Shown: positions 1 to 64,000 of the stretch, piece after piece
How positions within the stretch are numbered: position 1 is the first letter of the stretch
Layout of the letters: each line of letters starts with the position of its first letter
Source of the DNA: Malacoraja senta
Lineage: Eukaryota
Direction: 5' to 3'
Length of the DNA: 64,000 nucleotides
Assembly: GCA_038087875.1 (NCBI GenBank)
Contig: CM075989.1
Span: 620,001 to 684,000 of the forward strand
Made by a program: the position numbers and the translations under genes
Notes under the pieces: generated by a model
What the model was told of the DNA's origin: nothing
Database searches by the model: none
What the model saw: the letters and a program-made list of their open reading frames with translations, nothing else

Positions 1-647
1 TGGTTATATGGTTATATGTTACTACTATGGACACATTCTTGAACCGACCTTCACAACTCTAATACTATTTCAGCAGTGGAACACTACAGACCACCTTGTA
101 CTGGCATGGACTTGATTTCTTCTATTCTAATTATGTTTTTGCACTAATTGTCTGTTTTTATTGCAATCTTTCTTTTATAATCTTTTGTGTAATTTATGCA
201 AAATGTGTTTTTTGTGTGTTTCTCCATGTGCCTGTGATCCTGCTGATTTTCACTACTCCTATACCTCACCCTCGGTGTGTATATGACAATAGACTTGAAC
301 TCCTTCCACCTCTTCCCATGTCCCTCATCACCACTTCAGATGCCCCTCTCTCCTCAGTATCTATCTGGTTCCTCACAAATCCATCTCTGTTATTCACCAC
401 AAACCCTTCTAGTGGGAATGAGGTGGCATTTCCTCCACTGGATAGAGGAATTTCTCATGAATTCCCCACTGGATTTATCAGGTCTGTCACAACTGGAGAA
501 CCAGAGACCTCTCCACCATTACAGTGCTCCCTCAAGCCGAGAGGCCCAGTGCAAGGGCACGTTAACAACATCTAAACTGCCAGCTGTGCTGTTCCCTCAC
601 AGGGCAACGTCTGGTGACATTTAACTGAAAGCTTCTCTGTTTATTAG

Positions 648-941
648 ATTTCACAGATAAACCCTCAATATTCCCTGTTGAAACGGTGGAAGGAAAGACT
701 GTGAACGTAACCTGCACCTTCAACACCACATGTGATGGAACAGCTCCCAACTTAACCTGGGTCACCCCCACTGATGAACCACTGTCAGTCTCACACAGTG
801 TAACTCAGTGGGGTGACAGTCTGACATATACTTCTGTTGTGTCCCTGACCCCAGCGCTCCAACATCACGGGCAAAACATAACCTGCAGATTCAGATACTT
901 AACTGTTTCATCGGAGCAGACCCTCACACTGACTGTGCAAT
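648..941 (+). CDS. Siglec/CD22/MAG-like receptor copy 1, C2-type Ig exon
   Basis: ttattag|AT acceptor (an in-frame alternative tcacag| starts at 657). Encodes DFTDKPSIFPVETVEGKTVNVTC...PNLTW...YTSVVSLTPALQHHGQNITCRF...LTLTVQ. Donor T|gtaagt; phase 1-1, typical of Ig exons. Confidence 0.88.
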
Positions 942-1098
942 GTAAGTATGAAGATTATTTATTGTACACAAACAACAATAGTCGGCATTGTACACAGCAT
1001 GATTCCACAGCAGCACTGTAAAACTGGCAGTAATGTCTGTCTTTACCCAAGTAACTCTGGCAAGGACACTTGGGATACTCCTCTCCTGCTTCATGAGA

Positions 1099-1380
1099 CA
1101 CTCCCACTGCACTGCCCCTCCTACTGGGCGACGCTCCCTCAATACTGCCCCTCCCCAGGGTTGATGCTCCCTCAGTATTGCCCCTTACAAAGTGTGGAGC
1201 TCCCACTGTACTGGCCCTCCCAATGTGGTGCTCTCTCAGTACCGCCCCTCCCACAGTGCGGCACTCCCTCAGTACTGCCCACCAGCCAGCACAGCTCTCT
1301 CTCACTAGTGACCCTCCCACAGTGTGGCACACCCTCAACACTGCCCCATTAACAGTACGGAGCTCCCTCAGCACTGCCCC
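1099..1380. repeat. Degenerate 33-bp minisatellite (gcccctcccacagtgcggcactccctcagtact); paralog at about 51684-51965
   Basis: About 8 diverged tandem units visible in the intron. Confidence 0.8.
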
Positions 1381-1540
1381 ATAATATGCTGCATTTTGCC
1401 CTTTCTATCATATAGCAATTTCCTCAGAAGCCTGATCTGTAACAGAAACAAACTTGCACGAATATCTGACGTTTTCCACCAGTGATCTCTAAAGATGCCC
1501 CACAACTGGTGCCCAGGCACTGATCTGTATTTGCTTTTAG

Positions 1541-1822
1541 ATTCCCCACAGAATCTCTCAATCAATTCTTCCGACAAGGTGAACAATTCCTGGGTCAGTA
1601 TAAAGGAAGGGAACTCTACAGCGATCCTCTGCTCTGTCCAGAGTTTCCCAGCGTCTAACCTGACATGGAGACATCTTGGTGTTACACTGAACAGAACAAG
1701 TTCCAACAACGAGCTGTGGTTGGAGTTCCCTCAAGTGACACCGCGCCTCACTGGGGTCTATCAGTGTGTGGCGGAGAATAAACATGGGGCAGCGGAAAGG
1801 ACCGTGACTCTCGCCATAGAAC
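1541..1822 (+). CDS. Siglec-like receptor copy 1, second Ig (C2/I-set) exon
   Basis: ttgcttttag|AT acceptor. Encodes (Y)SPQNLSI...IKEGNSTAILCSVQSFPASNLTW...GVYQCVAENKHG. Donor C|gtgagt; phase 1-1. Confidence 0.9.
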
Positions 1823-1869
1823 GTGAGTGAACACACCGACGTGTCTCTCCAAAGACAAACATAAATTAC

Positions 1870-3450
1870 CTAAGCTGTAATTACCTAAGCTTTTATCAAT
1901 ACATAAGGGAGAAATGGGTAACTAGAGAGAGAGAGGGAGCCATCAGGAATCAAAGTGGTCACCTCTTTGTGGAGCCACAGGAGATGTGAAAGGTCATTAA
2001 TGAGTATTTCTCCTCTGTATATACCGAGGAGAAACACAGGAGGACGGAGGAACTTACGGAAGTCAATGGAAGTGTCTTGAGAGCAGTTCATGTTAAGGTC
2101 GAAGAGGTGCTGAAGATACTGTCGTGTATGAAGGTAGACAAATCTCTAGGGCCTGATCAGATATTTCTGAGGACATCGTGGGAAACTAGAGAGGAATTTG
2201 CCAGAGCCCAGTCTGAAATTTACGAGTCATCTTTAAATACAGGAGTGGTGCCGGAAGACTGGAGGGTGGCAAATGTTGTGCCTCTATTCAACAAGGGCTG
2301 CAGGAAAATGCTGGGAACTATAGGCCAGTGAGCTTAACATCTGTCGTTGGAAAGTTACTCAAGAGTATTCTGAGGGATAGGATATACAGGTATTTGGATG
2401 GACAAAGGCTGATTAGGGGTAGTCAGTATGGGTTTGTACATGGGCGGTCGTGTCTCGGACTGGAGGCCTGTGACTAGTGGTGTGCCTCAGGGTTTGGTGC
2501 TGGGCCCATTACTGTTTGTCATCCACATCAATGATTTGGATGAGAACATACATGGCAATCTTAGCAAGTTTGCTGATGATACAAAAGTGGGTGGTTTTGC
2601 AGATAGTGAAGTTGGTTTTGAAAAATTGCAGCAGGATCTGGATCGATTGGTCAGGTGGGCTGTGAAATGGTAGATGGAATTTAATACAGAAAAATATGAG
2701 GTGTTGTATTTTTGGAAGTCTAACTTGGGCACGACCAAAGTGTTGCTCTGGGGAGTGTTGCAAAGCAGAGGGATATTGGAATGCAGGTGCATGGTTCCTT
2801 GAAGGTTGAGTGGCAGGTAGATACGGTGGTCAAAGTATTGTCAGCGTATTGCGTATAGAAGCTGGGAGGTCATGTTGCAGTTTTATAAGATGTCGGTGAG
2901 ACTGTATTTAGAATATTGTGTTCAGTTCAGGGCACCATGTTATAGAAAAGATGTTGTCAAGCTGGAAAGGGTACAGAGAAGATTTACAAGGATGTTGCTA
3001 GGACTAGAGGGTGTGAGCTATAGGGAGAGGTTGAGTAGGCCGTGCTGTTATGGTTATATGGTTATATGGTTATTCCCTGGAGAGCAGGAGGATGAGGGGT
3101 GATCTTATAGAGGTGTATAAAATCATGAGAGAAATACATCGGGTAGATGGATAGAGTCTCTTACCCAGAGAAGGTGAATCGAGGACCAGAGGACATATGT
3201 TTAAGGTGATAGGGAAAAGATTTAATAGGAACCTAAGAGGTAATTTTTTCACAGAATGATGTGTTTATGGAACAAGCTGCCAGAGAAGATGGTGCAGCTG
3301 GGACTATCCCAACATTTAAGAAAAGGTTTTGCAGGTACAAGGACAGGACAAGTTTGGAGAGATATGGACCAAAAGCAGGCAGGTGGGACAAGTGTAGCTG
3401 GGACATGTTCGGCAGAAGAACTTGTTTCCACACTGTATCACTCAATTAGT
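1870..3450 (+). mobile_element. Degraded CR1 LINE ORF2 fragment in intron
   Basis: VPEDWRVANVVPLF, VTSGVPQGLVLGPLLF, SKFADDTK, LEYCVQF motifs with stops and frameshifts. Confidence 0.9.
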
Positions 3451-4006
3451 CTGTGGCTCTATGTTTCATTGCTGCCACTGATTGCAATGGTTATAGAATG
3501 CACAGAACAAATTACTGAAAGATATACAAAAAAGTAACGATAATAAAGAAAACAGGCCATTGTTACCTGTGTGCTAGGTGAGAACGATTACAGACATTAC
3601 TTAGAGTCATAGAGTGATACAGTGTGGAACAGGCCCTTCGGCCCAACCCGCCCAAACCGGCCAATAATGTCCCAGCTACACTCGTCCCACTTGCCTGCTC
3701 TTGGTCCATATCCCTCCTAACCTAATACATTAATCCTGAACAATCCTGCCATAAACTAGCGTGGTCCCGGTTTTGCAACCTACTTCATTGTGGATCTTGG
3801 ATTTGCTTTCTCTAGAACTTTAATGCTATAACTGAAACACTATATTCTGAAATTTGTTATTTTTCTCTTTTCAACAACTGCTGTACTTGTGTACAGTTGA
3901 ACACAGTGGGCTGCTGAAGGCTACTGTGGACGAGAGGTAGGTCTTTGTGAGAACAAGTTAATGAAACTGTGAACACCGTCACTAATAACCATCTCTTTGG
4001 CCTCAG

Positions 4007-4130
4007 TTCCTGCAACAGATGGGCAGAGGTTACCAGTCATCCCATTGGCTGCTGCAGCAGGGGTTGTGTTCCTGATCATCCTATCGACTGTGATTTGCTG
4101 CATTCTCAAATCGCGATGGAGAACAGACAG
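4007..4130 (+). CDS. Siglec-like receptor copy 1, transmembrane exon
   Basis: cctcag| acceptor (in-frame alternative at 4019). Hydrophobic VIPLAAAAGVVFLIILSTVICCIL followed by basic KSRWR. Donor AG|gtgggt, phase 2. Confidence 0.82.
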
Positions 4131-4695
4131 GTGGGTGGTTGTCCCCGTCCCTGAGATCCCCTCCATCCCTCCAACCCAATTCCAGCTGTTCAGTTCGTTC
4201 ACGTTTATTTTCATACAGAGACACAGGGACATTTAAAAATCTTGCTTGCAACAACATCATAGAGAAACATACAAAAACAAATTATACTTATAATATTTGA
4301 AAAGAAAATATCTCCATAAATGCTGCCTCACCCGCAGAATTCCTCCAGCATTTTTGTCTACCTTTGATTTTTCCAGCATCTACCGTTTCTTTCTTTAACA
4401 TGCAAAAATAATATATCATTGCAAAAACATAAATGAAAAATAAAATAAAACTATTCCATGGTCGTGCATGAGGTGGTCCGTAGTGTTCTGTTGTTGACGT
4501 AGGATGAGGGTTGTGCAGGTCGGTTGATTCAAGAGTGTTTAATTGCCACATGTACCAGCAATGAAAGGCTTATCTGCTGCTGCTTTACAGTCCCTTTAAC
4601 AAAATAACGCAAATGCGTATATAGTCAATAATTTTCTCCCCGACAAGGACATTTCTGATACTGTGGGTTAACAAAGTCTTTATTTCGGCTCTTAG

Positions 4696-4825
4696 ACCTC
4701 CAGTGGATGCATCGAGAACAGTGACAAGGGAGGAATCTGGAACCGTGCAGATGAGAGAGAGACAGATGAGAGAGAGGCAGGAGGAACGTTATAAAATGCA
4801 CCACACACGGTCTGAAACAACCCAG
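4696..4825 (+). CDS. Siglec-like receptor copy 1, cytoplasmic exon 1
   Basis: ctcttag|A acceptor is phase-2 compatible with the TM exon. Open frame RPPVDASRTVTREESGTVQMRERQMRERQEERYKMHHTRSETTQ; donor CAG|gtaata, phase 0. Confidence 0.65.
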
Positions 4826-4958
4826 GTAATAACCATCCTGAGTGATGCCTGTCACAGTTACTGTATTCCTTTCTCACTGGACAAACACAGGTCACTGAGA
4901 TTAAAGCAAGGTGGATACTGGTACAACACCGCTCCACTTTTCCTGACCCAGCTCCAGT

Positions 4959-5285
4959 GGCCACGGTGGCGCAGCGGCAGAGTTGCTGCTTTACAGTGCT
5001 TGCAGCACCAGAGACTCAGGTTCGATCCTGACTTTGGGTGCTGTCTGTGTGGAGTTTTTATGTTCTCCCCGTGACTATGTGGGTTTTCTCCGAGATCTTC
5101 GGTTTCCTTCCACACTCCAAAGACGTACAGGTTTGTAGGTTAATTGTCTTGGTGTAAATGTAAATAGTCTCTAATTTGTGTAGTGTCTCTTGTGTTAATT
5201 AGTGGGGATCACTGGTCAGTGCGGACTCGTTGGACAGAAGGGCATGTTTCCGTGCTAAAACTAAAACTGAAAACTAAATTAAACT
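4959..5285 (+). mobile_element. tRNA-derived V-SINE (HE1-like)
   Basis: A box ggtggcgcagcgg, B box ggttcgatcc, V-domain-like core (tgtggagttt...tgttctccccgtg...gggttttctcc...ggtttcc), (actaaa)n tail. Confidence 0.8.
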
Positions 5286-8200
5286 ATTTTACTTCGGAGT
5301 CACGTGGAGGGATTACGTGAAGACCCCGTCCAGCACGCATGCGCGACATTAGCGTTCACGCAGTGCAACAGCGACGACCGGGAGTACAGGCGCTCCCGCT
5401 ACACGTCGGTGAAAACTAAACAGCGGACCATCAGGTAAGTCTTACACTGAGGTCGTAATCCGCAAGCTGTGCTCTGCTCTCTATTCCAGAGGAACTGGGA
5501 ACAGGAGCAGCACGGCAAAGGAAGAAAACCGCCCCCCGTTCGACTCCAACAGAACGGGAGTGTTCCATCAGTGGGGGGCGAGAGGCGGCACCTGGACCGC
5601 ATATGCTGCGGTCCACCCTCATCGAGACCGAGCCGAGCCCAGTCCCGCTAGCGCAGCCTGATGAGCGGCAGCGGGCTGGAAGAAAAGTTTAAACAAACAA
5701 ACAAACAAACAAACCGGCCGGTTATGTCTGACTCCGATGAGGAGGGTCCGCCTTAGAGCGGCAGAGCTAGCCGCCTGAGCCGAATGAAAAGGCTCATGGA
5801 GCAACTGCTCCAGCGAGACTTGCTTCAGGAGCTACAGCAGTCTCGCCAGGGGGATCAGGCACTCCCACAGCAGTGCTCTATAAATGCACTGGCCATCGCT
5901 TTCCCCTCAAAGCAGGGCAGCGTTGGCGACCAGGGCTGGGCTGGTCAGGAAGAGGGGTCATTGGCTGAAGATGTCGGGAGTACGCTTGGGGTACAGGATC
6001 AGGAAGAGCTGCTGGGTGTGGAGATCCGCTACGTGGTTTCACCACGAGCAGGGCGGCCATTGGAGCCAAAACTGGCGGCCAGCATCAACCACCTGTCCCT
6101 CAAACCCCTACAAGACAGGTACTTAATGAGGCACTAGAGCTGGAAAACTGCAGTTCGCTCAATGTACCGGCTGTTAACAGCCAAATCTGGGGGGGGGGGG
6201 GGACAGAGTATCCGGAACCAGGAGCTAAAATCCTCAAGCTCCTGACGACAGGGATAACAGCCTATGCTCGTTCCGTGGATGGGGTGGATATGACCACAAA
6301 CCAGCAAGACACTCTGGCTCTGCTGTGCTACACCCAATATGAGATAAATAACCTCCGCAAGGAGAGAATAAGACCTGCCCTCAATCCCAGGTTTGCAGGA
6401 CTGTGTAAAACACCGGCCTCAGAGCCGCAGATCCTGTTATTAGGAAGGACAAGTGAAAGACCTGGAGGAGGAGTCCAAAGCATTTGGCCTCATGAGGGCA
6501 GGCCCCGGAACGAGCAGACCCACACAAAAAACCAGACGGCAGTACCCCACCGCGTCCACCAGTCAAGGTCAAATTTATGTCACTGGTGAAAGCTCGGGGT
6601 CCGCATACTATCCCCGAAAGCCTTTTTAGGCCAGGGCCCAGAGCGGACCCCATGGAAAATGCGCCACCCCCAATCAGCAGTACATCAACAGTACATCCAG
6701 CAGTATAACGACCGATGAACAAACGGAAGAAAGGAACACTACCATAACCATGGAGGTAGGTGGGTTTGGTTCCTACCAGCATGTAAATGGGGAACTGTAC
6801 TAACAGGAGGTGTCTCACGAATGATAGTTATATACTTAACAGTATTCGGGGATACAAAATAGAGTTCATTCACGAAAACATGCCACCAGTTCAGCACGTA
6901 CCCAAAGGGTCTTTACCCTCTCAGTCAAAGAGAACTAGAGGCTCAAGCAGAACTGGTGAGGTTACTTACAAAGGGTGTCATTGAGAAATCCAAACATGAT
7001 CCTTTGGAATTTGTCTCAAATATATTTACCAAAAGTAAAAAAGATGGTGGATGTCGCATCATCATTGACTTAACCTCACTAAATACCTTTGTTAAGTATG
7101 TACATTTCAAAATGAAAACATTTGTAACTGCTAAACAACTGATTGCCAAAGGATACTTTATGGCAAGCATTGATCTAAAAGATGCCTACTATTCAGTACC
7201 CATTCACAAGGGTCATCGCAGATACCTGAAAATTTACCTGGATGGGGCAACTATGGCAGTATAAAGTATTGCCTAATGGGTTGACATCAGCCTTAGACTA
7301 TTTACCAAGATATTAAAACCAGCCTTGGCAACATTAGCGAAACAAAGACATATTGTCATGGCGTATCTTGATGATATCCTAATAGTTGGCAAAACCATGG
7401 AGTTGGCTAAATCAGCTGTATTAGCTACCAAATAATAGTTTGAAACCCTGGGTTTGTCATACATCCAGATAAATCTAAGTTGACGCCATCCACAACTATG
7501 GACTATCTGGGATTCAATTAACTCAATCCACATGTCTGTAACGTTGCCAAAAGGTAAAGCAGCAGAATTGGCACAGATGTGCAACAATTTAATGGTAAGC
7601 AATCGACCAACCATCCCACAAGTGGCAAGAGTAATTGGCAAAATGGTAGCAGCATTTTCAGCTACACAATTTGGACTCCTGCACTATCAGCACCGACAAA
7701 GGGCAAAAGTACAGGCGTTGAAACGACATGCAGGTCACTTTGACAGATCCATGAAACTACCCATTGAAGCAATATCAGAGTTACAATGGTGCATATAACA
7801 CATTTGGCATAGTTCCAGCCCTATCATCATCAATAACCCAACGTTAACTATACAAACAGATGCCAGTGCTCAAGGCTGGGGAGCAACTAATACCATATCC
7901 AGCACAGGTGGTAGATGGACTAACCTAGACTCGTCTTTACTACAAACACTGGGCATAAATTATTTGGAAATGTTGGGTGCGTTTTATGGTTTTAAAGCAT
8001 ATTCTAGGAATATGCACAACTTGCATGTTCATTTACAAATTGATAAATATCACGGTGGTGGCCTATATTAACCATATGGCCGGAATAAAATCGATATCAT
8101 GTGACAATTGGGTCAACACAATCTGGTAATGGTGGGTCGATAGACATATTTGGCTATCAGCAACTTACCTACCAGGTAAGCTAAATACAGTGCCAGGTCA

Positions 8201-10119
8201 TGCAAATTCAATGATAAACACCAAATGGATGTTAAATCCTAGAGCTTTGCTAAAATTACAAACCAATATGGCACACCAGATATCGATCTCTTTGCATCCA
8301 GACTAAATCACCACGTACCAATGTATGTCCCTTGGGAACCACACCCTGAGGCAGCAGCGATAGATGCATTCGCGCTGAACTGGGGGACAGATTTCTTCTA
8401 TGCTTTTTCCCCTTCTGCCTTAATCTGTAGGGTACTACGCAAAATACAGATGGACTCTGCTTCAGGTATTTTGATAGTACCAACTGGCCTACACAGCCAT
8501 GATTCCCAGTGGTCCTCGACATGGTCATCGACACTCCTATGACCTTTCCCAGTAGCCCAGACCTATTGACGCACCCTGTATCAGGCATAAGTCATCCATG
8601 CCATGCCAAAATTAACCTACTGGGTTGCAGATTATCAAAAGACCACTGCTGGGACTGGGATTGTCTGACAGGACCATCAACATGATGACACCGTATGTCC
8701 ACCAGGAAACAATACCTATCGAGCATCAGGAAGTGGGAAAGATACTGCTCGACTACTGGGACAACGTACTCATCTGCAACCATAACCAATGTACTGGAGT
8801 TCCTGGGGAGCCTTCACCATAATGAAGGATTGAGCTACAGCGCCATCAATACTGCCAGACGTGCGCTGTCAGCCTACTTAAAACAGGTGCCAGGACAACA
8901 GGCCATAGGGTCTCACCCGCTGGTGATCAAACTCATGAGGAGTATCGTCAACTCCAACCCTCTTAGACCTAGGTATACACAAATCTGGGATGTCAGTGTG
9001 GTCCTGACATACCTAAGGGGATGGTCCCCAGCCAGGTCTCTCACCCTGGAAAAGCTAACCCTGAAAACGGTCATGCTGATGCTACTAGTCTCAGCACAAA
9101 GAGTCCAGTCCCTCCACTTACTGCGACTGGACAACATGGTTATAACACCAGACCGGGTCTCATTCACCATTCAGGAGCTGCTAAAGCAGAGCAAGCCAGG
9201 AACTTGAGTCCTAGTTATGGATTTCCGGGCATACCCACCTGACCTACGGTTGTGTGTCATGACTCACTTATTAACTTACATCAACACAACAAGAGATTCT
9301 CGAGGGAGAAGGGAAAAAAAAAATATATATATATATAAATAAATAAATAAATAAATAAATTAAAAAGCCTTATGGGTCAGCCACAAGAAACCTCAAGGTT
9401 GGGTGTCGAGCCAAACCATCTCGAGATGGCTCAAGCAGGTACTGGGAGCTGCTGGAGTAGATACTGATGTATATACATCTCACTCCACCAGGGCAGCATC
9501 CACATCGGCGGCTAAAAGAATGAACATGGAGAAAACGTTCCAAACGTTCTACCACAAGCCGCTAGCAGAACCTGTGTTATTTGCAGAAAGAGTTTTAAAA
9601 TCTGCAAAATTATATAATTTAAGCCCGGGGGAGCATTTTGTCTTTTGTTATTGTTTAATAGATACCATTATTGTTTACAAACAGATTATGGTTGATTACG
9701 ATAACATACTTCCTCCCTTGAATGACTTCGGCAGCGAGTGAAGTATGAACTGTTACACGGTTTGAAATCACAGAGCTTTGAAGTCTTCACGAAGTCACTC
9801 ACGTGACTCCGAAGTAAAATAGTAAGATTAAACGAGAACTTACCAGTTTGAAGTTTGATCTGTATTTTATGAGGAGTTACGATGAGGGATTACGTGCCCT
9901 CCGCTCCCACCCTCAAATATATAGATCAACAGGTATCTTAGTTCTCCTTTTCTTTACTATGTTTATTTCAATTATTGTGTTTCCTGTGATTCCACACCGC
10001 TGCTTTGAAGAATGTCGCGCATGCGTGCTGGACGGGGTCTTCACGTAATCCCTCATCGTAACTCCTCATAAAATACAGATCAAACTTCAAACTGGTAAGT
10101 TCTCGTTTAATCTTACTAT
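5283..10119 (+). mobile_element. DIRS1-like tyrosine-recombinase retrotransposon, full termini, disrupted ORFs
   Basis: ITRs at 5307-5350 and 10011-10054; internal complementary region 9800-9896. RT DLKDAYYSVP and AYLDDILI, RNase H IQTDASAQGWG, MTase-like DIDLFASRLN...DAFALNW, YR SAQRVQSL and HSTRAAS. Confidence 0.93.
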
Positions 10120-10149
10120 CAAACCCAACACAGCTTGGGATCTGCAGCC

Positions 10150-10330
10150 CCTCCAGCCGTGTGACATTCCCTCAGCAATGCCCCACTACACAGACGGTCT
10201 CTCAGTACTGCCTGCGAGCGTCTGCCTTGGTTTCTGTGTTAAAGACACAGCAGGAGGGTCTTGAACCCAGAACCACCTCTCGGAGAGGTGGGAGTGTACT
10301 CCCCTGTGATCCCACCTGTCACCCTGAGAC
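10150..10330 (-). mobile_element. Deu-SINE/SacSINE-like relic
   Basis: ctcagtactg...cttgaacccagaacc...agaggtgggagtg resembles the reverse strand of a tRNA head plus Deu domain, from memory of the consensus. Confidence 0.45.
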
Positions 10331-10374
10331 TGAAATCATACAATCAAACCCACTATTGATCAATGATTATCGGC

Positions 10375-10928
10375 ATTTATTTAGTTTAGTTTAGTTTAGA
10401 GATACAGCGCAGAAACAGGCCCTTCGGCCCACCATGCCGACCAGCACCCATATAGAAACATAGAAACATAGAAACAAAGAAAATAGATGCAGGAGTAGGC
10501 CATTCGGCCCATTGAGCCGGCACCGCCATTCAATATGATCATGGCTGATCATCCAACTCGGTATCCTGTAGCTGCCTTCTCTCCATACCCCCTGACCCCT
10601 TTAGCCACAAGGGCCACATCTAATTCCCTCTTAAATATAGCCAATGAACTGGCTTCAACTACCTTCTGTGGCAGAGAATTCCAGAGATTCACCACTCTCT
10701 GTGTGAATTTTACTAGAACTGTCCTGCACACTAGGGACAATTTATAGAAGCCGTTTAACCTGCAAACCTGCATGACTTTGGAGCGTGGGAGGAAACTGGA
10801 GCACCCAGAAAAACCCCACAAAGGTCATAGGGAGAATGCACAAACTCCGTAGACAACATGCGCAGTCAGGATTGAACCTGGGACTCTAGCGTTGTAAAGC
10901 AGCAACTCTACCGCTGCACCACTGTGCC
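10375..10928 (-). mobile_element. V-SINE (HE1-like) interrupted by a CR1 3' end (about 10451-10705)
   Basis: (tttag)n tail; reverse-complement B box (ggattgaacc) and A box (accgctgcaccac). Insert carries a (catagaaa)n tail and NLWNSLPQKVVEA on the - strand. Confidence 0.78.
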
Positions 10929-11019
10929 ACCTATTGTGGGTGGAGTATTCTCCAGACCCTTACTTAGCAATTGCCAGTGCTGCCATTTGTCACTCTGTCT
11001 ATTTCCATTCCTGTCACAG

Positions 11020-11124
11020 GACAAAGGTATGAAGGACCCCAAAACCACGCTGAACATGAATCCAATTTATGAAGATATTTATGCAAACTGCTTGGTGGAA
11101 GATTCCATATATGCAAATGTATAA
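11020..11124 (+). CDS. Siglec-like receptor copy 1, terminal exon with ITIM-type motif
   Basis: Pyrimidine tract then ctgtcacag|GAC, phase 0. Encodes DKGMKDPKTTLNMNPIYEDIYANCLVEDSIYANV*; SIYANV fits the [ILVS]xYxx[ILV] consensus. Confidence 0.8.
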   Translation, partial: DKGMKDPKTTLNMNPIYEDIYANCLVEDSIYANV

Positions 11125-11489
11125 TTGGATCAGGAACAGGAAACGCATGCTCTGGGAATGGCACAGGAAAGGACTGCTTGGAATTCCAACATCTTCAGAG
11201 AAACCACCCGAATTAGCGGCACGAATGAATCCCCAGAATCTCCATACACCCATCTCCCATTCCTATGTCCCATATTTCCCTTTTATCCCCTCTTGCCTCT
11301 CTCCCTGTCCTCTTCCACCCATATCCCTCCCTCTGGCTTGACATTTCACTCCTCCTCCTCTCCTTATCTGACACCTTTTTATTTCACCCTCAGCCTTTGT
11401 GACTTACTCCACCCATTTGCCAATCGTCCCCCTCCCCTGTGCCCCATCCCTTGTCCCAACCCAGCATTCTTTTTCCCACCAAATCCATC

Positions 11490-11610
11490 AGTCTGAAGAA
11501 GGGTCCCGACCCAAAACATTGACTGTCCATTCCCTCCAGAGATGCTGCCTGACCCGCTGAGCTATTTCAGCACATTATTATTGCTTCAGTTTTCAGTATC
11601 TTCAGTTTCT
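11490..11610 (+). mobile_element. Penelope-associated terminal repeat with degenerate hammerhead motif
   Basis: ctgaagaa-gggtc-cc-gaccc-aaaac followed by gatgctgcctgacccgctgag. Related copies at about 4310-4385, 29695-29780, 32787-32870, 44272-44331, 46309-46492 and 47430-47485. Confidence 0.6.
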
Positions 11611-12519
11611 TGTGTCTCCATTACAAAATCAAACTCCATCTTGCACATATATAATGATTTCAGCTCAACTGTCTTTTGTGGTAGACCTAATCATAGGTTC
11701 AGCAATCGTATGGTGAAGAAATGTCTCTACACCACAGTCTGAAATGGCCTATCCTATATCCTGAGACTATGACTCCTGGTTCAGGACTACCCACCATCAC
11801 AAACGTCCTTCCTGCATCTGATCTGTTCAATATCATCGGAATTTTATAGTTTCAATTAGGTTCTCTCTCATTGTTCTAAATTCCAGCGAACATAAACCCA
11901 TTCTCTCTTCAATTATCATTCTTATTACAAATTGTTAACAGCAAAGTACTTTAATTAATTATCTGGATAAATAAATATATATATGAATGTTTGCGTGCTC
12001 TCTTGATCTCCGACATTGAAGCAAAAATGGTTCATGGTAGTGTAAGAGGTGGTCCATAGTATTTCATTGCTGAGGTAGGATTAGGGTCAGTTCAAGAACC
12101 TAATGGTTAAAGGAAAGATGTTCTTAAACATGTAATGAGGGTAAGTGTAGTGGGACCTCAGGCTTCTGTACATCCTGCCCAAGGGTAGCAGCAAGAAGTA
12201 GACATGATGATGGGGATTCTTAATGAAAGATGCTGCCTTCCTGAGGCAGATATCAGGTAATCTTGCATGCGATGACAGTTCAGACAGTCAGCAAACGTCT
12301 AACTGATGGGATCCTTATTTGTTTATGAAATAGAAAACATCGACACAGCTCTGCCGAAGACTACAAGAAATTGTAGTACATTGTGGATGTTGACCCGTCA
12401 CACTAGCCTCCTCCCACATTGACTCCACCCAGAGTTCATGTGGCCTCAGGAAAGGAACCAGCATAATCAAGGACCATTCACACCTTGTTTATTCTATTCT
12501 TTCCCCTGCAACCACAGAG

Positions 12520-12990
12520 GATGGAATACCTGTCCCTATACCTCTTCCCTTGACTACATCCAAGGACCCTGACAGTATTTTCAGGTGAGGCAGAGTTTCA
12601 TTTGCACCTCCTCCAACCTCTTCTACTGTATCCGCTGTTCCAGGTGTGGACTCCTATTTATCGGCGAGACCAAGGCAGGCTCAGTGATCATTTGACTGAA
12701 CATCTCCGCTCAATCCGCTTAAACTTACCTGATCTCCCAGTTGCTAAACACTTTATCTCTCCCTCCCATTCCCATATTGACTATTTTGTTCTGGGCCTCC
12801 TCCATTGCAATGTGGAGGAACAGCACCTCATATTTCGCTTGGGCAGCTAACACCCCAGCTGTATGAATATTGACCTCTAACTTCAAGTAACCCTTGCTTT
12901 GCCCCTCTCTCCATCCCACCCCCTTCCTAGTTCTCCAATCAGTCTGACTGTCGCTCTGATTACATTTTATCTCTGTATGCCTCATTGTTA
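12520..12990 (+). mobile_element. Penelope-like element 3' fragment (GIY-YIG endonuclease)
   Basis: Conceptual translation FICTSSNLFYCIRCSRCGLLFIGET...RLSDHLTEHLRSI...PVAKHF...EEQHLIFRLGS, frameshifted. Confidence 0.8.
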
Positions 12991-12998
12991 CCTTCTCA

Positions 12999-13759
12999 TG
13001 TAATTCCAGTCCTAAACTTACCCCCTTTAGTCTGGTTCAGTCAAACACCGAATACGAACACTGGAAATCCAACTTTCTTTATTGTGCACAATACCAGTAC
13101 CAATACAATACGTAGTCCAATACCGTGGGACCGATCATTGTCTCTACTCACTTGAGGCCAACAGCCTCGTGCAAATAGAACACACACCCCAGAAGATCGG
13201 CCCTCCCCAATGTGCTCCCCACTCTTTTATACCCTTAGAGATCCTTGGCTCAAAAATACATGGGGGGGCCAACTTGTACAAGACAATTATCGATACGGGC
13301 TGTAAAATACATTGAATGACAGTTCCCTATCCCAATCATACAATAGCACATAACATAGTTTTTACACAAAGCACTTAGGGCGAAATGCTTCTGTTAAGTA
13401 AAGAAACATTATCCCCAGGAAAAATAAACATCTTTGGTGAGGCCTCTCTCCTGGACCAATCATAATTAGCAGTGAGAAGACTCTGCAACATCATGGTATT
13501 CCATCATTTCCCCAACCAATCCCAAGCATGCATTTGCATCAGGACCTATCTCCTTCTGCAACATCTCATACATTTTAACAATTACAGGCCATCTGGACAT
13601 CAACCTCTATTCAACCCCTTTGCAGGCCAGAGACTTTCTGGAGCCATCTATACCTCATGGATCTGCAGCTTTTGGTAAAAGATGCCAAGCAGGTTTTACA
13701 GATCCTTTAAACAGTCATCCACCATCTTGTCAAGTACCCCAAAATGTCTGATATTAACA
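12999..13759 (-). mobile_element. ERV 3' LTR (about 761 bp)
   Basis: On the - strand: TGTTAAT...ATTACA termini, TATAAAA at 13225-13231, AATAAA at 13078-13083, and polypurine tract AAAAGAGGGGAA (13760-13771) immediately upstream. Confidence 0.75.
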
Positions 13760-14039
13760 TTCCCCTCTTTTATCACATATGATAACAAACAAATTAAAAT
13801 TACAATGGTTCTCATTATACAATGTGACAATGATAGTGATGTCGTTGTGTCAGAACTCTAACTTCCCAAGATTTCATGGGCATAGTTTCAAAGATTCCTG
13901 ACTGACGAGTCTCCACCTCCCTAGTTAATATGGGCATGACTCCTCTTTATCCATCACATCAGCTTGATGTACTCTTGACTCTCGATGGGTATGATGTTCC
14001 TATACTTAAGAAATTCCTTGACGAAAACAAGTTACCAGC

Positions 14040-15116
14040 TCAAACTCTTCCACCAATACTTTTGCAATGGTGAAGATGGACCCACGCATTCCTTCCTTCT
14101 ACCTTAACAGCAGTCGGGGTCATCAGGAGAACCTGATAAGCTCCCTCCCACTGAGCCTCCAAACCTTTCCTTACCCAATTCTTCGCCATCACAAAATCAC
14201 CAGGCTTGACCTTGATGGAAGAAACCAAGGGAGGTAATTCACTGTGTACTGCTCGCACCCTCAAATGCAAATCTCTTAGTGGCAGAGTCAAGGTCAGAAC
14301 ATAGTTGGTCATCTCTGTAGTCATGTGATGGAAGATGACAACCTTTGGGGTATTTTGGTTCCACAGGGTTCTTAAGGGACATCCATGCACAATTTCAGCT
14401 GGGCCAAGTCTTATTTTCCCTGCAGGCGTGACACATATCTGAAACAAAGCTTTAGGGAGTAATTTAATCCAACTATTTCCTGTCTCCAACTTTAATTTAG
14501 CCAATTTAGTTTTTTCAGCCTGATTTGCCCTTTCGACAATTCCAGCAGCCTGTGGTCGATAAGCACAGTGCAGTTGTTGCTGGATGCCCAGATGTTCACA
14601 GAATTCTTTATTAATATGCCCAATGAAATGAGGACCATTGTCAGAGCTAAGCCGAATTGGAATACCGAATCTGGGGATAATTTCTCGCATAAGCACCTTG
14701 ACAACAGTAGACACTTTGTTATCAAATGTTGGGTAGGCCTCAATCCATTTGCTGAATACATCAACAATCACAAGTACATATCCATATCCTTGGCACTTCT
14801 CTTGCTCGGTGTAATCCATCTGAAGAGTTTCAAAGGGACCCATGCGCAAAGGTGTTCTCCCATCCTCGCGACCCACTCCTTTCCCAGGATTATATTTCTG
14901 ACAAATAATACAGCAGCTACTCACTTTATGGGCCAAAGTCTGTAATCTTGGATGCCGCCAAGTAGCTGAAAGAGCTTGTATGATACAAGTCTGCCCTGCC
15001 AGAGTGACCCACAATCCTGACATGCAATCTATTGTACATCCAAGCTGTTTCCATAATCTTATATCCCCTTCAGGAGCTTCCTCCTGCAACTGAATGATTT
15101 CCTGGATGGTTCGCAT
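14040..15116 (-). mobile_element. pol: Class I (gamma/epsilon-like) endogenous retrovirus integrase remnant
   Basis: CIIC, PFETLQMDY (D), FGIPIRLSSDNGPHF (D), HCAYRPQAAGIVERAN (E), C-terminal WEGAYQVLLMTPTAVKVEG..WVHLHHCK. The HH half of the zinc finger appears deleted; 5' end truncated. Confidence 0.9.
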
Positions 15117-15145
15117 TGGCTTTTCTGAGGGAGACTTTTGTTACA

Positions 15146-15775
15146 AATCAAGTCAAGTCACATTTATTTATATAGCACATTTAAAAAACAACTCTCGTTG
15201 GCCAAAGTGCTTTACATTTGTTATAAGAATAGCACAACAAAACAAACTACATACATATATACATGTAGCCCTCACAGAGGACGTCAGGAAAGGCTTGGGA
15301 GTATAGATAAGTCTTTAGTCTTGACTTAAAAGAGTCGATGGAGGGGGCAGTTCTGATGGGAAAGGGGATGCTGTTCCACAGTCTAGGGGCTGCAACCGCA
15401 AAGGCATGGTCGCCCCTGAGCTTATGCCTAGACGTGGGATATTCAGCAACCCCAAGTCGCGGCCGATCTGAGGGGCTTGGAGGTGGAGTGGTGAGTGAGA
15501 ATACTTTTTATGTAGGAGCGGGCAAGCCCATAGAGGGCAATGGAGGAGGATCTTGAAGTTCATACGGAACTGCACCGGGAGCCAGTGGAGAGAGGCCAGT
15601 ATCGGGGTGATGTGGTCCCTTTTTCGGGTGCCCCGTCAGAAGTCTCGCTGCGGTGTTTTGGACCAGTTGCAGGCAGGACAGGGAAGATTGGCTGATGACA
15701 TTGCAGTAATCTAGGCGGGAGGAGATGAATGTGTGGATGATCTTTTCGAGGTCATCAAACTGGAGGAAATTAGGT
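15146..15775 (-). mobile_element. L2-clade LINE 3' fragment
   Basis: LEKIIHTFISSRLDYCN...LQLVQNTAARLLTG, then HWLPVQFRMNFKILL; (cttga)n tail. Confidence 0.8.
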
Positions 15776-16418
15776 TTCATACCATGTCAAGCAGTGTGCA
15801 AGGCCACCAAATTCAAATGCAGTTTCATGCCATTTCAAGCAGGGTGCAACGCCACCAAATTCAAATGCAGTTTCATGCCACTTCAAGCAGGGTGCAAGGC
15901 CACCAAATTCAAGTGCAGTTTCATGCCACTTCAAGCAGTGTGCAAGGCCACCAAATTCCAGTGCAGTTTCATGCCATTTCAAGCTGGGTGCGAGGCCACC
16001 AAATTCAAGTGCAGTGTCATACCATTTCAAGCAGGGTGCAAGGCCACCAAATTCAAATGCAGGTTCATGCCACTTCAAGCATGGTGCAAGGCCACCAAAT
16101 TCAAGCGCAGTTACATGTCACTTCATGCCGGGTGCAAGGCCACCAAATTCCAGTGCAGTTTCATGCCACTTCAAGCAAGGTGCAAGGCCACCAAATTCAA
16201 ATGCAATTTCTTGCCACTTCAAGCAGGGAGCAAGGCCCCCAAATTCCAGTGCAGATTCACGGCACTTCAAGCAGGGTGCAAGTCCACCAGATTCAAATGC
16301 AGTTTTATGCCACTTCAAGCAGAGTGCAAGGCCACCAAATTCAAGTTCAGTTTCATGCCAATTCAAGCAGGGTGCGAGGCCAACAAATGCAAGTGCAGTT
16401 TCAAACCATTTCAAGCAG
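15774..16418 (+). repeat. 48-bp tandem repeat, about 13 units (caaggccaccaaattcaaatgcagtttcatgccatttcaagcagggtg)
   Basis: Direct tandem units; 16-aa periodicity in the ORF track. Confidence 0.95.
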
Positions 16419-16848
16419 TTTGTTTTGTTTATGCTATTCTTATAACAAATGTAAAGCACTTTGGCCAACGAGAGTTGTTTTTTAAACGTGCTATGTAAAT
16501 AAATTTGAAGTGAGGGCTACATGTATATATGTATGTAGTTTGTTTTGTTTATGCTATTCTTATAACAAATGTAAAGCACTTTGCCCACGGTCTAAGCATA
16601 AGCTCAGGGGCATTCCTTTCCCATCAGAACTGCCCCCCTCCATCGACTCTTTTAAGTCATGACTAAAAACTTATCTATACTCCTAAGCCTTTCCTGACGT
16701 CCCCTGAGTGTGGGCTACATGTATATACTGTATGTATGTAGTTTGTTTTGTTTATGCTATTCTTATAACAAATGTAAAGCACTTTGGCCAACGAGAGTTG
16801 TTTTTTTAAATGTGCTGTGTAAATAAATTTGACGAGTTGACTTGACTC
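16417..16848 (+). repeat. Three partial copies of the L2 3' tail, inverted relative to 15146-15430
   Basis: gtttatgctattcttataacaaatgtaaagcactttg occurs three times and matches the reverse complement of about 15200-15240. Confidence 0.85.
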
Positions 16849-19800
16849 ATTTGAATTTGGTGGCCTTGCACCCCTGCGTGAAATGGTATGAAACTGCATT
16901 TGAATTTTGTGGCCTTGCACCCTGCCTGCAATGGTATGAAACAGCATTTGAGTTTGGTGGCCTTGCACACTGTGCTTGAAATGTATGCAACTGCATTTGA
17001 ATTTGGTGGCCTTGCACCCTGCATAAAATGGTAAGAAACTGCATTTGAATTTGGTGGCCTTGCACCCTGCTTGAAATGGTATGAAACTGCATTTGAGTTT
17101 GGAGGCCTTGCACCATGCTTGAAATGGTATGAAACTGCATTAGAGTTTGGTGGCCTTGCACCCTGATTGAAATGGTATGAAACTGCATTTGAGTTTGGAG
17201 GCCTTGCACCCTGCTTGAAATGGTATGAAACTGCATTAGAGTTTGGTGGCCTTGCATCCTGATTGAAATGGTATGAAACGGCATTTGAATTTGGTGGCCT
17301 TGCACCCTGCTTGAAATGGTATGAAACTGCACTTGAGCTTGGTGGCCATGCACCCTGCTTGAAGTGGCATGAAACGGCACAAATTTGGTGGGCTTGCACC
17401 CTGCTTGACATGATATGAAACCTCATTTGAATTTGGTGGCAGTGCACCCTGCTTGAAATTGTATGAAACCGCATTTAAATTTTGTGGCAGTGCACCCTGC
17501 ATGAAATGGTATGAAACCGCATTTGAATTTGGTGGCCTTGCGTCCTGCATGAAATGGTGTGGAACTGCACTTATTTGCTAAATTTAAGATGGAGTTAGAT
17601 GTGGCCCTTGTGGCTAAATGGATCAGGGGGTATGGAGAGAAGGCAGGTACAGGATACTGAGTTGGATGATCAGCCATGATCAGATTGAATGGCGGTGCAG
17701 GCTCGAAGGGCCGAGTGGCCTATTCCTGCACCTATTTTCTATGTTTCTATGTTTCTATGCACTTGAATTTGGTGGCTGTGCACCCTGCTTGAAATGGTAT
17801 GAAACTGCATTTGAATTTGGTGGCCTTGCGCACTGCTTGAAATGGTATGAAACTGCATTTTAATTTGTTGGCCTTGCACCCTGCTTGAAATGGTATGAAA
17901 CTGCATTATAATTTGGTGGCACCCTGCTTGAAGTGGCATGAAACTGCACTGGGGTTTGGTGGCCTTGCACCCTGCCTGAAATGGTATGAAACGGCATTTG
18001 AGTTTGGTAGCCTTGCACCCTGCTTGAAATGGCATGAATCTGCATTTGAATTTGGTGGCCTTGCACCCTGCTTGACATGATATGAAATTTCATTTGAATT
18101 TGGTGGCAGTGCACCCTGCTTGAAATTGTATGAAACTGCATTTGATTTTGGTGGCCTTGCATTCTGCATGAAATGGTGTGAAACCACATTTGAATTTGGT
18201 GGCCTTCCACCCTGCATGAAATGGTATGAAACTGCATTTGAATTTGGTGGCCTTGTACCCTGCATGAAATGGTAAGAAATTGCATTTGAATTTGGTGGCC
18301 TTGCACCCTGCTTGAAATGGCATGAAACTGCACTTGAGCTTGGTCGCCATGCACCCTGCTTGAAGTGGCAAGAAACTGCATGAATTTGGTGGGCTTGCAC
18401 CCTGCTCGACATGATATGAAAGCTCATTTGAATTTGGTGGCAGTGCACCCTGCTTGAAATTGTATGAAACCGCATTTGAATTTGGTGGCCTTGCATCCTG
18501 CATGAAATGGTGTGAAACTGCACTTATTTGCTATATTTAAGAGGGAGTTAGAGGTGGCCCTTGTTGCTAAATGGATCAGGGGGTATGGAGAGAAGGCAGG
18601 TACAGGATACTGAGTTAGATGATCAGCCATGATCATATTGAATGGCGGTGCAGGCTCGAAGGGCCGAATGGCCTGCACCTATTTTCTATGTTTCTATGCA
18701 CTTGAATTTGGTGGCTGTGCACCCTGCTTGAAATGGTTAGAAACTGCAATTGAATTTGGTGGCCTTGCTCACTGGTTGAAATGGTATGAAACTGCATTTG
18801 AATTTGTTGGCCTTGCACCCTGCTTGAAATGGTATGAAACTGCATTTCAATTTGGTGGCACCCTGCTTGAAGTGGCATGAAACTGCACTGGAATTTGGTG
18901 GCCTTGCACCCTGCATGAAATGGTATGAAACTGCATTGAATTTGGCAGCCTTGCACTCTGCATGAAATGGTATGAAACTGCATTTGAATTTGGTGGCCTT
19001 GCACCTTGCATGAAATGGTATGAAGGTGCCTTTGAATTTGGAGGCCTTGCACCCTGCTTGAAATGGCATGAAACTGCATTTGAATTTGGTGGCCTTGTAC
19101 ACAGCTTACAATGGTATGTAACTGCATTTGAGTTTGGTGGCCTTGCCCCCCTGCCTGAAATGGTATGAAATGGCATTTGAGTTTGGTGGCCTTGCACCCT
19201 GCTTGAAATGGTATGAAAGTGCACTTGAGTTTGGTGGCCTCGCATCCTGCATGAAATAGTACGAAACTACATTTGAATTTGGTGGCCCTCCACCCAGCAT
19301 GAAATGGTATGAAACCGCATTTGAATTTGGTGGCCTTGCACCCTACATGAAATGGTAAGAAACTGCATTTGAATTTGGTGGATTTGCACCCTGCATGAAA
19401 TGATATGAAACTGCTTTTGAATTTGATGGCATTGCGCCCTGCATGAAATGGTATGAAATGGCATTTGAATTTGGTGGCCTTGCAACCTGCATGAAATGGT
19501 TTGAAACTGCATTTGAATTTGTTGGCCATGCACACTGCTGGAAATGGTATGTAACTGCATTTGAATTTGGTGGCCTTGCACCCTGCTTGGAATGGCATGA
19601 AACTGCACTTGGATTTGGTGGCCTTGCACCCTGCTTGAAATGGCATGAAAATGCACATGCATTTGGTGTCTTTGCACCCTGCTTGAAGTGGCATGAAGTT
19701 GCACCTGAATTTGGTGGACTTCCACCCTGCTTGAAGTGGCATGAACCTGCACTGGAATTTAGTGGACTTGCTCCCTGCTTAAAGTGGCATGAAACTGCAT

Positions 19801-20080
19801 TTGAATTTGGTGGCCTTGCACCCTGATAGAAATGGCATGAAACTGCATTTGGGTTTGGTGGTCTTGCACCCTGCTTCAAATAATATGAAACTGCATTTGA
19901 GTTTGGTGGCCTTGCACGCTGCTTGAAATGGCATGAACCGGTACTTGAGTTTGGTGGCCTTGCACCCTGCTTGAAATGGTATGAAACTGCATTTAAATTT
20001 GGTGGCCTTGCACACTGCTGGAAATGGTATGAAATTGCATTTGGATTTGGTGGCCTTGCTCCCTGCTTAAAGTGGCATGA
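16848..20080 (-). repeat. 48-bp tandem repeat, opposite orientation, roughly 60 units, with two embedded CR1 3' ends (about 17572-17758 and 18524-18698)
   Basis: gaatttggtggccttgcaccctgcttgaaatggtatgaaactgcattt units. Confidence 0.95.
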
Positions 20081-21267
20081 ACCATATAACCATATAACCA
20101 TATAACCATATAACCATTACAGCACGGAAACAGGCCATCTCGGCCGTTCAAGTCCGTGCAGAACATTTTTTTTTCCTTCTTCCTTCCCCCTAGTCCCATC
20201 TACCTGTACTCAGACCATATCCCTCCATTCCTTTCCTGTTCATATACCCATCCAATCTATTTTTAAAGGATAAAATCAAACCTGCCTCCACCACTTCCAC
20301 ACAGCTCATTCCACACAGCTACCACTCTCTGAGTAAAGAAGTTCCCCCTAATGTTACCGCTAAACTTCTGTCCCTTAATTCTCAAGTCATGTCCCCTTGT
20401 TTGAATCTTCCCTACTCTCAATGGGAAAAGCTTATCCACGTCAACTCTGTCTAACCCGCTCATCATTTTAAAGACTTCTATCAAGTCCCCCCTTAACATT
20501 CTGCATTCCAAAGAATAAAGACCTAACTTGTTCAACCTTTCTCTGTAACTTAGTTGCTGAAACACAGGCAACATTCTAGTAAATCTCCTCCGTACTCTCT
20601 CTATTTTGTTGACATCCTTCCTATAATTAGGCGACCAAAATTGTACTCCATACTCCAGAATTGGCCTCACCAATGCCTTGTACAATTTTAACATTACATC
20701 CCAACTTCTATATTCAATGCTCTGATTTATAATGGCCAGCACACCAAAAGCTTTCTTTACCACCCTATCTACATGAGATTCCACCTTCAGGGAACTATGC
20801 ACAGTTATTCCTAGATCCCTCTGTTCAACTGCATTCCTCAATTCGCTACCATTTACCATGTACGTCCTATTTTGACTTGTCCTGCCGAGATGTAGCACCT
20901 CACATTTATCAGCATTAAACTCCATCTGCCATCTTTCAGCCCACTCTTCCAAATGGCATAAATCTCTCTGTAGACTTTGCAAATCTACTTCCTTATCCAC
21001 AACACCACCTATCTTAGTATCATCTGCATACTTACTAATCCAATTTTCCACACCATCATCCAGATCATTGATGTACATGACAAACAACAGTGGACCCAAC
21101 ACAGACCCCTGAGGCACCCCACTAGTCACCGGCTTCGAACCTGACAAACAGCCATCCACCATTACTCTCGCATCTCCCATTCAGCCACTGTTGAATCCAT
21201 CTTGCTACTCCACCATTAATACCCAACAATTGAATCTTCTTAACCAACCTTCCATGAGGAACCTTGT

Positions 21268-22389
21268 CAGTATTGATGTGGATAGAGAACTGGCTGGCAA
21301 ACAGGAAGCAAAGAGTAGGAGTAAACGGGTCCTTTTCACAATGGCAGGCAGTGACTAGTGGGGTACCACAAGGCTCAGTGCTGGGACCCCAGCTATTTAC
21401 AATTTATATTAATGATCTGGACGAGGGAATTGAAAGCAACATCTCCAAGTTTGCGGATGACACTAAGCTGGGGGGCAGTGTTAGCTGTGAGGAGGATGCT
21501 AGGAGACTGCAAGGTGACTTGGATAGGCTGGGTGAGTGGGCAAATGTTTGGCAGATGCAGTATAATGTGGATAAATGTGAGGTTATCCACTTTGGTAGCA
21601 AAAACGGGAAGGCAGACTATTATCTAAATGGTGGCCGATTAGGAAATGGGGAGATGCAGCGAGACCTGGGTGTCATGGTACACCAGTCATTGAAAGTAGG
21701 CATGCAGGTGCAGCAGGCAGTGAAGAAAGCGAATGGTATGTTGGCCTTCATAGCAAGAGGATTTGAGTATAGGAGCAGTGAGGTTCTACTGCAGTTGTAC
21801 AGGGTCTTGGTGAGACCACACCTGGAGTATTGCGTACAGTTTTGGTCTCCAAATCTGAGGAAGGACATTATAGCCATAGAGGGAGTGCAGAGAAGGTTCA
21901 CCAGACTGATTCCTGGGATGTCAGGACTTTCATATGAAGAAAGACTGGATAGACTTGGCTTATACTCGCTAGAATTTAGGAGATTGAGAGGGGATCTTAT
22001 AGAAACGTACAAGATTCTTATGGGGTTGGACAGGCTAGATGCAGGAAGATTGTTCCCGATGTTGGGGAAGTCCAGGACAAGGGGTCACAGCTTAAGGATA
22101 AGGGGAAAATCCTTTAAGACCGAGATGAGGAAAAACTTTTTCACACAGAGAGTGGTGAATCTCTGGAACTCTCTGCCACAGAGGGTAGTTGAGGCCAGTT
22201 CATTGGCTATATTTAAGAGGGAATTAGATGTGGCCCTTGTGGCTAAAGGGATCAGGGGGTATGGAGAGAAGGCAGGTACGGGATACTGAGTTGGATGATC
22301 AGCCATGATCGTATTGAATGGCGGTGCAGGCTCGAAGGGCCGAATGGCCTACTCCTGCACCTAATTTCTATGTATCTATGTATCTATGT
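21268..22389 (+). mobile_element. 5'-truncated young CR1 LINE
   Basis: Uninterrupted 341-aa RT C-terminal ORF (FADDTKL); (tatctatg)n tail. Confidence 0.93.
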
Positions 22390-22469
22390 AAAGGCCTTAC
22401 TGAAATCCATATAGACAACTTCCACTGCTTTAGCCTCATCAATTTCCCTTGTAACCTCTTCACAAAATT

Positions 22470-22967
22470 CAAGAAGATTCACCAGACTGATTCCTGGGAT
22501 GTCAGGACTGTCTTATGAAGAAAGACTGGATAGACTTGGTTTATACTCTCTAGAATTTAGGAGATTGAGAGGGGATCTTATAGAAACTTACAAAATTCTT
22601 AAGGGGTTGGACAGGCTAGATGCAGGAAGATTGCTCCCGATGTTGGGGAAGTCCAGGACAAGGGGTCACAGCTTAAGGATAGGGGGGAAATCCTTTAAAA
22701 CCGAGATGAGAAGAACTTTTTTCACACAGAGAGTGGTGAATCTCTGGAACTCTCTGCCACAGAGGGTAGTCGAGGCCAGTTCATTGGCTATATTTAAGAG
22801 GGAGCTAGATGTGGCCCTTGTGGCTAAAGGGATCACAGGGTATGGAGAGAAGGCAGGTACGGGATACTGAGTTGGATGACCAGCCATGATCATATTGAAT
22901 GGCGGTGCAGGCTCGAAGGGCCGAATGGCCTATTCCTGCACCTAATTTCTATGTTTCTATGTTTCTA
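22470..22967 (+). mobile_element. 5'-truncated CR1 LINE, same family as 21268-22389
   Basis: GLSYEERLDRLGLYSLE...GEKAGTGY*; (tttctatg)n tail. Confidence 0.92.
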
Positions 22968-24979
22968 TTAGTCAAACATGACCTTCCAGGCACAAATCCA
23001 TGTTGACGGTTCCTAATCAGACCCTGCTTATCCAGATGCTTATATACATTATCCCTAAGTATCCTTTCCATTCATTTGCCCACCACTGACGTCAAACTAA
23101 CAGGTCTATAATTGCTAGGTTTACTCTTAGAACCCTTTTTAAACAATGGAACAACATGCGCAGTACGCCAATTCTCCAGCACCATTCTCGTTTCTAATGA
23201 CATTTGAAATATTTCTGTCATAGCCCCTGCTATTTCACACTAACTTCCCTCAATGTCCTAGGGAATATCCAGTCAGTACCTGGAGACTTATCCACTTCAA
23301 TATTTTTCAAAAGTGTCAGTACTTCCTCTTCTTTGAATCTCATAGTTTCCATAGCTACTCTACTTGTTTCCCTTACCTCACACAATTCAATATCCTTCTC
23401 CTTGGTGAATACCGAAGAACAGAAATTGTTCAATATCTCCCCCATCTCTTTTGGCTCTGCAGATAGCTGTCCACTCTCTCTCTAATGGACCAATTTTATC
23501 CCTCGTTATCCTTTTGCTATTAATATAGCTGTCGAAACCCTTTGGATTTACTTTCACCTTACTTGCCAAAGCAACCTCATATCTTCTTTTTGCTTTTCTA
23601 ATTTCTGTCTTAAGATTCTTTTTACATTCTTTATACTCCTCAAGCACCTCATTTACTCCATGCTGCCTATAAATATTGTAGATCTCTCTCTTTTTCCGAA
23701 CCGTGTCCAATTTCCCTTGAAAACCATGGCTCTTTCCAACTATTACTACTTCCTTTCAACCGAACAGGAACATAAATATTCTGTACTCTTAAAATGTCAC
23801 CTTTAAATGTCCTCCATTTCTCTTCTACATCCTTCCCATAAAACAAAATGTCCCAATTCACTCCTTTTAAATCCTTTCACATCTCCTCAAAGTTAGCCTT
23901 TCTCCAATCAAAAACCTCAACCCTTGGTCCAGTTCTGAACCTCTCCATAATTATATTGAAACTAATGGTATTGTGATCACTGGACCCGACGTGCTCCCCA
24001 ACACATACCTCCACCACATGACCTGTCACATTTCCTAACAGGAGGTCCAGCACTGCCCCTTCTCTGGTAGGTACCTCTACGTATTACTGCAAAAAACTAT
24101 CCAGCACATTTTACAAACTTCAAACCATCCAGCCCTTTTACAGAATGTTTCCCAGTCTATGTGTGGAAAATTGAAATCTCCCACAATCACTACCTTGTGC
24201 TTACTACTAATATCTGCTATCTCCTTACATATTTGCTCTTCCAATTCTCGCTCCCCATTAGGCGGTTTATAATACACCCCAATAAGTGTTGCTACACCTT
24301 TCCCATTTCTCAGTTCAACCCAAATAGCCTCCCTAGACGAGCCCTCTAATCTATCCTGCCAAAGCACTGGTGTAATATCTTCCCTGACAAGCAATGAAAC
24401 ACCTCCACCTCTTGCCCCTCCAATTCTATCACACCTGAAGCAACGAAATCCTGAAATATTTTGTTTCCAATCACAGCCATCCTGCAACCATGTTTCACTA
24501 ATCTCCACAACATCATACTTCCAGGTGTCAATCCAGGCTCAAAGCTCATTCACCTTTCTTACAATGCTCCTAGCATTAAAATATACACATTTAAGAAACC
24601 CACCACCTCTTATTCTGTTTATTATCTTTTTCTTCTTTCTCCCCTATATGTTGGGTCCAAGTCACCCTGCATTCTCATAGCATCCTCCTCGCAGTTTACA
24701 CTGCCACCCAACTTTGTGTCATCTGCAAATTTGCTAATGTTACTTTGAATCCCTTCATATAAATCATTGATGTATATTGTAAATAGCTGCGGTCCCAGCA
24801 CTGAGCCTTGCGGTACCCCACTAGTCACTGCTTGCCATTCTGAAAGGGACCTATTAATCCCAACTCTTTGTTTACTGTCTGCCAACCAATTTTCTATCCA
24901 TGTCAGCACTCTACCCCCATTAACATTTGCCCTAATTTTGCCCACTAATCTCCTATGTGGGACCTTATCAATAGCACCT

Positions 24980-25590
24980 CGACTTCCTTAGCATATTGTG
25001 GAGATATTCAGTTTGTCGACGAATACTCTCTCAAACATCTACAGGTGTACGGTAGAGAGTATACTGACTGGATGCATCATGGCCTGGTTCCGCAACTCGA
25101 ATGCCCATTGTCAAAGAGAGCTGCAGAAAGTGATGGACATTCCCCGGTCCATCACAGGTACTGACCTCCCCACTATCGAAGGGATATACACGAGGTGCTG
25201 CCTTAGAAAGACATCCAACATCATCAAAGACCCTCACCACCCTAGCCATGCTCTCATTTCACCCCTACCATTAGGAAGACAGTACAGGAGACTGAAAACC
25301 TTGACCTCCACATTCAAAAACAGTTTAGTTCCAGCAACTATCTGGCTCTTGAACACAACACCACACTAACTACAACCCTACCTCAACAACTATGATCTTT
25401 GGACGGTGTCTTTGATTGCATTTAGGACTTCAGTTTTGCACTGTGATGGTTACCTAATAATACAGTTATCAATGGATTATATTATTGATTCGAATATATT
25501 TATTTTGTGTTAATGGGCCTGTAAAGCTGCAGGAAGTAAGAATTTCATTGTTCTATTTCCAGTACATATGACAATTAAACACTCTTGATT
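24980..25590 (+). mobile_element. Rex1/Babar-like LINE 3' fragment (others at about 31230-31640 -, 43955-44520 +, 50190-50885 +)
   Basis: YRCTVESILTGCIMAWF...IIKDPHHPSHALISPLPLGRQYR. Confidence 0.7.
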
Positions 25591-25920
25591 GGAACTATTT
25601 ATCTCTCTCATTTACTCAAATGTCCTCATGAAGACTACCTACAAACACATGAGCGATTTCAGGTGAGAATGAAATTACCCTCAGATATAAGGGACTCTTG
25701 CGATGATGTCCAAGCGCTGTTAAAATATCAACAACGACAACCCTCTTATTGTGCGTGAGATCTGGTTCTAGCGATTGGACAGTTTATCCTGGGATGCCCA
25801 TTCTCAGGTCATCAAGTTTATTGTGATCTGGACAAGTTCAGTGATGTACAGGTAAAATGAAAATCTTGCTTGCAGCAGCATCACAAGCGCATCATAGACA
25901 CAGACATATAAATTATACAC

Positions 25921-27180
25921 AGACGATGCGGTCTCCCAGGTTCTGCACACCGCTCTCTCTCATCTTGACAGCCAGAAGGGGGGCTACGTGAGGATGTTCA
26001 TAGACTTCAGTTCAGCCTTCAACACGATAGTCCCCACCAGACTGGCCGAGAAGCTACTGGAATTAGGGCTTAACACCCCCCTGTTTGCCTGGGTCCTTCA
26101 CTTTCTCTCCACCAGGCCCCAGGTAGTCAAGATGGGGGGAAATACATTGAAGTCCCTCACCCTGAGCACAGGATCCCCCAGGGTTGAATCCTCTGCCCCC
26201 TACTGTACTCCCTGTACACACATGACTGTGTGGCTAGGTTCAGCTCCAACTCGATAATCAAGTTTGCTGATGACACTGTGGTGGTGGGTCTGATTTCAGA
26301 CAATGATGAGAAGGCCTACTGGGAGGAGGTGGCTGATCTGGCACTCTGGTGTCAGGACAACACTCCTCTTGAACATCAAAAAAACGAAGGAGCTGATCAT
26401 GGACTTTGGGAGGGCACATCATCCGAGGACGTACACACCATTGAGGATAAACGGGGATACTGTGGATAGGGTGAGCTGTTTTAAATACCTGGGAGTCCAC
26501 ATCTCTGAGGATATGACATGGACATCACATGCTGCAGCACTCGTGAGTAAGGCAAGACAGCGCCTTTACCACCTCAGTCAATTGAGGAAATTCAGAGTGT
26601 CTCTGAGGATCCTCCAGTGCTTCTAGTCAGCGGCTGTGGAAAGCATCTCGTCCGGAAATATCATGATTTGGTTTGGGAACTGCTCTGCCCAGGTCAAGAA
26701 GGCTCTGCAGAGAGTAGTGCATTAGGTCGAATGCACGATGGGAACTTCACTCACCCCTCTGCAGGAACTATACATCAGAAGGTTCAACTCCAGAGCCCTT
26801 CCACCCCTGCAACGGACTGTTCCAGCTGCTACGGTCAGGCAAACACCTCCGTTGCCATGCTGTGAGAACGCAGAGGTTGAGAAGGAGTTTCTTGCCAGAG
26901 GCCATTAGGACTGTAATCTCCTACCTCACCAGGGACTAACTTTACTGTACCATTCTACTGTTTTTTTAAAATAAATTGCTGGGTTTTTTCCTTTTCCTTC
27001 CTCCCACAATATGTATGTAAAAGAATATGTGATTCTGTTCCATTCTGTTTGTAGTTTGTTTGTTTGTTTGTTTGTTTGTTTTTTGCACAAAGTCCGTGAG
27101 CATTGCCACTTTTCATTTCACTGCACATCTCGTATGTGTATGTGACGAATAAACTCGACTTGACTTGACTTGACTTGACA
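25921..27180 (+). mobile_element. Rex1/Babar LINE, 5'-truncated
   Basis: FIDFSSAFNTIVP, IIKFADDTVVVGLISDNDE, FKYLGVHISEDMTW; aataaa then (cttga)n tail. Confidence 0.85.
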
Positions 27181-27539
27181 CATTTCACAAGAATTCTCCA
27201 AAATAGTGAAAAGAAAAATTCTGCAAAAAGAAAGATATTGGTGACAAAAATACACAATTAAAAAAACAAATCCACGGCTGTGCAAGAGGTGGTCCTTTGT
27301 GTTCCATTACCGAAGCATTAAAATAATTGTACAAGTCATCTCAAGAACGTGATGGCTGCAGGAAAGTAAGTTGATAAGTTATGGGAGCAGAATTAGGTCA
27401 TTCAGCCCATCTAGTCTACTCCACCATCAATCATAGCTGATCTATCTTTCCCTCTCAACCCTATTCACCTGCCTTTTCCCCATAACCACAGGCACCCGTA
27501 CTAATCAGCCAAAGTAGCTGTTCCTGAATTTGGAGGTGT

Positions 27540-30500
27540 GGAACTTCACAGTATTTTCCAATGTTCTATAGACTCTGGATCAGTTCCTGTGGACTGGAGG
27601 GTAGCCAATGTAACCCCACTTTTTAACAAAGGAGGGAAAGAAAAAATGGGGAATTACTGTATAGACCAGTTAGCCTTACATCGGTCATGGGGAAGATGCT
27701 TGAGTCGATTATTAAAGACATAATACCAGCGCATTTAGAAAGCAGTGACAGGTTGTCATAGTGACAGGATGACAGTCAGCATGTATTTATGAAGGGGAAA
27801 TCATGCTTGACTAAGCTTCTGGAATTTTTTGAGAATGTAACATGTAGAATGGATAAGAAAGACTTTCAAAAAAATGACAAGGTCCCACACAAGAGATTAG
27901 TGTGCAAAATTAGAGTGCATGGTATTGGGGGTAGGATATTGACATGGATAGAGAACTGGTTGGCAGACAGGAAGCGGAATAATGGATTAATGGATTAAAA
28001 GTATTATATATGAATGCACGAAGCATAAGAAATAAATTGGATGAGTTTGAGGCTCAGTTAGAAATTGGCAAGTATGATGTTGTGGGAATTCCAGAGACAT
28101 GGCTGCAAGAGGACCAGGGGTGGGAACTGAATATTCACGGGTATACCTCCTATCGAAAAGACAGACAGGTGGGCAGAGGGGGTGGGGTAACTTTGGTGGT
28201 GAGGAATGAAATTCAGTCCATTGCGAGGGGTGACATTGAATCAGGAGATGTAGAGTCAGTATGGATAGAAGTGCGGAATTGTAAGGGTAAAGAGACCCTA
28301 ATGGGACTTATCTACAGGCCCCCAAACAGTAGCCTGGATATAGAGTGCAAGTTGAATCAAGAGTTTAAATTGGCATGTCGCAAAGGAATGCTACAGTTGA
28401 TAAGGGAGATTTCAACATGCAGGTAGACTGGTAAAATCAGGTTGGTGTTGGATCCCAAGAAAGGGAGTTTGCGGAGTACCTCCATGAGATTCTTTGAGCA
28501 GCTTGTGCTGGAGCCTACCAGGGAGAAGGCAATTCTGGATTTATTGTTGTGTAATGAACCGGATTTGATAAGGGATCTCGAGGTAAAGGAGCCATTAGGA
28601 CCATAACATGATACATTTTAATCCACAATTTCAGAAGGAGAAGGGAAAATCGGAAGTGTCGGTATTACAGTTGAACAAAGGGGACTATGGAACCATGAGG
28701 GAGCAGCTGGCTAAAGTTGACTGGAAATATACCCTAGCATGGATGACTGTGGAACAACAATGGCAGGTGTTTCTGGGAGTAATACAGAAGGTGGAAGATC
28801 AGTTTATTCAAAAGAGGATTTAAAGTAACATCAGCAAATTTGCAGATGACACAATGCTGGGTGGCAGTGTGAACTGTGAGGAGGATTCTATTAGGAATCA
28901 GGGTGCCTTGGACAGGTTGGGTGAGTGGACAGATGTATGGCAGATGCAGTTTAATGTGGTTCAATGTGAGGTTATCCACTGTAAAAACAGGAAGGCAGAT
29001 TATTATCTGAATGGTGTCAAATTGGGAAAAGGGGAGGTACAATGAGAACAAAGAGGTTCTTCTACAGTTGTAAAGGGCTCTGGTGAGACCACATCTGGAG
29101 TATTGTGTACAGTTTTGGTCTCCTAATTTGAGGAAGGACCTCCTTGTGATTGAGGCAGTGCAGCGTAAGTTCACGAGATTGATCCCTGGGATGGCGGGAC
29201 TGTCATATGAGGAAAGATTGAAAAGACTAGGCTTGTATTCACTGGAGTTTACAAGGATGAGGAGGGATCTTGTAGAAACATATAAAATTATAAAAGGACT
29301 GGGCAAGCTAGATGCAGGAAAAATGTTCCCAATGTTGGGCGAGTCCAGAAGCAGGGGCCACAGTCTTAGAATAAAGGGGAGGTCATTTAAGACTGAGGTG
29401 AGAAAATGTTTTTTTTACCCTGAGAGTTGTGAATGTATGGAATTCCCTGCCACAGAGGCCAGTGGAGGCCAATTCATGGATGGATTTAAGAGAGAGTTAT
29501 ATAGAGTTCTAGGGGCTAGTGGAGTCAAGGGATATGGGCAGAAGGCAGGCACAGGTTGTTGATAGGGGACGATCAACCATGATCACAATGAATGGCGGTG
29601 CTGGCTTGAAGGGCTGAATGGCCTCCTCCTGCACCTATTTTCTATGTTTCTATGTTTCTATGTTGTTAACTGGGGGCCTTGTTCATCAGTCACTGGGTTT
29701 CGGCCTGAAGCGTTGCCAATTTCCTTCGCTCCATAGATGCTGCTGCTCCCGCTGAGTTTCTCCAGCATTTTTGTGTACCTACTGAAAGTAAGCATACAGG
29801 TACAGCAGGCAGTGAAGAAATGTAATGGCATGTTGGCCTTCATAACAAGATTTGAGTATCGGAGCAAAGAGGTTCTTCTGCTGTTGTACTGGGCCTTAGT
29901 CAGACCACAGTTGGAGTATTGTGCGCAGTTTTGGTCTCCAAATTTGAGGAAGGACATTCTTGCTATTGAGGGAGTGCAGCGTAGTTTCATGAGGTTAATC
30001 CTGGGATGATAGGGCTGTCATATGTTGATAGATTGGAGCGGCTGGGCTGTTATACTCTGGAATTTAGGATGAGTGCAGATCTTATTGAAACATATAAGAT
30101 TATTAAGGGATTGGACACGGTAGGGGCAGGAAACATGTTCCTGATGTTGGGGAAGTCCAGAACCAGGGGCCACAGTTTAAGAATATGGGGTGAGCAATTT
30201 AGAACGGGGATGAGGAAAAACATTTTCTGAATCTGTCGAATTCTCTGCCTCAGAAGGCAGTGGAGGCCAATTCTCCAGATGCTTTCAAGAGAGAGTTAGA
30301 TGGAGCTCTTAAAGACAGTGGAGTCAGGGGATATGGTGAGAAGGCAGGAACGGGGTACTGATTGGGGATGATCAGCCATGATCAAAGTGAATGGCTCGAA
30401 GGGCCGAATTATTGTCTATTGTCTATTGTCTATAAAGGAATTAATGGGTCATTTCAGAATGGCAGGCAGTGACTATTGCAGTGTCGCAAGGCAGAGTGCT

Positions 30501-31230
30501 GGGACCCCAGTTATTCACATTATATATTAACAATTTAGACGGGGAAATTACAGTCAATGTAACATCTCCAAGTTTGCAGATCACAAAAAGCTGGGTGGCA
30601 GTTCGAGCTGCGAGGAGGATGCTATGAATCTGCAGGGTGACTTTGATAGGTTGTGTGAGTGGGCAGATGCATGGCAGATGCAGTATATTGTGGATAATTG
30701 TGAGGTTATCCACTTTGGTGGAAGAACGGGAAGGCAGATTATTATCTCAATGGTGTCAGGTTAGGAAAAGGGGAGGTGCAACGAGATCTGGGTGTCCTTG
30801 TACATCAGTCGCAGAAAGAAAGCATGCAGGTACAGCAGGCAGTGAAGAAAGCTAATGGCATGTTGGCCTTCATTGCGAGATGGAGGAAAAAACGTTCCCC
30901 ATGTTGGGGGAGTCCAGAAACAAGGGTCACAGTTTAAGAATAAGCAGTAGGCCATTTAGGACTGAGATGAGGAAAAACCTTTTTACCCAGTGAGTTGTGA
31001 ATCTGTGGAATTCTCTGTCACAGAAGGCAGTCGAGACCAATTCATTAGATGTTTTCAAGAGAGAGTTAGATGTAGTTCTTGGACCTAACAGAATCAAGGG
31101 ATATGGGGAAAAAGCAGGAACGGTGTACTGATTTTGGTTGATTAGCCATGATCATATTGAATGGCTCGAAGGGCTGAATGGCCGACTCCTGCAACTATTT
31201 TCTCTATATTTCTATGTTTCTATGTTTCTG
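27540..31230 (+). mobile_element. Stack of nested or chimeric CR1 fragments
   Basis: Repeated APE (MNARSIRNK...ETWL) and RT (LEYCVQFWSP) segments, with three separate 3' tails. Confidence 0.88.
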
Positions 31231-31669
31231 CACCTCCTGCATAATTGTTGCGGTGAGAAGATCTCATGGTCTGGATTGTGGAAATATTTGATGATAGATG
31301 CCGCCTTCCTGAGGCAAAGCCTCAAGTGGATGCTTTCAATGTTGGGAGGGCTGTGACTGTGATGGACCGGGCTGAGTCCACCACTCTCAGCAGTCTCTTG
31401 CAAACCAGTGCATTGGAATTGGCAAACCAGGCCATGATGCAACCAGTCAGGATACTTTCTACAGTGCATCTGTAGACGTTTGTTAGAGTACTGGGTGACA
31501 TGGCAAATTTCCCTGAACATGTAAGCAAGTAAAAGTACTACCACTTTCTTTGTGATTGCATTATGTACCGGGCTCAGTACAGGTCATCCGAGAGGTAATG
31601 CCCAGGACGTTAAAACTGCTAACCTGCTGACTGATCCAGACCTTATCTGTCCAATTCTTGAGCAAATGT

Positions 31670-32030
31670 GGGGGAGTGGGTGGTGGTGTGAGTGAGGGAG
31701 TGTGTGTGGGGGAGGGGGAAGTGGGTGTGTGGTGGGGGTGTGTGGGGGGTGTGGAGGAGGGGGGGTGGGGGAGGGTGTTGTGGGGGTGTGGGGAGATGGG
31801 GGGTGTTGGGTAGTGCGGTGTTTCTCATATTTCACCAATCAAAACAAAACTTGGTGCCGTGGAGTAGAGGAGAACATTGAGTAATGTGACAAAAATCCTT
31901 GTGATATAGCGCAGCGTTTTTGCGCAAATTTAATTAAAATGCAGACCGGAAATGGTCAAGATGAGAGTTTTCGGAAGACGGAGGAGGGAGGGAGTGAGGG
32001 AGGGAGGGAGGGAGGGAGGGAGGGAGGGAT
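31670..32030. repeat. G/T-rich low-complexity tract (31670-31810) and (ggga)n microsatellite (31981-32029)
   Basis: Direct inspection. Confidence 0.85.
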
Positions 32031-32067
32031 GGACGGATGTACAGACAGACAGACACCTTTTTTCCCA

Positions 32068-32675
32068 GGTACTACTGCAGTTGTACAGGGTCTTGGTGAG
32101 CCCACACCTGGAGTATTGCGTACAGTTTTGGTCTCCTAATCTGAGGAAAGACATTCTTGCCATAGAGGGAGTACAGAGAAGGTTCACCAGACTGATTCCT
32201 GGGATGTCAGGACTTTCATATGAAGAACGACTGGATAGACTCGGCTTGTACTTGCTAGAATTTAGAAGATTGAGGGAAGATCTTATAGAAACGTACAAAA
32301 TTCTTAAGGGGTTGGACAGGCTTGATGCAGGAAGATTGTTCCCGATGTTGGGGAAGTCCAGAACAAGGGGTCACAGTTTAAGGATAAGGGGGAAATCTTT
32401 TCGGACCGAGATGAGAAAAACATTATTCACACAAAGAGTGGTGAATCTCTGGAATTCTCTGCCACAGAAGGTAGTTGAGGCCAGTTCATTGGCTATATTT
32501 AAGAGGGAGTTAGATGTGGCCCTTGTGGCTAAAGGGATCAGGGGGTATGGAGAGAAGGCAGGTACAGGATACTGAGTTGGATGATCAGCCATGATCATAT
32601 TGAATGGGTGCAGGCTCGAAGGGCCGAATGGCCTACTCCTGCACCTATTTTCTATGTATCTATGTATCTATGTAT
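32068..32675 (+). mobile_element. CR1 3' fragment
   Basis: VLLQLYRVLVSPHLEYCVQFWSP...GTGY*; (tatctatg)n tail. Confidence 0.92.
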
Positions 32676-32868
32676 ATTACATACTGTAAGAGTTTGCTGC
32701 CACACCCGCCTGACGAAATAAAGATTTTACTACTTGATACTAATGTTATTGCGTTTTCGTCTGTTTGAAGTGAAACGAACCATAACAATGTTTCGGGACG
32801 AGACCCTTCTTCGGTGATTAGGGATAAGGGAAACAAGAGATATAGACGGTGATGTAGAGAGATAAAGA

Positions 32869-35800
32869 ATAGTAAGATTAAACGAGAACTTACCAGTTTG
32901 AAGTTTGAAATTTATTTTGTGAGGAGTTACGTTGAGGGATAACGTGAAGACCCCGCCAGCCCGCATGCACGTCAATCTTCAAAGCAGCGGTGTGAAATCA
33001 CAGATAACAGTTGTTGAACTGAATATAGTAAGATTAGAGAAAACTAGAATACCAGCTGACCTTTATGATAGAGCGTTGGGAGCGGAGGGCACGTAATCCC
33101 TCAACGTAACTCCCATAAAATAAAGATCAAACTTCAAACTGGTAAGTTCTCGTTTAATCTTACTATTTTACTTCGGAGTCACGTGAGTGACTACGTGAAG
33201 ATTTCAAAGCTCTGTGATTTCATGCCATGGAAATAAGTCTATCCGTCACACACTGCATCAGTTGACCAATGATGAGTGAACATTAATAATGCATTCAGAC
33301 ATGACATAGATATAGACATGTTGATGCTTTTAATGAACAAATAATGATAATAGTGACCTCCCTCAACCGGGAGGAAACTATGAAACAGAACCTAACATAG
33401 ACTTGGAAAATACCCCCAATCTGTCAATGGGTTTGTTCTAAACATTTGGAAAGATCGTTTGTTTAGACCATCCTGCAGCCACTCAGATGTGGTCCCACTA
33501 ACGTCCATAACCCTGCTGCTGAGGTTGTTGCAGCCCTGGTGGAGTGAGACTTGAAAATGTCAGTGTTCACTCCTGTATAAGCCAGACCCATTTTAACCAC
33601 CTGGAGATGGTCTGTAGTGATACTTTCTTACGAGGCTTTATGTAACTAACAACATTGCTAGTTCAGCGTCTGTAAGGCTCTTAGTGACCTTAACATTCTG
33701 GTGTAGATGTGTGACCACACACAACCGAAGGTCCATGGGATATGCAAACAAATCTAGTTTGAGACCTGATGCCCCTGGTCTACTCTGCTTGACTAAGTCA
33801 TAAACATAAAATGTTATTTAGCTCCCAGATATGATCATCCTATCCAGTCACAGCTTATGCAATGACTGGACCCGTTGCGCTGAACTCAGCGCCATGAGCA
33901 TAACCACTTGTAAGTGAGTTTGACCAAGGACAGGGATGTAGCTGGAGCCCACCGGCGAAGCGACATAGCACAATGTTAACATCCCATATCTCTGCGTACC
34001 TACGCCTGGGAGGTTTTGAGTTGAAGATACCCTTCATAATCTAGATCTCAGAGGGTGTGACCCGACAGAGTGGATTCTGCTCCTCGCAGCCAACATGATG
34101 AGAAGGCACTTTAGGCACAGTAAATGGCACTTTAACTTAATGATTGTCAAAACCCCATATAAAACTGAACTTCAAGACGTCAGTCATCCATGCAGAATTA
34201 AATGTAATATAAGCATAAAACAAATACCTCCCATCTCCATATGAGGAAATACTGCTATTTGGTGCTATCCCTGCAATCTGCAATGAGCACGACCAAGGTT
34301 TTTGGTATAACAACCCGAGCCGCAGGAACGGTCTTCTCAGAGTCTGTAAGTCAATGAATTGATTATATCATGCAGAGGATGGTTTCCCGAGTCACGGCTA
34401 AACCAGCAAATGTTGTGTCCAGAAATAACCATAAGGTTCTATTATCATTCCCCACATCAGCGGGAACCATGGCTGTATAAGCCAGGCAGGCACTATGAAA
34501 ATGCCTGAAGCGGGAACTTGCTGAATGTTTGCAAGACCTGTCTAATGAGGCAAAATGGAGGAAGACATAAAAGAACATTCCTTCCCAGTGTAGCGAAAAT
34601 GCACCCATCGCCATTGATATGCCACATATTTTTTGCAACTGGTGATTGAGCCTGGATGCAAACATCTCGATCGTTAGTGTTCCATCAAGCCACAATGTCA
34701 TTAAATACTTTGTGACCGCACATCCATTCTGTGTTGTCATTGATTTTACATGATGATACACCAGTGCCAAATGAGGTTAGGTAAACTATCACCGGATACT
34801 TTGACTTGATTGCACCCATGTGATTAACATATACCACCACCAAAGTGTATCAATTTGGACTTGAGCATGCAGATTATGCATAATCACACAACCCTTTAAT
34901 CCACAGAATGCACCTGGTGTCTATAGGTAGTTGATACCATATAACTGAACAATTGCAAATCCCATCCGCCTCCGTAACAAGAGATGGTATTAGTAATTTT
35001 CCATCTTTGGGCAATAGTTTGTAATTAACTGAAGATTTACTGATGAAAAGTTAGTAGAGCAATGCTGAATACGGTTCGTCCACCATTGTGACTTTGATAG
35101 TTTCAGCTCGGAATAGCAGAGGCCTGTAACAATGGTACTTGAGAATTAATTCCAATCTCTTGCCTCAGGGCGGAGCCCCAAACAAATTAATAGAGTTAAT
35201 TGTAAATCCCAATAATCAATAATTTCAGTTGGTATCAACTTAAATTTAACTTAAATGTAACTGGATGGATGAGAACCCAATTTCTCAAATATAGTTTTGT
35301 GGCTGATACAGCTAATTTAGCAAAATACAGTGTTTAGAATATCATCCAGTAGGCCATAACAATTGTTTTTTAGCTCTGAGCAGCCGAAGCACTAATTGTA
35401 GTAATTTGGTAAATAACCTGGGAGCTGAAGTTAGCCCATTTTGCAATGCTTCTGACTGTATCATTGCCCCATCCAGCTAAATTTCAAATATCTCCGGTGC
35501 CCTGTGAATGGAAACTGATCCCATGGAAGTTAAACAGTCACAAAGTTTCCTATTCAGAAATATCTATACTGCACATGCGAGTTGAACCTGTTGACAATGA
35601 ACAGGCCACATCTGCCACTATTGCGCGCCTGCCTTGAAAGGCAACTCCAAGCCATATCTTCGAGAACTCTAGCCAATTTCCACGCCTGTCTTGCTTGTAT
35701 GCTGTGTAGTATAAACTAATCTCATGTTATCATTTAATTTATAAACAGATCTGAATCTTATGTTATTATTGTCATCTGTACAAAAAACAAGTGAATAAAA

Positions 35801-38800
35801 TTTCTCTATACGCAGATGATGTACTAATTTACATTACAAAACCAGAAATTAGTATTCCAAACTTATTAAAGCTAATAACCCAATTTGGTTCACTCTCAGG
35901 ATACAGAATAAATTGGAATAAAAGTGAAATTATGCCAATAAGGGAACACAACAAACATATAATACAACAATTTCCATTTAAAATAGTAAACGAAAAAATT
36001 CAAATACCTAGGCATTTACGTAACTAAGATATGTACATCATTATTTAAAACAAATTTCCCCCCATTACTGAACAAACTACATAAGAATATTCAATATTGG
36101 AAAACACTTCCTATCTCAATGGTTGGCAAAATTAATGCAATAAAAATGATTTTTTACCGCAAATATTATACCTTTTTCAGACAATTCCGATATATTTGTC
36201 AAAAAACTTTTTTTTTAAATTGGATTCCATTGTTAATGATTTTATCTGGGATTATAAGAATCATAGATAAACAAAAGACATTTGTGTAAATCAAAAATAA
36301 ATGGAGGCTTGGTTTTACCAAACTTTCTGTTTTATTTTTGGGGCAGTTAATATTAAAAATATGAATTTCTGGTTGGAAGAAATAGATCAACAACCAGATT
36401 GGTTAAAAATGGAAAAGGAAGATTGTTTGCCTTTTGATATCGGCTCGATATTATTTGCTACGTCTAAATTAAACAAAAAAATGTATATGGAAAACCCTAT
36501 AATATTTAGAGCTATACGAATTTGGAAACAATTAAAAAAGACATTAAAATTAGATAATTTATCACTTTTTCTTCCAATTGTGAATAACCCTTTGTTTAAG
36601 CCCTCATGGTTGGATGCGGGTTTTACACAATGGAAGAATTATGGAATTAAAAATATGGGACAGCTTTACAAGAAGGCACTTTTCTTACATTTCAGGAGTT
36701 GCAACAGACTTATGGACTTCGAGGAAATGATTTTTTCAGATATCTTCAACTCAGAGATTATGTAAAATCGAATACTCAAAATTTTCGAATTAGAAATTCA
36801 GAAATTCTTGATGAATGTTGGAATAAACATCCTAATACAGAAAAATTGATATCTTATATATATAATATTTTATTAGACAGTGACATTCCATCGACAGACT
36901 TACACAGACAAACATGGGAAAAAGAATTAAATCAAATAATAACGAAAGATACTTGGGTATAAGTTTACAACACAATTCTGGGTAAATATTTTCAGTATAA
37001 TATCTAAAGTGACCAGCACACAATTGGACCGGATCCAAAATTAATAATACTCGGAACATTAGAATTAAATCAAACATTTACAACAACACAAAGAAACTTT
37101 ATTGATTATAGTATAATAACGGGAAAAAAATTAATTCTAAAATTTTGGAAAGGCCCTATAACGCCCACAATCAAAATGTGGATTATAGAAATGACGGAGA
37201 CCTTAAACGTGGAAAGAATCAGATTTTCCCTGTTGGACAAACAGGAATTATTCGTTGGAACATGGTCTCCCTTTATTGATTATTTAAAGGGTCAGAATGG
37301 TTCAGCACAAGAACCTGACTAACACTCGGGCTAAAGATGAAATGTTATACGCTGAAATGTACGAATATATCTTGAACAAAGTTTTTTATCTTAATACATT
37401 TTTCTATTCTTCTTTAACTATCTTTTCTGTTTTCTTTTTTTTTTTTTTTTTTTTTTTTTCTTTCTCTCTCTTTTCTTCTCTCTCTTTTCTTTCTTTACTT
37501 CATCTATCTTTTTAGTTCTATCTAGTTTAAAAAAAAAACAAAAAAAAAGGCAAAAGGTATTGGAGACAATGTAATAATAATTGACAATATTATCAATTTA
37601 AAAATGCAAGACTGGTAATGATGTTAATATGTTACGTACTTATCTCCAATAAAAAATATTTTCAAAACCCCCCCCAAAAAAACCAAGTGTAAATATTACC
37701 AACTTGTATCCGTGACAGGAGGCATCATATATATGGCTCCATCTTCATCCTTCATACCTCCGAATGGGAGGACTTATAGAAACATAGAAACATAGAAAAT
37801 AGGTGCAGGAGTAGGCCATTCGGCCCTTCGAGCCTGCACCGCCATTCAATATGATCATGGCTGATCATCCAACTCAGTATCCTGTACCTGCTTTCCCTCC
37901 ATACCCCCTGATCCCTTTAGCCACAAGGGCCACATCTAACTCCCTCTTAAATATAGCCAATGAAATGGCCTCCTGATGCAACCTGAACCAGGAGCTGCCT
38001 CAACCAGCTTCATCCTTCCGACATCCAAATGGGAGGACTTATGCAACCTGACCCAGGAGCTGCCTCAGGCATGTGTGCATGTATTTTAGCACCATCTCCA
38101 TCACTACGTTCGATCGAGTGGGAGGAATTGCAACCCTGAAACAGGTGTCGCTTCAGGCCCATGTGCACTTCTGTAGCACCCTCTACCACTCCGCTCACTT
38201 GAGTGGGAGGAAATTTGCAACCCTGAACCAGGAGCTGCTGCCTGACATGCCTTAGAATGGAGCGTTCTTGACTGCGATGAGTCGCAATCTTGTCTGACAT
38301 AGATGCCCAAGACTTGGCACTCACTCCGAGTTGGGGTTTGTCAGGTTGCTTCCTTCAGCACCCGCCAGGGCTAGTTATGCAAATTGATGCTCTGTTGGTA
38401 TCTTCATTTACCAAACAGGCTGCACGTGCTGGTGACTCCGAGTCCTGCTCCTTTCCGAAGCCAATGCAGTTTACAGGGAAGGACTGGAGCGCCTCTGGCC
38501 CCCGTATGCCAGACATAGTGTGAGAAATGCTGGAAAAAAACCTGCCAGTTATTTGTCATGGGCACAGACGTTTACACACACGAAGACGCCCACCCAGTTA
38601 AATCAAAGATTTGATTACTTTATTGATATGAATAAACTCGGCGTCTTGGGGAAGAATCTTCCACAGTCCCTTTAATGAGCGGAATTACCATGACACCACT
38701 ATGTGTAGATTGCACAGGGCTTTCCAGGCAAGGGATCTAGATTGCCATGGCAGGTCTCATTCCACTGGCATGATGATACATGTATGATACCAAGAACAAA

Positions 38801-39395
38801 ACCCCTGAACTGAAACAATTAATCATAGGATTCCAGCATAATGGTGCTTACCCTGTATAGCCATATACTTGAAATAATACACTATAACTGCTACTGCCAT
38901 GGAGGCGTAGGGGTGTTCATGCCGTTAGTAATGTTCATGAATGGTAGCATGTGCCATGGACATTCCTCCAAGGTTGGGGTCAGTCACACACTGACCCACG
39001 CACGCCTCTCCACCAAGAGGGAGATCTGTGAGCAGTCCTGTACACAGGTGCTGCCGTAAGCCTCCGTGGACCTTGTGCTGATATGGCCCTATTTTATTGG
39101 ACCATATCAGGCTGGGTAAGACGTCTGAGGACGTACCCTAGAATGTCGGAGGGGAACTCTCCTGGCCGGGCTCGTCCACCGGCAGTGACTGGAAAAGGCG
39201 AATTCGACCGCCGCCCGCTACCCGCATTCCCCGGTCTCCGTAGCGGGTTCCCCACGGTCCGTGGGCGGGAATCCCTGTGGTCCGTGACTGGGGTTCCGGA
39301 TCTCCCGCAGCCCGTCCGGACTTCGCCCCGAAATTTAGCAGGACCCGAGGGGTAAAACAATTGAAAAGGAGAGGCAAAGCACAGGCAGATTTTAC
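32869..39395 (-). mobile_element. Second, older DIRS1-like element, interrupted by L1 and CR1; left terminus not found
   Basis: Right terminus at 32869-32970 and ICR at about 33090-33186 match element 1. YR relic KGIFNSKPPRRRYAEIWDV; MTase relic MFASRLNHQL...AFSLHWEG. The extent beyond 37700 is inferred. Confidence 0.78.
35788..37685 (+). mobile_element. 5'-truncated L1 LINE
   Basis: NKISLYADDVLIYI...FGSLSGYRINWNKSEIMP; AT-rich; aataaa at about 37648 then an A-rich tail. Confidence 0.88.
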
Positions 39396-39399
39396 TTAG

Positions 39400-42300
39400 A
39401 GCTCCCGTGGATTTTGAAACAACAGCAACAAAGAGAAGCAGGAGAAAGCACTGATTGACTCTAGCCCGAGTGGGAGGAGAGTTAGAGGTGTCAGAGGGGG
39501 AAAACAGTTTAAAACTGAGGAATTTGGTTTGTTAATTGGTAAATTAGGCAATTTAACAGTCAATATAAGCAGGACGGCTCTAAGGGAGCAGCCTTGTGAG
39601 GGAAGTACCCTGTGGGAAAAGTGCAAGTCTTTGGCTCGAGAGTCTTCGGGGAGGAGGCTGAGGAGAGGAGGCTACACGAAACACTGGAGAAGGAGAGACG
39701 AAAGAAGGAGATGTCAAGCAAGCTGATTCAGTGTGATGCTTGCAGTATGTGGGAGGTCAAGGACACCGCTGGTGCCTCTGGCTGCTACAAATGTGAGAAG
39801 TGCATCCACGTACAGCTCCTGGAGGACCGTGTTGGGGAACTGGAGAAGCAAGTGGATGACCTCAGGTTCGTCGTTCCTCGACAAGTCCTACAGTAAGATT
39901 GTTACACCTAAGGTACTGGAAGGGAGAAGGTGGGTGATGGTGAGAAAGGGAGGGAAACATGGAATGCAAACATCCCCGGGTGTTATACCTCTTGTGAAGA
40001 GGTTCACCCACTTCGAAGCTGTCGGGACAGAAGACGTTATCACACTGAGCGGCGGAATGCTTATGATGCAAAAAGGGCTGTTGAGCCAAAACCAAAGAGG
40101 CCAACGTCAGGCAACGCCATTGTAGTTGGGAGACTCCATTGTGAGAGGTACGGACAGGGGTTTCTGCGGCAATAGACAGGATTCGAGAATGGTGTGCTGC
40201 CTTCCTGGTGCCAGTATCCTGGATGTCACGGACAGAGTGCAGAAAATCCTCAAGGGCGAAGGTGAACAGCCGGAAGTGGTAGTGCATGTCGGCACAAATG
40301 ATGTCGGAAAGAAGGGGATGAATATTCTGCAGCTTGACTTTAGAGAGCTCGGAAAAATGTTGAAAAGCAGGACATCCAGGGGTGTTATCTTCGGATTGCT
40401 TCCAGTTCCTCGTGCTGGCGAGAGCAGGAACAGGGAGATACGGGACCTAAATGTGTGACTGAGGAACTGGTGCAGGGAGCAGGGATTTAGATTCTTAGAT
40501 CACTGGGATCTGTTTTGGAGTAAGGGGGAACTGTACGAAAGCGACGGATTGCATCTTAACAGGTGGGGGACCAGCATTCTGGCAGGCAGGTTTGCCACTT
40601 CTACACAGGTGGTTTAAAACTGAATAAGGGGGGGGTGGGGTGTCAAATGGGATAGTCGAGGATGGAGTTAAAGGGAAAGAGCGTAAAGGGATGGTTAATG
40701 ACCCCATAATTAATGGGAAAGGAAGCTGACAAAGGGATAGGAGAATATGGCCAAGTGTAATAGGGATCGATGTGAAAGGTGAGATGCGTAAGGAATTAAA
40801 AGTATTGTATATGAATGGGCGAAGTATAAGAAGTAAAGTAGATGAGCTTGAGGCTCAGTTAGAGGTTGTAGGGATTACTGAGATGTGGCTGCAGGAGGAT
40901 CGGGCCTGGGAACTTAATATTCAGGGTTATACATCCTATAGAAAGGACAGGCAGGTGGGCAAAGGAGGGGAGGGGGGTAGCTCTGCTGGTGAGGGATGCA
41001 ATTCAGTCCCTTGCGAGGGAAGACATAGGGACTGTCGAGGTAGAGTCACTGTGGATTGAGTTGAGGAATTGTAAAGGCAAGAAGACACTAATTGGTGTTA
41101 TTTACAGATCCCCAAATAGTAGCCCGGATGTATGGTGTAAATTGCAGCAGGAGTTAAAACTGGAATGTAACAAAGGTAATGCCGCTGTGGTGATGGGGGA
41201 TTTCAATATGCAGGTAGACTGGGAAAATCAGGTTGGTTCAGGACCCCAAGAAAGAGAGTTTGTAGAGTGCCTCCGAGATGGATACTTAGAGCAGCTTGTA
41301 ATGGAGCCGACCAGAGAAAAGGCAATTCTGATTTAGTGTTGTCCAATGAACCAGATATGATAAGAGAACTCGAGGTAAAGGGACCACTTGGCGGTAGTGA
41401 TCATAATATGATTAATTTTAATCTGCAATTTGAGAAGGAGAACGTTTAATCGGAAGTGTCAGTGATGCAGTTGAATAAAGGGGACTATGAAGGCATCAGA
41501 GGGGAGCTGGCCATGGTAGACTGGAAAGGGATCCTACCAGGAATGACGGTGGAATAGCAATTTCAGGAATTTCAGCAACAGCAGGAATTTCTGGGCATAA
41601 TCCGGAAGATGCAGGATCATTTCATTCCAAAAAGGAAGAGAGATTTTAAGGGGAGTAGGAGGCAAGCGTGGCTGACAAGAGAAGTTAGGGATAGAATAAA
41701 ACTAAAAGAAAAGATGTATAACACAGCAAAGTATAGCCGGAAGCCAGAGGATTGGGAAACTTTCATAGGACAACAGAAGGAAACAAAACGGGCAATACGG
41801 GCTGAAAAGATGAAGTACGAAGCGAAGCTGGCCAGGAATATAAAGAAGGACAGTAAAAGCTTCTTTAGATATGTTAAGGGAAAAAGAGTAGCAAAGTCAA
41901 ATGTGGGTCCCTTGAAGGCAGACACAGGTGAAATTATTATGGGCAACAAGGAAATTGCAGAAGTTGAATAGGTACTTTGGATCTGTCTTCACTAAGGAAG
42001 ACACAAACAATCACCCAGATGTACTGGAGGACAGAGGATCTAAGGGGGTAGAGGAACTGAAATAAATTTTCATTAGGCGAGAAATAGTATTGGGTAGGCT
42101 AATGGGATTGAAGGATGATAAATCCCCTTGATCTGATTGTCTGCATCCCAGGGTCCTCAGGGAGGTGGCTCTAGAAATAGTGGACGCATTGGTGATCATT
42201 TTCCAATGTTCTATAGATTCAGGATCAGTTCCTGTGGATTGGAGGATAACTAATGTTGTCTCACTTTTCAAGAAAGGAGCGAGAGAGAAAACGGGGAATT

Positions 42301-43709
42301 ACAGACCAGTTAGCCTGACTTCGGTGGTGGGAAAGATGCTGGAGTCAATTATTAAAGAGGTAATAATGGGGCATTTTGGATAGCGGTAAAAGGATTAGTC
42401 CAAGTCAACATGGATTTATGAAAGGGAAATCATGCTTGACTAATCTTCTGGAATTTTTTGAGGATGTGACAAGTAAAATGGATGAAGGGGTGCCAGTGGA
42501 TGTAGTATATCTAGACTTTCAGAAAGCCTTTCATAAGGTCCCGCACGGGAGACTGGTGACTAAAATTAGAGCACATGGTATTGGGGTTAGGGTGTTAACA
42601 TGGATAGAAAATTGGTTTGCAGACCGGAAGCAAAGAGTAGGAGTGAACGGGTCCTTTCCAGAATGGCAGGCAGTGGCGAGTGGAGTGCCGCAAGGCTCGG
42701 TGTTGGGGCCACAACTGTTTACCATATATATTAATGATTTGGAAGAGGGAATTAGGAGCAACACTAGCAAGTTTGCGGATGACACAAAGCTGGGTGGCAG
42801 TGTGAACTGTGAAGAGGATGTTAGGAGGTTGCAGGTTGACCTGGACAGGTTGAGTGAGTGGGCAGATGTGTGGCAGATGCAGTATAATATAGATAAATGT
42901 GAAGTTATCCACTTTGGCGGCAAAAACAAGGGGGCAGATTATCATCTCAATGGGGTTAGGTTAGTTAAGGGGGAGGTGCAGCGAGACCTGGGCATCCTTG
43001 TACACCGGTCACTGAAAGTTGGCTTACAGGTACAGCAGGCAGTGAAGAAAGCTAATGGAATGTTGGCCTTCATAACAAGAGGATATCAGCATAGGAGTAA
43101 AGAGGTTCTTCTGCAGTTGTATAGGGCTCTGGTGAGACCACAACTGGAGTATTGTGTGCAGTTTTGGTTCCCTAATTGGAGGAAGGACATCCTTGAGATT
43201 GAGGCAGTGCAGCGTAAATTCACGAGATTGATCCGTGGGATGGCGGGACTGTCATATGAGGAAAGATTGAAAAGACTAGGCTTGTATTCACTGGAGTATA
43301 GAAGGATGAGAGGGTATCTTATAGAAACATTTCAATTGTAAAAGAACTGGACAAGCTAGATGCAGGAAAAATGTTCCCAATTTGGGCGAGTCCAGAACCA
43401 GGGGCCACAGTCTTAGAATAAAGGGGAGGTCATTTAAGACTGAGGTGAGAAAAAACGTTTTCACCCAGAGAGTTGTGAATTTATGGAATTCCCTGCCACA
43501 GAGTGCATTGGAGGCCAAGTCACTGGATGGATTTAAGAGAGAGTTAAATAGAGCTCTAGGGGCTAGTGGAGTCAAGGGATATGAGGAGAAGGCAGGCACG
43601 GGTTATTGATAGGGGACGATCAGCCATGATCACAATGAATGGTGGTGCGGTCTCGAAGGGCCGAATGGCCTCCTCCTGCACCTATTTTCTATGTTTCTAT
43701 GCTTCTATG
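39400..43709 (+). mobile_element. Near full-length CR1 LINE (ORF1 zinc finger plus SGNH esterase; ORF2 APE-RT), disrupted
   Basis: CDAC..CEKC, GDSIVRG, VHVGTND, DGLHLN; ORF2 fragments 40772-43609; tail tttctatg. Confidence 0.92.
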
Positions 43710-45140
43710 ACTTGGACAGGTTGGGTGAATGGGCAGATGCATGGCAGATGCAGTTTAATGTGGATAAATGTGCGGATATCCAGTTTGGTAGCAAAAATAG
43801 GAAGGCAGATTACTATCTACATGGTGTCAAGTTGGGAAAAGGGGAAGTACAATGGGATCTGGGGGTCCTTGTTCATCAGTCAATGAAAGTAAGCATGCAG
43901 GTACAGCAGGCAGTGAAGAAAGCGAATGGCAGGTTAGCCTTTATATCCTTTAGGATCATTGGTGCCCCACTCCCTTTCCTGTTGGAGGTCTACCAGAAGC
44001 ACTGCATCCGCAAAGCCATCTCTATCATTAAGGACCCTTACCACCCATCCCACCACATTTTCTCCATTCTGCAATCTGGGAAGAGGTACAGGAGTATCAG
44101 CTGCAGAACCAGGTACAGGAGTATCAGCTGAAGAACATGCTAAACAGCTTCTTCCCACAAGCAATAAGAATGGTTAACGGACTGTGTCCCCTCCCCTCCC
44201 CATACACATACACCCCACATCTAACCTCGCCCAAACCTTGACAGCTAGACACCTGTCAAGGTAAAGTCACTAGGTACACAAAAATGCTGGAGAAACTCAG
44301 CGGGTGCAGCAGCATCTATGGAGCGAAGGAAAGTCACTGTTCGGTTTGAATGTCTGTTTTTAGTTCAATTTGTGGTCTATGTTAGATATGATAATTTTAA
44401 AGTTGTATGTATTTATTTCTGTTTTTATTAATTGCACTGACAAAAACTGATGAGGAACAATTTTTTGCTTCTTCTGTGTATGCAAGTACTCGGTGAAAGG
44501 ACAATAAAGTTAATACTGAATACTGAATACTTTATAGCAAGAGGAGTTGTGTATATGAGCAAAGAGGTCCTTCTGCAGTTGTATGGGGCCCAAGTGAGAC
44601 CACACCTGGAGTATTGTGTGCAGTTTTGGTCCTCTAATTTGAGGAAGGACATTCTTGCTATTGAGGGAGTGCAAAAGGTTAATTCCCGGGATGGCGGGAC
44701 TGTCTTATGCTGAGAGAATGGAGTGGCTGGGCTTGTATACTCTGGAGTTTAGAAGGATGAAAGGAGATCTTATTGAAACATATAAGATTATTAAGGGTTT
44801 GGACACGCTAGAGGCAGGAAACATGTTCCCGATGTTGGGGGAGACCAGAACAAGGGGCCACAGTTTAAGAATAAGGGGTAAGCCATTTAGAACTGAGACG
44901 AGGAAACACTTTTTCTCACAGAGAGTTGTGAGTCTGTGGAATACTCTGCCTCAGAGGGCGGTGGAGGCCGGTTCTCTGGATATTTTCAAGAGAGCTAGAT
45001 AGGGCTCTGAAAGATTATGGAGTCAGTGGATAGGGGGAGAAGGCAGAAAGGGTACAGATTGGGTATGATCAGCCATGATCACATTGAATGGAGGTGCTGG
45101 CTCGAAGGGCCGAATGACCTACTCCTGCACCTATTGTCAT
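43709..45140 (+). mobile_element. CR1 3' fragment split by a Rex1-like insertion
   Basis: RT peptide ...NGRLAFI stops at about 43945 and resumes FIARGV at about 44530. Confidence 0.8.
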
Positions 45141-48048
45141 CACACAAAAATTGGGCAAAACAATCAAGACTTTATTCAAGAGCATCAAATACAGTGATCA
45201 CTGGGTGCAATCTAGGAGATTGCTCAACGAACAATGATTCATCTGCTCCTCATACACAGACTTTCCTTTTGATCTTCTGTTTATCATAGCAAGCACTTGA
45301 GAAGTTTTCCTTCTTCCGAATGGTCTTATAACAAATATACATCGTCCACCTCCAAAAGACAGAGCAGCGTAAACACAGCCCAATTCCACACCATCACAGA
45401 TAAGCAAATGTCTTGTTACCTGTTTCACCTTATTTTATTGTTTTACGATTGCCATTTGTCCTTTGACAACAGTGAACAGAATCTGACTAAAGTAAACTGC
45501 AGTGAGTGTCGGCTACGCATGCTCAGTTTCAACCTTCTTTAAAGCACTGAATTATTAAAATGATGAAAGGACTTTAAACATTTTAAGCTCTACCTATCCC
45601 TATCCCTTTCTGTCTTCTTGAAGCTTTGTAAATGTATCTTTGTCAACCTGTTTGCGTGCTCTGCTCAGATGGAAGTGATCTGTGAAACAAAAAGTTTGTG
45701 GCTTTTTGACAAATTGGCAGCTGCTGTTCTAAATAAAGAAAAAGTAACCTCAAGCCCAAAGCCACCTCACCCATTTCCTGCACCACACCAAGACTCACAT
45801 CCCACAGACTCATGACTCGTGTTGCGCTTCCCCTGGACACTCAGTCAGTCCCCTCAAGTATCTCAGCCTGACCGACCGCAGCTGAGAGGAGAAGCTGGTT
45901 GCCTGTGATCCTGATCAACCCCACACCTTCCTGGGTGAGGACTGGACATTGTGAACAACACTGTCCTTGTTCAGAAAGGAATGAGGGACTTGACAACAGG
46001 TACAGCACAACGGTAAGAATATTGAATTCTTCAGTTGCAAGTAATACATCCTGCCCCTCTCCTCTTTTCCCCAGCCCCCAAATAATCCTGCTGTGCACAT
46101 ATTTCTACAACCATCTCCCATCACCCTGCTCACTCTGCTTCTTTCCCCTCCTCCCTTTGCTCATATCCTATCCCTCAGTCCAATATTTCCCCTTTATCCC
46201 CCTTCTTTCCCCTCTCCCTGTCCTTTCCACCCATATCCCTCGCTCCAGCTTCATATTTCACTCCTCATCTGGGCTGCTCCAAAAGATTAAGAAGCACAGG
46301 ATCCATGTTGAAGGTGGACATAAAATGCTGGAGTAACTCAGCGAGACGGCCAGCATCTCTGGAGAGAAAGAATGGGTGACTTTTCAGGTCAAGACCCGTC
46401 TTCAGACTAGTCTGAAGAACTAGTCTGAAGAAGGGTCTCAACCCAAAACATTGTCTAGGCTGAGTTACTACAGCATTTTGTGTCTATCTTCAGTTTAAAT
46501 CTGCACCTGCAGTTCCTTCCTACACATGTTTAGCTTTAGAACTAACATACTCATAGAAGACAGAGGTTTGTAGTGGAAGGGTATTATTCTAATTGGAAGT
46601 CTGTGACCAGTATAGTTCCACAGGGATCTGTGCTGGGACATCTGTTGTTTCAGATATATATATATATATATGAACAAGTCAAAAGTAAATGTAGATGGGT
46701 TACTTAGCAAATTTGCAGACACCACCAAGATTGCTGGTTGCGAACTTTGAGGAAGGCTGTCTAAGGATACAGATCAGCGACAGCAATGGGTGGAGAAATG
46801 GCAGATGGAATTTAATGCCAGCAAATGTGAGGTGTTGCACTTTGGGAGGTCAAATGCAAGGGGCAAATATACAATTAATGGAAAGACATTTAACTCTATT
46901 TATGTACGAAGGAATCATGGGTTAAAAGTCCACAACCTGTAAGTAACACAAGATAGAGTAGTGAATAAGGCTTGCCTTCATTGTTCGGGGTTCGGAGGAT
47001 AATTTAAAAAAAAAAAAAAGCTTTATAGGCTGCATTTGGAGGAATAATTGCCCCCATTGTGAGAAGGATGTACAGGCTTTGGAGAGGGCGAGGACAAGGT
47101 TTACCAGAACCCATTGATTATTGGAGCCCCTCCTCTGGGTCTTCCCTTTGTTCTCGATGGTCCACCTCGCTCTAAGTTCCCTCCTCACTCTTGGTGACGC
47201 GGGTTCCATCGACACAGGTGGCTCAGGACCAAGTTCAGTGGAGAGCCAGGTCTACCGGTGGGTCCTCCATTCTTGATCTGTGGCGGGTGATTCTCAGTCC
47301 TCTGACTGCGGTGAGCATGAGCTCAGTCCACGGTGGGCGTCTCCTCCAATGTCGTGGTGGTGAGCCGGGCTTCCTTGCCGGGATCCTCCCACTGCGCTGC
47401 TTGCCGGGACCCATCCAGAACCGTGATCTTTCTGCTCCCTCCACAAATGCTGCCTGACCCACTGAGTTCTTCCAGCACTTTGTTGTTTTAACCCAAGATT
47501 CCAGCTCGTGCTGTGTCCTGTATTTCTGTGATAATTTCTAAACTCGTTATTCCTGCCAGGTTTCCAGGGTTTGAGCAGTGGGGACAACTCCGTCAAGGGG
47601 TGGGTCTGGGGATTGCTGTCGAAGCCATTCTGTAAGTGCAGGGGTCACTGAACATAAGTTCATAAGTCACATGAGCAAATTGGCCATTCGGCCCATCGAG
47701 CCTACTCCACCATTCAATCATAGCTGATCTATCTTTCCCTCTCAACCCCATTCTCCTGACTTCTCCCCGTAACCCCAGACACCGTACTAATCAAGAATTT
47801 GTCAATCTCCAGGATAGAATGTACAGAAGACTAGGGGAGGCCCTGGCCTGACCCAGGATACTGCGCTGGGGGCCGGCTTGCAGAGGGAGACTATACCTGG
47901 GACAACTTTGGAGGGACAATGGTGTCCAAGCACAGACAGCAGCAGTTTTGGGTCGGGGGAAGATCAGCCCCACTGTCCAGCAGCAGTTGGAATCTCTCGA
48001 GACCTGCTGGGCAGGTGGAGAGATATCATTAACTATTCTCTTTTCCAG

Positions 48049-48130
48049 ACCTGGAGAGTGGGAAACTGACGGGATATGTGGGATCGGACAATGATGGTGA
48101 AATCGTACTTTTTCCTGTCACTTCTCCAAG
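48049..48130 (+). CDS. Probable leader (signal peptide) exon of Siglec-like copy 2, ATG at 48076 or 48091
   Basis: ttctcttttccag| acceptor; MWDRTMMVKSYFFLSLLQ(G); phase-1 donor G|gtacca. Confidence 0.55.
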
Positions 48131-49470
48131 GTACCATCAGCAACAGCCTGCATGTGTTTATGGCCGACTGTCTGTACATTCTCATGATGGGGAATAACCT
48201 CCATCACTGCCACAACCCTCACTCTCTCTGTACCCCTAAGCTTTGCCCATTTGCTCCCTTCCTACCCACGTGCCTGTCCAAATGTCTTTTAAATGTTGTT
48301 ATTGTACCGGCCTCAACCACTTCCTCTCACAGCTCGTCATATATACCCTCCACGTTTGTGTGAAAAATCTGTCCCTCGGGTCCCCTTTAAATCTTTCCCA
48401 ACTCGCCTTAAACCTGTGGCCTTTAGTTTGAGACTCCCTACAACGGGAGGGGATGTAAAACCTGTCTCTGGTAAGAACAACCTGCTTTCAGCTGGTGCTT
48501 GCTGTATCTGTCACTGCACTCCACCCACCACCGTTCTCACAGGCTGCCAGAGAGACCTTGAGGTCTTCCCCTGGGTCAGTGCATGCGAGTTGCAGCAGCT
48601 GACCCTCAGTAAGAGAGTCAGTTCATGTGCAGTTCACGTTTTCAGAGGCAGAAAAGCACGAGAAGATATTCACACACTTTAGTGTGAACCTCGTAGTGGA
48701 AAGCGATAGGCTGAGAGTTCCAGTCCTCATCGTTAATCCAGATTCCATCTGAAACACGCTATCAAGGGTGGTGGTGGGGAAGATATGATTGTGGCAGTTA
48801 AAAGACTTTTGGATAGGCACATGGTTATGCAGGGAACGGAGGGATATAGATTACGTGCAGGCAGATCGAGTTAGACTCGCCAGCATGTTGGCAGAGACAT
48901 TGTGCACCAAGGGGCCTGGTGTTGTGCTGCATTGTTCTATGTTCTATGTATTCCCCACTTGCCAACTCCCGCAGCACAATATGTAGTGAGGGACATGGAT
49001 AAAGTGAGTGTTCACAGTCTTTGCCCCAGGGTAGACAATGCTCAAACTAGAAGGCTTCAGTTTAAGGTGAGAGGGGAGAGATTTAAAAAAAGACCTCGGG
49101 GGGATCTTTTTCACCCAGACAGTAGTCCACATCTGGAATGAGATGCCAGAGGAACAAAAGGAAGTGGATACAATTACACCTTTAAAATACATTTGGACAT
49201 AAACATGGATAGGAAGCATATGGAGGTATAGGGGCCAAACGTAGGCAAATGACATTAGCGTGGAATACCACTATTATCAGCATGGACAAGGTGGGCTGAA
49301 GGGCCTGCTTCCATACTGTGTAGCTACACGACTACACAATCTGATGAATTTGCACCTTATTCACCACCCCAAACCCACCCTGCCTCTCTGCCCAAATACA
49401 TTGAAAAAGCAGCCGTGTGTAGCAAAGATCCAGTAACCACTATAGCATTTCTCTTTGGTTGCTGCTACTG

Positions 49471-49950
49471 ATACATAGAAACATAGGAACATAGAAAATA
49501 GGTGCAGGATTAGGCCATTCGGCCCTTCGAGCCTGCACCGCCATTCAATATGATCATGGCTGATCATCCAACTCAGTATCGTGTACCTGCCTTCTCTCCA
49601 TACCCCCTGATCCCTTTAGCCACAAGGGCCACATCTAACTCCCTCTTAAATATAGCCAATGAACTGGCCTCAACTACTTTCTGTGGCAGAGAATTCCACA
49701 GATTCACCACTCTCTGTGTGAAAAATGTTTTTCTCATCTCGGTCCTAAAGGACTTCCCCCTTATCCTTAAACTGTGACCCCTTGTTCTGGACTTCCCCAA
49801 CATCGGGAACAATCTTCTTGCATCTCGCCTGTCCAACCCCTTAAAAATGTTGTAAGTTTCTATAAGATCCCCCTTCAATTTACTAAATTTTAGCGAGTAC
49901 AAGCCGAGTCTATCCAGTCTTTCTTCATATGAAAGTCCTGCCATCCCAGA
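49471..49950 (-). mobile_element. CR1 3' fragment
   Basis: MAGLSYEERLDRLGLYSL...GEKAGTRY*; (catagaaa)n tail on the + strand. Confidence 0.9.
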
Positions 49951-51234
49951 TATGTATTCTTTTTTAATTTTTGCTGCACATGTGTAATGTAAAGTTGGGC
50001 ATATTCACTAAGAGAATGACTCAAAGCTGTGATCCACTTCTCTTCTTTAAGCCAGCTCTGAAATGTACTTCTTTTTAAAGAGTTGGTATCTCCCAAATTA
50101 GCTCTGTGTAGGGTTCCTGTTCCACACAAGGCTGGATAAATGGTTCGGCAACAATTATTTCTAACTCAGGGTCAACAAGACCAAGGAACTAATTGTTGAA
50201 TTCAGAAAGGGGAAGTTGGGAAACCAGGTGTCGGTTTTTATTGGTGGGTTGATGGTGGAGAGAGTTAGCAGCTTCAAATTCCTGGATGACCTGTCGTGGG
50301 TGTGCAGCACATTGATCCAATTGTGAAGAAGGCAAACCAGTACCTCTACTTCCTGAGTTTAGGGAGAGTTGGTACACTACGTCTCCGAATACTCCATCAA
50401 ACTTCCACAGATGCACTGAAGAAAGTATCCTGATTGGTTGCATCATGGCATCATGGAGTGTGGCAACTACAATGTCCTGCCTCCAGATGGCAGCATCTAT
50501 CATCAAGGATCCCCATCATGTGGGCCATGCTCTCTTCTCACTGCTACCGACAGGTCGGAGCTACAGAATCCTGTAGTCCCACACCACAGGTCAGCAACAG
50601 CCATGTTACTACTATGGTCAGATTCTTGTACCGACCTACACAACTCTAATACTACTTCAGCAGTGGAACACTACAGACCACCTTGTACTGGCATGGACTT
50701 GGTTTCTTCTATTCTAATTATGTTTTTGCACAAATGGTCTGTTTTTATTGCAGTCTTTCTTTTATAATATTTTGTGTAATTTATGCAAAATGTGTTTTTT
50801 GTGTGTTTCTCCATGTGCCTGTGATCCTGCTGATTTTCACTACTCCTATACCTCACCCTACGTGTGTATATGACAATAGACTTGAACTCCTTCCACCTCT
50901 TCCCATGTCCCTCATCACCACTTCAGATGCCCCTCTCTCCTCAGTATCTATCTGATTCCTCACAAATCCATCTCTGTTATTCATCACAAGCCCTTCTAAT
51001 GGGAATGAGGTGGCATTTCCTCGACTGCATAGAGGAATTTCTCATGAATTCCCCACTGGATTTATCAGGTCTGTCACAACTGGGGAACCAGAGACCTCTC
51101 CACCATTGCAGTGCTCCCTCAAGCCGAGAGGCCCAGTGCAAGGGCAAGTTAACAACATCTAAACTGCCAGCTGTGCTGTTCCCTCACAGGGCAACGTCTG
51201 GTGACATTTAACTGAAAGTTTTTCTGTTTATTAG

Positions 51235-51526
51235 ATTTCACAGATAAACCCTCAATATTCCCTGTTGAATCTGTGGAAGGAAAGACTGTGAATGTAACCT
51301 GCACCTTCAACACCACATGTGATGGAACAGCTCCCAACTTAACCTGGGTCACCCCCACTGATGAACCACTGTCAGTCTCACAGTGTAACTCAGTGGGGTA
51401 ACAGTCTGACATATACTTCTGTTGTGTCCCTGACCCCAGCGCTCCAACATCACGGGCAAAACCTCACCTGCCGATTCAGATACTTAACTGTTTCATCGGA
51501 GCAGACCCTCACACTGACTGTGCAAT
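51235..51526 (+). pseudogene. Siglec-like copy 2, C2 Ig exon with 2-bp frameshift deletion
   Basis: Near-identical to 648-941, but tctcacagtg replaces tctcacacagtg at about 51380. Confidence 0.85.
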
Positions 51527-52125
51527 GTAAGTATGAAGATTATTTATTGTACACAAACAACAATAGTCGGCATTGTACACAGCATGATTCCACAGCAACA
51601 TTGTAAAACTGGCAGAAACGTCTGTCTTTTCCCAAGTAACTCTGGCAAGGACACTTGGGATACTCCTCTCCTGCTTCAGGAGACACTCCCACTGCACTGC
51701 CCCTCCTGCTGGGCGACGCTCCCTCAATACTGCCCCTCCCCAGGGTTGATGCTCCCTCAGTATTGCCCCTTACAAAGTGTGGAGCTCCCACTGTAGTGGC
51801 CCTCCCAATGTGGTGCTCTCTCAGTACCGCCCCTCCCACAGTGCGGCACTCCCTCAGTACTGCCCACCAGCCAGCACAGCTCTCTCTCACTAGTGACCCT
51901 CCCACAGTGTGGCACACCCTCAACACTGCCCCATTAACAGTATGGAGCTCCCTCAGCACTGCCCCATAATATGCTGCATTATGCCCTTTCTATCATATAG
52001 CAATTTACTCGGTTGCCTGAATTATGACAGATAAAAACTTGCATGAATATCAGACGTTTTCCACCAGTGATCTCTAAAGATGCCCCACAACTGGTGCCCA
52101 GGCACTGATCTGTATTTGCTTTTAG

Positions 52126-52407
52126 ATTCCCCACAGAATCTCTCAATCACTTCTTCCGACAAGGTGAACAATTCCTGGGTCAGTATAAAGGAAGGGAACG
52201 CTACAGCGATCCTCTGCTCTGTCCAGAGTTTCCCAGCATCTAACCTGACATGGAGACATCTCGATGTCACACTGAACAGAACAAGTTCCAACAACGAGCT
52301 GTGGTTGGAGTTCCCTCAGGTGACACCGCGCCTCACTGGGGTCTATCATTGTGTGGCGGAGAATAAACATGGGGCATCGGAGAGGACCGTGACCCTCGCC
52401 ATAGAAC
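52126..52407 (+). pseudogene. Siglec-like copy 2, second Ig exon (copy a)
   Basis: Paralog of 1541-1822; open frame; ag/gt retained. Confidence 0.85.
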
Positions 52408-53322
52408 GTGAGTTCTATGGTGAGGGTCACGGTCCTCTCCGATGTCCCATGTTTATTCTCCAAAGAGAAACTTGAGAGGTGTTGTAAATTACCTAAGCTG
52501 TTATACCTAAGCTTTTATCAATACATAAGGGAGAAATGGGTAACTAGAGAGAGAATGGGAGCCATCAGGAATCAAGGCGGTAACCTCTGTGTGGAGCCAC
52601 AGGAGATGTGAAAGGTCATTAATGAGTATTTCTCCTCGGTATACACTGAGGAGAAACACAGGAGGACGGAGGAACTTACGGAAGTCAATGGAAGTGTCTT
52701 GAGAGCAGTTCATGTTAAGGTCGAAGAGGTGCTGAAGGTACTGTCGTGTATGAAGGTAGACAAATCTCTCGGGCCTGATCAGATATTTATGAGGACATCG
52801 TGGGAAACTAGCGAGGAATTTGCCAGAGCCCAGGCTGAAATTTACGAGTCATCTTTAAATACAGGAGAGGGGCCGGAAGACTGGAGGGTGGCAAATGTTG
52901 TGCCTCTATTCAACAAGGGCTGCAGGAAAATGCTGGGAACTATAGGCCAGTGAGCTTAACATCTGTCGTTGGAAAGTTACTCAAGAGTATTCTGAGGGAT
53001 AGGATATACAGGTATTTGGATGGACAAAGGCTGATTAGGGATAGTCAGTATTGGTTTGTACATGGGCGGTCGTGTCTCACAAATCTGATTGAGTATTTTG
53101 AAGACGTGACTTAAAAGGTCCATGAGGGTAGAGCTGCAGATGTTGTTTATATGGACTTTAGCAAAGCATTCGTCAAGGTTCGGCATGGTAGGCTGCTCTG
53201 GAATGTTAGATCGTCTGGGATCCAAGGAGAAATAGCTGAAGGGATAGAAAATTGGCTTAAATGAAGGAAACAGAGGGTGATGATGGAAGGTTCCCCAGGC
53301 CCTGATCTGTATTTGCTTTTAG

Positions 53323-53604
53323 ATTCCCCACAGAATCTCTCAATCACTTCTTCCGACAAGGTGAACAATTCCTGGGTCAGTATAAAGGAAGGGAACGCTA
53401 CAGCGATCCTCTGCTCTGTCCAGAGTTTCCCAGCGTCTAACCTGACATGGAGAAATCTCGGTGTCACACTGAACAGAACAAGTTCCAAAAATGAGCTGTG
53501 GTTGGAGTTTCCTCATGTGACACCACACCTCACTGGGGTCTATCAGTGTGTGGCGGAGAATAAAGATGGGACAGCGGAAAGGACCGTGACCCTCGCCATA
53601 GAAC
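53323..53604 (+). pseudogene. Siglec-like copy 2, second Ig exon (tandem copy b)
   Basis: Third copy of this exon; open frame; ag/gt retained. Confidence 0.85.
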
Positions 53605-53790
53605 GTGAGTGAACACACCGACGTGTCTCTCCAAAGACGAACATAAGAGGTGTTGTAAATTACCTAAGCTGTAATTACCTAAGCTTTTATCAATACATAA
53701 GGGAGAATGGAAGTGTCTTGAGAGCAGTTCATGTTAAGGTTGAAGAGGTGCTGAAGGTACTGTCGTGTATGATGGTAGACAAATCTCTAG

Positions 53791-56700
53791 TATCCGAACT
53801 GAACGAGGAGGACTCAAATGCAGGCTCAGACACAGGGCAGATCAGTTTTCAGAGTTTAATCGGTCCAAGTCGGTACACAGGTAAGTAAAAACGGAGGCAA
53901 CAGTACAATCTAGGAGCAGGCAAAAACAGTGGTTGAAAACAGGCACTGGTCGAGATAACAAGGTCAAAAGATTTCTAGAGCTGGCACGAGGTGATACAAA
54001 GTAACATACACAACGAACTGGCAATGAGAACTAAAACACAAAGGGCTTAAATACACAGCCTAACGGGATAACGAGACACAGGTGAAACACATCAGGGCAG
54101 GGCCAACAGGGCCCACGAGGGGAAACGACATGACAGGAAATGGGACCTGAAACGAGAGGAGATATGAGACACCAAAATAAAACAAGAATGCAACCAATAA
54201 TAATAAAAACAATAAGAAACAGAAACTAGATCAAACATGAGACCTGACAGCACCCCACCCCCCCCCCCCCTCCACGGCCGGCTCCTGATGGCCCAGGATC
54301 TTCAGGATGTTGGCGCCGATATTCCCTGATAAGTTCAGGGTCGCATATGTTGCGAGTCGGCACCCAAGACCGCTCCTCAGGTCCATAACCCTCCCAATCC
54401 ACAAGATACTGATGACCACGACCACGGCGGCTCATCCCCAGCAACCGGCTGATCGTAAACACTGGACCCCCATCAAGGAGCCGGGGAGGCGGAGGGGGTT
54501 TGGAGGCAGGGTCCAGAGGACTCTCCTTAAATGGCTTCAGTCGGGAGACATGGAAAGTAGGGTGGACCCTCATGGCACGGGGGAGTTGGAGACGAACCGC
54601 CACAGGATTGATGACCTTCGATATGGGGAAAGGACCAACAAAACGAGGAGCCAGCTTCCGGGATTCCACTCTCAGAGGTAAGTCTCGAGTGGAGAGCCAC
54701 ACCTTGTGGCCAGGCGAGTATACTGGAGCCGGCGTTCTTCCCCGGTCAGCCATCCTCTTGTAACGCGCAGAACTGCGCAACAGCATCTGACGAGCCCCAT
54801 TCCAAACCTTGTGACAGCGATGGATGAGAGCCTGAGCGGAGGGCACACTGGACTCCTTCTCCACAGCAGGGAACAATGGCGGTTGATAACCATAGGCACA
54901 CTGGAATGGAGAGAGACCAGAGGATGAGCAAGGAAGTGTGTTTTGTGCATACTCCACCCAAATAATGTGTTTGCTCCAAGTTGAAGGGTTCTGTGCCACC
55001 AAGCACCGCAGTCCTGTCTCCAATTCCTGGTTAAGGTGTTTAGTCTGTCCATTGGATTCCGGGTGATAACCAGATGTAAGGCTGACCATGGTGTCCAACA
55101 GAGTACAAAACTCCTTCCAAAACCTGGACACGAACTGAGGCCCCCGGTCAGACACAATGTCTCTGGGAAATCCATGAATTCGAAAAACATGAGACAACAT
55201 GACCTCCGCCGTTTTCTTGGCGGAGGGAAGCTTGTGCAATGGAATGAAGTGGACCATCTTAGAAAATCTGTCCACTACAGTCATGACTGGTGTTACCTTC
55301 AGAAGAGGGCAGGCCCGTGACAAAGTCCATGGAGATGTCTGACCAGGGGCGTGAGGGGACAGGCAGCGGACTCAGGAGGCCAAAGACAGGCCGACGTGAG
55401 GTCTTGTTCTGAGCACAAATACTGCAGGCAGCGACATACTCCTTAATCCCCCTCTCCATGGAAGGCCACCAAAACCGCTGTTTGGCCACAAACAGGGTTC
55501 GGCGGACACCGGGATGACAGGAGATCCGAGACGTATGAGCCCAGTGAATCACCTGTGAGCGAAGAGACTCGGGAACAAACAGATGATTAGAGGGACACCC
55601 TAGCGGGGACTGACTACCTGCAGTAGCCTCGGAAACTCTCTTCTCAATCTCCCAAGTAACCGCCCCAACAACACAGGAAGCAGGCAGAATGGGAGTTGAA
55701 ACCTTAGGGGCCGGGTCAGGATCAAACTCTGGAGAGAGCATCAGGTTTGCCATTCTTGGCAACAGGGCAGTAAGACAGTACAAAATCAAACCGATTAAAG
55801 AAGAGAGCCCACCTTGCTTGCCGTGAGTTGAGGCGTTTGGCTGACTTGATGTATTCCAGGTTCTTGTGGTCTGTCCAAACTAGAAACGGCTGCTCGGTGC
55901 CCTTCAACCAGTGTCTCCATTCCTCCAAGGCTGCTTTAACCGCTAACAGTTCACGGTTACCCACATCGTAATTTCTCTCAGCAGGCGAAAGTTTTTTTGA
56001 GAGGAAAGCACAGGGACGCAGTCGACCATCTGAGGGGGATTTCTGGGAGAGTACGGCCCCGATGCCCATACCCGAGGCGTCCACCTCAACCACGAACTGA
56101 AATGCCGGGTCAGGGTGAACCAGGATGGGGGCTGAGGTGAAGCTCCTCTGGAGTCTCATAAATGCAGTTTCTGCTTGAGGGGACCAAGGGAAAGGCACGT
56201 GGGGTGAGGTGAGAGCATGAAGTGGTGCAGCAGTGACACTAAAGTTCCGGATAAACTTCCTATAAAAATTAGCAAACCCAAGGAACCCCTGAAGTCGCTT
56301 ACGACTGGAGGGTGTAGGCCAGTTGACCACAGCACTGACCTTGTTCGGGTCCATCTGTATACCAGCAGGTGATACAACATAACCAAGGAATAGAACAGTG
56401 TTAGCATGAAATTCACATTTCTCAGCTTTCACAAACAGATCATTCTGTGCAAACGTTCCAGCACCTGGTGTACATGCTGCACATGGGAAGTTTCGTCTGG
56501 AGAAAAGATCAAAATGTCATCAAGGTACACAAACACAAATTTGTTCAGCATGTCACGTAATACATCATTAACCAGGCCTTGAACAACTGCTGGAGTATTA
56601 GTAAGACCAAACGGCATGACCATATATTCATAATGACCACTGGATGTGTTAAACGCAGTTTTCCATTCATCCCCCTCCCTTATCCTCACCAGATGATAAG

Positions 56701-59174
56701 CATTTCTAAGATCTAACTTAGTGAATACTTTAGCGTCTTTTAACAGTTCAAATGCAGAGGAGATCAGAGGAAGAGGGTACCTGTTCTTAACAGTAATGTC
56801 ATTGAGTCCTCTGTAGTCAATGCAGGGCCGAAGTGTTTTATCCTTTTTATCCACAAAGAAGAATCCAGCTCCTGCAGGTGAAGAGGAAGGTCTGATGATC
56901 CCAGCAGCAAGGCCGTCGCCAATGTACTTTTCCATGGTGAGCTGCACAGGTGAAGACAAGGAGTAGAGATGACCCTTAGGAGGCGCTGTACCTGGCAGAA
57001 GGTTGATGCAGCAGTCGTACAGTCTATGCGGCGGAAGAGATGTGGCCTTGGCCTTGTTGAACACCTCCTTCAGGTCCAGATAACACGAGGGAACATTGGT
57101 GAGATCTGGAAAGTCCCCCTCCCTTGAATGGGGAGGCTGCCGGAGGGTGGTCCTGGAAGACCCCAGCAAACTGCTCCTCGACAGATCTTTCATAGGCTCA
57201 GGAGAAGAATCATGCACCAGACAGGTGAGTTTACAGTTATTCCCCCAGGAAATTACTTCCCCAGTACCCCAGTTCATGTGAGGATTATGGTCAGACAGCC
57301 AAGGGAGCCCCAAAACCAGAGGATGAAGAGTCGAGGAGGTGAAACCTGATGGTCTCAATGTGATTACCTGCCACGACGAGTTGAACAGGTTGAGTTCGGT
57401 GAGTTACCCTGCACAGTAGGCGCCCATCCAGTGCATCCAGCGCCCATCCAGAGGATTTTGAAGCTGTTCACGTTCCAGCTTGAATTCATCAGCCAAGCGA
57501 ATGTCCAAGAAGTTCTCATCTGCCCCAGAATCAACCAAAGCCTGCAGGGAGTGACGCTGGGAATGCACCAACAATTGTACAGCCGTGAGTTGATGAGAGG
57601 AAAGGCTCATAGGAGCGGTACAACTCACCAATGTCCTCTCTTTCATTGGTGAGTTTTATCTTTTACTGAACAGCTGTTCAACAAATGTCCCAGTTCACCA
57701 CAGTAAAAACACCTCCCCTTACAGGCGGCGCTGCCGCTCCTCCGGGCTGAGTTAGGCTCGTCCCACCTGCATGGGCTCCTCCGAAGAGACAGGTGGCGCT
57801 GTAGGCTGACTGGACCGGTCGAGAGGGAAGAAGTCCTGACCGGAAGACGAAGGGCGATGCTGCCGCCACTGCTGGGAGGAGGACCGAACTGCAGCCGATC
57901 TCCTCTCTCGCTCTCTTTCTCTGAGCCTAGCGTCAATCTGGACAGCCAGGGAAATCATAGACTCGAAGTCGGAAGGCAGAGTTAGTGGAGCCAACTGATC
58001 TTTGATAGCTTCAGACAATCCATTGCGAAAAGCATCCAACAAAGCAGCCTCATTCCATCCACTCTTAGCAGCAACAGTTCGAAAGTCAATAGCAAAATCC
58101 ATAACTGTGCGATTACCTTGTTTCATGGAGACCAGGTTCTGTGAAGCCTCTCGGCCAGGATTGGAGTGATCAAACGTGCGGGACAGAGCTTCCATGAACA
58201 GGACCGACGCCTGGCAAACAGGAGAATTCCGAGACCATTCCGCCGTGGCCCAAGCCTCCGCTCTGCCCGACATGTGTGTGATGATAAAGGCTACCCTTGA
58301 GCGTTCTGATGGAAAGGAAGCCGCTTGAAGTTTGAAATGCAGTCCACACTGAATCAAAAAAGGTCTACACTTCTCCGATTCCCCCGAGAAGTGTTCCGGT
58401 CTTGCCAGGTGGACGAATGGAGATGCTGCGGCAGCCGTGGCCATCGGAGCTCCTGGAGACACAGACAAGGAAACAGACTCGGCCGGCACGGGAGCCGCGG
58501 CAGGGAAAAAAGAATCCAGCCGAGCAACCAGGTGTTCAAACCAGGAACTTAAAGTGTTCACCTGTGAGCCGATGTCCGCCTGGAAGCCCTGCTGACGCTC
58601 GCCGAGATCCCGGAACCCGGCGAAGATCGAGGTGAGTTGACCCTCGTAATGCGAGATGCGCTCCTCTTGCTTATGGAGCGCTGCGCGAAAAAGATCAGAG
58701 CCCGCTGAGTCCATTGTTGGCCTGTTCGTAATATCAGAACTGAACGAGGAGGAGGACTCAAATGCAGGCTCAGACACAGGGCAGATCAGTTTTCAGAGTT
58801 TAATCGGTCCTAGTCGGTACACAGGTGAGCAAAAACGGAGGCAACAGTACAATCTAGGAGCAGGCAAAAACAGTGGTCGAAAACAGGCACTGGTCGAGAT
58901 AACAAGGTCAAAAGATTTCTAGAGCTGGCACGATGTGATACAAAGTAACATACACAACGAACTGGCAATGAGAACTAAAACACAAAGGGCTTAAATACAC
59001 AGCCTAACGGGATAACGAGACACAGGTGAAACACATCAGGGCAGGGGAAACGACATGACAGGAAATGGGACCTGAAACGAGAGGAGATGTGAGACACCAA
59101 AATAAAACAAGAATGCAACCAATAATAATAAAAACAATAAGAAACAGAAACTAGATCAAACATGAGACCTGACA
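53791..59174 (-). mobile_element. Ty3/Gypsy chromovirus (Tf1/sushi group), near complete, frameshifted
   Basis: LTRs at 53791-54249 and 58732-59174; TSD TCTAG; G-rich PPT 54250-54273. Gag MDSAGS... with CFYCGELGHLLNSC, protease LVDSGA, RT YLDD, RNase H VEVDASG, integrase H..H..CSIC and SDRGPQF, GPF motif, chromodomain [17 protein letters not shown]. Confidence 0.96.
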
Positions 59175-60845
59175 TCTAGGGCCTGATCAGATATTTCTGA
59201 GGACATTGTGGGAAACTAGAGAGGAAATTGCCAGAGCCCAGGCAGAAATTTATGAGTCATCTTTAAATACAGGAGAGGGGCTGGAAGACTGGAGGGTGGC
59301 AAATGTTGTGCCTCTATTCAGCAAGGGCTGCAGGAAAATGCTGGGAACTATAGGCCAGTGAGCTTAACATATGTCATTGGAAATTTACTCAAGAGTGTTC
59401 TGAGGGATAGGATACACAGGTATTTGGATGGACAAAGGCTGATTAGGGATAGTCAGTATGGTTTTGTACATGGGCGGTCGTGTCTCACAAATCTGATTGA
59501 GTATTTTGAAGACGTGACTTAAAGGTCGATGAGCTGCAGATGTTGTTTATATGGACTTTAGCAAAGCATTCGTCAAGGTTCGGCATGGTAGGCTGCTCTG
59601 CAAGGTTAGATCGTCTGGGCTCCAAGGAGAGATAGCTGAAGGGATAGAAAATTGGCTTAAATGAAGGAAGCAGAGGGTGATGGTGGAAGGTTGCTTCTCG
59701 GACTGTAGACCTGTGACTAGTAGTGTGCCTCAGGGTTTGGTGCTGGGCCCATTACTGTTTGTCATACACATCAATGATTTGGATGAGAACATACATGGCA
59801 ATCTTAGCAAGTTTGGTGGTTTTGCAGAGAGTGAAGATGCTTTTGAAAAATTGCAGCAGGATCTTGATCGATTGGTCAGGTGGGCTGAGGAATGGTAGAT
59901 GGAATTTAATACAGAAAAATATGAGGTGTTGCATTTTTGGAAGTCTAACTTGGGCAGGACCTAAGTGTGGCTCTGGGGAGTGTTGCAAAGCAGAGGGATA
60001 TTGGAATGCAGGTGCATGGTTCCTTGTAGGTTGAGACGCAGGTAGATAAGGTGGTCAAAGTATTTTCAGAGCATTGAGTATAGAAGCTGGGAGGTCATGT
60101 TGCAGTTTTATAAGACGTCGGTGAGACTGTATTTAGAGTATTGTGTTCTGTTCAGGGCACCATGTTATAGAAACGATGTTGTCAAGCTGGAAAGGGTACA
60201 GAGAAGATTTACAAGGATGTTGCCAGGAATAGAGGGTGTGAGCTATAGGGAGAGGTTGAGGAGGCCGGGACTCTATTCCCTGGACAGCAGGAGGATGAGT
60301 TGTGATCTTATAGAAGTATATAAAATCACGAGAGAAATAGATTGGGTAGATGCACAGAATCTCTTACCCAGAGGCCTCAGACGGCAGTGGAGGCGAGTTC
60401 TCTGGATGCTTTCAAGAGAGAGCTAGATAGGGCTCTTAAAAATAACGGAGTCGGGGGATATGGGGAGAAGGTAGGAATAGGGTACTGATTGGAGATGATC
60501 AGCCATGATCACATTGAATGGGGGTGTTGGCTCGAAGGGCCGAATGGCCTACTCCTGCAGTTATTGTCTATTGTCCATTGTCAGAGAAGGTGAATCGAGG
60601 ACCAGAGGACATATGTTTAAGGTGAAGGGGTAAAGATTTAATAGGAACCTGAGGGGTAACTTTTTCATACAGAGGGTGGTGTGTGTATGGAACAAGCTGC
60701 CAGAGAAGGTAATGCAGCTGGGAGTATCCCAACATTTAAGAAAGAGGTAGACAGGTACATGGATGGGACAAGTTTGGAGGGATGTGGACCAAAAGCAGGC
60801 AGGTGGGACTAGTGTAGCTGGGACATGTTGGGCCGAAGGACTTGT
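59175..60845 (+). mobile_element. Continuation of the intronic CR1 relic paralogous to 2146-3420, with an extra CR1 3' insert (about 60373-60580)
   Basis: Near-identical to 2146-3420. Confidence 0.88.
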
Positions 60846-60854
60846 ATAGTCCTT

Positions 60855-63800
60855 GTAGAAGGGCTTGCTTCTACAGAGGCCCGGGGAGCTGTTGGAGCGA
60901 GGAGGAGTTACCTGGAGCTGTGAGCAGAAAAACAACGCGGGGCTTGCTTCTACAGAGGCCCGGGGAGCCGTTGGAGCGAGGAGGAGTTACCTGGAGCCGT
61001 TGGAACCCAAATCTGCAACGTTCCATCTGCAACTGCAACGTTCCAGAGAAGGAGTGTGGGGGAAGCCTCTGATTGGTCGAACGGACTAGAGGAAGCAGCT
61101 GATTGGATTGTATCCCGGGTAAGGGGGAGAATGAGGGCCAGGGCAGTTTACTGTTCTGGATGTCAGATGTGGGAGGTCATGGAGTCTGATAGCCCTCCAG
61201 ACGTCCACATCTGTGTCAGGTGCGTTGAGATGGCGCTCCTAAGGGACCGTGTTAGTAACCTGGAGCAGCAACTCGATAACCTCTGTCTGCTCAGGGAGAG
61301 CGAGGAGGTCATAGAAAGGAGTAACATGGAGGTGGTCACTCCAAGACCACAGGAGACAGAAAACTGGGTCACAGTTAGGAAAGGCAATGGGCAGAGGCAG
61401 GGACTGGTGAGTACCCCAGTGGCTGTACACCTTGAAAATAAGTACTCATGTTTGACTAATGGTGGTGGAGACGGCCTACCTGGGGGCAGCGACAGCGGCC
61501 GGGCCTCTGGCACAAAGACCGGTCCTGTTGCTCAGAAGGGTAAGGAAAAGAAGAGGAGGGCAATTGTAATAGGGGACTCTATAGTCAAGGGGTCGGATAG
61601 GCGTTTCTGTGGACGCAGACAGGAGACCCGGATCGTAGTTTGCCTGTCTGGTGCCAAGGTCAGGGATGTGTCTGAACGTGTCGAAGAAATCCTGAAATGG
61701 GAGGGAGAGGAGCCTGAGGTTGTGGTACATATAGGTACCAACGACATAGGTAAAAAAAGAGAAGAGGTCCTGAAAGAAGAATTTAGGGAGTTAGGTAGAG
61801 AGTTAAGGAGAAGGACTGCAAAGGTAACAATCTCAGGATTACTGCCTGTGCCACGCAACAGTGAGAGGAGGAATGGAGCGAGGTGGAGGATAAATGAGTG
61901 GATGAGGGACTGGTGCAATGGGTATGGATTCAAGTTTCTGGATCATTGGGACCTCTTTTGGGAAAGGGGCAACCTGTACAGAAAGGATGGGTTGCACTTG
62001 AACTCGAGGGGGACCAATATCCTGGCGGGTAGATTTGCAAAGGCTACTGGGGAGACTTTAAACTAGTATGGTTGGGGGGAGGGACTCAAATTGGGAAAGC
62101 TAGCAGTCAGTGTGTGAGGCAGGAGGCAGAGAATGGAAGCACACTGACCCAAAATGTAGGGGAGAGAGAAGAAAAAGACAATAAACAGAATAAGAGAGGG
62201 TGGGTTTCTTAAATGTGTATATTTTAATGCTAGGAGCATTGTAAGAAAGGTGGATGAACTTAAAGCCTGGATTGACACCTGGAAGTATGTTGTTGTGGCG
62301 ATCAGTGAAACATGGTTGCAGGAGGGCTGTGATTGGAAACTAAATATTCCAGGATTTCGTTGCTTCAGGTGTGATAGAATTGGAGGGGCAAGAGGTGGAG
62401 GTGTTGCATTGCTTATCAGGGAAGATATTACAGCAGTGCTTTGGCAGGATAGATTAGAGGGCTCTTCTAGGGAGGCTATTTGGGTGGAACTGAGAAATGG
62501 GAAAGGGGTAGCAACACTCATATGGGTGTATTATAGACCGCCAAATGGGGAGCGAGAATTGGAAGAGCAAATATGTAAGGAGATTGCACATATTAGTAGT
62601 AAGCACAAGGTAGTGATTGTGGGAGATTTCAATTTTCCACACATAGACTGGGAAACACATTCTGTAAATGGGCTGGATGGGTTGGAGTTTGTAAAATGTG
62701 TGCAGGATAGTTTTTGCAGCAATACATAGAAGTACCTACTAGAAGAAGGGGCGGTGCTGGACCTCCTGTTAGGAAACGAGACGGGTCAGGTGGCAGAAGT
62801 ATGCGTTGGGGAACAGTTCGGGACCAGTGATCACAATACCATTAGTTTCAATATAATTATGGAGAGGGTCAGAACTGGACCTAGGGTTGAGATTTTTGAT
62901 TGGAGAAAGGCTAACTTTGAGGAGATGCGAAAGGATTTAAAAGGAGTAAATTGGGACAGTTTGTTTATGGGAAAGATGTGGAAGAGAAATGGAGGACATT
63001 TAAAGGTGAAATTTTAAGAGTACAGAATCTTTCTGTCCCTGTTCGGTTGAAAGGAAATAGTAAAAATTGGAAAGAGCCATGGTTTTCAAGGGAAATTGGA
63101 CACTTAGTTCGGAAAAAGAGAGAGATCTACAATAATTATAGGCAGCATGGAGTAAATGAGGTGCTTGAGGAGTATAACAAATGTAAAAAGAGTCTTAAGA
63201 AAGAAATTAGAAAGCTAAAAGAAGATATGAGGTTGCTTTGGCAAGTAAGGTGAAAGTAAATCCAAAGGGTTTCTACAGCTATATTAATAGCAAAAGGATA
63301 ACGAGGGATAAAATTGGTCCATTAGAGAGTCAGAGTGGACAGCTATCTGCAGAGCCAAAAAGTGATGGGGAGATATTGAACAATTTCTTTTCTTCGGCAT
63401 TCACCAAGGAGAAGGATATTGAATTATGTGAGGTAAGGGAAACAAGTAGAGTAGCTATGGAAACTATGAGATTCAAAGAAGAGGAAGTACTGACACTTTT
63501 GAGAAATATAAAAGTGGATAAGTCTCCAGGTCCGGACAGGATATTCCCTAGGACATTGACGGAAGTTAGTGTAGAAATAGCAGGGGCTATGACAGAAATA
63601 TTTCAAATGTCATTAGAAACGGCAATAGTGCCGGAGGATTGGCGTACTGCGCATGTTGTTCCATTGTTTAAAAAGGGGTCTAAGAGTAAACCTAGCAATT
63701 ATAGACCTGTTAGTTTGACGTCAGTGGTGGGCAAATTAATGGAAAGGATACTTAGAGATAATATATATAAGCATCTGGATAAACAGGGGCTGATTAGGAA

Positions 63801-64000
63801 CAGTCAACATGGATTTGTGCCTGGAAGGTCATGTTTGACTAATCTTCTTGAATTTTTTGAAGAGGTTACTCGGGAAATTGATGAGGGTAAAGCCGTGGAT
63901 GTTGTATATATGGACTTCAGTAAGGCCTTTGACAAGGTTCCTCATGGAAGGTTGGTTAAGAAGGTTCAATGGTTGGGTATTAATGGTGGAGTAGCAAGAT
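60855..64000 (+). mobile_element. CR1 LINE 5' part (5' UTR with about 58-bp duplicated unit, ORF1, frameshifted ORF2), runs off the window
   Basis: APE AISETWL, VGDFNFP; RT entry VPEDWRTAHVVPLFKKG. Confidence 0.92.
61131..62066 (+). CDS. CR1 ORF1p: zinc finger, coiled coil, SGNH/GDSL esterase
   Basis: Uninterrupted ORF; CSGC..CVRC, IVIGDSIVKG, VHIGTNDIG, DGLHLN. Confidence 0.88.
   Translation: MRARAVYCSGCQMWEVMESDSPPDVHICVRCVEMALLRDRVSNLEQQLDNLCLLRESEEVIERSNMEVVTPRPQETENWVTVRKGNGQRQGLVSTPVAVHLENKYSCLTNGGGDGLPGGSDSGRASGTKTGPVAQKGKEKKRRAIVIGDSIVKGSDRRFCGRRQETRIVVCLSGAKVRDVSERVEEILKWEGEEPEVVVHIGTNDIGKKREEVLKEEFRELGRELRRRTAKVTISGLLPVPRNSERRNGARWRINEWMRDWCNGYGFKFLDHWDLFWERGNLYRKDGLHLNSRGTNILAGRFAKATGETLN

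Follow-up and report, generated by a model that had tools for sequence, protein, structure and literature searches.

Several described systems come close to the locus reported here. Short-range template switches are known from primates, where, according to the available portions of PMC5453318, they follow a four-point model that includes the order 3-2-1-4, a type that together with its mirror makes up 31% of the high-confidence human-chimp events. The hairpin described here resembles those events in being an apparent one-step inverted repeat with few identical bases at the switch points; unlike the events covered in those portions, it was found by paralog comparison, comes from a cartilaginous fish, and has a splice donor as its loop. 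It also resembles the hairpins of switch-born microRNAs (miRNAs), which are perfect stems made from unstructured sequence within a transcription unit and later modified by point mismatches (extracts of PMC10710096), but it has a stem longer and a loop shorter than those preferred, an arm antisense to paralogous coding exons, and a pseudogene host. As in the splice-site-overlapping miRNAs of PMC6097652 and PMC3794580, it straddles an exon-intron junction; those miRNAs are expressed and processed, and their counterpart here is a predicted structure that carries the donor in its loop. The pseudogene psiPPM1K likewise has an inverted repeat complementary to its cognate gene, but it is, in the excerpted text of PMC3616710, a retro-pseudogene that is transcribed and from which small RNAs have been detected, whereas our host is a pseudogene that arose by duplication and carries a single short stem. 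TSL2 of SMN2 (PMC1802598, as excerpted) is another structure that lies over a donor and is predicted to hinder U1; ours is far more stable, and therefore unlikely to be tunable, and sits in a dead gene, so that it does not control the isoforms of a functional gene as a donor-masking regulatory stem-loop would. Our literature search for comparable events listed one unrelated paper, and the data sets of PMC10710096 may hold donor-overlapping cases. Among the papers listed on siglec-like genes of skates, none dealt with this cluster.

The window is the whole stretch of Malacoraja senta DNA that was analyzed, 64,000 nucleotides at positions 620001 to 684000 of contig CM075989.1 (C13:620001-684000). 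Positions with no prefix refer to the window, and features lie on the plus strand unless stated otherwise. The original prediction described a 50-bp inverted repeat with a splice donor in a GNRA loop, and direct comparison bore this out: the arms at 52358 to 52407 and 52412 to 52461 match at 48 of 50 positions, and the loop GTGA (52408 to 52411), which is donor +1 to +4, is closed by a C-G pair. The left arm is the last 50 nt of immunoglobulin (Ig) exon 4 (copy a) of a siglec-like gene, here gene 2, and is the putative switch template. Both arm mismatches (52374/52445 and 52398/52421) are G-U pairs in the sense RNA, as had been claimed, leaving the stem fully paired, and the suggested RNA folding check gave a minimum free energy of -105.9 kcal/mol (z score, -16.5), with equal stability in none of 200 shuffles. 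The loop junction has one exact copy in the whole assembly. It had further been proposed that the paralogous exons ending at 1822 and 53604 lack the inverted arm; this held, also at two further donors outside the window, so that the arm is absent from all four close paralogous donors. Past the donors of distant paralogs, it was seen in 0 of the 25 listed. The existence of the hairpin in the assembly is confirmed, being supported at the assembly level and by internal evidence.

The best protein matches of the upstream exon were skate siglec-like proteins of Leucoraja erinacea (92% and 89%), and its PDB matches were CD33 and Siglec-8/10/5. When one of the L. erinacea proteins (P0002) was mapped onto 264 kb of the contig, four gene copies were obtained: gene 1 (C13:608172-631121), gene 2 (C13:668076-685669), which hosts the hairpin, gene 3 (C13:698735-717183), and the inverted gene 4 (C13:388843-419677, minus strand). 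Exons 3 to 7 of the intact gene 1 occupy 648 to approximately 11124 of the window, with exon 4 at 1541 to 1822 and no hairpin. In-silico splicing of genes 1 and 3 gave open full-length seven-exon frames in the order leader, V-set, C2, Ig, transmembrane, and tyrosine-motif tail, the full architecture of elasmobranch CD33/siglec-like receptors such as P0002 (92% identity on exon 3). Unlike these receptors, gene 2 is frameshifted and has no V-set domain or tail. About 2.8 kb upstream of its signal-peptide exon (48076 to 48130) is common to genes 1, 3, and 4. Gene 4 has lost its exon 3 donor and 14 bp of its transmembrane exon and has a stop at the start of its last exon; judged from these lesions, it looks dead as well, which would make two of the four copies pseudogenes. 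Related Ig exons form a large family at 82 to 84% identity on contigs C2317, C4403, C73, C362, C4714, and C3526.

Four lesions other than the hairpin were found in gene 2. The ligand-binding V-set exon is gone in a deletion of about 6 kb, inside which a 71-bp inverted remnant of that exon is left (48677 to 48747, minus strand). The complex junction (48660 to 48750) combines a 7-bp fold-back, the inverted 71-bp piece, and the ~6-kb jump, and on this structure it is a putative second, multi-switch rearrangement of the replication type in gene 2. Exon 3, which encodes the CD33-type C2 domain (51235 to 51526), has 292 nt, compared to 294 in genes 1 and 3; the 2-bp loss at about position 51378 causes a frameshift with a stop soon after. 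This loss lies in a CA run and taken alone could be an assembly slip, but the two exon deletions and the acceptor change described below are unlikely to be assembly errors. The acceptor of the transmembrane exon (exon 5) is changed from AG to TG at C13:685543. Tail exons 6 and 7 are absent; in 194 kb, they match only genes 1 and 3. Thus, gene 2 has no V-set exon, intact frame, usable transmembrane exon, or tail, whereas genes 1 and 3 have all of these, and by its predicted structure gene 2 as assembled cannot encode a functional receptor. Exon 4 copy a (52126 to 52407), an Ig domain (Pfam Ig_3, I-set), is an open frame in itself. It is followed by a tandem duplicate (53294 to 53707) containing exon 4 copy b (53323 to 53604) with the parental acceptor and donor. 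A Gypsy-type long terminal repeat (LTR) retrotransposon (53788 to 59174; listed with no strand) lies inside the duplicate downstream of copy b. It was inserted later than the exon 4 duplication, and its LTRs differ at 6 of 426 sites.

With gene 3 as the parent, the sequence is parental up to donor +6, continues with 43 bases of the exon end in inverted orientation (52414 to 52456), and then returns to the parental intron through a 5-base microhomology (52457 to 52461). The original prediction had placed the rejoining at tctcc, which stands, and the replacement at about 20 bp, which is corrected here: exactly 17 parental intron bases were lost and 43 gained (net, +26). The GT at 52412 and 52413, parental donor +5 and +6, is complementary to the last two exon bases and presents a 2-base seed for the outward switch. 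The four-point model, in the order 3-2-1-4, leaves 1 mismatch in the 43 copied bases, while a linear alignment has 26 gap positions plus mismatches. An inverted copy of nearby sequence accordingly explains the insertion better than the linear alignment, the parent state is arm free, and the parental flank resumes at 52457. As sequence comparison can indicate it, the proposed origin by one short-range template switch during DNA replication, with microhomology at both points, is supported. The match of the two exon-end bases to donor +5 and +6 would have seeded the switch, and a switch seeded there makes the first four bases of the donor the loop. Nascent-strand and opposite-strand templates would give the same outcome; the inter-strand route has been argued for primate template switches in the portion of PMC5453318 consulted. 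Within 15 nt past the return point, the sequence departs from gene 3 or other paralogs at three more positions, which the model leaves unexplained; a search for a local template for them found none, the best being a 9-mer. Exon 4a itself is a mosaic, its state being that of copy b at two sites in the 5' part and that of only gene 3 at 52377, which makes it likely that gene conversion has affected this exon. Copying from gene 3 may also have occurred.

After the switch, the arms would have decayed at the neutral rate. At 52374, the right arm keeps the state common to gene 3, copy b, gene 4, and all 25 distant paralogs listed, and it is the exon arm that changed, to the state of gene 1; at 52421, the new arm carries a CpG C>T change. 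The resulting divergence of 2/50 (4%; 95% confidence interval, 0.5 to 13.7%) compares with 2.3 to 5.8% for noncoding paralog divergence and gives no apparent sign of constraint on the stem, with 50 sites offering little power. Across five paralog comparisons, which did not include the LTR pair, 108 of the 204 substitutions were transitions. A transition in a base pair yields G-U in half of the cases, and the chance that two of two mismatches would be G-U is about 0.07 by a post hoc hand calculation, which is not significant. GTRA is the start of the splice donor consensus. Pairing of the final two bases of the exon with donor +5 and +6 means that a switch seeded there has GTRA as its loop, and every GTRA is a GNRA. 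Selection for a GNRA loop was considered and rejected in favor of a by-product of the donor consensus, as four of the six donors of gene 1 begin with GNRA.

As a background sample, 60 spaced 10-kb stretches of the contig (598,800 bases) were searched for stems of at least 25 bp with loops of up to 20 nt. Of the 18 hairpins obtained, 17 belonged to a high-copy repeat (41 to 297 matches each) and 1, scored at 32 bp, was low copy; the last (sample locus L073:6880-7050) has a core of 32 bp and an outer stem that is longer but imperfect. Seven hairpins lie in the 264 kb surrounding the cluster, namely, the one in gene 2, a private one in a CR1 copy, and five assigned to a repeat family, one by BLAST and four by eye. 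This very abundant family of short repeats produces long near-perfect hairpins with variable centers about once per 35 kb (at 16 sample loci, as well as at C13:618413 and 690725). A 41-bp hairpin in intron 2 of gene 3, a candidate for a second private switch, was rejected as a member of a repeat. The CR1 hairpin (C13:576022-576086) is a perfect 29-bp stem with a 7-nt loop ~96 kb from the gene 2 hairpin. It replaced parental sequence in the same manner and is not found in the one other CR1 copy aligned, which points to a second private switch scar of the same type. Long hairpins are common here, and the 50-bp nonrepeat stem is at the long end. Elsewhere in the window, a 48-bp tandem repeat array with blocks in both orientations was noted at 15700 to 20100, and open reading frames at 5969 to 9204 and 14043 to 15140 resemble, by eye, a DIRS-type element (reverse transcriptase and tyrosine recombinase) and a retroviral-type integrase.

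In our judgment, the hairpin was probably left by one short-range template switch in a broken siglec-like pseudogene and is likely neutral; since four other lesions disable the host copy, it is likely to be an ordinary one-step DNA copying error with no job. Three observations stand against this: its length, in that no hairpin in the 599-kb sample, out of 18, combined low copy number with a stem of at least 50 bp; the preservation of pairing by both arm substitutions; and the upstream region shared with the intact genes, because of which gene 2 may be transcribed. A fold-back chimera of sequencing or assembly would fit a single copy in the assembly, and no contig crossed the loop among the matches listed from four public runs. 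In the comparison of those runs with 51150 to 53750, however, CR1 repeats dominated, none of the 32 pieces listed covered 52349 to 52589, and no listed joint lay at the loop. A chimera would copy the present arm, but the arms differ by two transitions, one an older state shared among paralogs and the other a CpG change; these states of the new arm, together with a parental intron that resumes cleanly after the loss of 17 bases, make an artefact highly improbable. The computed cost of opening donor positions -5 to +9 is 12.1 kcal/mol, compared to 6.0 to 7.6 kcal/mol in the donors of copy b, gene 1, and gene 3 (an extra 4.5 to 6), and that of -10 to +14 is 21.9 versus 8.3 to 13.1 kcal/mol; the cost is reached 12 to 16 nt past the donor. 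For the bare -3 to +6 window, the values are 7.2 versus 5.1 to 6.1 kcal/mol, an extra of only 1 to 2. The predicted U1 duplex is -5.8 at the hairpin donor versus -6.6. Occlusion of the donor is therefore a likely prediction of the model if the copy is transcribed: the stem would form within 12 to 16 nt past the donor and hinder U1, and splicing would shift to copy b or fail. To that extent, the block of U1 with exon skipping or use of copy b put forward in the original prediction stands; the implied change in a receptor does not, given the four other lesions. No protein consequence would follow, as the transcript lacks the V-set exon, runs into a frameshift stop in the preceding exon, and is left with neither a tail nor a transmembrane acceptor that could be used.

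These energies also bear on whether the switch hit a working gene and, by blocking the exon 4 donor, was its first or a contributing inactivating lesion, that is, a loss-of-function splice mutation rather than a regulator. The hairpin could have preceded the other lesions and helped to kill gene 2, arm divergence being as old as the paralog splits, and SMN2 TSL2 (PMC1802598, in the part available) is a precedent. Four other lesions exist, though, any of which may have come first; copy b supplied a parental donor, and hairpins at splice sites need not alter exon inclusion (PMC6097652, as excerpted). With the small extra cost in the bare donor window, this makes such a history unlikely. The earlier suggestion of a selected splicing switch in a functional receptor, with exons 4a and 4b as mutually exclusive alternatives, has open frames and acceptors in both exon copies in its favor but is contradicted by the lesions unless all four are assembly errors, and we regard it as scarcely credible. 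Another alternative is that the gene 2 pseudogene is transcribed and that Drosha/Dicer cut the hairpin to a 3' arm product silencing the intact neighbors, above all gene 3. The 3' arm would pair with the exon end of gene 3 through 49 Watson-Crick pairs and 1 G-U pair, with the basal 40 nt uninterrupted, and with gene 1 through 45 Watson-Crick and 3 G-U pairs, although any inverted copy of an exon would necessarily be complementary to its paralogs in this way. The 2.8-kb upstream region is kept, and two features expected of a pseudogene source of endogenous small interfering RNA, a pseudogene host and complementarity to an intact paralog, are present. A downstream CNNC is a motif for miRNA processing, and it is absent from the 29 nt downstream. 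The best match to a known miRNA family in Rfam scored 56.7 bits against a gathering score of 95, and none of the eight matches listed reached gathering, all being far under it; those to MIR1513, MIR9471, and mir-451 were rejected as shape only. Precedents exist in a pseudogene hairpin that yields endogenous small interfering RNA (PMC3616710) and in switch-born miRNAs, 5 of 99 intragenic ones of which overlap exons (PMC10710096), in the extracts of both sources. According to the corresponding portions of PMC10710096 and PMC10576077, however, a stem of ~35 bp and an apical loop of at least 10 nt are preferred, as opposed to 50 bp and 4 nt here, and 57 of 6,054 primate switch hairpins (0.9%) are annotated as miRNA (PMC10710096). 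The hairpin has poor Microprocessor geometry, and the small-RNA idea is disfavored by geometry and base rate; processing with silencing of the neighbors is very unlikely. Equally doubtful is the fuller scheme in which one replication error would have turned a dead duplicate into a trans-acting silencer, with the donor blocked, the stem kept in the nascent RNA, and a small RNA matching the mRNA of a neighbor. If true, a coding exon in an immune-receptor cluster of a vertebrate would have given rise, by a single mutation, to a self-targeting small-RNA gene. Should small RNAs be made, the locus would carry greater weight, as the prediction names the target exactly (gene 3) and the event that gave rise to the hairpin has been reconstructed in full.

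As a probable neutral scar in an immune-receptor duplicate that is decaying, the hairpin offers a clean textbook example of a template switch whose parent state can still be read in four paralogous exons. It indicates that such switches take place in cartilaginous fish and can strike splice donors and that a GNRA loop over a donor calls for no particular explanation. Where an exon ends in AC and the donor reads GTRAGT, a 2-bp seed is already in place around a cGNNAg loop, and such donors could be switch hot spots. When the parental donor region was folded as DNA under nearest-neighbor parameters, no stable seed hairpin resulted, so that the idea draws only on the stable DNA loop class cGNNAg as excerpted from PMC2275088. 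At the parental exon 4 donors (1823 to 1831 and 53605 to 53613), an in-frame stop lies just inside the intron, and a transcript that kept this intron would encode a soluble form with three domains; in the hairpin copy, this stop is lost and 20 codons are added.
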